Shown: one piece after another, positions 1 to 64,000 of the stretch
Numbering within the stretch: position 1 is the stretch's first letter
Layout: each line of letters begins with the position of its first letter
Assembly (NCBI GenBank): GCA_963842085.1
Contig: CAWJET010000001.1
Location: forward strand, 2,112,001 to 2,176,000
Direction of reading: 5' to 3'
DNA: 64,000 nt
Origin: an uncultured delta proteobacterium
GTDB taxonomy: Bacteria; Desulfobacterota; Binatia; Binatales; Binataceae
Notes under the pieces: model-generated
Seen by the model: the letters and a program-made list of their open reading frames with translations, nothing else
The model's database searches: none
What the model was told of the DNA's origin: nothing
Translations under genes and position numbers: made by a program

Positions 1-433
1 TCGGCGCGATCCTGGCCCTGATGATCTGCGGTCAGGATCTAAACGTGATCGCCCTCATCGGTATCATCCTGCTGATAGGTATCGTCAAGAAGAACGCGAT
101 CATGATGATCGACTTTGCGCTTGAAGCTCAGCGCAAGAACGGCAAGCCGCCGCGCGAGGCGATCTTCCAGGCCTGCCTGCTGCGCTTTAGGCCGATCATG
201 ATGACCACGATGGCGGCGCTGCTCGGCGGATTGCCGCTCGCGCTGGGAACGGGCGTCGGCTCCGAGTTGCGCCGCCCGCTCGGCATCGCGATCGTTGGTG
301 GTCTGCTGGTGAGCCAGGTGCTCACGCTTTACACGACGCCGGTGATTTTCCTGACCTTCGACCGCATGGCGGCGCGATTTGCCAAGTGGCGGGCAAAGAA
401 TGTCGTTCCGGAAACCGTTCCGGCTCAAGCCTC

Positions 434-437
<4 letters not shown>
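1..437 (+). CDS. mdtB: RND efflux permease MdtB-like, C-terminal part (5' truncated by window)
   Basis: [15 protein letters not shown]...RFRPIMMTT...[16 protein letters not shown]-terminus; stop overlaps next ATG (ATGA 434-437). Confidence 0.85.
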
Positions 438-3559
<3,122 letters not shown>

Positions 3560-3583
3560 CTAGCGGGTCCATTAGCCAATTCA

Positions 3584-5026
3584 CTAGCTACTTAGTAAGG
3601 ACGGCGGGTGCTTGGTCACCCAGTTGCTTGCTTGATCGTACGCGTGCGCGAGCTGCATGCAGGCCAGCTCGGCATGATTTGGGCCCACAATCTGGATGCC
3701 CATCGGCAGTCCGCGATCGTTGAAGCCGGCCGGCACGCTGAGCGCCGGGCAGCCCGACATCGAGATCGGAATCATCACTTCCATCCAGCGGTGGTAAGTG
3801 TCCATCGAGACGCCGCCGACCTCCTTAGGCCAATGTATCGACGCGTCGAACGGGAAGACCTGGCCGGCGGGCGCGATCATGAAATCGTACTTCTCGAAAA
3901 ATCTGCGCACCGCCTGGTACCACGCCGTGCGCACGACGTTCGCGTCCACGATTTCGAACGCGCTGGCTTTGAGGCCGTTATCGATCTCCCATTGCAGCTC
4001 CGGTTTCATCAACGCGCACTTGGCCGGATCGGCGTAGGGCACGCGAAATTCGGCTGCGATTTGCCAGCCGCGAATCTTCCACCAACTCTGCCATAGGGGC
4101 TCCAGCGGATGATCGGGCGTTGCGGCGTCTACCGCGCATCCGAGCGTCTCGAAGACCTTGAGCGAGCGCTCGCAGAGTTCGAGTACGCCGGGATCGAACG
4201 GAATCTGCCCGCCGAAATCGCCGACCCACCCGAGGCGCGTTCCTTTGAAGTCGCGCTCGAGCGGTCCTGCAAACTCGGCGGGATCCTGGCGAATCGAAAG
4301 CGGCGTACGCGCGTCGTATCCGGCGATCACCGACAGAAACATCGCAAGATCAGGCATTGTCCGCGCCATCGGGCCGTGCACCGAAATCGATGGGATGAAG
4401 ACCTCGTTGAACAGCGACGGCACCCGGCCGAATGAAGTTCGGAACCCGAACACGTTGTTGAACGCGGCCGGATTTCGCAGCGAGCCGCCGTTGTCGCTGC
4501 CGTCGGCCACCGGCGCCATCCTGAGCGCGAGCGCGACGGCCGCGCCGCCGCTGCTGCCGCCGCACGTCTTCGATTGGTCGTAGGCGTTGAGCGTAGTGCC
4601 AAAGACGGGATTGTAGCTTTGCGAGCCCAGACCAAACTCCGGCACATTCGTTTTCCCGATAATGATGGCGCCGGCGCGCCGGATTCGCTCGACCATGATC
4701 GAGTCCTCGCGCGGAACAAAATTCTCGAACAGCGGCGAACCCATCGTGGTGCGGATGCCGCGGGTCGGCTCCAGATCCTTGACCGCATGCGGGAAGCCGT
4801 GCATCCAGCCGAGATGCTCTCCGCGTGCAATTTGCGCGTCGCGCTCAGTGGCTTGCTTGATGAGATCCTCGCGCGGCTGAAGCGAGACGATCGCATTGAC
4901 GCGCGGGTTCACGCGCTCGACGTGCTCGAGGTACGCGTCCATCACTTCGACGCACGAGACCTGCTTCCTCTTGATCGCGCGCGAAAGCGCGACCGCGTCG
5001 AGCATTACGATTTCCGGCGTGCTCAC
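3584..5026 (-). CDS. Amidase (amidase-signature family)
   Basis: GGSSGGAAVA and GSDNGGSLRNPAA signature; GTG at 5026 overlaps upstream stop (alternative start 5068). Confidence 0.9.
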   Translation of the reverse strand: MSTPEIVMLDAVALSRAIKRKQVSCVEVMDAYLEHVERVNPRVNAIVSLQPREDLIKQATERDAQIARGEHLGWMHGFPHAVKDLEPTRGIRTTMGSPLFENFVPREDSIMVERIRRAGAIIIGKTNVPEFGLGSQSYNPVFGTTLNAYDQSKTCGGSSGGAAVALALRMAPVADGSDNGGSLRNPAAFNNVFGFRTSFGRVPSLFNEVFIPSISVHGPMARTMPDLAMFLSVIAGYDARTPLSIRQDPAEFAGPLERDFKGTRLGWVGDFGGQIPFDPGVLELCERSLKVFETLGCAVDAATPDHPLEPLWQSWWKIRGWQIAAEFRVPYADPAKCALMKPELQWEIDNGLKASAFEIVDANVVRTAWYQAVRRFFEKYDFMIAPAGQVFPFDASIHWPKEVGGVSMDTYHRWMEVMIPISMSGCPALSVPAGFNDRGLPMGIQIVGPNHAELACMQLAHAYDQASNWVTKHPPSLLSS

Positions 5027-6096
5027 GATTTCGTTTTGGCGGTCTCGCACTTCTGCGCGACGTCCCATCCAATCCTGGCCGTCAGTTTCGCCCTGGAGCC
5101 CCGTAATTCTGCGTCGGGACCGCTGGCGTTACCGAGTTTCGCGCGCATCGCAATTCCCTGCGAGATCGCGGCGCCGCGAAAAAACGAGAACGCGACGAAG
5201 AACATCAAATTGGGGGCGCTGGCGCGGCCGACGCGGCGGCAGTATGCGGCGATGAATTCTTTCTCGCTCGGAATTCCATGCGCCTTCAGGTCGATGCCTT
5301 GAAAACTCAACACGCCGTCGATGCCGGGCGGGCAATGATAAGCGCGGCAAGCCCACGCCAGGTCGCCCAGCGGATGCCCGAGCGTCGACAGCTCCCAGTC
5401 AAGCACCGCGACCACGCGCGGCTCGACTGGATGAAACACGATGTTCTCCATGCGGTAGTCGCCGTGCGCGATCGTCGTCTCGTCGGCCGCGGGGATATTG
5501 CGCCCGAGCCATTCGATCAGCCGATCCATCTCGGGAATCTCGTCGATTTTCGAGGCTTCGTACTGCTTGGACCAGCGCGCAAGCTGACGCGCGACGTACG
5601 CTTCGGGCCGGCCGTAGTCGCCCAGGCCCACCGCGCGAAAGTCGACCTTGTGCAGCCGCGCGAGCACGTCGTTCATCGAGTCGTAGCACGCCGAGCGCTC
5701 TTGCGGGCTCGAGTCGGGCATCATCGGATCGCGCATGATGCGCCCCTCGACAAAGTCCATCACGAAGAATGCGGTGCCGATAACGCCGGCGTCCGCGCAC
5801 AGCAGGTGCACGCGCGGGACCGGCACATCGGTCGCCGCCAGCGCCTTGATGATTCGAAATTCGCGTTCGACCTGATGAGCAGACGGGAGCAGCGTGCCCG
5901 GCGGTTTCTTGCGCATCACGAAGCGCGCGTCCGGCGTCTCGAGCAGGAAGGTGGGATTCGACTGTCCGCCGACGAACTGTCGAACCGCAAGCGGGCCGCG
6001 AAAATCTGCCATCCGCTCGCTCAGATAGCGTTCGAGACGGGCTTCATCGAAACGATGATTGGGGCGGACCGCTGTAACATCGTCCTCGAGAGGCAT
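5023..6096 (-). CDS. Phosphotransferase (APH/ACAD10-like kinase) family protein
   Basis: GGQSNPTF, HGDYRMEN, LDWELSTLGHPLGDLA; start chosen at MPLEDD (6096). Confidence 0.88.
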   Translation of the reverse strand: MPLEDDVTAVRPNHRFDEARLERYLSERMADFRGPLAVRQFVGGQSNPTFLLETPDARFVMRKKPPGTLLPSAHQVEREFRIIKALAATDVPVPRVHLLCADAGVIGTAFFVMDFVEGRIMRDPMMPDSSPQERSACYDSMNDVLARLHKVDFRAVGLGDYGRPEAYVARQLARWSKQYEASKIDEIPEMDRLIEWLGRNIPAADETTIAHGDYRMENIVFHPVEPRVVAVLDWELSTLGHPLGDLAWACRAYHCPPGIDGVLSFQGIDLKAHGIPSEKEFIAAYCRRVGRASAPNLMFFVAFSFFRGAAISQGIAMRAKLGNASGPDAELRGSRAKLTARIGWDVAQKCETAKTKS

Positions 6097-6533
6097 CAGT
6101 TCGCGCTCCCGGTCGTCTGAGGTTCCAGCACGCAGCTCTGGATCTCGGTCTGCGCCTTGTCGGTATCGACTGGATTGAGATGCGGTGTGGCCGTCAGGAC
6201 ACCCCATCCAAGTTCCTCTCGTACGTAGTAGGATCGCCGCTCGGTTTGGAATTCGACTTCGTCGGCGGTGTCGGTCTGGATGCTGCAAACGACCTTCTCG
6301 CCGGCCGGAACGATGTAGGCATGATAGCCGCCCGGACCGATCCGCGCTGTGTCCTCGCCGCATGTAACCGCCGGGCGAAGCGCCGATCCCGCGTAACTGT
6401 AAGGCCGGTAAACGTAAATCACCGCGGTGCCCGGAGGTGACGTGATTTTTTCAAATGATTGTCCCTGGGCGGCGCATCCGATTGCGACGGTGCCGACGAT
6501 GCCGAGCAAGAATACCAGAAGCCGGCGATTCAT
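6096..6533 (-). CDS. Lipoprotein, DUF2846-like
   Basis: Lipobox AIGC, AVIYVYRP motif; overlaps both neighbours (translational coupling). Confidence 0.7.
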   Translation of the reverse strand: MNRRLLVFLLGIVGTVAIGCAAQGQSFEKITSPPGTAVIYVYRPYSYAGSALRPAVTCGEDTARIGPGGYHAYIVPAGEKVVCSIQTDTADEVEFQTERRSYYVREELGWGVLTATPHLNPVDTDKAQTEIQSCVLEPQTTGSAN

Positions 6534-7129
6534 TGGCCAACTGAAACTGTTGGAGACTTGGCCGCGCTGGCGACGGCCTGCGCCAACCTGGCCTCATCGC
6601 GATAGAGCTTTTGATCGATCCTTTGCCTGACAGCGGCGCGAGCAGCGTCGTCCACCTCCTTGTGGGTGGGCTGCGAGTACATGTTGTACGACTTGGAGAC
6701 GTGCTCCTTGGCAGTGTAGTCGCCGAGTATGGTGTCGCCGGCACTGATCGACAACGACGCAAATGCAGTGGTCCCAATATCGCCGAGCGGAGCACCTACC
6801 AGGTTGGCCGGATCGAGAGCACTGACAATCAGCGGGACGTGATAGTCGTCGTGGGTCAGTTCCTCGCGATAGGTGAATGTCACCGGGGCAGTGTCCGACA
6901 GCGACATCGCGACCGCTGGTGGCAGTTCAGCCGGGTCGCCGGAAAGCAACTTGCCCTTGAATGGCAACGGATGGGCAGGCACGTCGACGACCTTGGGCGC
7001 GATGACAAGTTGCGATTGCGGTTGAGACCCACCGGCCGGTTGCGCTTGCGATTGAGCCGGTTGCTGTGCGCTGCATCCGAACGCGGCGGTCGCGGCAAAA
7101 AGCGTCGCTAGAGCAAGTATATGTCTCAT
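6530..7129 (-). CDS. Hypothetical lipoprotein
   Basis: MRHILALATLFAATAAFGC lipobox; coupled to downstream lipoprotein. Confidence 0.7.
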   Translation of the reverse strand: MRHILALATLFAATAAFGCSAQQPAQSQAQPAGGSQPQSQLVIAPKVVDVPAHPLPFKGKLLSGDPAELPPAVAMSLSDTAPVTFTYREELTHDDYHVPLIVSALDPANLVGAPLGDIGTTAFASLSISAGDTILGDYTAKEHVSKSYNMYSQPTHKEVDDAARAAVRQRIDQKLYRDEARLAQAVASAAKSPTVSVGQ

Positions 7130-7210
7130 GACCTGGCGGCGTCGCGAGCCGGGTATTAAGGACTCACAACCTCGAAACGCCATGCGTCAATAGTATCAGA
7201 AAATTTTGCG

Positions 7211-7840
7211 CTACTTTATGATGCCGCTGGCGACGTAAACGGTGCCGCCGAGCATCTGCTCTACCTTAAGGTCTGACAGCATCGGCTCGAGATGGCTCCA
7301 CGGGTGCGCGAGGCCCTCGAGCGTGCTGGTGGATCGCAAGGCGGCGTTCCACACGAACAGGTTCAGCGGCATCGTTCGGAGGGGAGCCCACTTGAGGCCG
7401 GCCGCGACGACTCGCGCGCCCGGTTTGAGGTGGCTGCGGACGTTGGCGAGCGCGCGCGGCGTGCGCATTATGTCGTGCGTGAAATGAAACAGCGCAGCGT
7501 CGGCGGCGAACGGTATAGCTGCTTCCTCGACCGAGGCCGAGATGAGCGTGACGTTCTTCCAGTTGTTCTCAGCCGCCCGCGCGCGCGCCCGCTCGAGCAT
7601 CTCGGGGCTCTGTTCGATTCCAACGAGCGAGCCTTCCGGCCCGACCAGGCCTTCCAGGGCCGAAAAACTCAGCCCGGTGCCACAGCCGACATCCAGCACC
7701 CGGTAGCCTTTTTTCAGACCCAGCAGATCGATAGTGCGTTGCCGAAGGGGTTCGAACAACAAGAGCTCGAGATCGTAGATGCGCGCGCGCGAGCGATACT
7801 GGCGCAGCGCCGTGGAGCGGTTCGGCGTCAGCCAGCGCAT
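7211..7840 (-). CDS. Class I SAM-dependent methyltransferase
   Basis: VLDVGCGTG motif I, SPEMLERAR; start 7840 or 7885. Confidence 0.85.
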   Translation of the reverse strand: MRWLTPNRSTALRQYRSRARIYDLELLLFEPLRQRTIDLLGLKKGYRVLDVGCGTGLSFSALEGLVGPEGSLVGIEQSPEMLERARARAAENNWKNVTLISASVEEAAIPFAADAALFHFTHDIMRTPRALANVRSHLKPGARVVAAGLKWAPLRTMPLNLFVWNAALRSTSTLEGLAHPWSHLEPMLSDLKVEQMLGGTVYVASGIIK

Positions 7841-8114
7841 GAGCCGTTGAAACGGTTGCGAGCGGTCGTCGGGAGGGCGGTCCACGTTCGATGCCTCGCA
7901 TTAGGGAGTATCACGAAAGCGCGCCAACGTCCTGCGCACGGCGGGGTCTCCGCTCCGGTCGGAGATGACGAAAACTCAAGCGTTAAACGGGGTTGAACCT
8001 GGTCGGCTTTGCGAGATTCGCTCGCGATTACCCAAAACGTATGATTGGCGCTCAAGCGGACGGCTTGTCTGGATGGATACGCCGGCTGCAGCCCAATTTT
8101 GAGGGAGTTAGACG

Positions 8115-8510
8115 ATGTTCGTAGTCGGGGACCGGATGACGCGAAAAGTCGTAACTGTGAAGCCGACCGATACACTGGCTGCCGCGGCAGCCAAGATGAA
8201 GGCGGGAAAATTTCGCCGGACTCCGGTCGTCGAGGCAAATAAACTGGTCGGAATCGTGAGTGAATTTGACCTGAAGCGCTACGCGGACGCGCTCGACTCG
8301 ACGCTGGTCGAATCCGCGATGACGCGCGACCCGATCACCGTGATGCCCTCGGAAACTCCGGAACACGCGGCCGCCCTGATGCGCCAGCATGAGGTCGGTG
8401 CCCTGCCGGTTATCCACGGAGGCAGGCTCGCCGGCATTGTGACCGCAAAAGACCTTGCGATGCCCGAGCCGCGGCCGATGCCTGAATGGGATCCGCGCAA
8501 GCGCCGCTGA
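8115..8510 (+). CDS. CBS-domain pair protein
   Basis: Two CBS repeats (MTRKVVTV...LVGIVS; MTRDPITV...LAGIVT), GGGAG RBS. Confidence 0.9.
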   Translation: MFVVGDRMTRKVVTVKPTDTLAAAAAKMKAGKFRRTPVVEANKLVGIVSEFDLKRYADALDSTLVESAMTRDPITVMPSETPEHAAALMRQHEVGALPVIHGGRLAGIVTAKDLAMPEPRPMPEWDPRKRR

Positions 8511-8722
8511 AGAGGACACCGCGAACGATGCGAGCCTAACTAATCCCTGGCCCCTTCCCAAGCGGCAAGATGCGAAATCGGGTTTATCCTTAGGCAATTC
8601 TACGCTAGCGTGGCGATCTGCCAGTTAATGGCCGTTTGTACAGACTGGCATGATTAAATGCTGCGTGTTACAAGACGGGGCAGTCCTTCGTCGCATCGTT
8701 GAACGACGCTGGATAGTGGGTT

Positions 8723-11700
8723 ATGGGGAATCGCATTCGGGTTATAGCGATTGCGCTGGCAATTGGCGGGTTGACTGTGTGCATTCTGCCGATCTCGGCG
8801 CGCCCCCTTGCCGGCGCAGCGTCCGCGCCAGCTCAAATTACAGAGCCGATTAACGACAACGACGTTATCCCGGTCCCGGGGAATGTCCCTCCCGAGGCGA
8901 CGGCCGCGAACGATCGCGGTCGGGTGGCCGACGATTTCCCGCTGGACCATCTGCTTCTCCAACTGCGGCGCTCGCCACAACGCGAGCGCGAACTGGAGCA
9001 ATTGCTTGGCGAGCTCGAGGATCCAAATTCGCCGAATTACCACCATTGGCTGACCGCGCAGGATTTCGGAAGTCGTTTCGGCGCAAGCACGCTGGATATC
9101 GACACGATTACCGCGTGGCTTCGAGCACATGGATTCGGGTGAATTACGTCTATCCGAGCGGAATGTTGATCGATTTTTCGGGGAACGCCGGATCGATACG
9201 CCAGGCTTTCCACACCAAGATTCATATGTTGTCCGTAAACGGCAAGAGTCATTTCGCCAATATGAGCGATCCCAATATTCCGGCTGCGCTCGCGCCAGCG
9301 CTGGCAGGGGTAGTGTCGCTCAACGATTTCCGGCCGCACCCGATGTATCGGCGGCGCACGGACTACACGACCAGCAGCGGCTACCAGCTGGTGGTGCCCG
9401 CCGACCTGGCGACCATCTATGACTTCAATCCGCTATTCGCCGCGGGATATTCGGGCCAGGGACAGACAATCGTAACGGTCGAGGACACCAACCTTTACAC
9501 TACTGCAGACTGGACAACGTTCCGCAGCGACTTCGGCCTTAGCACCGCATATCCGTCCGCCACCTTGACGCAGATTCATCCCGCGCCCGGGACCGGAGGC
9601 ACCTGCACCAATCCTGGAGTCAATGGCGATGACGGCGAAGCTGCAATTGATGTCGAGTGGGCGAGCGCGGCGGCGCCCAACGCCGCGATCGAGCTGGCGT
9701 CATGCGCAGATACGAGCACGAACTTTGGCGGCTTCATCGCGTTGCAAAATCTGCTCAGCGAGTCCGGCACGCCGCCTGCGATCGTGAGCATCAGCTACGG
9801 CGAGGCCGAGGCGGAGCTGGGCGCAACCACCAACCTGTACATTAGCGGACTGTATCAGCAGGCGGTCGCCGAGGGCGTGTCAGTATTCGTGTCGTCGGGC
9901 GACGAGTGCGCGGCCAGCGCTGACGCGGACGCGTCGGTGGCGACGCACGGCATCGCAGTCAGCGGATTCACGTCCACGCCGTATAACGTGTCGGTGGGCG
10001 GCACGGATTTCGGCGACGCTTACGCGGGTACGGCAAATAGCTATTGGAGTTCGAAGAACGGTTCTACATACGGATCGGCGCTGTCCTATGTTCCAGAAAT
10101 CCCCTGGAATGACTCGTGCGCGAGCGAGCTGATCGCCGACTACCTTTTTGTCAACGACGATATTGGTGACGGTTTCACTTATGGCTCAAGCGGCTTGTGC
10201 AACACTTCGACCGGCAAAGACGATTTCCTGACCACCGCCTCTGGGAGCGGAGGACCGAGCGGATGCGCCACCGGAGCACCTTCCACCCAATATGTCGTAA
10301 GCGGAAGCTGCGCCGGTTACCCCAAACCCACGTGGCAATCGATTTTTGGCAATCCCGCCGATGGAGTGAGAGACATTCCTGACGTGTCTCTGTTCGCGGC
10401 GAACGGAATATGGGGGCACTACTACGTGGTCTGCTATTCGGATACGAGATATGGGGGCGCGTCGTGCTCGGGAGCGCCCGATACCTGGGCCGGATTCGGT
10501 GGGACGTCGATTTCGTCGCCGATCATGGCGGGAATACAGGCGCTCATCAATCAGCGAACCGCCAGCCGTAATGGAAACCCGAATCCAACCTACTATTCGC
10601 TCGCCGCTGCCGAGTATGGAGTCAGTGGCGATTCTGCCTGCAATTCGAGCCTGGGGAACGCGGTCGATCCATCGTGCATCTTCTATGACGTCACGCTCGG
10701 TGACATGGACGTCGATTGCACGGGCAATAACAACTGCTACACACCGTCGGGCACCTACGGAGTCTTGTCAACGTCCAATTCCGAGCTTCAGACCGCGTAC
10801 GGGGCCGGGCTCGGCTGGGACTTTGCCACCGGAATCGGCACTGTCAACGCGAATAATTTGGTGATGGCATTTGGCTCGCCGGTAGCCACCACAACTCCAA
10901 CGGCGACCTCGAGCCGGACGCCGACGGCCACTCCGACCGCGACCGCAACAGCAACGGCTACGCGGAGCGCGACGGCGACGCCGACGAAGACTGCGACGGC
11001 GACCTCGACGCGTACTGCCACGGCGACAGCGACCTCGACGCCTACTGCCACGGCGACAGCTACTGCAACTCCGACCGCATCGTCAACGGCAACACCGACT
11101 GCGACCGCAACCCAAACCGCCACGGTAACCGCGACTCGCACTGCCACCGCGACGGCGACGCCGACGAAGACTGCGACGGCGACTGCGACACAAACTGCAA
11201 CCGCGACCGCGACCGCAACTCCGACATCGACCGCGACGCCGACCGCCACGGCTACATCGACGGCGACTTCGACTGCCACCGTGACGGCAACTCAGACGGC
11301 GACATCGACGGCCACGGCAACTTCAACGCCTACCCCAACCGCGACTGCGACGACGACCGCAACGACGACCGCAACGTCGACCGCAACGACAACCGCAACT
11401 GCGACGGCAACTCCGACTGCGACAGGTACTGTCACACCGACTGCGACCGCAACTCCGACCTCGACATCAAGTGCGACGCCGACCGCCACGGCTACATCAA
11501 CAGCGACTTCAACTCCCACCGTGACGGCAACGGCGACCGCAACTCAGACCTCGACACCGACGGCCACGGCAACGTCGACGCCTACCGCGACCCGCACCGC
11601 GACAGCCACGCCGACCGCAACTTCGACCGCGACAGCTACGGCAACTCCGACTGCTACGGCCACTCAGACTGCGACCGCAACCGCGACGAGTACCCCGACC

Positions 11701-12737
11701 GCGACGGCTACTGCCACGGCGACTTCAACTGCAACCGCGACTGCGACCTCGACCGCAACTGCCACGCCGACCGCGACGCCGACTACCACAATGTCGGTGA
11801 CCTCCTCGCTGTCATCCGGCAAGGTTGCCGTTGGCCAGACGGTTACCAAGACTCTGACGGTCAAAAACACCGGGGCGGCGCATTCGCTGGTCATCTCAAA
11901 TGCGGTATCGTCCGACCCGGCGGAATTTGCCCTAAGCGACACGGGGACATGCGGTGCAATTCCGGTGACGGTCGCACCCAAAGGTTCATGCCGGCTTGCG
12001 GTCGCATTTACGCCGAACGCGGTCGGCGCGCGTAGCGCATCGCTGAAGTTTTTCGACAACGCCACCAACAGCCCGCAGCAGTCGGCGGTCAGCGGCACCG
12101 GCACCGCGGCTCTGGCGATTTCCAAGAGCAGCCTGGCGTTCGGGAGCGTAAAATTCGGTGCCAAGGCGCAGCAGTCATTCAAGGTGACCAATCATCGGAC
12201 ACAGCCGCTGACTCTCGGCGAAAACTTCAGCGGAACGAACGCCGCCGACTTCTCGATAACCGGCGGTACCTGCCGCACGACTCTCGCAGCCAAGAGCGCG
12301 TGTTCGATCGTCGTGACATTCACGCCGGGCGCGCCGGGAACAGAATCGGCGACGCTGTCGCTCTCTGACAGTCCCGACCCACTGAGCCCGCACACGGTCG
12401 CGCTGAGCACCGCGCCGACCATCCCCGCGACGGTACTCCGTCCTCGCTGGCGTTCGGCAAGGTGAAGACAATGTCGAAGACCGAGAACGTGACGCTCACC
12501 AACCTGTCGGGGACTCCGTTACCCATGAGCGAAAGTTTCAGCGGCGCGGTCGCGAGCGATTTTGCAGCGACGGGCAGCACGTGCGCGACAACCGCGGCAG
12601 CAAATTCGACGTGCACGATCGCGGTGATGTTCACGCCAACTCGCCGCGGAAAGGCGGAGCGTGCGAGCATGGCGGTGAGCCTCGGCAGCGATCCGGCCAG
12701 CCCGCATAACATCACCCTGACAGGAACCGGGCCTTGA
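8723..12737 (+). CDS. Secreted S53 (sedolisin/kumamolisin) peptidase with pro-domain, Thr-rich linker and three Ig-like (choice-of-anchor D/ASH) domains; two frameshifts (~9138, ~12437)
   Basis: Pro-domain (DPNSPNYHHWLT) in ORF 8723-9142; EAAID, SSGD, GGTS catalytic motifs in ORF 9046-12465; third Ig domain in ORF 12462-12737. Confidence 0.85.
10885..11790 (+). repeat. Low-complexity Thr/Ala/Pro coding repeat (TATATPTAT)n
   Basis: ~300 codons of degenerate acn/gcn/ccn repeats within the S53 gene. Confidence 0.95.
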
Positions 12738-12796
12738 CCTGAGCCCTTGCGTCTTCAGACTGTGCAGGTTGTTCTGGCGGAGGGGGGAGGGAGTCG
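12675..12796. repeat. Direct repeat copy 1 (att): tRNA-Sec 3' 22 nt plus ~100 bp downstream including the S53 3' end
   Basis: Matches 14774-14895 at offset 2099 with 2 mismatches. Confidence 0.95.
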
Positions 12797-13758
12797 GTCC
12801 CACCAGCCGAAAAAACATCAACGAAATCAAGGGAGCGGTGTCGCCAGAAAGGGCGAAAATCAGCTCCTGCAGTTGGCACTTTTGTGGCACTCGGCCGGAC
12901 GACCGTCCGTCCGGGTTTTGCTCGCCAAGCTGACCTGCGGAGAAACGCTCCGCGGGAAACTGGAAGATCGAAGCGCCCGCCGCTGACAACCAGAGCGGCA
13001 TAAGCATCGAGGCCGTAGGTGGCCTTAGCAGGGCAGCTCGGCGCGGGAACCCACCCGCATCGGCCGAGCCGTGCTTCGAAAGAGCGATCCCGTAACCGAT
13101 TGGCTCCCCGCTCTCGCTGCCAGCCGCGCCAGGCGCGTGCCGCGGCGCGGCCTTTCTAGCTTCTTCGAGGCGCTCGAACTCGAGGCGATGTTCGTGCGCG
13201 TCCGTCGCTACGGGAAGGATGACGCGCGCGTCTGGTTTCTGTTCGCAATAAACCCTGAAAGGTTCGCTGAGCTTCCAGCAGCTGATGCTGGCGCGTGCGC
13301 CGGAGAACTCGAAGGCGGAGAAAGTACAAGTGGGCTAGAACCCAGTCCGCGCGGAGAGCCGAGACGGAAGTGACGACGCGACGGAAGTAAGGGGCTCCGC
13401 ATGGCGTTCAGCGCGCAACGTATAGCGCGCTCGGCCGGTCGTAGGGCCGAGGCAGCAATTAGCGGCCGCTAGGCAGCGGCGTGAAACCATGCGAAGGGCA
13501 CCGCGGAGCCTCCGCGCAAAGCCACGGGCGCGAGCAACGTGCTCTAGTCCGCTTACCCGCGGACATGCTCTCACGACTCGCAGCAGAACTCGACGGCGAA
13601 TCGCCGGGCCGTGGATCGAGAGTCTCTTTAGCTGGAGGCCTGCCCAGTTGCGATAGGTGCGCTCAAGAATCGGGCTCGCGGCAAGCGCCTCGCGCGAGGA
13701 TTCGGTTGAGAGAGAGAATAGTCGCGCGAGCGAAGCGAGCGCCTACCAAAAAACGTGG

Positions 13759-14295
13759 CTAGATCTCTTTCAGTTTAGCTATGAATCTCGAAGCTAGAGA
13801 GATGTATTCCTCGGCCTCTTTCTGAGTGATTTGCGAAGCTCCGTGCACGGCCACGTTTCTAAGCTGGCGCAGCTGTGCGAACAGCCGATAGTCATTGTCG
13901 CTCAAGTGTTCCGAAAGACTTAACATCCGGGCGATGGCGATTGGCCGCGCTTCGGCGATTACATTACCAACTCCATGTAACTCTCGTCGCTCCGCGAGTT
14001 CCAACAAGGCCTTTTCGATATCGCTCCAAGCTCCAATGATGGCGGCGACCGGATTCGAGGAAGCGATCTGTACTAACCCGCCTTTGGGTTCGGCGACTTT
14101 TGGGAGTCCCACAGCCAACGGTTCGGTTGCTTTCAGTTCTCTATCGAAGTCGAGGATTAGGTCTTTCCAGCTTGCACGTCGAATCCTGTCGATTAACTCG
14201 GACAATGGCTTTCTGAAGAGAACAGCGACAACGACCACTCCGCCGGGCCACGCCAGCGCTTTGATACTCTCTGCTGTGAAGGTGAGCCAATCCAT
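13759..14295 (-). CDS. Membrane-anchored protein with HEPN-like RxxxxH motif
   Basis: 178 aa from MDWLTF; TM segment ALAWPGGVVVVAVLF; C-terminal LRQLRNVAVH. Confidence 0.75.
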   Translation of the reverse strand: MDWLTFTAESIKALAWPGGVVVVAVLFRKPLSELIDRIRRASWKDLILDFDRELKATEPLAVGLPKVAEPKGGLVQIASSNPVAAIIGAWSDIEKALLELAERRELHGVGNVIAEARPIAIARMLSLSEHLSDNDYRLFAQLRQLRNVAVHGASQITQKEAEEYISLASRFIAKLKEI

Positions 14296-14558
14296 CACAT
14301 TGGCAGGAATCGGCCTCGTGCATCGCGGGCCGCGTCGCGCGCCCGCGCACGCCCAGCACGTACCTTGTGGCTGTTGCGTCGTAAAGTGTGGCGGCATCGA
14401 GCGCAGAGCGCAACGGTAGGCGCTTCGGCGCTCGAGGAATCGCCCAACGCAGGTACCGCTAACCCTGCTGCTGGAATGATTTCAGAGCTGGGCGAGGAAG
14501 CCTGACCATGCTCCGAGCGCTGAAAGAAGCCTCGGAGTACCGCTGGGATGGCGCTCAT
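14295..14558 (-). CDS. Small phage-like hypothetical protein (87 aa)
   Basis: CARC and RDARGRF motifs; TGA overlaps the ATG of the HEPN gene (TGATG). Confidence 0.45.
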   Translation of the reverse strand: MSAIPAVLRGFFQRSEHGQASSPSSEIIPAAGLAVPALGDSSSAEAPTVALCARCRHTLRRNSHKVRAGRARARDAARDARGRFLPM

Positions 14559-14590
14559 ATTGCGCCGGATTCTACGCCGGCAGAGCATCG

Positions 14591-14629
14591 AAAAGAAAAC
14601 GCCCCGCGATTCGGGAAACCGCGGGGCGT
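14591..14629 (-). terminator. Rho-independent terminator downstream of tRNA-Sec
   Basis: 10-bp stem ACGCCCCGCG/CGCGGGGCGT followed on the minus strand by TTTCTTTT. Confidence 0.75.
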
Positions 14630-14773
14630 AGGAAAATTTCCGCGGGCCTGAGCCGCTCGGGGCGGCGCTCCCTCTTGACCGCGCGCCCCGCGGCAAGCAC
14701 GGTGGAGGTGCCAACGAGGCTATTCCAACCTGAATCAAATCGACGTTCCGAGCAAGCCCACTCCTGAATGGAT

Positions 14774-14895
14774 GTGAACCTCGGCAGCGATCCGGCCAGC
14801 CCGCATAACATCACCCTGACAGGAACCGGGCCTTGACCTGAGCCCTTGCGTCTTCAGACTGAGCAGGTTGTTCTGGCGGAGGGGGGAGGGAGTCG
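14774..14895. repeat. Direct repeat copy 2 (att)
   Basis: Matches 12675-12796. Confidence 0.95.
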
Positions 14896-14969
14896 AACCC
14901 TCCGGCAACAATATTAGCCGCCAAGCCGGTTTTGAAGACCGGTAAGGCCACCGGGCCTTTTCCTCCTCC
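14874..14969 (-). tRNA. selC: tRNA-Sec (UCA)
   Basis: 96 nt; 8-bp acceptor stem (one A.C mismatch), 6-bp D-stem AAGGCC/GGCCTT with 4-nt loop, CTTCAAA anticodon loop, long variable arm, GTTCGACTC, CCA end. Confidence 0.92.
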
Positions 14970-15029
14970 AAGTTATTGATTTTGTAACAGTTTTCTCCTC
15001 TTCTCGCAGAGCAGTTGAGGGTCGTTCTG

Positions 15030-15320
15030 CTACGGATTTGGTGCCGTATTCAGTCTCCGAAAACCATTGGCCATTTCGGACGCTCCGTGCTTTGCCAGCG
15101 CGTTTGCGGCCTCGACTAAGCGTTCGTCATGCGTCTGAATATACCTGCGAAACCGATTTCCGTCTTGTACCCCAGCAGTGTCATCGCGACAGAAGGCGAG
15201 ATTGCCGGCGCCGAATCCAAGCGCGTTGCAGCTGTGCGCCTGGAAGTCATGCATCAGCTTTGCGGGATAACCCGCAGCCTTCGCGGCTTCGCACCTGCCC
15301 GACGTATCGTCTGATCGCAC
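15030..15320 (-). pseudogene. Tyrosine integrase C-terminal remnant
   Basis: Across two frameshifts reads LMHDF-RRTAATRL...AMTLLGYKTEI-FRRY, the HxxR/G/Y catalytic region; no N-terminus. Confidence 0.75.
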
Positions 15321-15551
15321 CGCTCTGCGCAGTTTCGATAGCGCGCATACTGCTGAAAGACGGGTCGAGGTGCTTCAACCTGGTGTCAAGGAAACCTTCA
15401 AGCGACGCGACTCGCCCGTGGAGGTTCAGCCCACAAATCACCGAATTCTTGTGCCGATTTCGTTCCGCGACCTCTGATCTTTGGTTCGGAACGGCGCGGG
15501 GTAAGCGCAATGACTATCGGCGACCATTCGGCTTTCGGCCGAGTCTCGCTG

Positions 15552-15776
15552 TCAGGACTTCCGGTAGAGGCCGCTTCCGACCAGCACCAGGCCAATGATG
15601 ATCGCTGCGCCGCTCACGATCGGCGGCACGCTGTGCGAGGTCGGTTCGGTGGCCTGGACTTTCAAATCGCCAAGTGTCACGACGTTCTTGGTCTCATTGG
15701 TCGTGAACTCCGGAATCGCGAGCCCCAACACTCCGAACAGGGCGATAATCACTCCGACGGTTACTATCGGCTTCAT
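15552..15776 (-). CDS. Small two-TM membrane protein (DUF3185-like)
   Basis: 74 aa MKPIVTVG...; close paralog at 51556-51780. Confidence 0.8.
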   Translation of the reverse strand: MKPIVTVGVIIALFGVLGLAIPEFTTNETKNVVTLGDLKVQATEPTSHSVPPIVSGAAIIIGLVLVGSGLYRKS

Positions 15777-15919
15777 TCGTTTATGACTCCACGGACGTTG
15801 AGCCTGGCTGGCGATTTCATGATTGCGTAAGTCGCGATCTCGATTAACAGGATGCCGCCGCCCGCGATTCCAAAAGCCTGCCACAGCGGTAGCCATTCAT
15901 GGAGCAGCAAGCAAGTGCT

Positions 15920-16237
15920 CTACTGAGTCGGATACGTCGTAGTGGTCCGCTTCTGTAGGGTGCCGTTATCTGTATGCGTGGTTACCGTGGTTGTGGTCTG
16001 ATCCGGCGGCGCATAGGGAGCGGGCTGCGTATACGTCCGCTGCACAGTGCCGTTGTCATACTGGGTGGTCGTGGTCGTGTTTGAAGTTGCGACCGGCGCC
16101 ATCACAGGCGGATTCGTCGTATCGTATTCCCTGGTCGTCGTGGTTTCGGTGACATGAGTAGTAGGTGCACAGCCGACCAGCCACGCCATCGCAATACCGA
16201 CACAAACAGCCACTGCCGAATTAGTTGTGTATTTCAT
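15920..16237 (-). CDS. Thr-rich hypothetical lipoprotein
   Basis: Lipobox LVGC, AGGAG RBS. Confidence 0.75.
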   Translation of the reverse strand: MKYTTNSAVAVCVGIAMAWLVGCAPTTHVTETTTTREYDTTNPPVMAPVATSNTTTTTQYDNGTVQRTYTQPAPYAPPDQTTTTVTTHTDNGTLQKRTTTTYPTQ

Positions 16238-16558
16238 TGTTCAGGCTCCTGTTTATCTCGTTCCCGACAAAAGGCGTGTCCCGGCTCAAAGACTGCGTAT
16301 TCGACTTCGTGGTCTGACTTAAAGGCCGGGCAAGTTTCTCATCAGTTACTCCATTGCCGGCCGACATACATCCATATGTTCCCCGACCGGATCGAATAGT
16401 GTTATCTGGGGAACCAAAATATTGATTCCCCAGACCGCGCACAGCGAAAAGCGCGAATCGGAATCGATCGGATGAGCGAACCGGATCGCGCAGCGTCGTT
16501 GAGGCAGCGAGAACCAGGCGGAATGACCCGCCTTTCGCGGCACCGCCGCGAATCAAAC

Positions 16559-17728
16559 TCAATCAGACTTCCGCTGCAGACTGAGCGTGGTCTCCGGCTC
16601 GCGCTTGGCGTGATCGCGCGCCATGCCGAGCGGATGCCGGCTCAGGAAGTCCAGCATCCGCTCGTTCCACCGGGCTGGCCACCGCATGTGACGAGCCAGG
16701 CCGCGGAAACTTGCGATGGTCCCGATCCGGCCATTCGCCATCTCATCGGTGCCGCATGAGTCGTCGCACGAAGGTACCCGCAGTCCCGACGAATCGACGA
16801 TAACGTCCTCGATGCTGCCGCCGAGCGCGCGCACCCGCGCCGCAAACCTGCTGCCGTTCGGACAAATTCCGCCGATGTCGCAATCGTTGTGCACGTGCAT
16901 CAGCGGTACTCGCGGATTGAGTACTTGCGCCTGGCCGTCGCCCGCCGGAGCAATTGCCACTGGAGTCTGGGTGCACACGTCGAACAGCGCGGAGTACGGG
17001 TCTGGCGCGGAATAGACGGCCGCAGCTGCCACCCGCGGCCGATTCAATGCGTATAGCAGCGCCATCGCGGCGCCGTTGGACCAGCCCATCATATAGATCC
17101 GCTGACGATCGACTTGACCCGTGGCGATCATTTCGTCGGTGAAGTGATCAATCGAAGCTGCGTCCGCGTTTTCGGCGTAAGTCGCATCACCTACGGGGAC
17201 CGCTCCAGCGAGACTCAACTGCCGGTACCAGTTGTCCCACCCGAGCGCGTTCGAATCGTATCCAGGATAGCGATGGGTCGTGTAGCGGCCCTGTGGCGCA
17301 AGTAGAATGAAACCGGGATTCCCTTCCTTGAGAACCCCTTTGTCAATCAGCCCAACCAAGCCGGTGAAGATTACCGAGTAGGCGCTCGTTTCGGACGGAT
17401 GAAGGAAGACCACCATCGGCATCGGTTCTCGTTCACCCGCGCGCGCGGGCTCATAGAGGCAGGCGTAGCGTGCGTCGCCGTTTCCGTCGGTCCACGGGCC
17501 TAACAGCTTGCCGCCAAGGCATACCGAGTTGCGCGCGGTCACAAAGCTGGCGTACCAGCCTCGGTCGACCTGTGCCGGGGGGTCGCCAAACGGACTGCAT
17601 CTGGTGCCGGCGAATACGTTGAGGCTCATCAACAACGGCACGATCAACGCGATGCCGGCGAGACCATGGCGAAGGCGATCTTTTCCTGAACTTTTGTTGA
17701 GAATCAGGGTTTCAGGCGTACGCGCCAT
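16559..17728 (-). CDS. Secreted alpha/beta hydrolase (PHB-depolymerase/esterase-like)
   Basis: PMVVFLHP, DRQRIYMMGWSNGA nucleophile elbow, signal-like segment; start chosen at MARTPE. Confidence 0.75.
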   Translation of the reverse strand: MARTPETLILNKSSGKDRLRHGLAGIALIVPLLMSLNVFAGTRCSPFGDPPAQVDRGWYASFVTARNSVCLGGKLLGPWTDGNGDARYACLYEPARAGEREPMPMVVFLHPSETSAYSVIFTGLVGLIDKGVLKEGNPGFILLAPQGRYTTHRYPGYDSNALGWDNWYRQLSLAGAVPVGDATYAENADAASIDHFTDEMIATGQVDRQRIYMMGWSNGAAMALLYALNRPRVAAAAVYSAPDPYSALFDVCTQTPVAIAPAGDGQAQVLNPRVPLMHVHNDCDIGGICPNGSRFAARVRALGGSIEDVIVDSSGLRVPSCDDSCGTDEMANGRIGTIASFRGLARHMRWPARWNERMLDFLSRHPLGMARDHAKREPETTLSLQRKSD

Positions 17729-18031
17729 GTTCAAGCGCGCTCGTGAGGAGCGACATGAATCAACCTTTATGCAGTGCTCCAAAAGGAACCATTTTAAGAG
17801 TGATACAAACGTTCGGGATTGCTCTCGTAACATCCCGCGGGATTGAATATTAACACATTCGCACTTGCTGCGGATGTTGCCAGCGTTGAACCTTGGTCTA
17901 AGCGGTAGCGCCGTGAATCCCGCTTTGGCCAATCGCATGTTTCGGTTCCCGGCAGCACGCTCGCAGTTTTTGGAGTCCAAGCGAGACGCACTACATTTGA
18001 TAGTCTTAGTGGCCAACGAGAGGTGAAGAAG

Positions 18032-18394
18032 ATGAACCGCATATCTATTCTGTTGCTCGCAGTCGCGCTTCCTGTCACTTTCGCTGCTCCATCGATCGCT
18101 CAGGAAGGAAAGACCTCGGGCGTGGTCGTCAACGGAAATACAACTACCGAGTTCAAAGCCGCCGATACTCGCGATATCGACACCCATAAGCTCAAGCTCT
18201 GGAATGACTTCGCGAGCCAACATCCCAAGGTCGCGAACCAACTCGCCCACCAGCCCGCGCTAATCAATGATGACGCCTACGCGAAGAAGCATCCGGCACT
18301 CGCCGCGTTCTTCTCGGCGCATCCGGATATTCGCGAGGCGATGACAGCGAATCCCGGTAACTACGTAGCCATTCCGCCGCGCCCCGGCGAATAG
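18032..18394 (+). CDS. Secreted hypothetical protein with HP-helical repeats
   Basis: Signal peptide; F..QHP..A.QL..QPAL..D..Y..KHPAL..FF.AHP. Confidence 0.75.
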   Translation: MNRISILLLAVALPVTFAAPSIAQEGKTSGVVVNGNTTTEFKAADTRDIDTHKLKLWNDFASQHPKVANQLAHQPALINDDAYAKKHPALAAFFSAHPDIREAMTANPGNYVAIPPRPGE

Positions 18395-18711
18395 CCGCGC
18401 CCGCTCTGCAGTCTGATTCGACCGCTCAGGCGGTAGCTGTCGGCCGCTGCTGGTCGTCCTGCGGCGGCCATAGTCCCAGACCCGTGCTGGGACCAACTAA
18501 TCGTCCGACGCAGCCCAATCTTGCGGAGTGAACGTTAAGAATTGTTACCTTCGTAACATATCGGGGGTAGTGTGAACCGCGCAAAGTTACTAAACATGGA
18601 TCGTCGACGCCCGCGAGAGTCGAAGGCACGCTTGGCCACATGCCCTTATGGTGAAGCCGATGCGTGCCTTCTCTTTTTGGCAGTGCGCGGGCGCAAATGG
18701 CGTGACGAAGT

Positions 18712-19161
18712 TCACCGGCTCGGACTGCTCAATTTAGCAATTTCACTTGTGATAAGCTTCCGCTCTTCTGCGATCTTCCTCTGCGCAGCCTGTGCAAAAG
18801 TAAAGTCGCCGGTTGCGGCATCCAGCGCTTTTTGAAACCTGCTGACAGTCTCGCGCGCTGACAGCGTAACCAGAATCGCTTGCGCACTCGCGTCGAAAAG
18901 GTCGGTCAATTTTTGCTGCATCACCGGGGAACCATTGTCGGGAAGAGTATTCATATAGTTCAGCCAATCGACGTGCGCTTGGCGTGCCCTTGCTTCACCA
19001 AAGATGGCCCGGTCCAAGGCCGGTTGCGCGGCCTGAAGGCTAGCCTTCGCTCTTTCAATCTCTGTTCGACATTCCGCCAAACGCGCGTCACTCGCGTTCT
19101 GTCGTTCCGTCGCACACCTCAGCATTTCATTCAATGTTAACAGCCGCGTGTCGCAAGGCAT
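18712..19161 (-). CDS. Hypothetical coiled-coil protein
   Basis: 149-aa helical ORF, GGAG RBS, no recognised motif. Confidence 0.55.
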   Translation of the reverse strand: MPCDTRLLTLNEMLRCATERQNASDARLAECRTEIERAKASLQAAQPALDRAIFGEARARQAHVDWLNYMNTLPDNGSPVMQQKLTDLFDASAQAILVTLSARETVSRFQKALDAATGDFTFAQAAQRKIAEERKLITSEIAKLSSPSR

Positions 19162-19226
19162 GGAATCATTTGACTCCTTGACTGGATGACTGCTCTCTCA
19201 CGCGCGATTTGGATGCGGTCCTCTCC

Positions 19227-20216
19227 CTATTTTTGCGCGGCAACGGTCGCTTCCGTCGTTGGCTGCCACGTCGCATCCGGATTGTATGCGACCATCTCGG
19301 TGGCTATCTGGTCGGTATTGGGACCCAGGTCCTTTTGATAGACTTGGCCGCTCTGATCGACGATGAACGTCATCACTCCTGAGTCGCGATAGCTTGCAGG
19401 ATAAGCAACCAGCGCGAATCCTCCGGTCATCTTGCCATCGACGATATAGCTTCGAGCGCCACCCGGCGCATTGGCTCCCTGACTGGTTAGCAGCCGGTAA
19501 ATGTAGCCGTGGAAGGGACGCGGTTGGCCGTTGGCCTGATGTTGATAGCCTTCATAAGCCGCTTCAGCGACCAGGGGGCCGAGCGGACTTTCCGGCTGCG
19601 CGCCCGCTTTGACCTCCCAGTACAAACCGTCCTGTGTTCCTGCCGTGCTCCGGAACCTCTGAGCGTATTGATGTACCGAGGCACCGTCGTGCAACGTCGA
19701 GTAATAGTCCCGCTGGGCATCGGCGATTGCGCCGCAGACTTTGATCGCGTCCAGCTCATTGGCGCCGATCCGCCGATACAAAATCTCCTGCTTGCCGTAG
19801 TCCGTGTCGAAGTACCACTGAGATCCATTTTGCCGCAGTGGTATCGGATTCGGCCAATTCTCGGTGCCTATGTAGAGATAGGTTCGTCCATCGCCAGCTG
19901 CGGCAAACTGATGCGATGCCTGATACTGGGCGGCAAAGGAATCTTGCTTGTTCTTGTCGGCCACCGGATCGCCGGACGAAATCAGGTCCTGGCCGGATGG
20001 ACCCAGAATCGCCAGCATCGCCGCTTCATCGTGATTCCGCACGGCTGCGTCGAGAGCATCGGCCGCCTCCGCAGCTGAAGTGAAGGTCTTCTGGCCCGCC
20101 TGTTGTGCCAATGTCGCGCGAGCGGTGCAAAGCCCAAGTACGAGGCTGACCGACAAGACCCACAGAGCTAGCCAACCACTTGTGATTCTTCGATTACCAT
20201 TTATTGAGTGAAGCAT
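19227..20216 (-). CDS. DUF2950 family protein
   Basis: EILYRRIGANEL, DGLYW, PFHGYIYRLL, GGFALVAYPASY, SGVMTFIV, YQKDLG. Confidence 0.88.
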   Translation of the reverse strand: MLHSINGNRRITSGWLALWVLSVSLVLGLCTARATLAQQAGQKTFTSAAEAADALDAAVRNHDEAAMLAILGPSGQDLISSGDPVADKNKQDSFAAQYQASHQFAAAGDGRTYLYIGTENWPNPIPLRQNGSQWYFDTDYGKQEILYRRIGANELDAIKVCGAIADAQRDYYSTLHDGASVHQYAQRFRSTAGTQDGLYWEVKAGAQPESPLGPLVAEAAYEGYQHQANGQPRPFHGYIYRLLTSQGANAPGGARSYIVDGKMTGGFALVAYPASYRDSGVMTFIVDQSGQVYQKDLGPNTDQIATEMVAYNPDATWQPTTEATVAAQK

Positions 20217-20238
20217 TGCTTTTCCCCGACGTCGACGA

Positions 20239-20625
20239 TTAATGGCCATGACTGCGTTCACTACTCTTAGTGTCGCGGGCAGCGCTCCGGGCGCCGCCGT
20301 GTTCACCGCCGCCGTAGCTGGTCCTGCCCCGGCTGCTCGCGTCCCACGCCTGGTGAGCCGGAGCATAGCCGCCAAACAGACCGCGGGTTTCTTCCCCGCC
20401 ATAGCCCCGGTAGACGTTTTTCGAGTAGTAAGTATTCCCTCCGTAGTAGCCAGGAGTTCCGTAGTAGCCTGAACTTCCGTAGTAACCCGGACTTCCGTAG
20501 TAACCCGGACCTCCCCAGCCAGACTCGTAACAACCCGTCACAAGGGTTGCGAAGAACAGCGCTCCAAGGATTGTTACTAGTTGACTGCCGATCGATCGTT
20601 TTTCAATTATGGCCGGGATTTTCAT
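20239..20625 (-). CDS. Gly/Tyr-rich lipoprotein
   Basis: Lipobox VTGC, (GYYGSP)n repeats, ASSRGRTSYGGG tail. Confidence 0.7.
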   Translation of the reverse strand: MKIPAIIEKRSIGSQLVTILGALFFATLVTGCYESGWGGPGYYGSPGYYGSSGYYGTPGYYGGNTYYSKNVYRGYGGEETRGLFGGYAPAHQAWDASSRGRTSYGGGEHGGARSAARDTKSSERSHGH

Positions 20626-20658
20626 TTTGCCCTCTGATTTCAGCTTGCCAACCAACGA

Positions 20659-21720
20659 CTACGATTTGTCATTGCCGTTCCCGCGCTGCTTGTTCTGGTG
20701 CTGACCCTCTGGCTGCTGCTGATGTTCTGGGCGGGTCGTCGCCTGCTCTGGCTTCTGGTTCTGCTCGTGCGCCGCTTGCTGTCGCTGCTGCTGCTGTTGG
20801 TTCTGCTGATTCTGCCGGTGCGCGGCCTGCTGCTGCTGAGTATTTCGCTGCTGCTGCTCGCGCGACGCCTGACGCTGCTGCTCCTGTTGCTGATTCTGCT
20901 GATTTTGTTGATGCGCAGCCTGCTGTTGCTGAGCGTTGCGCTGCTGTTGCTGAGCGCTGCGCTGCTGTTGCTCCTGCATCGCTTGCTGTTGCTGGTTCTG
21001 CTGATTTCGTTGATGCGCGGCCTGCGGTTCCTGTTGAACGTTTCGCTGCTGCGGTTCGCGCGCCGCTTGCTGTCGTTGGTTCTGCTGTTGGTTCTGCTGA
21101 TGCGTGGCCTGGGTTGTCCAATTCTCGTGTTGCTTGATCCAATTGGGATGCTGAGTATTCACCCAACCTGGATCCTTCTGGTACCACCATTGGCCATAAT
21201 GCCAATTGTGCTGGGCGTCATAGGCGCCGTCCTGGTCGCGCCAGCGTGTATCGAGCGAGACCCAATCCGGGTGATTGCTATAGAACCAGTCGGGATTGTT
21301 CTGATGCCACCAATAGGCATCGCGCCATTGGTGCTGGTCATCGTAGTCACCCCATTGTGTTTCGGCAGGTCCCGTAGACCAGTATTCGTTGTTCAGGGCC
21401 TGCCATTCGTACGGATGGCTCGCCAGGTACTGCTCCAACGCCGGAAACTGCGAGCGCCAATTGGCGTCGTAGAGTAGCCCCGGATTCCGTGCGAGTTCTC
21501 GCGCGATGTTCGGATGATTCGCCAGAAACAAACGAAAGCTTTGGTCTGCTGGATACTGCGGGACATCGTTGAACCAGGGATAGTAGTTCGAGAAGCCGGG
21601 CACCTGCGGCCCCCCAAACTGGATCGTGACCTGCGCCGAGGCGCTCGTAGCCATCGCAAGTGCGAACAGGACCGCGCCGAACCATACAATCGATTTTGTC
21701 TGCTTTATTGAAAGCGACAT
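20659..21720 (-). CDS. Secreted protein: HP-helical domain + Trp-rich repeats + Gln-rich tail
   Basis: GGAGG RBS, signal peptide, two GxYD..H.W....WW......W....HP.W repeats, ~145-aa Q-rich C-terminus. Confidence 0.8.
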   Translation of the reverse strand: MSLSIKQTKSIVWFGAVLFALAMATSASAQVTIQFGGPQVPGFSNYYPWFNDVPQYPADQSFRLFLANHPNIARELARNPGLLYDANWRSQFPALEQYLASHPYEWQALNNEYWSTGPAETQWGDYDDQHQWRDAYWWHQNNPDWFYSNHPDWVSLDTRWRDQDGAYDAQHNWHYGQWWYQKDPGWVNTQHPNWIKQHENWTTQATHQQNQQQNQRQQAAREPQQRNVQQEPQAAHQRNQQNQQQQAMQEQQQRSAQQQQRNAQQQQAAHQQNQQNQQQEQQRQASREQQQRNTQQQQAAHRQNQQNQQQQQRQQAAHEQNQKPEQATTRPEHQQQPEGQHQNKQRGNGNDKS

Positions 21721-21797
21721 TTGTTTGTCCTCCTCCGGCTGTTCGGCAGATAGTTCCTGGACCATTGCCTGCCCACTCCGGTCACTGGAGGAATGCA

Positions 21798-21977
21798 CTA
21801 CCTTTTCGGGCTGCCCTTTACGACACTCTTTGCCTTGTCGATCACGCGCTCCACGCCTTCCTTGATCTTGCCGCTGGCCTGATCGAGCTTCCCTTCCCGC
21901 TTTAGACGTTGATCATCCGTCAAGGCACCAACTGCTTCTTTCACTCGGCCTTTGATCTTGTCGCTTGTTCCGCTCAT
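21798..21977 (-). CDS. csbD: CsbD family stress protein
   Basis: DKIKGRVKEAVGALTDD..L..EGK.DQA.GK.K, 59 aa. Confidence 0.92.
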   Translation of the reverse strand: MSGTSDKIKGRVKEAVGALTDDQRLKREGKLDQASGKIKEGVERVIDKAKSVVKGSPKR

Positions 21978-22084
21978 AACACTGTACTCCTCTTGGTTAA
22001 GGCCACTGCTGGCCAAGGTTAAGGTACACCAAATACATCTGCGCTGCTCGTTCGGTCACTATAAAGTCCGGGGCACGCATTGGG

Positions 22085-23131
22085 TTAGTCCCGGAGGCGC
22101 AGATCGTCTTCGACCCCGCGAACGCCCGGAATCGAGCGCGCTACTTCTGCGGCCTCCAGGTTCCGCGCGCCGGTTGGGACGGTTCCAGTCAGCCGCGCGA
22201 CGCCGTTCCTCACCTCCAGGCCGACGTCTCTGAATTCATGCTCGTCGAGAGCCTGTCTGACCCTGCGCTGTAACTCGTCGTCGCTCGCGTTCACAGCTTG
22301 CTGCCGCGCGCTCGGCACCACCTGCAGTTCGTTCACCACGCGCTTTACTCCGCTCACCCTGAGGGCATCGGCCTCTGCGGCGGACTTCGCGTCCTGTGAG
22401 GGCACAATCCCGAACAGCGTCACTACCCCGTTCCACGGGTCGAGATCGATTTCGAGCCCCGGAACATTGGTATCGGCAATCAAGCCCATCCTCACGGCCG
22501 ACGTGACCCATATGTCATTGGCGGTGTCCCAAGCTCCGTACCCCGCCCTGGGCTGCGGCGGCGCGGGTGCGCGCCAGATCTCCTCATCGGCCAGAGTGTC
22601 AGGACTCTGGATCTCACTGGCGACCCGGCGGACACCGGGCACAGCCGCCGCGACCTCGACCGCACGCAGGTGAGCGCTCAAGGTCTTTGCCGTACCGCCT
22701 AGTAGTACGACACCCTGGTTCACGGACCGCACATCGATATTGCTGGACTTGAGTGAAGGGTCGGCTTCCAATGCCTGTTCAACCTGCTGTTTGAGGTCGT
22801 CGTCAGACACTCGCATCGCCTTCTCATGCTCTGGGGCGACCACCTGCAGCAGGTTGTCCACCCCTTGAACACCGTCGACTTTCCGAGCGATGCCCTCCGC
22901 CTTCGCCTTCTCCTCGGCGGAGTGCACCTTGCCAAACAGGGTGACCCGGCCGACGACGGTGTCGACCTTAATGGCCGTTCCGCTCACGCCCTCCGTGGTC
23001 AACAGGGCCAGCTTGATTTTGGTCGTGATCCAGGCGTCCGGGATCGCCGCCCCGACCGACGTGGACAGCGCGGCGCCCAGCAGCACAGCCAGGACACTGT
23101 ACCTAATCCACATCCGCGATGGTCGGAGCAT
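22085..23131 (-). CDS. OsmY-like protein with four BON domains
   Basis: DAWITTKIK, GVVxLxG, V.GV..V.N.L repeated four times; signal peptide. Confidence 0.9.
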   Translation of the reverse strand: MLRPSRMWIRYSVLAVLLGAALSTSVGAAIPDAWITTKIKLALLTTEGVSGTAIKVDTVVGRVTLFGKVHSAEEKAKAEGIARKVDGVQGVDNLLQVVAPEHEKAMRVSDDDLKQQVEQALEADPSLKSSNIDVRSVNQGVVLLGGTAKTLSAHLRAVEVAAAVPGVRRVASEIQSPDTLADEEIWRAPAPPQPRAGYGAWDTANDIWVTSAVRMGLIADTNVPGLEIDLDPWNGVVTLFGIVPSQDAKSAAEADALRVSGVKRVVNELQVVPSARQQAVNASDDELQRRVRQALDEHEFRDVGLEVRNGVARLTGTVPTGARNLEAAEVARSIPGVRGVEDDLRLRD

Positions 23132-23158
23132 GAAACCTTCTCCTTGATCGAAGAACAC

Positions 23159-23320
23159 TCACCGCATCATCCCGCCACCCATCACCAGCCAGACCACCAG
23201 GACGATGAGCACGATGGTCATTACGCTCATTCCGCCTCCGCCATAGTAACCGCTGCGGTACCCGTAAAAGCCTCCGCCACCGAACAGCAGGATCAGCAGG
23301 ATAATCAAAAGAAGTATAGG
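23159..23320 (-). CDS. Small membrane protein, DUF3309-like (start uncertain)
   Basis: Manual translation ILLLIILLILLFGGGGFYGYRSGYYGGGG...IVLIVLVVWLVMGG; not in ORF track. Confidence 0.65.
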   Translation of the reverse strand, partial: PILLLIILLILLFGGGGFYGYRSGYYGGGGMSVMTIVLIVLVVWLVMGGGMMR

Positions 23321-23385
23321 ACACCTCTCATACCTTTCATTTCATCAATAGGCAGTCGTATTATGTTGGACTATGAAAAATCAGC

Positions 23386-24252
23386 TCAGGCCGTGGCCAT
23401 AGAATTATTTGCGCGACGATGCACTGGACTTGCAAACCGCTCACGTCCTAGCGGCTTTACGGACGCCGCCTCTGCGAGCGAATGTGGACTACAGCGTTGG
23501 CTGTCGTGCGAAAAGTATTGTTGTGCGCTAGCCTTCGCGTAGAAATCATTCGTCTTAGGCGCCGGGCTGCCTATTGAACTCTCGATCTTATCCGTGCGCA
23601 CGATAATCCGCCGGCCTTGACGAATAACGAGATGCTCACGCTCGAGATCGGCTATATGCTCAGTGACTCGCGGCCGTGTCGCACCCACCAGGCCCGCCAG
23701 GTCATTCTGGCTGAGGGGGACTCGCAAAAGGGTGCCGCGCGACTCTGTGACTCCGAAGTTCGAACACAACTGAAGAAGTGCAAACAAGAGGCGCTCGCGA
23801 ACGTGTAGGCTTTGTCCGAAAAACTGATACCATGGTATCAGATTGTTTTCTTGAAATTTTCTTAAATCAGATCTGAGAGCCTCCCTGGTGATGACGTCGA
23901 ATTGGTCCCAGCTCACACCGCCGAACCTGCAATCGCAATGAGCCTCGCAGCGGAAATGCCACCGGCTGACTGGGAGAGAACCAAACTGGGGGATCGGACC
24001 CGGCGCCAGCAAGGCAATGGTTACACGCTGGCCAACCGGGTTCAGGCAAGTGATCTTCGCCACGCCCCTTAGCAGGACATGGAGACCTGCCGCGAGCTCC
24101 TCTTCAGGAATGATGACCTCGCGCCTTCTGAAGTTTCCCGAATTGAGGGCGGTCGCAAGCTCGTGCAATGCGGCGGGTGAGAGAAACGACAAGGGTTTCA
24201 TCCGATTCAACAAATCAAAGTCGGTCCAAGTCGCGTTCTTCTGTCTGTCCAC
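23386..24252 (-). CDS. Crp/Fnr family transcriptional regulator
   Basis: cNMP-fold N-terminus, LSQNDLAGLVGATRPRVTEHI HTH. Confidence 0.88.
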   Translation of the reverse strand: MDRQKNATWTDFDLLNRMKPLSFLSPAALHELATALNSGNFRRREVIIPEEELAAGLHVLLRGVAKITCLNPVGQRVTIALLAPGPIPQFGSLPVSRWHFRCEAHCDCRFGGVSWDQFDVITREALRSDLRKFQENNLIPWYQFFGQSLHVRERLLFALLQLCSNFGVTESRGTLLRVPLSQNDLAGLVGATRPRVTEHIADLEREHLVIRQGRRIIVRTDKIESSIGSPAPKTNDFYAKASAQQYFSHDSQRCSPHSLAEAASVKPLGRERFASPVHRRANNSMATA

Positions 24253-24915
24253 TTTTCTTTCCTTTTTTTTCAGGGCCGACTAAGACGTCTGTCGAAAGGG
24301 CAGCAAGGGCCGTACCAATCGTCCGGGGCTGCAAGATGATGACTTTTCGGGAAGTTCCGGGCGTCCAGATCGCAGATCGTATTACTTAAACGGCTCCGTG
24401 CGCCAACGAGAATGTATCCAACGGAACCATCACTACGTTCTTTTGGAGACACACGGCTCGCACTATTCGGCGGTTCGCCGACCAGTTTGGCGAAGCTGCG
24501 CGTGAAGTCCGCGACCGAGGCGGCCGCCTGCATTGGACAAGTTCGCACGGCGCGCTCACATCAAGCGGGACGAGAATCTTCGATTCCAACGACTGTGCCG
24601 CCAAGTCTTGAAGAGTGTTCTCCGGGACGTCGAAAGCGATCTAACATTTCCGGAAAAAAATCCCTCCCGTTGGAAGACGAACAACTTGGCTTCGTTTTTG
24701 CTTCGCCATGGGGTTCTCTGGAGAACACAATGTCAGTGTCGTTGGTGACCTTTTCGTTTCCCAAAGAGCCCTGTTTCAAGTAAATAATGCCACAGGGAAG
24801 CAAATCTTGAAGATCCTACGGCATCGAGGCAGGCTTCTCGCTGGCCGAATGGATCAACCAAGCGATCCTAACGAACATGGGGATCGCCTAGCTTGTACGC
24901 CCGAGTCGGCTACGC

Positions 24916-26719
24916 GTGAATCAAACTACTGCCAAAGCTTCTTCTCTGGTCGAGCTCCTTCTCTCGCGGGCGCTCCAGCAGCCCGAGCAACGGATCTACG
25001 GCTACTTGGGTGACGGAGAGATTGAAGCAGCGAACTTGACCTTCGCGGCCTTGGACTGCCAGGCACGGGCTATTGGTTCATTGCTCCAGAGCTACAGGGC
25101 ACGCGGAGAGCGTGCTTTGTTGCTCTATCCAGCGGGTCTCGAGTTCATTCCTGCCTTTTTTGGTTGCTTATATGCGGGGGTCATTGCCGTCCCTATGCCA
25201 CCGCCGAATGTGGCCCAGCCGCAGCGGACTCTGCCGAGGCTTCGCACCATCGCAAACGATGCTCAGCCGACACTGGCGTTGACCACATCGTCGATCCTCT
25301 CCAGGGTTGAAGGCCTTTTCGTGCAAGCCCCAGAACTACAGACAATGCACTGGCTAGCTACCGACAAGGTTGTCAGCGGTGCGGCGCAAGCCTGGCGAAA
25401 CCCTGGGGCGACTAGCGACACTTTGGCCTTGATCCAATATACTTCGGGCTCCACCGCTGTACCCAGGGGCGTAATGGTCAGTCATCGGAACCTTCTCGAG
25501 AACTCGGCTCACATCAGCCAAGCTTTCGGGATTACATCGGACACTGTCTCCGTAACATGGCTGCCGGTTTTCCATGACATGGGACTCACCAACGGAATCA
25601 TCCAACCTCTGTATGGAGGACGTAGGTGCGTTCTCATGCCCCCGCAGTCCTTTCTTCAGCGGCCGCTGCGGTGGCTTCAGGCTGTTTCGCGCTACAAAGC
25701 CACTGTCAGCGGAGGCCCGAATTTCGCGTACGAAATGTGCGCTCGCAAGATTACCGCGGAACAGCGCGACGGTCTGGACCTCAGCAATTGGAAGGTGGCG
25801 TACAACGGTGCCGAGCCAGTGCGTGCGGACACCCTGAAACGGTTTGCTGCGATCTTTGCATCCTGCGGATTCCGCCCAAACTTTTTCTATCCCTGTTATG
25901 GGCTCGCCGAAGCCACGCTGATCGTATCGGGTGGACTGGTGGAAGATGAGCCCGTCCTGTGCACGACCAAGGTGGCGGCGCTCGAGCACAACGGCATCGC
26001 TGAGGTTTCGGACTCTGCGCAGAACGTACGGACGCTGGTTGGATGTGGGCGTGCGATGCCCGGTACAAAAATTGTTATCGCGCATCCTGAATCGATGACC
26101 GCGTGCGCGCACGATGAGATTGGCGAAATTTGGGTATCGAGTCAGAGCGTCACCCAGGGGTACTGGAAGCGGCCAGAGGAAACCCAGCGCCTTCAATGCC
26201 TACCTGGCGGATACTGGCGAGGGGCCATTTCTTCGCACTGGAGACCTTGGATTCTTGAGAGACGGCGAGCTATTCGTCACCGGCCGGCTGAAGGATCTGA
26301 TCATCATCGGCGGCCGCAACCTTTACCCCCACGACATCGAATTGACGGTCGAACAAAGCCATGCGGCAGTGCGGTCAGGAGGCTGCGTGGCCTTTTCAGT
26401 CGATGTCGCCGACGAGGAACGTCTGATCGTCGCCGCCGAAGTGGAGCGCCACTACCAACCGGAGCGGCGCCAGCTTAAGGACGAATCGCGCGACAATTCA
26501 CACGCGAGCAACCAGAACGGGCGGTCTCCGGCGGATCTCGAGCCGGTGAGTCGGGCCATTCGCCGCGCGGTGGCGGAAGAGCATGACGTGCGAGTGCATG
26601 CCGTCGTGCTCCTCAAGGCTGGAAGAATCCCGAGAACTCCCAGCGGCAAGGTTCAGCGCCGTGTGTGCGAGGCCAGGTTTCGCGACGGGACGCTGAAACA
26701 GTACGCGAAGAGTGAGTGA
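24916..26719 (+). CDS. Fatty acyl-AMP ligase (FAAL), frameshift ~26190
   Basis: QYTSGST, WLPVFHDMGL, YGLAEATL in ORF 24916-26478; FLRTGDLG, GRLKDLII, PRTPSGK in ORF 26114-26719. Confidence 0.9.
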
Positions 26720-29700
26720 TGGCCGGAAATCAAACTAACGGCGCGATCCGGCATGACGCCGAGCGAAATGGACATCCCGCGAATCGGAATCCTGATCCCG
26801 GCGCGGAAACGATCCAGGCCTGGCTGGTATCCAAACTTTCCGAGTTGCTGGAAATCGAAGCGGACGAGATAGACGTCGGGGAACCATTCGCCAGCTACGG
26901 ACTGGGCTCGACCGAGCTGGTCAGTCTCTCCGGCGAACTTGCGGATTGGCTCGGACGAGATCTTCCGGCCGAGTTGGCATATGAGTTCCCGACCATCGCA
27001 GCTCTCGCCCGCGGATTGGCGGACTCATCAAGCCCGTCGCAGCCGGCCACCGAAGCGAGCCTGGTTCGGGAAGGGAATGGCGAAGCGATCGCCATAATCG
27101 GGATCGGCTGCCGCTTTCCTGGCGCACAGGACGCGCGAGCTTTCTGGAATCTGCTTCGCAACGGCGTGGATGCGATCCGGGAAGTTCCGGCGCAACGCTT
27201 CAACCTGCACGATTTTTACGATCCCGATCCCGTAGCGCTGGGCAAAATGGTCACGCGCTGGGGAGGTTTCCTCGAGGATGTGGACCAGTTCGATGCGCAT
27301 TTCTTTGGTATCTCGCCGCGAGAAGCTGCACGCATGGACCCGCAGCAACGCCTGTTGCTGGAGGTGGCTTGGGAGGCACTGGAAGACGCCGGACAGGTGC
27401 GGGAGCGGCTTGCGGGCACATCCACCGGCGTGTTCATCGGCATCTCGAACAACGATTACGGACGGATTCAATTTAGTGATCTGGATCGTATTGACGCCTA
27501 CGCGGGCACGGGCAATGCCCTGAGTATCTCGGCCAACCGTATCTCCTACGTATTTGATTTCCGGGGACCGAGTATTGCAATCGACACTGCCTGTTCATCG
27601 TCACTCGTCGCGGTCCACCAGGCCTGCAACAGCCTGAGAAGCGGAGAGTCCACTCTGGCATTGGCCGGAGGCGTGAACCTGATCCTGTCGCCTGCCATTA
27701 CGATCAATTTCACCAAAGCCGGAGCAATGGCGCCCGACGGGCGCTGCAAAGCCTTCGACGCGCGCGCCAACGGCTACGTTCGCAGCGAGGGCGCCGCGGT
27801 CGTCGTTCTAAAGCCGCTGTCGAGAGCCTTGGCCGACCGCGATCCGATTTATGCCGTTATTCGCGGCAGTGCTGTGAATCAGGACGGACGCAGCAATGGC
27901 CTGATGGCGCCGAATCCTCAAGCCCAGGAAGCCGTCCTGCGAGAAGCCTATCTCCGCGCCGCAGTCTCGCCCGGCGAAGTTCAATACGTCGAGGCCCATG
28001 GCACCGGCACTCTCCTGGGTGATCCTATCGAGGCTAAAGCCTTGGGCGCGGTGCTTGCTCTCGACCGTCCTCCCGAGCGGCCGTGCCTGCTGGGCTCGGT
28101 CAAAACCAACCTTGGTCACCTCGAGGCCGCGGCGGGTATCGCCGGATTAATCAAGGTCGCGCTGACGCTGCAGCACCGTGAGATCCCACCGAGCCTGCAT
28201 TTCGAGGAGCCCAACCCTCATATTCCGTTCGATCAACTACCGCTGCGCGTGAACACGAAGCTGTGCCCATGGCCTGCACAGCCGGGTGCAGCCCTGCTGG
28301 CCGGCGTGAGTTCATTCGGTTTTGGTGGAACCAACGCCCATGTGGTCGTGCAAGGGGCTCCTCAATCCGATTCGGGAATGCATGCTGCGCAAGGCGAGAA
28401 CGGAAATCGCGAAGCCACGTCCACATACCTGCTGCCTTTGTCGGCACGCAGCGCACCGGCTCTGCAGTCTCTCGCGCGAAGCTACCACGACTTCCTGATT
28501 GATCCGGAGTTAAGGTCGTCGCCCCACGACATTTGTTACGCGCGGGCGCACGGCGAAGTCATCACGAGTACCGGCTTGCCGCGACCGGCAACTCAGCCGC
28601 GGAACTCGCGGAGGGGCTTGAGACTTTTCTTCGTGGAGAGACTCGTCCCGGGCTGTCTGCCGGCCGCAAGCTTTCCGATCGACAAAGAAAACTGGTCTTC
28701 GTATTTCCTGGACAGGGTCCGCAGTGGTTTGGGATGGGGCGAACACTCTTGCAGCAGGAAGCGGTCTTTCGCGAAGTAATCGAACGCTGTGACCGAGCGA
28801 TGCGCCCCCATGGAGGCTGGTCCTTGCTCGCGGAACTCTCCGCCACCGATGCGGCCCGCTCGCGGCTGAACGAAGTTGACGTTCTACAGCCGGCCCTGTT
28901 TGCGATCCAGGTTGCACTTACGGCCCTGTGGCGTTCATGGGGTATCGAGCCGCACGCGGTAGTGGGTCATAGCATGGGCGAGGTCGCGGCCGCTCACGTT
29001 GCGGGAGCGCTAAGCCTCGAAGATGCGGCGCGGGTGATATGCAACCGCAGTCGCCTTGTGAAACCGACGATTGGGCGCGGAGCAATGGCGGCAGTGGAAC
29101 TTTCCATCGCTGACGCCCGGCGCGCCATTGCCGGCTGCGAAGATCGCGTATCGATCGCCGTCAGCAACGGTCCCACGTCGACGGTTTTGTCAGGAGATAC
29201 CGCCGCGCTTGAAACAATCGTCAATCAACTGCAGCGTCAAGACATCTTCGGCCGAATGATCAAGGTTGATTTTGCCGCTCACAGTCCGCAGATGGAGCCT
29301 CTTCGCGCTGAGTTGGAGCGCGCGTTGGAAGGACTACAGCCCCGACCCGCGTCGGTGCCAATCTACTCGACTGTAACGGGCCAGGTCGCCGACGGCTCGA
29401 GCTTCGACCCGCTCTATTGGAGCAGTAACCTCAGAGAGCCCGTCCTCTTTTCAACTGCGGTTCAGCAATTGCTGAAAGATGGACATGACATCTTTCTTGA
29501 GGTCAGTCCGCATCCCATTCTACTCAGTAGTATTCAGCAGGAATTTAGTCATGCCGGGATAGAAGGCGCGGTAATCCCGTCGCTAAGGCGTGAGGAAGAG
29601 GAAGGCAAAGTATTGGCCGGGTCGCTGGGGACGCTTTACACCCTGGGATATCCGATCGAGTGGAGCCGCATATATCCCGAGGGAGGCCGATCCGTTCGGC

Positions 29701-32700
29701 TTCCGTCCTACCCATGGCAACGGGAGCGGTGCTGGATGGACACGCCGGCCGGCGACATCGGCAATCGATCCCAGTGCGTCTCGAGCGACGCAGTGGGCAA
29801 GCATTCTCTTCTCGGCCGGCATTTCAAATCGGCGCAAACGGAAACCCACTTCTGGGAGGGCGTTCTGGACAGGAGCGCGCAGTCCTTTCTGGATGACCAT
29901 CGCGTCGAAGGACTCACGGTGATCCCCGCCGCGCTCTACGTCGAGATGGCTTTGGCGGCCGCGGCTGCGGCGTTCCCGTCGCAGTCCTTTGTGCTGAAAG
30001 ATATGGAATTCAGGAAAGCGCTCTTCCTGCCCGACGGCGCAACCCGCACGACTCAGGTGATCCTCTCTCCCGGTGCGGACACAACCGCATCAGTTCATAT
30101 CTACAGTTGCCCGCGCGATGGAGAGCAACCCAATCGAACGTGGACACTGCATGCGACAGCAAAGATTTGTCCTGAGCCAGCCCCAGGCATTTCCCCGGTT
30201 GTCGAACAGGAAACACTCGCTCAACTCCAGGCTCGATGCTCAGAGCAGATCTCCGGACAAGACTACTATTTGAGGCTTCGCGAAAGTGGTGTCGATTACG
30301 GCCCCTCCTTCCAGAGCATCACTCGGTTGTGCCGATGCGATCGTGAAATGCTGGGTGAAGTGAGAGTTCCCGATGGAGCGCATCGAGAGTTCGACGCCTG
30401 TCAATTCCATCCTGCCCTTCTGGACGCTTGCTTTCAGACCCTTGGAGCGGGTGTCGCCGCTGATGCGACGGGAAACAATGAACAGGGCACCTACATGCCC
30501 ACTCATATAGATGAGATTCGGGTCCACGGTGGTCAGGGTTTGCATCTGTGGAGTCACGCCCATTTGCAAGAACCCGATTTCGATAGCGTCAAGGGAGACG
30601 TACGGCTCCTGGACGAAGCTGGCCACGTGGCGGTCGAAATTGTCGGCCTGCGCTTCGATAGCATCGGTCGCGATACGAAGCGCGCCGGCGATGAGAACTT
30701 GGAAGATTGGCTCTACGAATTCCAGTGGAAGCTGAGAGAGCGTCCGGGTGAACGGCCGGGAGCGGAAAAATCTGCGCCAGCTACTCGGTCCAACTGGCTT
30801 ATCTTTGCGGACAGCAGCAGCGTCGGAGAGAAGCTGGGAGCACTAATCAAGGCACAAGGAGACGGCAGCATCCTGGTCGCTCGCGGCGAATCGTACGAGC
30901 GCGCGGATGGCGAGCATTTTCGCATCAATCCGGAACGGTTGGAGGACATGCGCCGGCTTCTCGAGGCGGTGTTGGCGCAGGATCGGGCAATTTGCCGCGG
31001 GGTTGTGCATCTTTGGAGTCTTGACGCAGCTCCTCCAGAGGAGACCACCGTCACTTCGCTGAAGGCTGCCCAGACTCTCGGCTGTAGCAGTGTCTTACAG
31101 TTAGTCCAGGAGCTGGCCAGGGTCGAACGGCATCACTTACCTCGCCTATGGTTGATCACGCGTGGCGCTCAGCCAGCGGGGGAAGAGACCTTGCCCCTGG
31201 ACACGGCCCAGTCGCCGCTTTGGGGATTGGGTCGCGTTATCGCTCAAGAGCACCCTGTTTTTTGGGGAGGACTGATAGACCTGGAACCCAGGCATTCAGT
31301 TGCCGAGGACGCCCCTCATCAGTTGTGGAAAGAAGTCTCTGCCGCAGACGGAGAAGATCAGATTGCGTTCCGACAAGGTCGGAGATACGCAGCTCGCCTG
31401 GTGCGCAAACCTCGATCTAACGCGCAGCTCGCTCCCCTTATCTGGCGCGCTGACGGCTCCTACTTGATCACAGGCGGACTGGGAGACCTGGGCCTTTCGG
31501 TTGCCCGCTGGATGGTGGAGCACGGCGCTCGGCGGTTGATTCTTATGGGACGCACCAAGCTTCCGCCGCGCGCGCGATGGAACTCAGCAGAAGCGGGGAG
31601 CCGGCTGGCCTGTCAAATTGCCGCGATTCGCCAGCTGGAAGCCCTGGGAGCGTGCGTACATCTGGCATCGGTGGATGCGGCAGATGAAGGACAGTTACGC
31701 GCCTATCTGGATCAGTATCGAGCTGAGGGTTGGCCGCCGATCCGGGGCGTCGTGCATGCGGCGGGAGTTCTGCAGGACGGACTGCTGATGCAGCTCGACA
31801 GGGACGCATTGGATTCGGTCTTGCGCCCCAAGGTGATGGGTGGCTGGCTGCTGCATCGCCTGCTTGAAGACGCGCCCCTGGACTTCTTTGTACTGTTCTC
31901 TTCGGCGGGTTCCCTCCTGGGCCAGCCTGGCCAGGGAAACTACGTGGCAGCCAACGCCTTCCTGGACGCACTGGCGCATCATCGAAAAGCCCTGGGCAAG
32001 ACGGCGCTCAGCATCAATTGGGGAGCGTGGAGCGGATTGGGCTTCGCGGAAGCGCCGGGAGGAAAGCGCCTTGCCGCGCGCCTCGCGCTCCTCGGAATCA
32101 AGAGCATCGCACCTGAGCAGGCGCTGGAAGTGATGGATCGGCTGCTCCGGCAGGGCTCGACCCAGGTCGCGGTGGTGCCCGTTGACTGGGCGCGGTATCG
32201 CCAGTTCTATCCGGCGGGAACAGAGTCGCCGCTGCTGTCTGAGCTTGCACGTGAGGAAGCTGACAACTCACCGCAAGCAGGTCATCCATGCGAGAAGAGG
32301 GATAGGCTCATTGCCGCAGAACCAGCGGAGCGCCTTCAGTTAGCCCTGTCCTACCTGACAGAGCTGGTGGCTCGTGTACTAGGGCAGTCCGCATCCAAGG
32401 TGGACGTACAACAACCGCTGAGCACTATGGGACTGGACTCTCTGATGGCGGTCGAGTTGAAAAACCGGATCGCAGTTGACCTGGGCGTCAACCTGCCCAT
32501 GGTCACCTTTCTCTCGGGACCCAGCGTCGAGCAGGCTGCGTCGCAACAGATCCTTCTACTTACATCTGAAGCTTTTGCTGTGTCAGTGCCGCTTGGCTCG
32601 GTAAATGGTCACCCCCGAGGACAGCAAGGAAACGGCGGCATCGAGGAACATCTGTTGGAAAGTCTTGACCAGTATTCCGATGAGGAACTGAATTCGTTGC

Positions 32701-32741
32701 TCACAGATCTATTGGCTAAAGAGGAAGTCAGTGAAAAGTGA
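26716..32741 (+). CDS. Type I PKS ACP-KS-AT-DH-KR-ACP, frameshift ~28540
   Basis: GLGS ACP, DTACSSSL/EAHGTGT/NLGHLE KS, GHSMG AT, HRVEGLTVIP DH, GGLGDLG KR, GLDSL ACP. Confidence 0.92.
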
Positions 32742-34321
32742 ATAGTAGCACTTCCCAGCGAATCGCCGATCTTTCACCGGGCGAAAAGCGTGCTCTGCTG
32801 GCCGAGCTTCTTCGAAAAAAGGCAGGCCAGTCCGCGTCCTCTCATCCGCTCTCCTACAACCAGCAAGGGATATGGTTTCTTTGCCAACTCGCTCCTGAGA
32901 GCTCGGTTTACAATGTCAATTTTGCGGCGCGCATAAGCGCTGAAATAGATATTTCGGCACTAAGGCGCGCGCTTCAGGCGCTAGTCGATCGGCACCCCGC
33001 CCTGCGCACTACGTTCCCCGTGCGTTGCGGCAAACCGATCCAGCGAGTCCACGAAGCCCAGCAGGTTCATTTCCAGGAAGTGGAATGTTCGAGCTGGAGC
33101 CCCGAGGAACTAAACACCCGATTGCTGGAAGAGGCCTACTGTCGATTTGATCTGGAGCAAGGGCCTCTGCTGCGGGTGACCCTGTTCACTCAATCGGCAC
33201 GGGAGCACATTCTCCTGCTGGTAGTGCATCACATCGTCATCGATTTTTGGTCGCTCGCGATACTTCTCGATGAACTCGGGGTACTATACCCGGCGGAAAG
33301 CGTGGGCGTGAAAGCGCCCCTGCCTCCTCTCGATTTAAAATACACAGACTATGTCCGTTGGCAGGCCGATATGTTGGCAGGCCCGGAAGGAGAGCGGCAG
33401 TGGACCTACTGGCAGAAGCAACTTGCCGGGCAGCTGCCGGTACTTCAGCTTCGGACTGATCGGCCGCGCACCCAGAATCCGACTTATCGAGGCGCGTCTC
33501 ACGACTTCGGTATGGACGCGGAACTGAGCTCTGGGCTCAAGGCGTTGGCCAAGGCTCACGGAGCGACACTGTACATAGTGCTTCTGGCGGCGTTCCAAGT
33601 GATGCTTTCCTACAATAGCGGCCAGGAAGACCTGTTGGTGGGATCTCCTATGGTGGGCAGGAGTCGGGCCGAGTTCGAAGGAATCGTCGGCCTCTTTACA
33701 AACCCGGTCGTCTTGAGGGCAAATCTGTCCGGGAACCCGACGTTCCGAGAATATGTTCGCCAGGTTCGCCACACCGTGCTGTCCGCTCTCGAGCATCAGG
33801 ATTACCCCACCGTTCTATTGGTTGAGCGCCTGCGGCCGCCCCGCGATCTTAGCCGCCCGCCGCTGTGCCAGGTGATGTTCGTGCTCGACAAGCCCCATCG
33901 GCTCGCGCAACCAGGCGCGTCTGCATTTGTGGCGGCCGAAACAGGGCTGCGCATGAATCCCGGGGGACTTGTCCTGGAGTCGGTGGCGCTGGAACGCCGT
34001 GCCGCCACTCTCGACCTGGTCTTGTTGATAATCGAGGGGCAGGAATCGCTGGCCGCTTCCATGCGCTACAACAGCGACCTGTTTGATAACGCGACCATTG
34101 CCCGGATGTCGCAGCATTACGAAATACTTCTGCGTCGCATTCTTCAAGAGCCCACCGCCAGACTGGATGCGCTGAAGCTCGCACTCGCCGCGGCGGACCG
34201 GCAACAACAGGTGAACGTCCGGAGGAAGCATAAGGAAGTCAACATTCAAAAACTCAAATACATCAAGCGCAAGAACATCATAACGTCGCAACTGAGCATT
34301 GAAGCCGTCGCGCGAAAGTAG
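32738..34321 (+). CDS. Stand-alone NRPS condensation domain protein
   Basis: PLSYNQQGIWF, HHIVIDFWS, N-terminal docking-like helix, basic C-terminal tail. Confidence 0.9.
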   Translation: MNSSTSQRIADLSPGEKRALLAELLRKKAGQSASSHPLSYNQQGIWFLCQLAPESSVYNVNFAARISAEIDISALRRALQALVDRHPALRTTFPVRCGKPIQRVHEAQQVHFQEVECSSWSPEELNTRLLEEAYCRFDLEQGPLLRVTLFTQSAREHILLLVVHHIVIDFWSLAILLDELGVLYPAESVGVKAPLPPLDLKYTDYVRWQADMLAGPEGERQWTYWQKQLAGQLPVLQLRTDRPRTQNPTYRGASHDFGMDAELSSGLKALAKAHGATLYIVLLAAFQVMLSYNSGQEDLLVGSPMVGRSRAEFEGIVGLFTNPVVLRANLSGNPTFREYVRQVRHTVLSALEHQDYPTVLLVERLRPPRDLSRPPLCQVMFVLDKPHRLAQPGASAFVAAETGLRMNPGGLVLESVALERRAATLDLVLLIIEGQESLAASMRYNSDLFDNATIARMSQHYEILLRRILQEPTARLDALKLALAAADRQQQVNVRRKHKEVNIQKLKYIKRKNIITSQLSIEAVARK

Positions 34322-34884
34322 AATTACCCGAATGCAAATGGACGTTATCGAAGGGTTCCGGCTTTCACCGCAGCAAAGGCATCTATGGTCGTTACAGCAG
34401 CACAGCGGCGACGAACTGCCGTATCGTGCGCAATGCGCCATCCTCATCGAGGGGAGCCTCAACCTGCGGGTTCTAAGGGCTGTCCTGCGGGACATCTCAG
34501 ACCGATACGAGATCCTCCGAACCACTTTTCGTTGTCCGCACGGAATGACAATTCCTCTCCAAGGAGGTAAGGAGGAAAGTGCGCCTTCGATAGAGGAATA
34601 CGACCTGAGCACCTGCGACCCTTTGCGCCAAGAGGCGGAAATCGAAGCACTGTTTCAGGAACTTGGCCGGGTTCCCTTCGACCTTGCGAACGGGCCGGTC
34701 CTGCATATCTCCTTGCTAACCCTTGCGGCCGACCGGCACATGTTGTTCGTCAACGTGCCTTCGCTTTGCGCGGATGCGGCATCACTCAGGATTCTAGTGC
34801 GTGAGATCAGCCGCCGCTATTCAGCTTTCGTACGCGGCCAAGAACCATCAGGCGACCCTTCTCAATATGGTGATTTTGTTGCTA

Positions 34885-34913
34885 TTGACAGTCATCACGA
34901 TCTGCGCTAATTT
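34885..34913 (+). promoter_or_regulatory. sigma70-like promoter overlapping the left IR
   Basis: TTGACA-17 bp-TAATTT. Confidence 0.6.
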
Positions 34914-34919
34914 AACGTC

Positions 34920-35036
34920 ATGCCAGAGCGAGGACACGGAGCGCGCAATGTTCGCTTTATCTTGATCATTCTGTGCTGGCTCATCGCTATTCTGGTGTTT
35001 GTGCTGGCTGTTAACTACGCGGTGCTCAATCAATGA
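34920..35036 (+). CDS. 38-aa single-TM peptide inside the IS
   Basis: MPERGHGARNVRFILIILCWLIAILVFVLAVNYAVLNQ; stop overlaps transposase ATG (ATGA). Confidence 0.45.
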   Translation: MPERGHGARNVRFILIILCWLIAILVFVLAVNYAVLNQ

Positions 35037-35935
35037 TGACTTACGAACAATTCAACAAAGCGTTCTCGACCGATGACGCCTGCAAAGAATACATCGTTGC
35101 CAAGCGCTGGCCCGATGGCGTGCGATGCCCTCGCTGCAATCGGAAAGAGAAAGTCTACAAGCTGAAAGCGCCGTTCCGATGGACCTGCTGCAACAAGGAT
35201 TGTGGCGGGCGCTCCGGTTATCGATTCAGCGTGACCACTCACACGATCTTCGAGGATACAAAAGTCTCGCTGCGCATCTGGTTTCAAATCGGCTACTTGA
35301 TGTGGACTGCGAAGAAGGGACTTAGCTCGCTGCAAGTCCGGCGCGTCATTTTCGGCGAGGACTCGGGCACCGACTGGCGTACCGCTTGGTACATCTGCCA
35401 TCGTTGGCGCGCTGCGATGAAGGGCGATGCGATGCCGCTGACTGGCGACGTGGAAGTTGATGAAACCTTCATCGGCGGAAAGGCGCATAACATGCACGCC
35501 AAGGACCGCAAGCGCGCCGCGCTCACCGGCACCAAAGGCAAAGTCGCTGTCATCGGCGCAATCGCTCGCAAGGGAATGGTCGTGGCAAAAGTGATCGAGA
35601 ACACCGACACCGCAACTCTCGACAGTTTCGTTCGCCAGACCGTTTCCAAAGACGTGAAGCTGATCGCGACCGATGAGCATTCGGGATACCGGCTGCTTGG
35701 AAATTTCCTGCCGCATCGCGTCGTCCGCCACGGTCAAGGCGAATACGTGGTCGGCACCACTCACACCAACAGCATCGAAGGATTCTGGAGTCTGTTCAAA
35801 CGCGGAATCATCGGTTCGTATCATAAAGTGAACAAAGCCTATCTACCACTGTACGTGAATGAATTTGCGTGGCGCTTCAACAACCGCAAAAATCCGAACG
35901 CCTTTGCCGATTTGATTGCGACGTGCAGTAACTAG
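35033..35935 (+). CDS. IS1595 family transposase
   Basis: RWPDGVRCPRC Zn ribbon, VEVDETFIGG, ATDE, HTNSIEGFWS, EFAWRFNNR. Confidence 0.95.
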   Translation: MMTYEQFNKAFSTDDACKEYIVAKRWPDGVRCPRCNRKEKVYKLKAPFRWTCCNKDCGGRSGYRFSVTTHTIFEDTKVSLRIWFQIGYLMWTAKKGLSSLQVRRVIFGEDSGTDWRTAWYICHRWRAAMKGDAMPLTGDVEVDETFIGGKAHNMHAKDRKRAALTGTKGKVAVIGAIARKGMVVAKVIENTDTATLDSFVRQTVSKDVKLIATDEHSGYRLLGNFLPHRVVRHGQGEYVVGTTHTNSIEGFWSLFKRGIIGSYHKVNKAYLPLYVNEFAWRFNNRKNPNAFADLIATCSN

Positions 35936-35967
35936 CGGGCACGCCATCGAAGCGCTAAAGTATCGGG

Positions 35968-36126
35968 GTGGCTTCCACAAAGCGAAGTGGCCGACCGGCC
36001 CGCAAAAGAAAATACGTCCCAAGTCCGGAGCAGCGCGCCGAAGACGAAAAATTGCGCGAGAAACTCCGCGGCTTCGATTTGAAGACTTTCGATAAAGCAT
36101 TGGATCGCGCGCTCCGCTCACGCTAG
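35968..36126 (+). CDS. 52-aa basic peptide inside the IS
   Basis: GTG-start manual translation MASTKRSGRPARKRKY...FDKALDRALRSR. Confidence 0.45.
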   Translation: MASTKRSGRPARKRKYVPSPEQRAEDEKLREKLRGFDLKTFDKALDRALRSR

Positions 36127-36957
36127 GCGCGCTCGCTCGATCTTTAGCTGAAAGTACAAATCGCGCAGCTCCTTGAGGCTGCTGTACGTAACCCACAGCC
36201 GATATTTTTTTTGAAGGGCGTCCATCGCGTACCGGATGGTCAGATCCGGCTTGTATTGAAGTCGCGAGATTTCTGCGCGGAGATGATATGCGGCTAGATC
36301 GGCAGCGTGGAGCGGCAACATATTCTTTTTCTCGCCGCCCATCGTGATCTGCCCTAAGACGTGGCCCATTTGTAAATCCCGCAGATGGGAAAAGATTTTA
36401 ATCACTTCTTCATCGAAGAACGGCTTCATGTTCTCGAAGAAAAAGTTCACGTGACGCTTTCGCAATTCGGGCACAAACGGCCCCTTCTCGAACGAATGCA
36501 ACATTGAGTTGACGCCGATAAAGAATGGATGCTTAATCTCGTCCCGAAAAGCCTGCGGCATTTGGGCGAGGTCTTTGGCGAGAACGAATCCAGCAACGCC
36601 GAACATTGTGTGGCAATCGATAATGGACGAGAGCTTTTCGACGAATTCCCGCTCTCTTTCCTCACACCAATCGCAGAAGAATCCCCTTTTGTATTGAAGA
36701 TCGAAGGCGTGAAACTTCTCCGGGGGAACCTCAAAGGCCTTCAACGCCCGACGCCATTCCATGTCGAATTTCGCCCACTGCGGAACAGTGGCGACGTAAC
36801 CCGCCGCGCCGGTCACCTCAGATCCCGGCAGTTGCCCCGTTTCGTCATGCGTTCCGCTATCATCGAAATATCCGCGTAGTACGGCCACGATTCGATCTCT
36901 GTTGTCCTGCCCAATTTCGATAAGCGATAAAAGATTCCAGCGCTCAGGATACAACAT
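36118..36957 (-). CDS. DUF3800-like protein (IS passenger)
   Basis: GYFDDSG near the N-terminus, FHA, LHAADLAAY near the C-terminus. Confidence 0.75.
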   Translation of the reverse strand: MLYPERWNLLSLIEIGQDNRDRIVAVLRGYFDDSGTHDETGQLPGSEVTGAAGYVATVPQWAKFDMEWRRALKAFEVPPEKFHAFDLQYKRGFFCDWCEEREREFVEKLSSIIDCHTMFGVAGFVLAKDLAQMPQAFRDEIKHPFFIGVNSMLHSFEKGPFVPELRKRHVNFFFENMKPFFDEEVIKIFSHLRDLQMGHVLGQITMGGEKKNMLPLHAADLAAYHLRAEISRLQYKPDLTIRYAMDALQKKYRLWVTYSSLKELRDLYFQLKIERARLA

Positions 36958-39900
36958 TTACCCTTCCCCAGCGGTGACTGTCAACAGCAACAAAATCACC
37001 TCTCAATATGCCGATCTTGCCGAGTGGGAAAATGACCTGTTGGAATCGGAAGAAACGCAGGAAGGAAAGAAGCGCTGGCACGAAGCGGAAGCCTCGGCTT
37101 TCCGCGTTCCGAAGCTTTCCTTCGAAAAGCGACCTTCCGCAAGGGCGGCCTTCGAGCCTCGGCTTCTGGCGTCGACGGTCAATCCTGAGTTGACCTCGAA
37201 GATTGGAAAGCTCGCGGCCAAGTATGACGCCTCGGCCTCTGCGTTCTTCCTGGCTTGTTGGCAAACCCTGCTCTGGCGTCTCGCTGGCGAATCGGACTTT
37301 GTGATCGGCTTAGCGTGCGATGGGCGTACTTACGAAGGACTGCAGGAAGCGCTCGGCCTGTTTGCTAAGACGCTGCCTGTTCACTGTCGGCTCGAAGGGC
37401 AGCTTCGGTTCAGTGAAGTTCTAGAGCGGACCAACGGATCGGCGCGTGAGGCCGTTGAATGGCAGGAGTATTTCAACTTTGAAGAACTTCCTCGATTGAA
37501 TGGAGTCGAGCCGCACCGCTTCTTTCCGATTGCTTTTGAATTCCAGGATGCGGAGGCGAGCTATACTGAGGGCGACACGACCTTTTCCATTCAGAAGCAA
37601 TACTGCTGTTTTGACCAATTCAAGTTGAAACTCTCCTGCGTACGGCGACGCGAACTGCTGGCCGTGGAGCTTCACTACGATTCCAACTTCTTTTGCGCTG
37701 AAGATGTCAAGCGCTTGGCACAAGAGTTCCTGACTCTGCTCGAGAGTGCCTGCGCAAATTCGGAGTCGCCAATCGCAGATCTGGAGGTCGTGAGCCCCAA
37801 TGAGCGGCGCCAGTTGCTGGTTGAGTTCAACGATACGCGGACCGACCACCTGGAAGACAAGTGTATCCACGAACTTTTCGCGGAACGCGCTCGGTATGCT
37901 CCGGAGAATGTCGCGATCGCTTTTAATGACCACTGTCTGACCTACGCTCAGCTCGAGGCTCGCGCCAATCAGCTAGCGCATCACCTGCAAAGTCTTGGAG
38001 TCGGTTCGGAAGTTCCGGTCGTGATCTGCATGGACCGTTCGTTGGAGATGGTCGTAGGTATCCTTGCTATTCTTAAGGCTGGCGGAGCATACGTGCCGCT
38101 GGATCCGGAATATCCCCAGAAGCACTTAGCCTACGTGATGGAAGACGTTCAGGCGCCGGTACTGCTGACGCAGGCAAGTCTGCGGAACAGAATACCGGAG
38201 CTTGGAATCAAAGTGGTGTGCGTAGACTCGGACTGGGAAGCCATCGCAAGGCATAGTGAAGAGGCCCCATCGCTCAGCGCAACCGCCAAAAACGCCGCAT
38301 ATGTGATCTACACTTCCGGTTCGACCGGACGGCCGAAGGGAGTAGTAGTCGAACACGGCGGACTGACCAATATTATTAACTGGGTAATAGAGACACTTGA
38401 GCTGTCATCCATCGACCGCTGTATTTTGAAAACGCCCATCACCTTTGATGCCGCTGGACGCGAATTGTTCGCGACGCTGTTGGCGGGAGGAACGCTGGTA
38501 ATTGCGGAACCTGGCGGTCATCGTGATAGCCGATACTTGGCCGACATCATACGTGGCCAGCAAATCTCAATTCTCCATTGCGTGCCATCGCTTCTCCGGC
38601 TCCTGATCGAGGAGCCTGCTTTTGACGAAAGCCTCGTCCTGCGCGCTGTCATGTGCGGCGGTGAGGCCTTAGCGTCCGAGAGCGTCACGCGATTCCAAAG
38701 TCGCACCCGGGCCAAGTTGTACAACGTCTATGGGCCGACTGAGACAGTCATCGACTGTGCATATTGGTCATGCGAAAAGGGCCCTATTAATTCTGCAATT
38801 CCTATCGGACGACCTATACCGAACGCGCAAGCATACATTTTAGACGATTCACTTCGCCTGCTTCCGATCGGTGTCGCGGGTAACTTGTACATAGGTGGTG
38901 CGAGTCTGGCACGGGGCTACGTCGGGCGACCCGATTTGACCGCTGAGAAATTTATTCCTGATCCCTTCAGCGACGAGTCAGGGTCGCGGCTGTATGAGAC
39001 CGGGGATCTCGCGCGCCACAGGCCAGATGGAAACATCGAGTTCCTGGGTCGTGGGGATCACCAGGTTAAGGTTCGCGGGTTCCGAATCGAACTTGGAGAA
39101 ATTGAGGGAACGCTGGGACAACACCCCCTGGTGCGGGAGGCAATCGTACAGGCTCAGGAAGTCGGGCCCGAAGAGAAACGGTTGGTGGCCTATGTGGCAG
39201 CCGGGAGAGAACCACGCCCCACTGCGAGCGAACTGCGCGGTTTTCTGAAAGACAAGCTGCCCGAGCACCTGGTGCCTACGTTGTTCGTGCTACTGGACGC
39301 TTTTCCACTAACCGCCAATGGTAAGGTGGATCGCCGCGCACTGCCGCCGCCGGACGGGCGGCGACTCGAACTGGACGAGGCATTCGTGGCATGCCGCACG
39401 CCTACGGAAGAGTTGCTCGCCGAGATCTGGGCCCAAGTCCTCGGCGTCGAACGAGTAGGTGTCCACGATAACTTCTTTCAGTTAGGCGGGCACTCGCTGT
39501 TGGCTACCCAGGTCGTTTCCCGAATCCGCGAAGCCTTCCAGATGGAGATGCCGCTACGCCGCCTGTTCGAGTCGCCCACCATTGCCGGCCTTGCTGAAAG
39601 CATTGACGCGGGTCGCGGAGCAGGGCGGCAAGCTCCTCCCATTGTGCCTGTTCCTCGGGACGGAGACCTGCCTCTGTCCTTTGCTCAACAGCGACTGTGG
39701 TTCATCAATCAGCTCGAACCAGGCAGCTCTGTCTACAATTTTCCCGCCGCCGTCCGTCTCAAGGGACCGCTCAACATTGTGGCGCTCAAGCTGAGTCTCG
39801 ACGAAATCGTGAAGCGCCATGAGGTCTTGCGGACGACCTTTGCCATTGTAGATGGCCGCCCGGTTCAGGTTATCGCACCGCTCCTGACGCTGACCCTGCC

Positions 39901-42900
39901 AATAGTGGATTTGCGAGAGCTGCCCGAGACCGAGCGGGAAGCCGAGGTCCAGCGGCTCGGGACGAACGAGGCAGCGCGGCCTTTTGATTTGGCACAAGGT
40001 CCGCTCGTGCGGGCTACCGTACTACGGCTGGGCGAAGACGAGCACGTCGGGCTGCTGACGATGCATCATATTGTTTCCGACGGCTGGTCAACTGGAATCC
40101 TGATCCGGGAGATGGCGGCACTCTACGACGCCTTTCGCGCGGGAAGGCCGTCATCGCTGCCCGCGCTGCCCCTCCAATACGCAGACTTTGCCCATTGGCA
40201 GCGAGATTGGTTGCAGGGTGAGGTTCTGGAGACTCAGCTTACCTATTGGAAGCAGCAACTGTTTGGTGCGCCTCCGCTCCTGGAGTTGCCCGCGGACCAT
40301 CCAAGACCCGCTGTACAAACTTTTCACGGAGCGCAGCAATCTATTCTATTGCCCCGGACCGTCGGCGATGGATTGAAGGCGCTAAGCCGCCAGGAAGGGC
40401 TTACTCTGTTTATGACCCTGCTGGCGGCGTTCAAGGTTTTGTTGCACGGGTACACGAATCAAGACGACATCGTCATAGGCACGCCGATCGCCAACCGTAA
40501 CCGGCTGGAGATCGAGGGGTTGATAGGATTTTTCGTAAACACGCTGGTCCTGCGCAGCGACCTGTCAGGCAATCCCAGTTTTCGGGAGCTTTTGCGCCGG
40601 GTGCGGGAAGTGTGCTTAGGAGCCTATGCCCATCAAGACCTGCCCTTCGAAAGGCTGGTCGAGGAATTGCACCTGGCGAGGGATCTAAGCCGTAATCCGC
40701 TCTTCCAGGTGATGTTTGTGCTGCAGAATGCGTCGCCGCAGGCGGTGGAACTGCCGGGCTTGAGCCTGAGTCCTGTGGAAGTCGACACCCGGACGACTTA
40801 CTTTGATCTGACTCTGCATATTGTCGACACCGATCAAGGTCTCGTCGGAACATTCGCATACAACACCGATTTGTTTGATGCCGTTACTATCACACGTATG
40901 CTTGGCCATTTTGCATCCTTACTCGAATCCGTGATCGCCGCTCCCGACCGACGCCTGTCGGACCTATCGCTATTAACCGAATCAGAGCGACAGCAAATAC
41001 TGGCGAACTGCAACGATGCCGGGAGTAATCGTCTCAACGAGCATATCCATCAACTCTTCGAAGCGCAGGTCGAGCGAACACCTGACGCGATAGCGGTAGT
41101 ACTTGAAGATCAGGAGCTGAGTTACAAAGAGCTGAACCACCGGGCCAATCAACTGGCGAATCATCTGCGGGCTCTGGGAGTGGGACCGGAGATACCAGTC
41201 GGACTCTGCCTCAAGCACTCGGTGGAGATGGTCGTTGGACTGCTCGGCATTCTAAAGGCGGGCGGGGTCTACTTGCCCCTGGAGCCAGCGTATCCGAAAG
41301 AGCGACTCGCCTTCATGCTGGAAGACGCCGAAGTCCCGGTGCTACTGACTCAGGAAGCGTTGCTGCCGGGATTGCCTGAACACCACGCGAAGGTCGTCTG
41401 TCTGGATTCAGATTGGGCGGCAATTGCACAGGAGAATGCGGAGAACCTGAATTGCCTGACCATGCCGGAGAACCTCGCTTACATAATCTATACCTCGGGA
41501 TCCACCGGTCAGCCGAAGGGAGTTCTTATTTCACATGCTTCGATCGCGGCGCATTGCCTAAACAGTCAAAAGTACTACGCGCTGGATTCGAGTGATAGGG
41601 TCCTCCAGTTTGCCTCTTTGAGTTTCGATCCATCATTGGAACAAATCCTCCCTACGTTCATCGTCGGCGCGACGCTGGTCATGATGAGTACCGAGGTGTG
41701 GGATACCACCGAATTTTACAAAAAGCTTTCGGAGTTCGGCCTCACCGTACTCAATATTCCGACCGGCTACTGGCAGGAACTGGCGCGAGAGTGGGCAGAC
41801 CTTTCGGACCTGATTCCAGATAACCAGGTCAGGGTCTTAATCGTCGGCGGAGATACGATGTTGCCCGAGTTCCTCGCGCTCTGGAAGCGAACACCAATGA
41901 GTTCGATCCGTCTAATCAATGCTTACGGCCCGACGGAGACGACAATAACAGCAACTGCGTTTGAGATCGCATCGCGATTCGGCGAGGTCTCGACTCTTCA
42001 GAGGATTCCAATTGGTCGTCCACTCGCTAACAGAGAGACCTACATTCTAGACAAGTACGGTAACCCTGTTCCGGTGGGAGTTCCAGGCGAACTGCATATC
42101 GGCGGTGACTGCTTAGCCAGAGGCTATCTGAATCAAGCCGATTTGACTGCGGAGAAGTTCGTCCCGAACCCCTTCAGCGGCGAGTCCGGAGCGCGCCTGT
42201 ACAAGACGGGTGACCTCGCCCGCTATCTCTCTGATGGAAGTATCGAGTTCCTTGGTCGAGTTGATCGTCAGGTGAAGATTCGCGGGTTTCGTGTGGAACT
42301 CGGGGAAATCGAGGCAGTGCTTCGCCAGCATTCTGCCGTGCGCGAGACGGTCGTCCTGGCTCGGGAAAACGGATCCGGAGAAAAGCAGTTGGTGGCCTAT
42401 GTGATCGGCCAGCGGGATTCCCAGCCAACGGCAAGTGAGTTATGTGCCTTTCTGAATGAGAAGCTGCCCGATTATCTGATGCCCGCGGTCTTCGTGCCGC
42501 TCGATGCTTTGCCGTTGATGCCCAACGGTAAGGTAGACCGTGACGCTCTGCCGTATCCCGAGCGAACACTATCCGAATCCGGCAGGGTGTTCGTGGCGCC
42601 GCGAAGTGCTCTGGAACTCCAGCTCGTCAATCTGTGGGAAGAAGTTTTGGGTGTTCGGCCCATCGGGCTGACGGACAATTTCTTCGAGCTGGGGGGGACA
42701 TTCCTTGGCAGCAGTTCATTTGTTCGCGTTGATAGAAAAGAGACTGGGCAAGAAAGTTCCATTAGCCACCGTGTTTCAGGGAGCAACGGTTGAGCATCTA
42801 GCGAATATTCTCCGCCAGCACGCCAAAGTGGTGCCAAGTTCATCTTTGGTGGCTATTCAACCGCACGGCAACAGACGGCCTCTCTTCCTTATACATCCGG

Positions 42901-43692
42901 CCGGCGGACACATTTTCCCTTACGTTCATCTGGCAAATTGCCTGGGCTCCGATCAGCCCTGCTATGGACTCCAGGCGAGAGGACTGGAAGAGGGACATGA
43001 ACCACATCGGCGGATCGAAGAGATGGCCGCTTACTACATAAACGCAATACGGACCGTGCAGGCTGAGGGTCCGTATCTCCTGGGAGGATGGTCCATGGGA
43101 GGAGTGGTGGCCTTCGAGATGGCGCAGCAGCTTCATGCGCAGGGGCAACGCGCCTCACTGTTGGCCTTGCTGGACACGCGGGTTCCCACACCCGAGGAGG
43201 AATTTGCGGACGAAGATTTCGAGGCAACCTTGCTGGTCGATTTTGTCCGCTATTTCGGTCTTTCACTGGATCCCCGGGTTTCTCTCGCACGCCTTCCAAA
43301 GCACGAGCTGCTGGAGCGCGTGCTCGAGCACGCGAAAATAGCCGGCCTGGTGCCCTCGGATATTGAAGTCTCGCAAGCTCAGCCGTTCATCGAACTCTGC
43401 AAGGCCGATTTTCGAGCTACGCGAATCTACACATTGAATCGCTACCCGGGTCGAATCACGCTCTTCAAGGCTGCTCAGGAGCTTTCGGGAAGCTCGTCTG
43501 ACCCGACCTTGGGGTGGAGTGAGTGGGCTGCTGGAGGAGCTGACGTCCACGTGGTTCCGGGTAATCACGCTACCATGGTTTACAAGCCTCACGTCGAAGT
43601 CTTGGCTGACAAGCTACGAGCTTGTCTAGATCAGGTTCACGCGACTGAAGAAGCTTCGCCGATGAAGCCAATCGATCGATGCAGGATGCCAA

Positions 43693-43932
43693 ATGAATAG
43701 TGACGACAAGGAAGACACCACAACCTACAAAGTCGTTGTAAATCATGAAGAGCAGTACTCTATCTGGCCCTCTGAAAAGAAGATCCCTCCCGGCTGGACA
43801 CCTAAAGGCAAGACCGGTTCCAAGACCGAATGCCTGGCTTACATTAAAGAGGTGTGGACCGATATGAGACCGCTCAGTCTGAGAAAGAACATGGATCAGC
43901 GGTACAGTCAAATCCGCTCATCAAAGAGTTAA
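43693..43932 (+). CDS. MbtH-like protein
   Basis: [26 protein letters not shown]. Confidence 0.96.
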
Positions 43933-43966
43933 CTCGTATCTTCTACTTTGCAAGGACAGATTCTGA

Positions 43967-44719
43967 ATGAGCCGGCCAACAACCGCCGCTGCTTTGGACC
44001 CCTGGATTTCATTCCGCAAGCCGAGCCCAAAGACCCGCGTTCGATTGTTTTGCTTCCCTTACGCCGGAGCCGGCGCGTTGATCTTTCGCACCTGGTCCGA
44101 CGCCTTGCCAGCGGATGTCGAGGTCTGCCCGGTTCAACTCCCGGGACGGGGAACTCGGCTGATGGAGCGTCCTTTCACTCGACTCTCGCCTCTTATCGAA
44201 GCTCTCGCCCAAGGCCTGGCTCCACTTTTGGACATGCCTTTTGCATTCTTCGGCCACAGCCTGGGAACATTGGTCAGCTTTGAACTCGCTCGCCGGATTC
44301 GCAAGCAATATGGCGTGCATCCTGTTCGACTATTTGTATCTGCTGGTCGTGCGCCTCAGATTCCTTATAGAGACCCGTCTATTCACACCCTGCCAGACAA
44401 AGAATTCCTGGCGGAACTGCGCCGGCTGAACGGCACGCCCAGTGAACTTTTGGACCACGAAGAATTAATGGAGATCATGCTTCCTATCTTGCGGGCCGAC
44501 TTTGCCCTGTACGAAACGTACGTGTACTCGACTGAGCCGCCCCTGAACTGTCCTATCTCCGCGTTTGGCGGCTTGCAGGATCACAAGGTGAAAGATAGCG
44601 ATCTCGAAGCCTGGCGTGCTCAGACAAGTGTTTCGTTTTCGTTGCGGATGTTTCCCGGAGACCATTTCTTCTTGAAACAGCCTCTTCTACTTAGGGCGCT
44701 CTCGCAGGAACTGCAATGA
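43967..44719 (+). CDS. Type II thioesterase
   Basis: LFCFPYAG, GHSLG, PGDHFF. Confidence 0.95.
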   Translation: MSRPTTAAALDPWISFRKPSPKTRVRLFCFPYAGAGALIFRTWSDALPADVEVCPVQLPGRGTRLMERPFTRLSPLIEALAQGLAPLLDMPFAFFGHSLGTLVSFELARRIRKQYGVHPVRLFVSAGRAPQIPYRDPSIHTLPDKEFLAELRRLNGTPSELLDHEELMEIMLPILRADFALYETYVYSTEPPLNCPISAFGGLQDHKVKDSDLEAWRAQTSVSFSLRMFPGDHFFLKQPLLLRALSQELQ

Positions 44720-44738
44720 AACCGGTAAGCTCGGCCAC

Positions 44739-45518
44739 ATGAAGACGGCCCCCATGGCCTCAACTTCTACCCAGTGGGGGTTTCCACCGGCGACGATAGT
44801 GTTGGGTGGTAACGAAGTGCATGTCTGGCAAGCCTCTCTGGACGAGCCCGCGCCGCAGCGTGATCGCCTCCTGCATACCCTTTCTGCCGATGAGCGAACG
44901 AGGGCCGAGCGGTTTTACTTTCAGAGAGACCGCGAGCGCTTCATCATCGCTCACGGAATACTCAGGGCTATCCTCGCCCTCTACTTGAACAGAGCTCCGG
45001 AATCTCTTTCCTTCTGCTACAGTTCTCACGGAAAGCCCGCCTTGGCCTGCGAATCTGGCGGGGATGCCCCCCGCTTTAACATGTCCCACTCTCACGGTGT
45101 GGCCCTTTATGCGATTACTCGCGGCCGTGAGATCGGCATCGATCTGGAATTCATCCGCTGCGATTTGGAAGCAGAGCAGATCGCCGAAAGATTTTTCTCA
45201 CGGAGCGAGATTGCGACGCTCCGGGCGCTTCCGTCCAGCCTTCGGAGACACGCATTTTTTCTCTGCTGGACCCGCAAGGAAGCCTACATCAAGGCGAGAG
45301 GCGAAGGACCCTCCATCGCCCTGGGTCAGTTCGACGTGTCGCTAATCCCCGGAAAACCCGCAGGATTGTTGAGCACCCGACCGGATTCGGACGAAGCCCT
45401 TGGTTGGTCGCTACAGGACCTGACCCTGGACTTGGGCTACGCGGCGGCTCTTGCGGTCGAAGGACGCGGGTGGAATCTATCGTGTTGGCAATGGCCACAC
45501 CCTGAGATAAAGCGATAA
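44739..45518 (+). CDS. Sfp-type 4'-phosphopantetheinyl transferase
   Basis: GKP, FNMSHS, IGIDLE, WTRKEAYIKARG. Confidence 0.95.
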   Translation: MKTAPMASTSTQWGFPPATIVLGGNEVHVWQASLDEPAPQRDRLLHTLSADERTRAERFYFQRDRERFIIAHGILRAILALYLNRAPESLSFCYSSHGKPALACESGGDAPRFNMSHSHGVALYAITRGREIGIDLEFIRCDLEAEQIAERFFSRSEIATLRALPSSLRRHAFFLCWTRKEAYIKARGEGPSIALGQFDVSLIPGKPAGLLSTRPDSDEALGWSLQDLTLDLGYAAALAVEGRGWNLSCWQWPHPEIKR

Positions 45519-45830
45519 TCGCGCTTCGGTTCGTTGACCAGCCTCTTTGCGTCGCCCTCTCCAAGGGCATATAATTAGATTACCTCGCCCCAAGAGTTTG
45601 CTTCCATCTCCATACTCTGCCCGAGGAAGTGTTGCCGTTTACGCGCGGTATTTGTGCGTGGGTATCTGCACCTAAGCAATGGCCCCACATGCATGAACTC
45701 GCGCACCGGCGCTTATGGCTGTCGGATTTAGGAGTCGCGAATTTTTAGAATAAGCACTTCATCGTTCCGAGTCCGGATTCTCGTTTCTTCGCTGATCGCG
45801 TTCGCAGCAGTTTTAACTCAATGGCCGGCT

Positions 45831-46724
45831 GTGGGGCGCACGGATGTTGTTCTGGCGCCGGGCACAGAGTCGAGTGCGGGTGGCGTGACGGATGCCTGGC
45901 TTGTGGCGCGGGGTCTAATCGATAGCTCGATGATCAGCGAACAATCCGGTAGTGACATAATCACGCCGCCGCCCGGCACCGAGGTGGACGAAACGCGGCA
46001 AACGGCGAATCTAACGGGTGAGGTGCTGAACCAGGTCAAGTCGTGGAACCAAATGGTCGGCGACGACACGATCCATGTCGAGGTGACCACGCTATCGACC
46101 TATCAGTTCGAAGTCGCCTTCTGGCTGTTTCCCAATCATCGGAAGGGTTGCACCATGTATCGGTGGACGCTGTACGACCATGGCCGCGCGCTGCAGAGTG
46201 CATTCTGGCGTAACGATGCAGCAGTGCTGCGGCTGGCCGGGGCCGCGGACTTGCCACATGACTTGTATCCGGACTCGGTTCCCTGGGTGGCGTTTCTTCG
46301 GGTCCTCGACGCGCCGCGCGACGGCGGCGAAGGCATGATTCATCAGCAGATCACGCCGTACAGCTATGTCGGTCAGGAGGTTTGGGCTAGGAGCTCCGAA
46401 CCGATCAGCGTGCCCGCCGGCACCTTCTCCGCGCTAAAGGTAACCGCGAAAGTCGATATCACGACGGTAATGCCGAACTGGCCGCGCTTTGTCCTGCAAG
46501 TCATCAAGCCGGTAATTCCCAAGAACACGCTCTATTTCGAGGCGGCGCCGCCCTATCGGCTGCTCAAGCAGGAAGGCACCACCTTTGTCGGCGGTCCTGA
46601 GGTCACCACCGAACTGATTCGCTTCTACATCGCAGGCGCGCAGCCGGTCGTCGCTTCAGCGACCGTGGCCGCCGACCACGCGCCGATCGCCGCCGTGCTC
46701 GGTGACACATCAATTCACAAGTGA
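45831..46724 (+). CDS. Hypothetical exported protein (DUF3108-like VPAGTF motif)
   Basis: EPISVPAGTFSALKV; frame stays open upstream to 45732 with a signal-peptide-like stretch, so the true start is uncertain. Confidence 0.65.
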   Translation: MGRTDVVLAPGTESSAGGVTDAWLVARGLIDSSMISEQSGSDIITPPPGTEVDETRQTANLTGEVLNQVKSWNQMVGDDTIHVEVTTLSTYQFEVAFWLFPNHRKGCTMYRWTLYDHGRALQSAFWRNDAAVLRLAGAADLPHDLYPDSVPWVAFLRVLDAPRDGGEGMIHQQITPYSYVGQEVWARSSEPISVPAGTFSALKVTAKVDITTVMPNWPRFVLQVIKPVIPKNTLYFEAAPPYRLLKQEGTTFVGGPEVTTELIRFYIAGAQPVVASATVAADHAPIAAVLGDTSIHK

Positions 46725-46809
46725 CATCTACGTGGTCAGACCCGGGGGCGTCTCGCTGAGTCGCGCGACACCCTTATTCTGTGGACCCACCTGCGATGGG
46801 CCTTTCCAT

Positions 46810-47007
46810 GCCGGCATGCGCGCGAAGCCGTCGAAAGCTGTAAGGGCTTCCTACCAGGGAGATGCGTACGCGGGGCACCGGACCGCCAGCGACGAGCCGT
46901 ACGATCCCGAAGCCTTGACGGCGGCGTCGAGCACTTTACCGATCGGTTCCTCAGTCACGGTAACCAGCCCCGCGACGGGCCGTTCTGTGAAGGTTCTTCT
47001 CTTATAA
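46810..47007 (+). pseudogene. Truncated RlpA-like (DPBB) lytic transglycosylase fragment
   Basis: ASY......GHRTASDEPYD..ALTAAS.TLP.GS.V.VT....GRSV.V then a stop before the NDRGP motif. Confidence 0.7.
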
Positions 47008-47127
47008 TAGTCTGTTTATTCCGCTTGAACGCCGAAGCTTTTGGCGGGCACCGCGGGAGGGGGGAGTCTCCCGGATGCCCGCCACCGACATCTTGACTCG
47101 GCTCGCGGCTCTCACGTGAACGAACGG

Positions 47128-47283
47128 TCAGATGGTGAGTACGCCGTTAAATAGCCAGATGATCACCACGATTGTGAGCACCAGCATCAACAAGCCGCCC
47201 GGATCTCTGGCGCCGTGATGATAGGTTCTGTAACCACCGCCGCTGCCGAACAGAATCAGCAAGATAATAAGAATCAATAACAT
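47128..47283 (-). CDS. Small membrane protein, DUF3309-like (51 aa)
   Basis: Manual translation MLLILIILLILFGSGGGY...GGLLMLVLTIVVIIWLF; paralog of 23159-23320. Confidence 0.7.
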   Translation of the reverse strand: MLLILIILLILFGSGGGYRTYHHGARDPGGLLMLVLTIVVIIWLFNGVLTI

Positions 47284-47318
47284 CGTGATTTCGCCTGCCT
47301 GGCTCAGTCAACAGCATG

Positions 47319-47717
47319 CTAATGCCATGTCAGTTGATCACTCACGCCGGTGACGCCTGGTGCGGCAGCTGCAATATCGCCGGCCCGCTTGGCGTCCTCG
47401 GCCGACTTGACAACACCGCTCAACAAAATCTTGCCATGATCGCAATCGACGGCAACAAGATATCCATCGGCGACACCGTCATGCGCGAGTGCGCTCTTGA
47501 CCTCGGTGATCAGCAGATCGTCGTGCGCACGTTCCGCCGGGGAGTTGTAATGATGCTCCGCCTTGACGTTTACAGTGTCGTTCTCGCGAGTCGCGGAGTT
47601 AGAGTCCGTCGTGCCTGGTTCGGCGCGGGCATCGGCGACAAGCAGTCCGCCGCCAATCAAGACTGCGAGCGCAAGTGATGCCACGGCAGTTCTTTTTCGA
47701 TTGCGTCTATTTTGCAT
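47319..47717 (-). CDS. Single BON-domain secreted protein
   Basis: Signal peptide, DDLLITEVKSAL, G.I.LSG.V, PGVTGVSDQL. Confidence 0.85.
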   Translation of the reverse strand: MQNRRNRKRTAVASLALAVLIGGGLLVADARAEPGTTDSNSATRENDTVNVKAEHHYNSPAERAHDDLLITEVKSALAHDGVADGYLVAVDCDHGKILLSGVVKSAEDAKRAGDIAAAAPGVTGVSDQLTWH

Positions 47718-47741
47718 CGCGGAATTCTCCCCGGTTTGCAA

Positions 47742-48032
47742 TCAGTTACTCGGGGTTACGCTTGTGGATTCGCTGTGATGAGAACTTGAGCTATCGACGG
47801 TGCCGCCAGCGCTCGACTCGCTCGAATCACGTGACTTGTCCACCGACGTGCTGGTGGTGGTGGTTGGAGGAGCCACCTGTACCGGCGGCGCCTGCACGAC
47901 GACTTGAGCCGGCGCGGCGGCGGGAACATAAGTGGTGGAGTCGACTTCCTTGGTGCTAGTGCCGCATCCGGCAACGCAAGCCAAGGCCGCAACACCGACA
48001 AAGCTGATAGCAAATCGCTGGATTGAATTCAT
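47742..48032 (-). CDS. Ser/Thr-rich hypothetical lipoprotein
   Basis: Lipobox VAGC, GGAG RBS. Confidence 0.75.
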   Translation of the reverse strand: MNSIQRFAISFVGVAALACVAGCGTSTKEVDSTTYVPAAAPAQVVVQAPPVQVAPPTTTTSTSVDKSRDSSESSAGGTVDSSSSHHSESTSVTPSN

Positions 48033-48114
48033 TTCTTTAGTTCTCCATTGGACTTAGGTTGTAAGTTTTGTGATTGATGCGCGATACGCCTGTTTAGGGC
48101 GTATCGCCCCGCCA

Positions 48115-49261
48115 TTATTTCTTAGCTTCGCGCACCGCGCCCTCGTGCCCACCGCTTTGGTGACCACCACCCTCGTGACTCGCACTCGCCTGTCTGTGCT
48201 GTTCAGGTTGCTGGCGAGACGAGTGCTGCTCGTGAGTCGCCTGCTGATGCTGAGCCTGCTGCGGACGCGCCTGCTGCTGATGCGTAGCCTGCTGATGGCT
48301 GGCCTGCTGCTGATGAGTCGCCTGCTGCTCGGTGCGAGTAGCCCGCTGCTCGTTCTGAGTAGCCCGCTGCTGATTGTGAGTCGCCTGCTGCTGATTGCGA
48401 GTAGCCTGCTGCTCGCGCGACGCCTGCTGCTGGCGAGTCGCTTCATTGCGCTGAGTGGTTGCCGCTCTTTCATTCACGCGCGTCTGCTGCTCGCGCGACG
48501 CCTGCTGCTGGCGGCTCGCCTCGTTGCGCTGATTGGTAGCCGCCTGCTCATTCACCCGCGTTTGCTGCTCGCGCGACGCCTGCTGCTGGCGAGTCGCCAC
48601 ATTGCGCTGCTCGCTCGCCGTCCTCTCGTTGACGGCCGCCTTCTCGTTCACCTGCTTTTGCTGGTTCGAGGCCTGTTGGCGACTCTGCGCGCTACCTTCG
48701 TTCTCGGTCCGCATCACAGCCCGGTGATCATTCGGCTCCGTGTGATTCGCCCAGTTGCTGTGCTGGCTGGTCCAGTTGGGATGGTTCGCGGAAACCCAGC
48801 TCGCGTTCTGGTTGTACCACCACTGACCATTGCCAGTTGTGCTGCGCATCGTAGGCGCCGTCCGTGTCGCGCCATGCCGGATACCATGAAATCCAGTTCG
48901 GATGATTGGCGTAGAAGAAATCCGGATCGTTCTGATGCCACCAGTACGCATCTTGCCAAGTGCCATCGCTCTCGTAGTCGCCATCCTGGATGAGCCACAG
49001 GGCGTCCATGAAGCGCCATTCCGGATGATGGGCGTAGAACCACATGATGTCGTGCTGATGCCACCATCGCGCGCCTCGCCAGGTGTGAGTATTGTCATAC
49101 GCGCCCCATCCGGCTTCGCCGGGGCCGCCGTAGTAGCCGGGGCCGTTGTAGCCGGGGCCGGGACCGTATTGCGCGAATGACGGCGCTGCCATTCCGAACG
49201 CCAGGATCGCGCCGGACAAAGCAATCGTCTTTCCGAGATTTTTGATCAATTTCGTTCGCAT
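48115..49261 (-). CDS. Secreted Trp-repeat/Gln-tail protein, frameshift ~48829
   Basis: N-half in ORF 48728-49261, C-half in ORF 48115-49224; ccat|tgcc here vs ccatAAtgcc in the paralog near 21195 shows a 2-nt deletion. Confidence 0.8.
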
Positions 49262-49295
49262 AAGCGGTAATGCCGTGAGACTGGGCGTCTCGTGC

Positions 49296-49421
49296 GGACC
49301 TCCTCAAGCCTTGGCAATATCGATTTGACGATGGTCTAGCGAGACGTGGTCAAAGGCGAGCGGAAAGACCACTATCGGGCTGGATCAGAGCCGGACTCGA
49401 ATCCTATATCGATTCCGACTA
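49296..49421 (-). ncRNA. Conserved structured 5' leader, copy 1
   Basis: High identity to 52241-52367; two hairpins; preceded by TAGAAT -10. Confidence 0.55.
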
Positions 49422-49614
49422 CTTAATTCTATAATAGTAGTTCCGAATTAGTAACCGCAGAAACACTAATGATGTGCTCAAAAGAACGAAATACATACTC
49501 ACTTTCTGACTCTATCGGTTCTAAGCGAAATCCAAGTGGCTACTCCTGATCGATTCTACCTGCTCGAGAAGTTGCCAACGGTGTTTCCTGAATCGGCCTG
49601 GAACTCCGGGCAAG

Positions 49615-51489
49615 TTATGATTTCCGGGTTTCCGCGTTTTGGATGAGACCGCTCTGACCAGCGGTTGCCGTCCTGGTGTCGACCAATGGACGGTTGCTGC
49701 TGATTCCTGATGATCGCGAAACCGAGCGTCTAAGAGCGTATAGACGTATGGCGTGACGTACTTCGCCTCTGCTGCCGCATACTTGCGATGCACCGGCATC
49801 GAGGAGTTCTGAGCGCTGCGACAATGCGGATGCTCCGCCAGCGATGATGGTTAAGTGCGGTGACGCCGCCATCAGCGCGCGCACCAGCTCGACTGCTGCG
49901 GGCATGCACTCCGCTGTGGTGCACGAGAGAAAGACCATGTCGGGTGCGTATTGGGTTACAAAGGCACAAATCTCTGCCGGCGATTTATTTATGCCAAGAA
50001 AATTAGCGGCGCTCCCGGTCCGCCTGAGAAGTTCGAGCAGCATGAGAAGCCCGAGAGTGTGAACTTCGCCGGGCGGCACTATGCCCAGGAAGCGAAGCCG
50101 GCCTCTCAATCTGGGTTTGTCGAATCGGTCTCCGAGTTCCTTCACCAGCGCGACCGTCGTTTCGAAAACAAGGCGCTGATTCTCTTCGCTGATATGACTT
50201 TCAGACCGCTCTTCCCCGGCCAGAACGACGGCGGGGACGAGGACGTCGTCGAAGGTCGGCTCGAGACCATTTTTGTCGCAATACCCGACGGCGATCTTAC
50301 GCGCGCTCGACTGATCCAGCTCGAGCAGGCTGCGATAGTAGTCGTGATAATCTTCACGGGCGCTGTCGTCGCCGAACAGCACGGCGAAGAAACCAAGTGC
50401 GGGAATATAGTCACCCGCGACCTTAAGGCACGCGGTCAAGGAGGTGGCGAGCAAGAGTCCCGGAAGTCCCCACAGCCACCCCCAGAACATCGCGGAGAAC
50501 AACAGGCCAAGCGGCGACAGACCAATTCCGCGACCGATTAAAAAAGGCTCGATCAGGTAGCCCACGATTTGATCGAGAATGACGAACGAGGCAAAGACTT
50601 CGACTGATTCACTCCATCCGGGAGAGACCGCAAAGGCTACAAACATCGGCAGTAGAGCGGCAACCGGAACGCCGACGTACGGAACGAAACGAAACAGCGC
50701 TGCCAAAGAACCCCACAGAATTGGGTTCGGCAACCCGATCATCCACATAGTCAATCCTATCGCAACTCCGTATCCAAGATTAGTCAGAGCGAATAGCAAC
50801 AGGTAATGACCAACTGCTTCACCCGCTGCCCCAATCGCCTCGGCCGAAAGCGTAATTCGCCCCCGTGCCGCAAGCCGCACCAGCCGATCACGCAAATCGG
50901 TTCGGCCATAAAGTAGAAAGAACATCAGCACCATGACCAGCAGCGCTTCGAGCAGGCCTGACAAGATTGGGACAACCGGCTTCTCGGCCTGTTCCAGGTA
51001 CGACGGCTCGGCCGGCGTCTGAACGACACTGGTGGCTTTTGAGACCTTTGGTCGCGGCGTCAGGTCGCTGATCTGCTGCTCGACGTCCTTGATTCCATAC
51101 TGTACCCGCAGCATCCACTCGGGCGTGCTACCTTCCAACGCGCTCAACTTAGTAGCGATGTTGTTGGTGTAATCGGTAACCTGAACGGCGACAGAGGTAA
51201 GCTCGACCGTTACGAAATAGCCAATACCGATAACAATTGCGATTGCCGTTACCACAACCAGCGCAGCGCTGACAAAGGTTCCAACCAAACGATCCAGCCG
51301 GCTCGCAATCGGACTGAAAATGACGGCCAGCAACGCAGCCATCGTCAACGGCATCAAGATGCTTTTCGCGAAATACAGAACCACGGTCGCAAGGACTACC
51401 GCGACAACCGGTCCCGCAGAACTCCCGCCGTCCGGGTGTTCATCATGCTCGTGCTCGAGAATGAGCGGACTCGTCGAGGATTCTTCCAC
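49615..51489 (-). CDS. AI-2E (PerM) family transporter fused to a cobalamin-binding-like domain
   Basis: RFVPYVG, IEPFLIGRGIGLSP, WGWLWGLPGLLLA; C-terminal GEVHTLG...FLSCT...IIAGG. Confidence 0.85.
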   Translation of the reverse strand: MEESSTSPLILEHEHDEHPDGGSSAGPVVAVVLATVVLYFAKSILMPLTMAALLAVIFSPIASRLDRLVGTFVSAALVVVTAIAIVIGIGYFVTVELTSVAVQVTDYTNNIATKLSALEGSTPEWMLRVQYGIKDVEQQISDLTPRPKVSKATSVVQTPAEPSYLEQAEKPVVPILSGLLEALLVMVLMFFLLYGRTDLRDRLVRLAARGRITLSAEAIGAAGEAVGHYLLLFALTNLGYGVAIGLTMWMIGLPNPILWGSLAALFRFVPYVGVPVAALLPMFVAFAVSPGWSESVEVFASFVILDQIVGYLIEPFLIGRGIGLSPLGLLFSAMFWGWLWGLPGLLLATSLTACLKVAGDYIPALGFFAVLFGDDSAREDYHDYYRSLLELDQSSARKIAVGYCDKNGLEPTFDDVLVPAVVLAGEERSESHISEENQRLVFETTVALVKELGDRFDKPRLRGRLRFLGIVPPGEVHTLGLLMLLELLRRTGSAANFLGINKSPAEICAFVTQYAPDMVFLSCTTAECMPAAVELVRALMAASPHLTIIAGGASALSQRSELLDAGASQVCGSRGEVRHAIRLYALRRSVSRSSGISSNRPLVDTRTATAGQSGLIQNAETRKS

Positions 51490-51555
51490 AATTGTCCTCC
51501 GGTCAGTAATCAGCCCAGCCAGAGTCCACAGATGAAGCCGACAAATTGAGCCGGC

Positions 51556-51780
51556 CTACCCTTTCTGATACAGGCCGCCTGCCACTAGAACCATCCCGAC
51601 GATTAGTGCCGCCCCACTGAGAATGGGCGGTATTGCGTGTGAGATTGGCTCGTTCGCTTGAATTTTGAGATCGCCAAGCGTGACAACGTTCTTCGTCTGA
51701 TTCGTGGTGAACACCGGCGACGCAATCGCAGGGAGGCCAAGCAACGCGAGAATTGCGCCGATCATTACTATGGGTTTCAT
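51556..51780 (-). CDS. Small two-TM membrane protein (DUF3185-like)
   Basis: Paralog of 15552-15776 (FTTNxTKNVVTLGDLKxQA). Confidence 0.8.
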   Translation of the reverse strand: MKPIVMIGAILALLGLPAIASPVFTTNQTKNVVTLGDLKIQANEPISHAIPPILSGAALIVGMVLVAGGLYQKG

Positions 51781-51847
51781 TTTCTCTCCGACTCGAACTT
51801 CGTCAACGTAATGATCAGCTATTGGCTCGCGGTGAATTCGCGCTTAT

Positions 51848-52237
51848 TCATCCGGCTGCCTTGGTTGCTAGTGCGAGACGGCCCCAAACTGTCCTTCCTG
51901 AGTCTGCCAGCATTTTTCCGGCAGCATCCACAACCAACGCGGCCAACGCGAAAACAAACAAAGACAGTATAACCGCCAATCGCACTTCGCTCCAGGCCAC
52001 AGTCACGGCGAGACTTCCGATCTGTCCCGATTGCAAGTGCCGCCCCGTTTGCGAGTCCACGACAAACACGCTCACCGGATTTATCACGTGTGACAAGAAA
52101 GTGAGGTATAGCCAGTACACGTCCACGATCACAAATCCGCACAAAATGCTAAATCGCGAAAGGCCCTTGCTTGACGTTAAATTCATACTCGACTCCAAAC
52201 GGATCAAGTCGGACAGGCTTTCAGCCGAGCTCTCCAT
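51848..52237 (-). CDS. Hypothetical membrane protein
   Basis: GAGGAGG RBS, two hydrophobic segments. Confidence 0.6.
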   Translation of the reverse strand: MESSAESLSDLIRLESSMNLTSSKGLSRFSILCGFVIVDVYWLYLTFLSHVINPVSVFVVDSQTGRHLQSGQIGSLAVTVAWSEVRLAVILSLFVFALAALVVDAAGKMLADSGRTVWGRLALATKAAG

Positions 52238-52240
52238 AAA

Positions 52241-52367
52241 GGACCTCCTCGAGCCTTGATTCTTTAATCATTTACGATGGTCTAGCGGAACGTGGTCGAA
52301 GGCGAGCGAAAGGCCACTGTCGGGCTGGATCAGAGTCGGAACTCGAATCCTATACCGATTCCGACTA
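52241..52367 (-). ncRNA. Conserved structured 5' leader, copy 2
   Basis: Matches 49296-49421; spans the predicted TSS to the RBS. Confidence 0.55.
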
Positions 52368-52371
52368 GTTG

Positions 52372-52400
52372 ATAGTACACTTAGTTATTTGGAGTGTCAC
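52372..52400 (-). promoter_or_regulatory. sigma70-like promoter
   Basis: GTGACA-17 bp-TACTAT on the minus strand immediately before the leader. Confidence 0.6.
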
Positions 52401-52497
52401 AATGAATAATTTATATAGTATAACTTCGGTGCCCGTGAGAACAAAACAACTGAATATACTCGGGTACTCATTTTACTATCTTCGACGATTCATCAAA

Positions 52498-55400
52498 TCA
52501 GCCAAGTATAATTCGCACTCGATGGGTGGCGCTGTCATCGGCGAGGGCGATTTGCGCCGGGCGTACTACCAGCGCCTTGCCGTCGAGCTCCATGCTGGTC
52601 ACTCCGCGGCTGACGCCGCGCGGGTTTTCGACCGCGATTTCGTAACGCGTTGCGCCGTATCGATAGACAATCTCGAAGCCCGGCCACTTTGTCGGGATGC
52701 ACGGATCGATCACCAGCGTTTTACCGCGAAGCCGAAAGCCCAATATCCACTCGAGGCCCGCGCGATACATCCATCCCGCGGAGCCGGTGTACCAGGTCCA
52801 TCCGCCGCGCCCGACGTGCGGCGGCATCGAGTACACGTCGGCGCACGCCACGTACGGCTCGACTTTGTAGCGATGGATCCCGGCGCGCGTGTTCGCGTGA
52901 TTGATCGGATTCAGTAGTGAGAACAGTTCGCCCGCCTTGTCACCGTCACCGAGCATCGAAAACGCGATCACCGACCATAGCGCGCCGTGCGTGTATTGGC
53001 CGCCGTTCTCCCTGATGCCGGGCGGATAGCCCTTGATGTAGCCGGGATCGAGCGGGGTGTGATCGAACGGCGGCGTGAACAGCAGCACCAGGCCGTCTTC
53101 GCGTTTGACCAGGTATTCGTCAACGGCCGCCATCGCGGTCTTAGCGTGGAGCGGACTCGCGGCGCCGGAGATTACACTCCACGACTGCGCGATCGAATCG
53201 ATGCGGCATTCGATGTTGCCAGCCGAGCCGAGCGGCGTGCCGTCATCGAAGTACCCGCGCCGATACCAGTTGCCGTCCCATCCTTCGCGCTCGAGCGATC
53301 CCGCGAGTGCCGTTGCGTGACTCCTCCAGGTCGCAGCGCACGCATCCTCGCGCCGGACATCCGCCAACGGTGCGAATGCCTGGAGCGTCGTGTAGAGGAA
53401 CCATCCGAGCCAGATGCTCTCGCCCTTGCCTGCCTCGCCGACGCGGTTCATGCCGTCGTTCCAATCGCCCGACCCGAACAGCGGAATTCCGTGGACGCCG
53501 ACCGCGAGGCTTTGGTCGAGTCCAAGAGCGCAATGCTCGAAGATTGTCCGGCACTGATCGGAGACCGTCGGCTGAAAAAACGATTCAACCTCGCCGGGAG
53601 GCAGCTCCGGACCGTCAAGGAAAGGGACAGTTTCCTCGAGGATACCGAGGTCGCCTGTCACCTCTATGTAGTGAGCGACCGCGTACGCGAGCCAGACGCG
53701 ATCGTCCGCGATACGGGTGCGAACGCCCTGTCCCGCGGGCGGAAGCCACCAATGCTGCACGTCGCCGGCAACGAACTGGCGCGAGGCCGCCCGAATCAGT
53801 TGTTCCCGCGTGAGCGCCGGCTGTGCCACCGTCAGCGCCATCACGTCCTGGAGCTGATCGCGAAAGCCGTACGCGCCTCCCGCCTGGTAGAAGGCGGACC
53901 GGGCCCAGAGGCGGCACGCCACAGTCTGATAGAGCAGCCATCGGTTGAGCATAATGTCCATCGAACGGTCCGGAGTCTTGACCTGAACGGCGCCAAGCAA
54001 GTCGTCCCAGTAGCGCGTGACTGCTGCCAAAGCCGAGTCGTGATCGGCGTCGCGATATTTTCTGATTGTGGCAATCGCTTCCGCCCTGCTCGCCGCCTCG
54101 CCGAGAAAGAAGGCGACCTCGGTCATGGCGTTAGGCCTGAGCGTTAGCCTGGTTTGCAGCGCGGCGCACGGATCGAGCGCGGCTCCCGCCTTGGCGGACA
54201 GCGGCTTTCCGTTCGCGAGCGCAGCGGGGTTGTCAAGCGTTCCGTTGCGGCCGAGAAATCCGGTTCTGTCCGCGGTCCACGAGCTTTGCTGGCCGCTCAA
54301 ATCCGCGAATGCGATCCGGTTTCCGTAGTCGATGCTGAAGGAGTTGCGCACGAGTACCGCGTGAGTTTCGGGCTCGATCTCGGAGACGATGTACGGGGCG
54401 GAGGCGCCGCGCGAAGTGCCGAGCACCCATTCCACGTAAGCAGTCACCGACAAACGCCGCGCGCGCGGTGAGAGATTTCGAATCATCAACCGCGAAATCT
54501 TGACTGAGCCGTCCAGCGGCACGTACTGCGTCAGCTCGAGTGAAATTCCGTGCGAGGTGTGCTCGAAGACGCTGTAGCCGTGGCCGTGTCGAACGACGTA
54601 TGGCGCCACATCTTCGCGTATCGGCAGCGCGGTCGGTCCCCACAGCTCACCGGTATCCAGGTCGTGAACGTAGAGCACCTCGCCGGGACGGTCGCTCACC
54701 GGATCGTTCGACCATTGCGTAATCTGATGCTGCTGGCTGTTGATTGCCCACGTGTAGCCGCCGCCCTCGACCGAAACCTGGAAGCCGAACGACGGATTCG
54801 CGATCACGTTGATCCACGGCGCCGGTGTCCATTGCCCCTCGCCGAGAATCGTTACGTACTCACTGCCGTCGGCGGCAAATCCTCCAAGGCCGTTGAAAAA
54901 CTCGATCTGTCGACGCGGCATCGACAACGCCGCGCGTTGTATCGCGGGTGTTCGCCGCGGCGGCGGGCCTGCAGCCGGCTCGAACACCTCCAGCCGTTTG
55001 ACCTGCTCGGACAAGGTCCCGCGCCGGCTCAGCAACACCGCTCGCGCCACGGTCTGCAGAACACTTCGCAGCTCGGCCGACACCAGGTCGGCGCGCAGCA
55101 CGAACACATTTCCGCATGCGCCTTGCCCGTCGGGCGCTCGCGCCGGGGTGGTCCGAACAAGGGCCTCGAGCGCGATTTGCAGGTCCTGATCGTATGACGG
55201 GGGCCGCTCGTTCAGGATCACCAAATCGACGCACAGCCGCTTCATCCGCCAATATTCATGGGCCCGCACCAGCTCGCGCACGATCTCCATATCGGAGGTC
55301 TCGTCGATCCGAACCAGCACGATAGGCAGGTCGCCGGAAATCCCGGCGGGCCACAGCTTCGACTGTCCGCCCTCGCCGCGCCGCAACAGGTCGGACGAAG

Positions 55401-58400
55401 GCCGCAACGTCGGGTCCGAGTAGAGCACGCGATTGGCGATGCGCTGGAAAAGATGCGCTTCCTCGGCGTCAACGCGCAGGTGATGGAGCTGCACCTGCGC
55501 CTGCGTCCACGCCAGCGTCACGGCGCGTTCGAAAGCGTTGGAGTCGTGATGCTTGTCGACCAGGTCGAGTGCTTCGGTCCGCGACGGCGCGACGATAGTC
55601 CAGAACGCGACGCGCGCGGTTGCTCCCGCCGCAATGCGCAGCCGGCGGCGGACGCTGAAGATCGGATCGAGAACGGCGCCAACAGTATCCGACAGCGGCC
55701 GCCCGTCGATAACCGAAACGGCGTCGCGGAGCTCGCGCCCGCGCCCGAGAAATCGCGCGCGGTCGGTCTCGAACTGTATCTCGCCGACAGACTCGCCCTC
55801 GGCCACCGCCAGGTGCGCCGCCCACACCGGCACCTCGGTAGGCGAGCGGAGCCGCCGCGTCGCCAGTAGCGCTCCAACCTCGGCGTCAAATTCCGTCTGC
55901 ACGAACATCTTGGAGAAGGCCGGATGCGCAGTATCCGACGCTGTGGACGCCAGCACGATCTCGGCGTACGAGGTCACCTCGACCTCGCGCACGCGGCTGC
56001 CGAGATTCGAAATGGAGACGCGCCGCACTTCGGCGTCGTCCTCGGGTGATACCGCGACTTCGAGCGTAGTCGTCACAGTGCCGTCGCGCCGCACGATTTC
56101 CGCGCGGTCCTCGGAGAACTCGACTTCGTAGCTGTCCGCCTCGACGCCGGCCGGCTGAAACCCCGCCGACCAGACCTTGCCGCTCTGCACATCGCGGACG
56201 AAGATGTACGTCCCCCACGAATCGCAGGTGACATCCTCGCGCCATCGCGTGACCGCCAGGTCGCGCCAGCGGCTGAAGCCCGAGCCGGCCGCCGTGATCA
56301 TCACGGTGTACTTGCCGTTAGATAGAAGATGCGTGCGCGGGATCAGATCGTGCGGCGAATGGAACCGGCGAACTGTCGGCGGAGCGCTTTCGCGAACATT
56401 GGCTTCCGCCTTGACCTCCTCGGCCCGCGGGCGCGCCACCGCTACATCGCGCGGTGTCCGCTCCTGGAGCAGCAGCTCGGTCGCCTGGATGATGGGCTCG
56501 GCGTGAAACCGCGCGCGCATCGCGCCGTCGTTCAGCGCGTCGGCAATCGCAACCAGCGTCATGCCTTGGTGATGCGCCATGTACGCACGCACCACAGCGA
56601 CGTTCTCGCCTTCGGGCACCCGCGACGGCGTATAGTCCAACGCTTCATACCAGCCGAAGTGGCCGAGGCCGCCTGCGGCGAACAGCCGCGAGAAGTTTTG
56701 CGCCGCGGCCTCCGGATTGACCATCGCCGCCAGCGCCGTCGCATAGGGTGCGATCACCGCGTTCTCGCTCAGCCCGCGCTTCAGTCCGAGTCCGGGCACG
56801 CCGAAGTTCGAGTACTGATAAGTGAGCTCGAGATCGCGCGCGTTGTAGGCAGATTCCGAAATTCCCCATGGCACGCCAAGCTCGGCGCCGTACTTCATCT
56901 GGCGGCGCACCACCAGCCTATTCGTCTGATCGAGCAGGCTGCCGACCGGCGCGCGCATCACCAGCGACGGCATCAGGTACTCGAACATCGAGCCCGACCA
57001 CGAAATCAGCGCCGAGCCTCGATCGACCGGCGTCATCCCGCGTCCCAACCGAAACCAGTGCCGCGACGGCACCTCCCCCTTAGCAATCGCGACGAAGCTC
57101 GCCAGCCGCGCCTCCGACGCAAGTAAGTCGTAGCAGTTGGAGTCCAGACTGCCGTCCGTGACGCGGTAGCCAATTGAAAGGAGTTGGCGCGCGGGATCGA
57201 GCAGGAAGTCGAACTTCATCGCGTCAAGCATCCTGCTCGCGACCGCCGCGAGTTCCGTCAGCCGCCGCTCGAGTGCTTTGGCCGCGTCGCTCGCACGCGC
57301 GCAGGCAGCTTGATTGAGCGTCGAGTCCCGGCTCGCCGCATCATTATATAGGTCCGGCAAGTCGCCCAGCTTAGGTATCGATTCGAGCTGCGTCGAGCTG
57401 ACATCGAGCGCGCCCGTCTTGACCCGAGCGCGCAACGCCCACGGCTTGAGCAACTCGACGTCGCGTTGATGACTGCGGATGCACGATCGCAGCGCCTCCG
57501 CCCATGCGAGCACGTCGCTGGCCGCGGAGTCCGCGCGCTCCAGCGTCAAGGCGCGCGCGATATCGGTGGCCGAATCGCTGTGAGCCGCGAGCTCCGTCAG
57601 CCACGCCGTCATTTCCACCACGGTCCGCGGCTCCGACTGCGTCAACGGCGCCATGGTGTCGAGCACTTCCTCGAGCTGCTTGGGCGTGACGGTGTAGCTG
57701 CGCCGGTCGGTGCCCAGCGCCGCCAGCGACTCGCGCACCAGCGCCATCGAGTCTTCGATTCCCTTTAGCCAATTCGGGTCCACCGCCGGCCGCGCGATCA
57801 TTTCGCGGCACGCGTTGCCCAGCGCGATCAGATGCCCCGCCAGGTTGCCGCTGTCCACCGACGACACGTACTTCGGATCCAGCGGCCGCAGGTCGCGCGT
57901 GCCGTACCAGTTGTAGAAATGCCCGCGGAACCGCTCCATCCGCTTCATCGTGTCGAAGGTCGCGCCCAGCCGCTCGACCGTCTCATGCGTTCCGAGCCAG
58001 CCGAAGTCGTGCGCCGCGATAATCGACAGCAGGTACAGCCCAAGGTTGGTGGGCGACGTCCGATGGGCCAGCGCGGGCTTGGGGTCTTCCTGAAAATTGT
58101 CGGGCGGCACCGCGTTGTCTTCCGCCGTCACGAACGTCTCGAAAAATCGCCAGGTGCGTCGCGCGGTCAGGCGCAGCGCCCTGATGTCGGCAAGGGAAAG
58201 CACCTTGGCGCCCTCGAGCGGCGGCGGCAGACTCGCCCATCGCGCGACGTCCGGCGACACCATCCACAAAATCATGAACGGAACTGCGATTGCGGTGCCA
58301 CCGCGGCTTGCCGACGCGACGACGATTGCGGCCGCGACCGCCAGTGCCCAGGCTCCCGCCATCATGCCGTAAAACCCGCGCACGTCGGGACGAGTCGCGC

Positions 58401-61308
58401 CCTTCGCCTGCGCCGCGGTCGTCCACTCGAGCATCAGCCTATGACTGACGTACAAGCGGTAGAGGGTGCGCGAAATCGCGTCGCACATCAGCCACGCTTG
58501 ATGTGCGAGCAGGGTCAGCATCATCGCAAGCTGTGAGAGCCCCGCCAGCAAATCCTTGCCGACGGCGAGGATGTGGCTGCGCTTGGAGATGTCGCGGCGG
58601 CGGGGGATGATTCCGGTGACGAACGGGAGCATCGGCGCCGTCGCGATCGTCGCGCCGATGAACGCGGTCCAGATCGCGGCGCCAGCTAACGGCAGCGTCC
58701 AGCCCGCGACAAGTGCGAGCAAAGTGATTGGCGCCGAGAGCGTACGGCGCAGGTTGTCGATCATTTTCCAGCGCCCGAGCGGCGGCATCGACGAGCGGCC
58801 GTCGCGCCCTTGCGAGGTAGTTGCGCCCGCGTCGGAATCATGCGGACGGCCTAAAATCCACGGCAGCAGTTGCCAGTCACCGCGCGCCCATCGATGCTGT
58901 CTGCCGGCGGCAACGTCGTAGCGCGACGGAAACTCCTCGACCAGCTCGATGTCGGAGACCAGTCCCGCGCGCGCGAAAGTTCCTTCGAAAAGATCGTGGC
59001 TCAGAAGCGTGTTGTCAGGAACGCGGCCCGCCAGCGCCGCCTCGAACACGTCTACATCGTAAATCCCTTTGCCGCTGTACGAACCTTCATCGAGGAGATC
59101 CTGGTAAACGTCGGAAACGGCGAACGCGTAAGGATCGATTCCGGCGGCGCTCGAGAAGGTGCGCTGGAAGACCGAGCCGTCGCGCCCGGTCGGCAGTGAC
59201 CCCGTGATTCGCGGCTGAAGAACTCCGTGTCCTTCGATCACGCGGCCGAGTTGCTTGTCGAATCGGGGCGCGTTCAGCGGATGCGCCATTTTGCCGACCA
59301 TGCGCTTGGCGGCGCCGCGCGGCAGGCGCGTGTCGGCGTCGAGCGTGATCACGTAGCGCACTCCGTCGGGGACTGCGGACGCGCCTCCATCCTGCGCAAT
59401 GAACGTGGTATCGGTCCCGCCGCGCAGCATCCGATTCAGCTCATGCAGCTTGCCGCGTTTGCGCTCCCAACCCATCCACACGCCCTCGGCTTCGTCCCAC
59501 ACGCGCCTGCGATGGAGCAGCAAAAATCTCGCGCCGGCAGGTGCCGCTCCGTGACGCTGATTCAGCCGCGCGATTCCCGCCGCCGCTGCCGCCAGCAAGT
59601 CGTCGTCGCCGGGTGCGGTTTCGGTCGCCGAGTCGGTCCAGTCCGACAGCAACGCAAAGTACAGCTCCCCGTCCGGACTTGCCAGGTAATGAACCTCGAG
59701 CCGCTCGATCTGCTCGTCGATCTCGGCGCGCGTAGTCAACAGGGTCGGCATCACGACCATCGTGCGCAGGCTCGCCAGCACGCCATCATGAAGCTCAAGT
59801 GCGGGAATCGTGTTGGGACCGATGATGGTCGTAACGGCGCGATTGACCAGCGCCACCGCCGCATCCATCGCCGGAATGATCGCGACCATCGCGAGGATGA
59901 ACCGAGTCCATCCGCCGACGTGCGCATCCGCAATCGCGAGCAGGCCGCACGCGACGATGATTGCCGTGACCACCGCGATCGTACCCAGGTATCCCTTGAT
60001 TCCGGCCGCCGCGTTGGCGCGAGCTATCCAGTCGCGAACTGGCGCACGAAATCCCAGCTTCGCTTCGAGCGCGTGACGCCCCTCTGAAATGAGGTAGTAG
60101 CCCGGATGATGCTCGCGACGCGCCACCACGCCGTCGCCATTTGGCAGTTCGGACGCCGCTCCCTTGGCCGCGGCAATCGCGCTTTGCGCGACCTCGACTT
60201 CGGTGTGCCCTGAACCTCGCGCGAGTTCCTCGATCGCGTGCCGATAGCTATCGCGCGTAGCGAAATCCATCGCCGCGAAGTCGCTGTCGGCGCGCAGTAC
60301 TGCATCGACCGCGCTCACGCTCTCGAAGAAATCCGCCCATTCGACCGCCGACATCAGGCCCATACTCGTGATCACGTTGCGCACCGTCACGTTCATCGCG
60401 CCCTGCCCCTGATGCACTTCGCGGACGATTTCGTCGGCGGTAGTGCCCTCCGCCGCCAGCCGCTGATCCAGCCACTCGAGCGCCGGCGTAACCTTGGGAC
60501 CCTGATCGCGCAGTCGTTGAACCATCTGCACCGCGAATGCCGCCGGAACAGGTGAGCGATCAAAATCCTTGAACACGACCTCAGCCGGTTCCGCGTCGCG
60601 GCCATTTGCTCCGAGCAGCCGGTCCGCCACCAAGTCGGCGCTCTGGCGTTCGGCACGGCCGCGGCCAATCTCTTCAGCCGCGCGGCGCAGGTTTTCGACC
60701 AGCACGATCCGAAGCGTAATCGCGACCGCCCACAACTCGCCGATCGTCAGCGGCTGCACGCGCTGGTAGGCCTGCACGAACCTGGACAGCGTCTGCGTAT
60801 GGAAGTAGCTGTCGGTATGCGCGACGTAGGCCCACGCGATCCCGAACACGCGCGGATATCCTTCCAGCGGACCCTCAGCCAGCTTGGGCAGTTGACGATA
60901 GAATCCGCGCGGCAGGTCGTCGCGAATTTCGCGAATCTGCTCTTCGACGACGTGAAAATTGTCGACCAGCCACTCCGCCGCGGGCGTGATCGCGCGCTCC
61001 TCCCGGATCGCGCCCGCGATGCTGCGATATGCCTCCAACAACACACGCCCATTCTCGCTGACGCGCGGCGCCATTGGCCTCCCGAGCCCCGGACGGTCCG
61101 TCACGCGCTGAGCAACTGCCAGCGACTCGCCATGCTGCTCCAGGCGCTCGACGCTGAACAATTCGGCACGGATCGGTTCTTCCGTGTGCGCGAAACCGGG
61201 CGGAGGTGCTTTACGCGCACGGAGAAATAACAGACTCAAACTTGCCTCTCGATCCGGGCGACCGGGTACGGGATGAAATAAACGCGAACTGCGCAGAGTG
61301 AAGGGCAC
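52498..61308 (-). CDS. ndvB: Cyclic beta-1,2-glucan synthase (Cgs/NdvB/ChvB; GT84 plus GH94-like C-terminus)
   Basis: 2936 aa; WERKRGKL, ITLDADT, SHDLFEG, RWARGDWQL, SWSGSMFEYLMP, FRDQLQD, GDWNDGMN, RENGGQYTH. Confidence 0.93.
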   Translation of the reverse strand: MPFTLRSSRLFHPVPGRPDREASLSLLFLRARKAPPPGFAHTEEPIRAELFSVERLEQHGESLAVAQRVTDRPGLGRPMAPRVSENGRVLLEAYRSIAGAIREERAITPAAEWLVDNFHVVEEQIREIRDDLPRGFYRQLPKLAEGPLEGYPRVFGIAWAYVAHTDSYFHTQTLSRFVQAYQRVQPLTIGELWAVAITLRIVLVENLRRAAEEIGRGRAERQSADLVADRLLGANGRDAEPAEVVFKDFDRSPVPAAFAVQMVQRLRDQGPKVTPALEWLDQRLAAEGTTADEIVREVHQGQGAMNVTVRNVITSMGLMSAVEWADFFESVSAVDAVLRADSDFAAMDFATRDSYRHAIEELARGSGHTEVEVAQSAIAAAKGAASELPNGDGVVARREHHPGYYLISEGRHALEAKLGFRAPVRDWIARANAAAGIKGYLGTIAVVTAIIVACGLLAIADAHVGGWTRFILAMVAIIPAMDAAVALVNRAVTTIIGPNTIPALELHDGVLASLRTMVVMPTLLTTRAEIDEQIERLEVHYLASPDGELYFALLSDWTDSATETAPGDDDLLAAAAAGIARLNQRHGAAPAGARFLLLHRRRVWDEAEGVWMGWERKRGKLHELNRMLRGGTDTTFIAQDGGASAVPDGVRYVITLDADTRLPRGAAKRMVGKMAHPLNAPRFDKQLGRVIEGHGVLQPRITGSLPTGRDGSVFQRTFSSAAGIDPYAFAVSDVYQDLLDEGSYSGKGIYDVDVFEAALAGRVPDNTLLSHDLFEGTFARAGLVSDIELVEEFPSRYDVAAGRQHRWARGDWQLLPWILGRPHDSDAGATTSQGRDGRSSMPPLGRWKMIDNLRRTLSAPITLLALVAGWTLPLAGAAIWTAFIGATIATAPMLPFVTGIIPRRRDISKRSHILAVGKDLLAGLSQLAMMLTLLAHQAWLMCDAISRTLYRLYVSHRLMLEWTTAAQAKGATRPDVRGFYGMMAGAWALAVAAAIVVASASRGGTAIAVPFMILWMVSPDVARWASLPPPLEGAKVLSLADIRALRLTARRTWRFFETFVTAEDNAVPPDNFQEDPKPALAHRTSPTNLGLYLLSIIAAHDFGWLGTHETVERLGATFDTMKRMERFRGHFYNWYGTRDLRPLDPKYVSSVDSGNLAGHLIALGNACREMIARPAVDPNWLKGIEDSMALVRESLAALGTDRRSYTVTPKQLEEVLDTMAPLTQSEPRTVVEMTAWLTELAAHSDSATDIARALTLERADSAASDVLAWAEALRSCIRSHQRDVELLKPWALRARVKTGALDVSSTQLESIPKLGDLPDLYNDAASRDSTLNQAACARASDAAKALERRLTELAAVASRMLDAMKFDFLLDPARQLLSIGYRVTDGSLDSNCYDLLASEARLASFVAIAKGEVPSRHWFRLGRGMTPVDRGSALISWSGSMFEYLMPSLVMRAPVGSLLDQTNRLVVRRQMKYGAELGVPWGISESAYNARDLELTYQYSNFGVPGLGLKRGLSENAVIAPYATALAAMVNPEAAAQNFSRLFAAGGLGHFGWYEALDYTPSRVPEGENVAVVRAYMAHHQGMTLVAIADALNDGAMRARFHAEPIIQATELLLQERTPRDVAVARPRAEEVKAEANVRESAPPTVRRFHSPHDLIPRTHLLSNGKYTVMITAAGSGFSRWRDLAVTRWREDVTCDSWGTYIFVRDVQSGKVWSAGFQPAGVEADSYEVEFSEDRAEIVRRDGTVTTTLEVAVSPEDDAEVRRVSISNLGSRVREVEVTSYAEIVLASTASDTAHPAFSKMFVQTEFDAEVGALLATRRLRSPTEVPVWAAHLAVAEGESVGEIQFETDRARFLGRGRELRDAVSVIDGRPLSDTVGAVLDPIFSVRRRLRIAAGATARVAFWTIVAPSRTEALDLVDKHHDSNAFERAVTLAWTQAQVQLHHLRVDAEEAHLFQRIANRVLYSDPTLRPSSDLLRRGEGGQSKLWPAGISGDLPIVLVRIDETSDMEIVRELVRAHEYWRMKRLCVDLVILNERPPSYDQDLQIALEALVRTTPARAPDGQGACGNVFVLRADLVSAELRSVLQTVARAVLLSRRGTLSEQVKRLEVFEPAAGPPPRRTPAIQRAALSMPRRQIEFFNGLGGFAADGSEYVTILGEGQWTPAPWINVIANPSFGFQVSVEGGGYTWAINSQQHQITQWSNDPVSDRPGEVLYVHDLDTGELWGPTALPIREDVAPYVVRHGHGYSVFEHTSHGISLELTQYVPLDGSVKISRLMIRNLSPRARRLSVTAYVEWVLGTSRGASAPYIVSEIEPETHAVLVRNSFSIDYGNRIAFADLSGQQSSWTADRTGFLGRNGTLDNPAALANGKPLSAKAGAALDPCAALQTRLTLRPNAMTEVAFFLGEAASRAEAIATIRKYRDADHDSALAAVTRYWDDLLGAVQVKTPDRSMDIMLNRWLLYQTVACRLWARSAFYQAGGAYGFRDQLQDVMALTVAQPALTREQLIRAASRQFVAGDVQHWWLPPAGQGVRTRIADDRVWLAYAVAHYIEVTGDLGILEETVPFLDGPELPPGEVESFFQPTVSDQCRTIFEHCALGLDQSLAVGVHGIPLFGSGDWNDGMNRVGEAGKGESIWLGWFLYTTLQAFAPLADVRREDACAATWRSHATALAGSLEREGWDGNWYRRGYFDDGTPLGSAGNIECRIDSIAQSWSVISGAASPLHAKTAMAAVDEYLVKREDGLVLLFTPPFDHTPLDPGYIKGYPPGIRENGGQYTHGALWSVIAFSMLGDGDKAGELFSLLNPINHANTRAGIHRYKVEPYVACADVYSMPPHVGRGGWTWYTGSAGWMYRAGLEWILGFRLRGKTLVIDPCIPTKWPGFEIVYRYGATRYEIAVENPRGVSRGVTSMELDGKALVVRPAQIALADDSATHRVRIILG

Positions 61309-61479
61309 AGCCTGTTCCGGCGAAGAATCGCGTTGATGCGTCGCTTAGTGTATCAGAACGCGGACAGAAACCTCCACTTGAGCGCTCGTCCTATCTACGT
61401 CGCTCATGCCGGGATGCCGCGCGCTGTGGCTTTTCAAAACCGATCCACGCGAAAAGTAACCTCCTGAGTCGCCGAGAGA

Positions 61480-61760
61480 ATGCAAATCCGCGGCAGGGAC
61501 GGGAGCATCTTCTGCGGCCTTCAACGCGCCCTTGGGATTCGGCTCCGCGATCTGTACGCGACCAAAGACACCTATGTCTCGGTTGCCTTGACCAAAGGCG
61601 TGAGCCTAACCTGGCTGTCCGAGCAGACCGAGGTCAGGGAGAGCACGCTTCGGACGCACTACGGAAGGTTCGTTCACGCGAGCCAAGCCGACGCGTTGGA
61701 ACTCGCGAAGATCGACCCAAACGGGAAGGAGAGTTTACCCCACGATGGGGCAAACTCAAG
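61480..61760 (+). pseudogene. Tyrosine integrase C-terminal remnant
   Basis: LYATKDTY...WLSEQT....TLRTHYGRF resembles an integrase box II region; converges on the tRNA 3' end. Confidence 0.6.
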
Positions 61761-61789
61761 AAAAAATCCTTTGATTTACAAGGGAAAAA

Positions 61790-61865
61790 TGGTGGAGCAG
61801 AAGGGATTTGAACCCTCGACCCCTACGTTGCGAACGTAGTGCTCTCCCAGCTGAGCTACTGCCCC
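61790..61865 (-). tRNA. tRNA-Ala (CGC)
   Basis: GGGGCAGTAGCTCAGCTGGGAGAGC...TTCGCAA...GGTTCAAATCC...CCACCA, 76 nt, G3:U70. Confidence 0.97.
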
Positions 61866-61884
61866 ATCCCTAAGCGACCCGGTA

Positions 61885-62751
61885 CTACTGTGAGATAACT
61901 GACTTCAGGTAGGCTCGCAACCTGTCCGCCAAGTCCGGTCGTTTCAACCCGAAGCCGATTTGCGCCGAGATGAATCCCACGCGATCGCCCAGGTCGTAGC
62001 GCACGCCCTCGAACTCGTAGCCGTAAACCTTGCGGCGTGCGGTCAGCGCCATCAACGCGTCGGTCAACTGGATTTCTCCACCGGCACCCGGTTTGCCTGC
62101 GGCGAGCAATTCGAAGATGTCGGGCGTCAGCACGTAGCGCCCCATGATTGCGAATTCGCTCGGCGCTTTCTCGGGCGCCGGTTTCTCGATCATCCCGCGG
62201 AGTTCGTAAGTGCGCTCGCCGACGGCTTTCGCATCGACAATGCCGTACTTCGAGATCTCGCTGCGCGCGACCTTGAGCAGCGCGACCACCGGCGCGTCGC
62301 GCCTCTCCGCGACGTCGAGCAGCTGGCGCAGGCACGGGCGCGGGCAGTCGAAGATGTCGTCGGGGAGCATCACGGCGAAAGGTTCATCGCCGACCGCCTC
62401 GCGCGCCTGCAGCACCGCATGGCCGAGGCCGAGCGGATGGCGCTGTTCGGCGATGGTAATCCGCGCGGGATTGTTGCTGCGTCGGACAAGTTCAAGGATG
62501 TCGTATTTGCCGCGGTCTTCGAGATGGCGCTCGAGTTCCGCGTTGCGCTCGAAGTGATCGACGACCGTCGTCTTGCCGGGGCTGATGACGAAAGTGATCT
62601 CCTCGATGCCCGAAGCGATCGCCTCCTCGACGACGACCTGGATCGCGGGCGTATCCACCACCGGCAGAATTTCCTTGGGAATTACCTTCGATGACGGAAG
62701 CATCCGCGTGCCCATCCCGGCCGCAAGGATGACCGCCTTTTTTACTTTCAT
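61885..62751 (-). CDS. galU: UTP-glucose-1-phosphate uridylyltransferase
   Basis: KAVILAAGMGTRMLP, PLGLGHAV, EKP, GEIQLTDA. Confidence 0.95.
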   Translation of the reverse strand: MKVKKAVILAAGMGTRMLPSSKVIPKEILPVVDTPAIQVVVEEAIASGIEEITFVISPGKTTVVDHFERNAELERHLEDRGKYDILELVRRSNNPARITIAEQRHPLGLGHAVLQAREAVGDEPFAVMLPDDIFDCPRPCLRQLLDVAERRDAPVVALLKVARSEISKYGIVDAKAVGERTYELRGMIEKPAPEKAPSEFAIMGRYVLTPDIFELLAAGKPGAGGEIQLTDALMALTARRKVYGYEFEGVRYDLGDRVGFISAQIGFGLKRPDLADRLRAYLKSVISQ

Positions 62752-62782
62752 GGCAGCGCGATTTTCCGGGTTGGATGACTGC

Positions 62783-63142
62783 TCAGGTCTTCTGCTCGCG
62801 CGCTTCCTGCGCGGATTTGCATGCGATGCAAAACGTGGTGACGGGCCGTGCTTTCAGCCGCTCGATCCCGATTTCGCCGCCGCATTCCTCGCATCGCCCG
62901 TACGAGCCGTCCTCGATTCGCGCGAATGCTTCGCTGATTTTGCTTAGCAGCTTGCGCTCGCGATCGCGCATCCGCAGCAGGAAATTGCGATCCGACTCGA
63001 GCGCGGCCCGATCGGTCGGGTCGGCGCAGGCCTCTTCCGACTCGTGGTTCATAGTGCCGACCGCGCGCTCCGATTCCTGGAGAATGTCGCGCTTGCGGCC
63101 TTCGAGCAGTTTTCGAAAGAGCTGAAGGTCCTTTTGCCTCAC
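62783..63142 (-). CDS. dksA: RNA polymerase-binding protein DksA
   Basis: DPTDRA, RDRERKLL.KI, CEECG...RLKARP...CIACK. Confidence 0.95.
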   Translation of the reverse strand: MRQKDLQLFRKLLEGRKRDILQESERAVGTMNHESEEACADPTDRAALESDRNFLLRMRDRERKLLSKISEAFARIEDGSYGRCEECGGEIGIERLKARPVTTFCIACKSAQEAREQKT

Positions 63143-63212
63143 GGTTGAATTATCCGCTACGAACCGAGTTTTTGATTCTATAGACGCCCTGCTACCATGT
63201 AAAGATTGCGCG

Positions 63213-64000
63213 ATGAAAACGGCTTATCTCGACGCGTTCTCCGGGCTCAGCGGCGACATGATCGTCGGCGCAATCCTCGATTGCGGTGCGGACTTTGGCG
63301 AATTCGAGCGTGCGCTCAAGTCGATGCCGATCGCAGGCTATCGGTTGTCGACTCGCCGCAAGGTCTTGAGCGGCATCTCGGCGCTCAAGTTCGATGTCGC
63401 CGTGACGGAGCCGCAGCCGGAGCGTAGTTTCGGCGAGATTCGCGCGCTGATCGATGCGTCGCCGCTGGCCGCGACGGTCAGGCATCGCGCAATCTCGATC
63501 TTCGAGATGCTCGCGCAGGCCGAAGCGAAGATTCACAACTCGACGCCTGATCGCGTTCATTTCCACGAAATCGGCGCGGTCGATTCGATCGTCGATATTG
63601 TCGGTACAGCATGGGGACTCGAGCATCTCGGCGTGGGCGACGTAATCGTATCTCCGCTACCGATGGGCAACGGATTCGCGCGCTCGCAGCACGGAGTAAT
63701 TCCCGTGCCGGCGCCGGCGACGGTCGAGTTGCTGTCAGGATTTCCGCTCAAGCTCGGCGACGGTGCGCACGAGATGGTCACGCCGACCGGCGCGGCAGTG
63801 GTCCGCGCGCTTGCGCGTCCGGCCGCAATCCCGCTTGCGTTTGAAGTCGAGAAAATCGGCTACGGGGCGGGCGCGCGCGAGCTGGAAGATCGGCCCAACG
63901 TGTTGCGGCTGATGCTGGGGCACGAGCGCCCCGCGTTCGACAGCGACGAGATGCTCGAGCTCTCGGCCAATATCGACGACCTCAGTCCACAGATCTACGA
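63213..64000 (+). CDS. larC: Nickel-pincer cofactor biosynthesis protein LarC (3' truncated by window)
   Basis: Manual translation MKTAYLDAFSGLSGDM...VHFHEIGAVDSIVDIVG...HGVIPVPAPAT...TPTGAA. Confidence 0.92.
   Translation, partial: MKTAYLDAFSGLSGDMIVGAILDCGADFGEFERALKSMPIAGYRLSTRRKVLSGISALKFDVAVTEPQPERSFGEIRALIDASPLAATVRHRAISIFEMLAQAEAKIHNSTPDRVHFHEIGAVDSIVDIVGTAWGLEHLGVGDVIVSPLPMGNGFARSQHGVIPVPAPATVELLSGFPLKLGDGAHEMVTPTGAAVVRALARPAAIPLAFEVEKIGYGAGARELEDRPNVLRLMLGHERPAFDSDEMLELSANIDDLSPQIY

Follow-up and report, generated by a model that had tools for sequence, protein, structure and literature searches.

What function is served by a sequence that occurs twice on the minus strand of one locus, each time ahead of an unrelated gene? 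The question is raised by a 64,000-nucleotide stretch of DNA from an uncultured delta proteobacterium of the Binataceae (hereafter, the window), in which a first-pass annotation had proposed a duplicated structured leader of about 125 nt acting as a riboswitch- or thermometer-like translational switch or as an antisense small RNA. The repeat pair is placed here in a new cis-regulatory RNA family, found in one family of uncultured soil bacteria, whose mechanism we infer.

The repeat pair and its genes

Copy 1 (49296-49425) and copy 2 (52241-52370) share ~85% identity on the minus strand. A BLAST search against the whole genome returned copy 2 as a match to copy 1 at 85% identity over 129/130 nt (E 1.5e-32), which establishes that the claimed similarity is real and well above chance. 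Pairwise alignment placed its limits where they had been reported, from a few bases past the -10 boxes through GAGGAGGTCC, and on the minus strand both copies are flanked by promoter-like boxes on the 5' side and a ribosome-binding site (GAGGAGG) on the 3' side. Their features are as follows.

49426..49455, minus strand: copy 1 promoter-like boxes, GTTACT (49450-49455), 18 nt, TAGAAT (49426-49431), by eye
about 49420-49421, minus strand: copy 1 predicted transcript start
49389..49420, minus strand: copy 1 P1, 5'-terminal hairpin, AGUCGGA / UCCGGCU, inner stem UCGA/UCGA, loop UAUAGGAU
49332..49387, minus strand: copy 1 P2, long imperfect hairpin, UGAUCCAGCCCGAUAGUGGUC (loop) GACCACGUCUCGCUAGACCA
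49352..49368, minus strand: copy 1 P2 apical pyrimidine tract, anti-SD-like, UCUUUCCGCUCGCCUUU, best duplex partner of AAGGC..GGAGG
49308-49312, minus strand: copy 1 AAGGC
49299-49305, minus strand: copy 1 GAGGAGG, Shine-Dalgarno (SD)-like box, no start codon after it; ATG at 49261
49277..49299, minus strand: copy 1 post-SD segment GUCCGCACGAGACGCCCAGUCUC, alternative small hairpins
48728..49261, minus strand: gene after copy 1, 177-aa ORF, secreted Gly/Pro-rich protein
52372..52400, minus strand: copy 2 promoter-like boxes, GTGACA-17-TACTAT, promoter scan
52334..52366, minus strand: copy 2 P1 hairpin
52278..52332, minus strand: copy 2 P2 hairpin, apical tract CCUUUCGCUCGCCUUC (52298-52313)
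52225..52257, minus strand: copy 2 SD/start region, AAGGC (52253-52257), GAGGAGG (52244-52250), ATG (52235-52237)
51848-52237, minus strand: gene after copy 2, 129-aa membrane-protein ORF

The two downstream genes, a secreted Gly/Pro-rich protein after copy 1 and a membrane protein after copy 2, are indeed unrelated, and neither product has a Pfam match. Reading of the copy 1 gene resumes in another frame to about 48157, and the gene is thus frameshifted relative to its orthologues. The post-SD segment of copy 1 corresponds by homology to the opening codons of other copies, with ACG in place of AUG, and the earlier caution about spacing is correct, GAGGAGG lying 37 nt upstream of the ATG. The copy 2 promoter was recovered by a promoter scan (52400..52372); the GTTACT-18-TAGAAT boxes proposed for copy 1 are legible by eye but fall under the scan threshold. 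No terminator-like site was found by scanning after either window copy.

The proposed secondary structure elements recur in both copies, namely the 5' hairpin AGUCGGA...UCCGRCU, the GUGGYC...GACCAC stem with its pyrimidine-rich loop, and the complementarity of CUUYGA to UYGAGG, although the best loop:SD pairing in a duplex search is slightly shifted, to GCCUU:AAGGC plus CUUUCC:GGAGG. The annotation had also warned that pairing is better on the plus strand, and three P2 positions are in fact A.C on minus-strand RNA and G.U on the plus strand. A small ORF inside the leader (a GUG..UGA frame in copy 1) was considered and rejected because 1-nt indels in copy 2 and in other copies break the frame.

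Distribution, covariation and strand of the leader family

BLAST against the whole source genome identified four strong copies. A model search retrieved the leader from 57 of 151 related genomes, with 1-12 copies each and 253 matches in total; one unpublished genome (G089) is among the 57 and is counted only in this tally. All 253 matches fall within a single family, f1 ('Candidatus Binatus' / 'delta proteobacterium' MAGs), where the leader spans at least 13 genera, and it was not found in 60 + 150 + 133 genomes of other families, phylum-wide and class-wide searches included. An 18-mer search of contigs for the most part hit unrelated phyla, at the chance level that only 16 specified bases would give; 46 loci chosen from the 80 listed matches were re-searched with the model, and only the 18 that matched were kept. 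The sequence sample over-represents the best-scoring subfamily.

The absence of a known Rfam family was borne out. At the gathering score, Rfam 15 has no match at the leader and, across the whole window, recognizes nothing but a tRNA-Sec and one tRNA, both elsewhere. At E ≤ 10 over 49200-52500, three chance-level hits were obtained, none inside the conserved leader. A chance-level match to Corona_FSE (52158-52234) adjoins the copy 2 start codon. Among the titles and abstracts listed for Binatota, Binatia and Binatus there was no RNA-motif paper, and of the listed literature on CsbD with riboswitch or RNA motif, only the Streptococcus yjbJ motif surfaced.

Covariation among homologues had been named as a check, and compensatory changes in P1 and P2 were found in two separate sequence sets. 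In a model-fitted alignment of 75 sequences (A5), 93.7% of cells are paired and 11 of 24 pairs carry two-sided changes (45 cells), a result equalled by 0/500 shuffles, while slid registers gave at most 32 two-sided cells and at most 42.8% paired. The second set (A6), whose 82 matches comprise 81 with family-level scores from 80 other loci and a weak match on L203, is 90.9% paired, with two-sided changes in 12/24 pairs (86 cells; 0/500 shuffles). A free MAFFT alignment of 150 sequences contains 89 two-sided cells against 42.6 in shuffles. Compensatory changes affect 9 of 11 P1 pairs in this free alignment and 7/7 outer P1 pairs in A6, and a P2 top-helix pair reads U-A (129), C-G (16) or U.G (2) in the free alignment. 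On a tree built on a short alignment, a P1 pair changed to C-G at least seven times and a P2-top pair at least four times. The covarying cells are grouped by paralogue subfamily, so that the cells greatly outnumber the independent events.

The lower stem of P2 is almost invariant, contains two strictly conserved A.C oppositions, and owing to this near-invariance lacks covariation support. A third P2 position reads C.A 100 / U-A 35 / C-G 6 / G.A 3 / U.G 2 (n = 146). Unpaired loop nucleotides are very strongly conserved, and the P2 internal loops and loop tract are near-invariant across the family; the P1 loop (YAUAGGAW) is more variable than P2, with forms such as UAUAGGAU, UAUAAGAG and AAAACGAA. 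Single-copy folding energies are no better than those of shuffles on the minus strand (z -1.41, -0.44) or the plus strand (z -0.07, -0.68). By sequence comparison, the leader is a conserved structured domain with covariation support, the lower P2 stem aside. Conservation in many homologues with compensatory changes also rules out a plain recent duplication.

A functional plus-strand molecule, such as the antisense small RNA first suggested, or a DNA-level element, such as an operator array or mobile repeat, would profit from the perfect 9-bp helix with two G.U pairs that lower P2 would form on that strand, from the better reading of the third, upper-P2 position, and from an overall pairing that comes out arithmetically slightly better once the three A.C positions count as pairs. 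Against this, 94.0% of modeled pairs are held on the minus strand versus 88.4% on the plus strand, the modeled pairs include 114 G.U cells to 21 A.C cells, and P1 and mid-P2 pairs vary among G.U, A-U and G-C in a manner workable only on the minus strand. A sense ORF follows soon after the SD in 145/150 copies, and a sigma-70-like match on the mRNA strand, with its -10 box ending 5-8 nt before model position 4, occurs in 54 of 151 upstream regions, compared with 6/151 after shuffling. Orientation, upstream boxes and the G.U count speak against the antisense proposal; the conserved block, moreover, runs from the predicted start site into the first codons, and compensatory changes tell against a purely DNA-level role. 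A mobile repeat (REP/MITE-like) was rejected on the kept orientation and the fixed distance of the promoter boxes. Function on the plus strand or in the DNA itself is, in our judgment, extremely improbable.

Among 77 downstream ORFs, Pfam matches were to CsbD (7), DUF3309 (6), glycine-zipper (6), BON (5), OmpA (2), AurF (2) and Cpn10 (1). Most members precede CsbD, DUF3309, BON, glycine-zipper or unnamed secreted/membrane proteins, and as a group the genes that follow the leader resemble a general-stress and envelope set. In many copies the module includes the first ~10 codons, M-x-x-P-R-x-x-P-I-R-N, ahead of unrelated proteins.

Predicted pairing at the ribosome-binding site

The P2 loop tract CYUUCC..GCCUU is complementary to the near-invariant AAGGC..GGAGG at the ribosome-binding site. 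It is the best duplex partner of the SD segment, with a two-block geometry alike in most of 70 sequences, and the duplex averages -13.7 kcal/mol versus -10.4 for shuffled SD segments. Shuffled purine-rich and pyrimidine-rich segments also pair fairly well. Across 151 sequences GCCUU is near-invariant, its pairing with AAGGC is possible in at least 144 of them at each of five positions, and RNAalifold on 150 sequences chooses exactly this pairing. Covariation is absent here because both partners are nearly invariant.

When 145 leaders are folded to their minimum free energy (MFE), the SD core is partnered by the loop tract in 73, by other upstream sequence in 33 and by downstream sequence in 31, and is unpaired in 8; its mean unpaired probability is 0.18. 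The covariation-supported P2 top appears in only 21 of these 145 folds, which suggests two competing folds, and the preference of energy models for loop:SD pairing over the P2 top would fit a two-state translational switch. Such a switch, operating through loop tract:SD pairing, is compatible with the data as modeled. Of the riboswitch- or thermometer-like switch originally put forward, what stands is a structured, switch-compatible, cis-acting leader, with a riboswitch or a thermometer as candidate mechanisms. Copy 1 belongs to the largest subfamily, where no start codon follows GAGGAGG and the real AUG lies ~40-45 nt further on, so SD masking cannot explain everything there. Local hairpins after the SD (GGCUU/..GCC, GUCC/GGAC and GRGAC/GUCUC, the last being the class A consensus hairpin GRGAC...GUCUC) make up a plausible series of helices that exclude one another; given their weak, class-specific support, they are kept outside the core claim.

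The reading we favor, and consider reasonably likely, is that of a family-specific, multi-copy structured 5' leader with an SD-masking switch on stress and envelope genes, probably placed before them to control translation. Transcription of the element, the switch, its direction and its trigger are what we infer. The ~125-nt minus-strand leader would be co-transcribed with these genes from predicted sigma-70-type promoters. In RNA order, the terminal hairpin P1 would be followed by the long imperfect P2 with its 15-17-nt apical pyrimidine loop (CYUUCC..GCCUU), a variable linker of ~20 nt, and the near-invariant AAGGCUYGAGGAGG holding the ribosome-binding site. The loop tract may pair with AAGGC..GGAGG as a pseudoknot, or as a long helix once the top of P2 opens, and this pairing would hide the ribosome-binding site. 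How fast translation initiates would then depend on some effector that tips the balance between P2 and loop:SD pairing. P1, at the extreme 5' end, probably also protects the mRNA.

Alternative readings and related leaders

More ambitiously, the leader could be an orphan sensor RNA that gates a general-stress regulon post-transcriptionally, either as a riboswitch for an alarmone, second messenger or ion or as a sensor of pH or ionic strength, a proposal that we regard as tentative and somewhat doubtful. The sensor module, first ~10 codons included, would have been copied before up to 12 unrelated genes per genome. A.C oppositions can become protonated A+.C wobble pairs, and in the pH version acidification would convert the three conserved A.C oppositions of P2 in this way, shifting the balance between P2 and SD masking. 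Riboswitches of the SAM-II and preQ1-II type bury the SD in a loop-to-3'-tail pseudoknot. The Binataceae leader resembles them in its structured domain, invariant unpaired nucleotides, predicted loop-to-3'-tail pairing reaching the SD, and predicted competing folds; it differs in having no homology to any Rfam riboswitch, in genes that give no metabolic clue, and in a largest subfamily with no start codon after the SD-like box. Its genes hint at a stress signal but at no particular ligand.

The weak, wobble-rich loop:SD pairing might instead respond to temperature, ionic strength or pH with no ligand at all, which we think unlikely. ROSE elements (Rfam RF00435 and relatives) are RNA thermometers of Rhizobiales that lie in the 5' UTRs of small heat-shock genes and are present in several copies per genome as ~100-nt multi-hairpin leaders between promoter and SD, with the SD paired; in FourU-type thermometers the SD pairs with a U-rich tract through U.G and U-A pairs. 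The Binataceae leader likewise occurs in multiple copies as a multi-hairpin leader between the promoter and SD of stress genes, with the SD predicted to be paired, its partner a U-rich tract with U.G and U-A pairs as in FourU. Downstream of copy 4 in the source genome come a glycine-zipper gene and then groES-groEL, and the three conserved A.C oppositions, if protonated, could make P2 pH-dependent. On the other side, there is no match to ROSE, FourU or other Rfam thermometer models even at E ≤ 10, and the SD is predicted to pair with the apical loop of a hairpin lying upstream, unlike ROSE, where its partner is the opposite strand of a terminal hairpin. Pseudoknot-free modeling of SD accessibility from 20 to 45 °C in eight leaders shows little change (e.g., 0.15 to 0.16, 0.27 to 0.38). 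RNA thermometers are generally poorly conserved in sequence, whereas this leader is far more conserved than ROSE, its unpaired loop nucleotides very strongly so. The associated genes are mostly of the general-stress and osmotic type, with heat-shock genes after only one of the four copies in the source genome.

Two readings dispense with sensing by the RNA itself. A constitutive expression cassette, comprising a 5' stabilizing hairpin and a strong ribosome-binding region spread by duplication before highly expressed stress genes, and in many copies carrying the first ~10 codons, would account for P1 at the predicted 5' end, for the joint travel of promoter-proximal sequence, SD and conserved first codons before unrelated proteins, and for the unremarkable folding energies. 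It leaves unexplained the near-invariance of the P2 internal loops and loop tract over at least 13 genera, the compensatory upkeep of the P2 top helix and an SD predicted to be mostly paired, and appears quite improbable. Still less credence attaches to a binding platform for a factor acting in trans, whether protein or small RNA, such as a CsrA-like protein contacting the P1-loop GGA and the SD GGA. CsrA sites present GGA in a hairpin loop, as the P1 loop does, a second GGA lies in the SD as in CsrA-regulated leaders, and strongly conserved unpaired positions would suit a protein site. However, the P1 loop varies more than P2, and no candidate partner gene linked to the copies was found. CsrA itself was rejected, since PF02599 has no match in the 100% complete source genome, control genomes being positive.

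A published parallel to the favored cis-acting leader is the yjbJ motif. It is described (PMC11109978) as a weak candidate riboswitch that precedes CsbD-like yjbJ genes, with 40 representatives, all in Streptococcus, and two hairpins, the second terminator-like and ~30 nt upstream of the SD; its authors consider a signaling molecule or a protein partner. Both are orphan structured leaders before a CsbD-family general-stress gene. Going by that description, the Binataceae leader differs in having no terminator, including the SD, and being confined to one soil family.

To our knowledge, few structured leader RNAs govern an entire stress regulon, and we know of none from this uncultured soil lineage, which is distributed worldwide. 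With the family come 253 natural variants from 57 genomes, a clear core of two hairpins, an anti-SD pairing open to testing and a coherent set of genes (CsbD, DUF3309, BON, glycine-zipper, OmpA and chaperonin). Should the leader bind a ligand, it would indicate which signal sets off general stress responses in these bacteria, and several protein families whose function is unknown would gain a handle linked to function. Should it be no more than a stabilizing or translation cassette, it would still show how a module of promoter, leader and first codons spreads through a genome.

Copies of the leader and their distribution

The leader pair in the window lies on two direct repeats, and similar sequences occur twice more in the source genome, ~1.6 Mb away and converging on each other.

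Leader copies in the source genome, of which C1 is a contig, and window features around the pair (SD, the ribosome-binding box GAGGAGG)
Window 49296-49425, minus: copy 1; boxes GTTACT-18-TAGAAT, weaker than those of copy 2 and read by eye; SD 37 nt 5′ of the ATG of a signal-peptide protein (Gly/Pro-rich, secreted)
Window 52241-52370, minus: copy 2; sigma-70-like boxes GTGACA-17-TACTAT from a promoter scan; SD 6 nt 5′ of the ATG of a 129-aa ORF (membrane protein), then a 74-aa protein and an AI-2E transporter with a B12-binding domain
C1:538155-538282, plus: copy 3 (locus L003); unnamed ORF downstream
C1:542849-542962, minus: copy 4 (locus L004); glycine-zipper protein, then groES-groEL
Window 48209-48640: CTGCTG-rich 15/18/78-nt tandem repeats, 3′ half of the copy-1 gene
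Window 49618-51489, minus: third gene of the copy-2 operon, 624 aa, AI-2E family transporter with the B12-binding domain C-terminal
Window 52498-61308, minus: single ORF of 2936 aa, ending just upstream of the copy-2 promoter
Window 14878-14969, minus: selenocysteine tRNA, 70.9 bits
Window 61793-61865, minus: ordinary tRNA

Copy 1 retrieves copy 2 at 85% identity (E 1.5e-32, BLAST against the whole genome). A repeat finder divides the similarity into three collinear blocks of 88–91% identity, and pairwise alignment detects no relatedness 5′ of the −10 boxes or 3′ of GAGGAGGTCC. The highly similar pair beginning at 49296 and 52241, as described in the first-pass annotation, is thus borne out in all its parts, including the promoter boxes, the unrelated genes that follow and the caveat that the copy-1 SD lies ~35 nt from its ATG. 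The gene after copy 1 matches an orthologue in two frames (residues 1-146 at 48833-49270 and 131-334 at 48157-48855, minus strand), which means a frameshift or assembly error near 48840-48855.

With copy 1 as the query, copies 3 and 4 are recovered at 80% and 75% identity, and the remaining 13 of 17 listed BLAST matches in the genome are short and chance-level (E ≥ 0.16). A covariance model built from the four copies retrieved 253 matches in 57 of 151 genomes, the source genome included, with 1–12 per genome; one of the 57, G089, is unpublished and was counted in that tally only. Every match fell within the family of the source genome (56 of 90 genomes, source genome left out; 41 of 46 congeneric genomes), and 60 genomes drawn from 16 neighbouring families gave none. 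A broader model, constructed from 75 sequences, matched 10 of 17 genomes of the same family, none of the 133 genomes from 18 other families of the class, and none of 150 further genomes taken from elsewhere in the phylum. These searches covered genome samples under strict score filters, and absence denotes not found in those searched. The pair belongs to a family and is not a one-off duplication; the bacterial family bearing it is most likely the Binataceae, uncultured soil bacteria.

Anatomy and downstream genes

Leader consensus in RNA sense (window minus strand)
P1, 5′-terminal hairpin: A-GUCGG-R-AUCGA-YAUAGGAW-UCGAG-UCCGAC-U
P2, long imperfect hairpin, lower and middle 5′ side: UYUGAUCCAGCCCGACA
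P2 top and pyrimidine-tract apical loop: GUGGYC-[CYUUCCGCUCGCCUUY]-GACCAC
P2, lower and middle 3′ side: GUUCCGCUAGACCA
Linker from P2 to the 3′ box: ~20 nt, variable
3′ box: AAGGCUYGAGGAGG, then 5–8 nt, then AUG in most classes

The source genome contains a weak fifth match, L203 (contig C2:1545825-1545944, minus; genome-wide E 0.0017), in which P1 is good and upper P2 is largely missing, perhaps a copy that has degenerated or diverged.

Under a sigma-70 criterion, 54 of 151 upstream regions have a −10 box ending 5–8 nt before the first P1 base, versus 6 of 151 shuffled regions. Given this fixed spacing, the RNA should begin at the foot of P1. Farther upstream, 64–75 nt 5′ of the leader model start, 16 of 150 regions (e.g., loci L175, L179, L183, and L281) display the palindrome GTTMT-N4-7-RKAAC, which may be a response-regulator (FixJ-like) operator. 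Copy 1 has a near-match, GTTCTTTTGAGCAC, at equal distance from the leader.

The copy-1 type is the largest subfamily sampled (29 of the first 75 sequences) and precedes secreted Gly/Pro-rich proteins. It keeps AAGGCUYGAGGAGGUCC, has ACG or GCG at the AUG position of other classes, and has its real AUG ~40–45 nt further 3′ without an obvious SD; ordinary initiation cannot be the only role of the SD-like box here, which must act for the RNA element or in a standby capacity. Unrelated proteins of the other classes have their first ~10 codons in common (e.g., MGRPRFHPIRN, MAQPRRQPVRA, MERPSLRPIRN, and MGHSRFHPIRN). The shared stretch, M-x-x-P-R-x-x-P-I/V-R-N, is conserved at the nucleotide level and in some loci constitutes a separate 10–26-codon upstream ORF before a CsbD or RRM protein gene. 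The duplicated module therefore extends into the coding region.

Of 175 candidate downstream ORFs, 77 were submitted to a Pfam search, which returned CsbD (7), DUF3309 (6), glycine-zipper (6), BON (5), OmpA (2), and AurF-like (2) matches, single matches to Cpn10, YflT (weak), an AI-2E transporter, and five others, and no Pfam family for 40 of the 77. General-stress counterparts in E. coli are OsmY (BON), OsmB (glycine zipper), and YjbJ (CsbD), and the set appears broadly to resemble the general-stress regulon contents of other bacteria.

Evidence for structure and strand

Covariation was sought among homologues for the hairpins proposed in the first pass, and compensatory changes were present in all three alignments, at cell counts that 0 of 500 shuffles reached.

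Pairing tests on three alignments of leader homologues
A5, model-fitted, 75 sequences: 93.7% of cells paired; 11/24 pairs changed on both sides, 45 such cells; reached by 0/500 shuffles; slid registers ≤32 cells, ≤42.8% paired
A6, model-fitted, 82 matches (81 from 80 other loci plus the weak L203): 90.9% paired; 12/24 pairs, 86 cells; 0/500 shuffles; slid registers ≤20 cells
A7, free MAFFT, 150 sequences: 84.4% paired, taking in three A·C positions added on purpose; 14/34 pairs, 89 cells (shuffled mean 42.6); shuffles 0/500 for cells, 3/500 for pairs; slid registers ≤63 cells

On A7, both-sided change affects 9 of 11 P1 pairs and 3 of 8 upper-P2 pairs; lower P2 is 98.8% paired and almost invariant, its sole switching pair passing from A-U to G-C in 2 sequences. 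One P1 pair in A6 occurs as U-A (44), C-G (31), and U·G (6). The covarying cells are grouped by paralogue subfamily. On a FastTree tree leaving out the tested columns, a minimum of 7 gains of the compensated state is required at P1 pair 6:39 and of 4 at P2-top pair 62:88, counts that are rough given the short alignment. Single-sequence folding energies were no better than those of shuffles, and the case for the predicted structure is solely comparative.

Across the 24 modelled pairs (1676 cells), 94.0% of cells pair on the minus-strand RNA versus 88.4% on the opposite strand, and pairs in P1 and mid-P2 varying among G·U, A-U, and G-C are sensible only on the minus strand. The early caveat that the outer stem pairs better on the plus strand is real: two lower-P2 positions are A·C or C·A in 65/70 and 64/70 sequences, a third opposition beside the P2 top is C·A in 100, U-A in 35, C-G in 6, G·A in 3, and U·G in 2 (n = 146), and all three would be G·U on the plus strand. 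A plus-strand RNA or a DNA element, including the antisense RNA once suggested, is nonetheless very unlikely, given 114 G·U versus 21 A·C cells in the modelled pairs on the minus strand and the gene context. The latter decides for the minus strand, because a sense ORF begins soon after the SD in 145 of 150 copies, promoter boxes lie on the same side, and the conserved block spans the predicted start site to the first codons. A·C oppositions can form protonated A+·C wobble pairs, one possibility for those conserved in P2.

Predicted competing folds and candidate mechanisms

Loop GCCUU and pre-SD AAGGC are both nearly invariant and complementary to each other: every one of the five positions could pair in 144 or more of 151 sequences, and this pairing is the exact choice of RNAalifold on the free alignment (150 sequences). 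The best duplex between loop and SD segment comprises two blocks, GCCUU:AAGGC and CUUUCC:GGAGG, of the same form in most of 70 sequences; its mean energy is −13.7 kcal/mol and that with shuffled SD segments −10.4, a modest difference, since a purine-rich strand will pair with a pyrimidine-rich one in any case. In minimum-free-energy folds of 145 leaders, computed by a program without pseudoknot capability, the partner of the SD core is the loop tract in 73, another upstream segment in 33, and a downstream segment in 31; the core stays single-stranded in 8 (its modelled mean unpaired probability is 0.18), and the covariation-supported P2 top forms in only 21. The masking helix displayed no covariation. 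The folds therefore appear to compete, and a phylogenetically supported P2 hairpin set against an energetically preferred SD-masking fold would be the signature of a two-state leader.

The basic identification of the element as a structured mRNA leader is highly probable. We somewhat favor a cis-acting leader in which P2 and the loop-tract:SD pairing would compete, their balance setting translation initiation and shifted by some effector, with P1 as a protective hairpin at the mRNA 5′ end; for the translational switch itself the chances are about even. A direct sensor of temperature, pH, or salt would suit the groESL link of copy 4, the wobble-rich anti-SD tract, and the A·C oppositions, but is unlikely in view of the lack of matches to thermometer models, a flat modelled temperature response, and the high sequence conservation. 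More doubtful still is a constitutive stabilizing and translation cassette, and we give little credence to a protein or sRNA binding platform, CsrA being excluded for the source genome.

In its mode of action the competing-fold leader would resemble established SD-masking leaders, riboswitches, and thermometers, and it belongs to none of the families tested. The first-pass annotation recognized no Rfam family, and a check of Rfam 15 likewise found none matching. The leader is undescribed in the literature searched, where the nearest item, the yjbJ motif of Streptococcus, has another structure and occurs in another phylum (PMC11109978). Up to 12 copies per genome before unrelated stress genes, first codons included, and strictly conserved A·C oppositions are features we have not seen together. 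We regard the leader as real, infer its mechanism, and consider it worth experimental follow-up. Were the upstream palindrome a response-regulator operator, there would be two layers of control, one at transcription and one in the leader.
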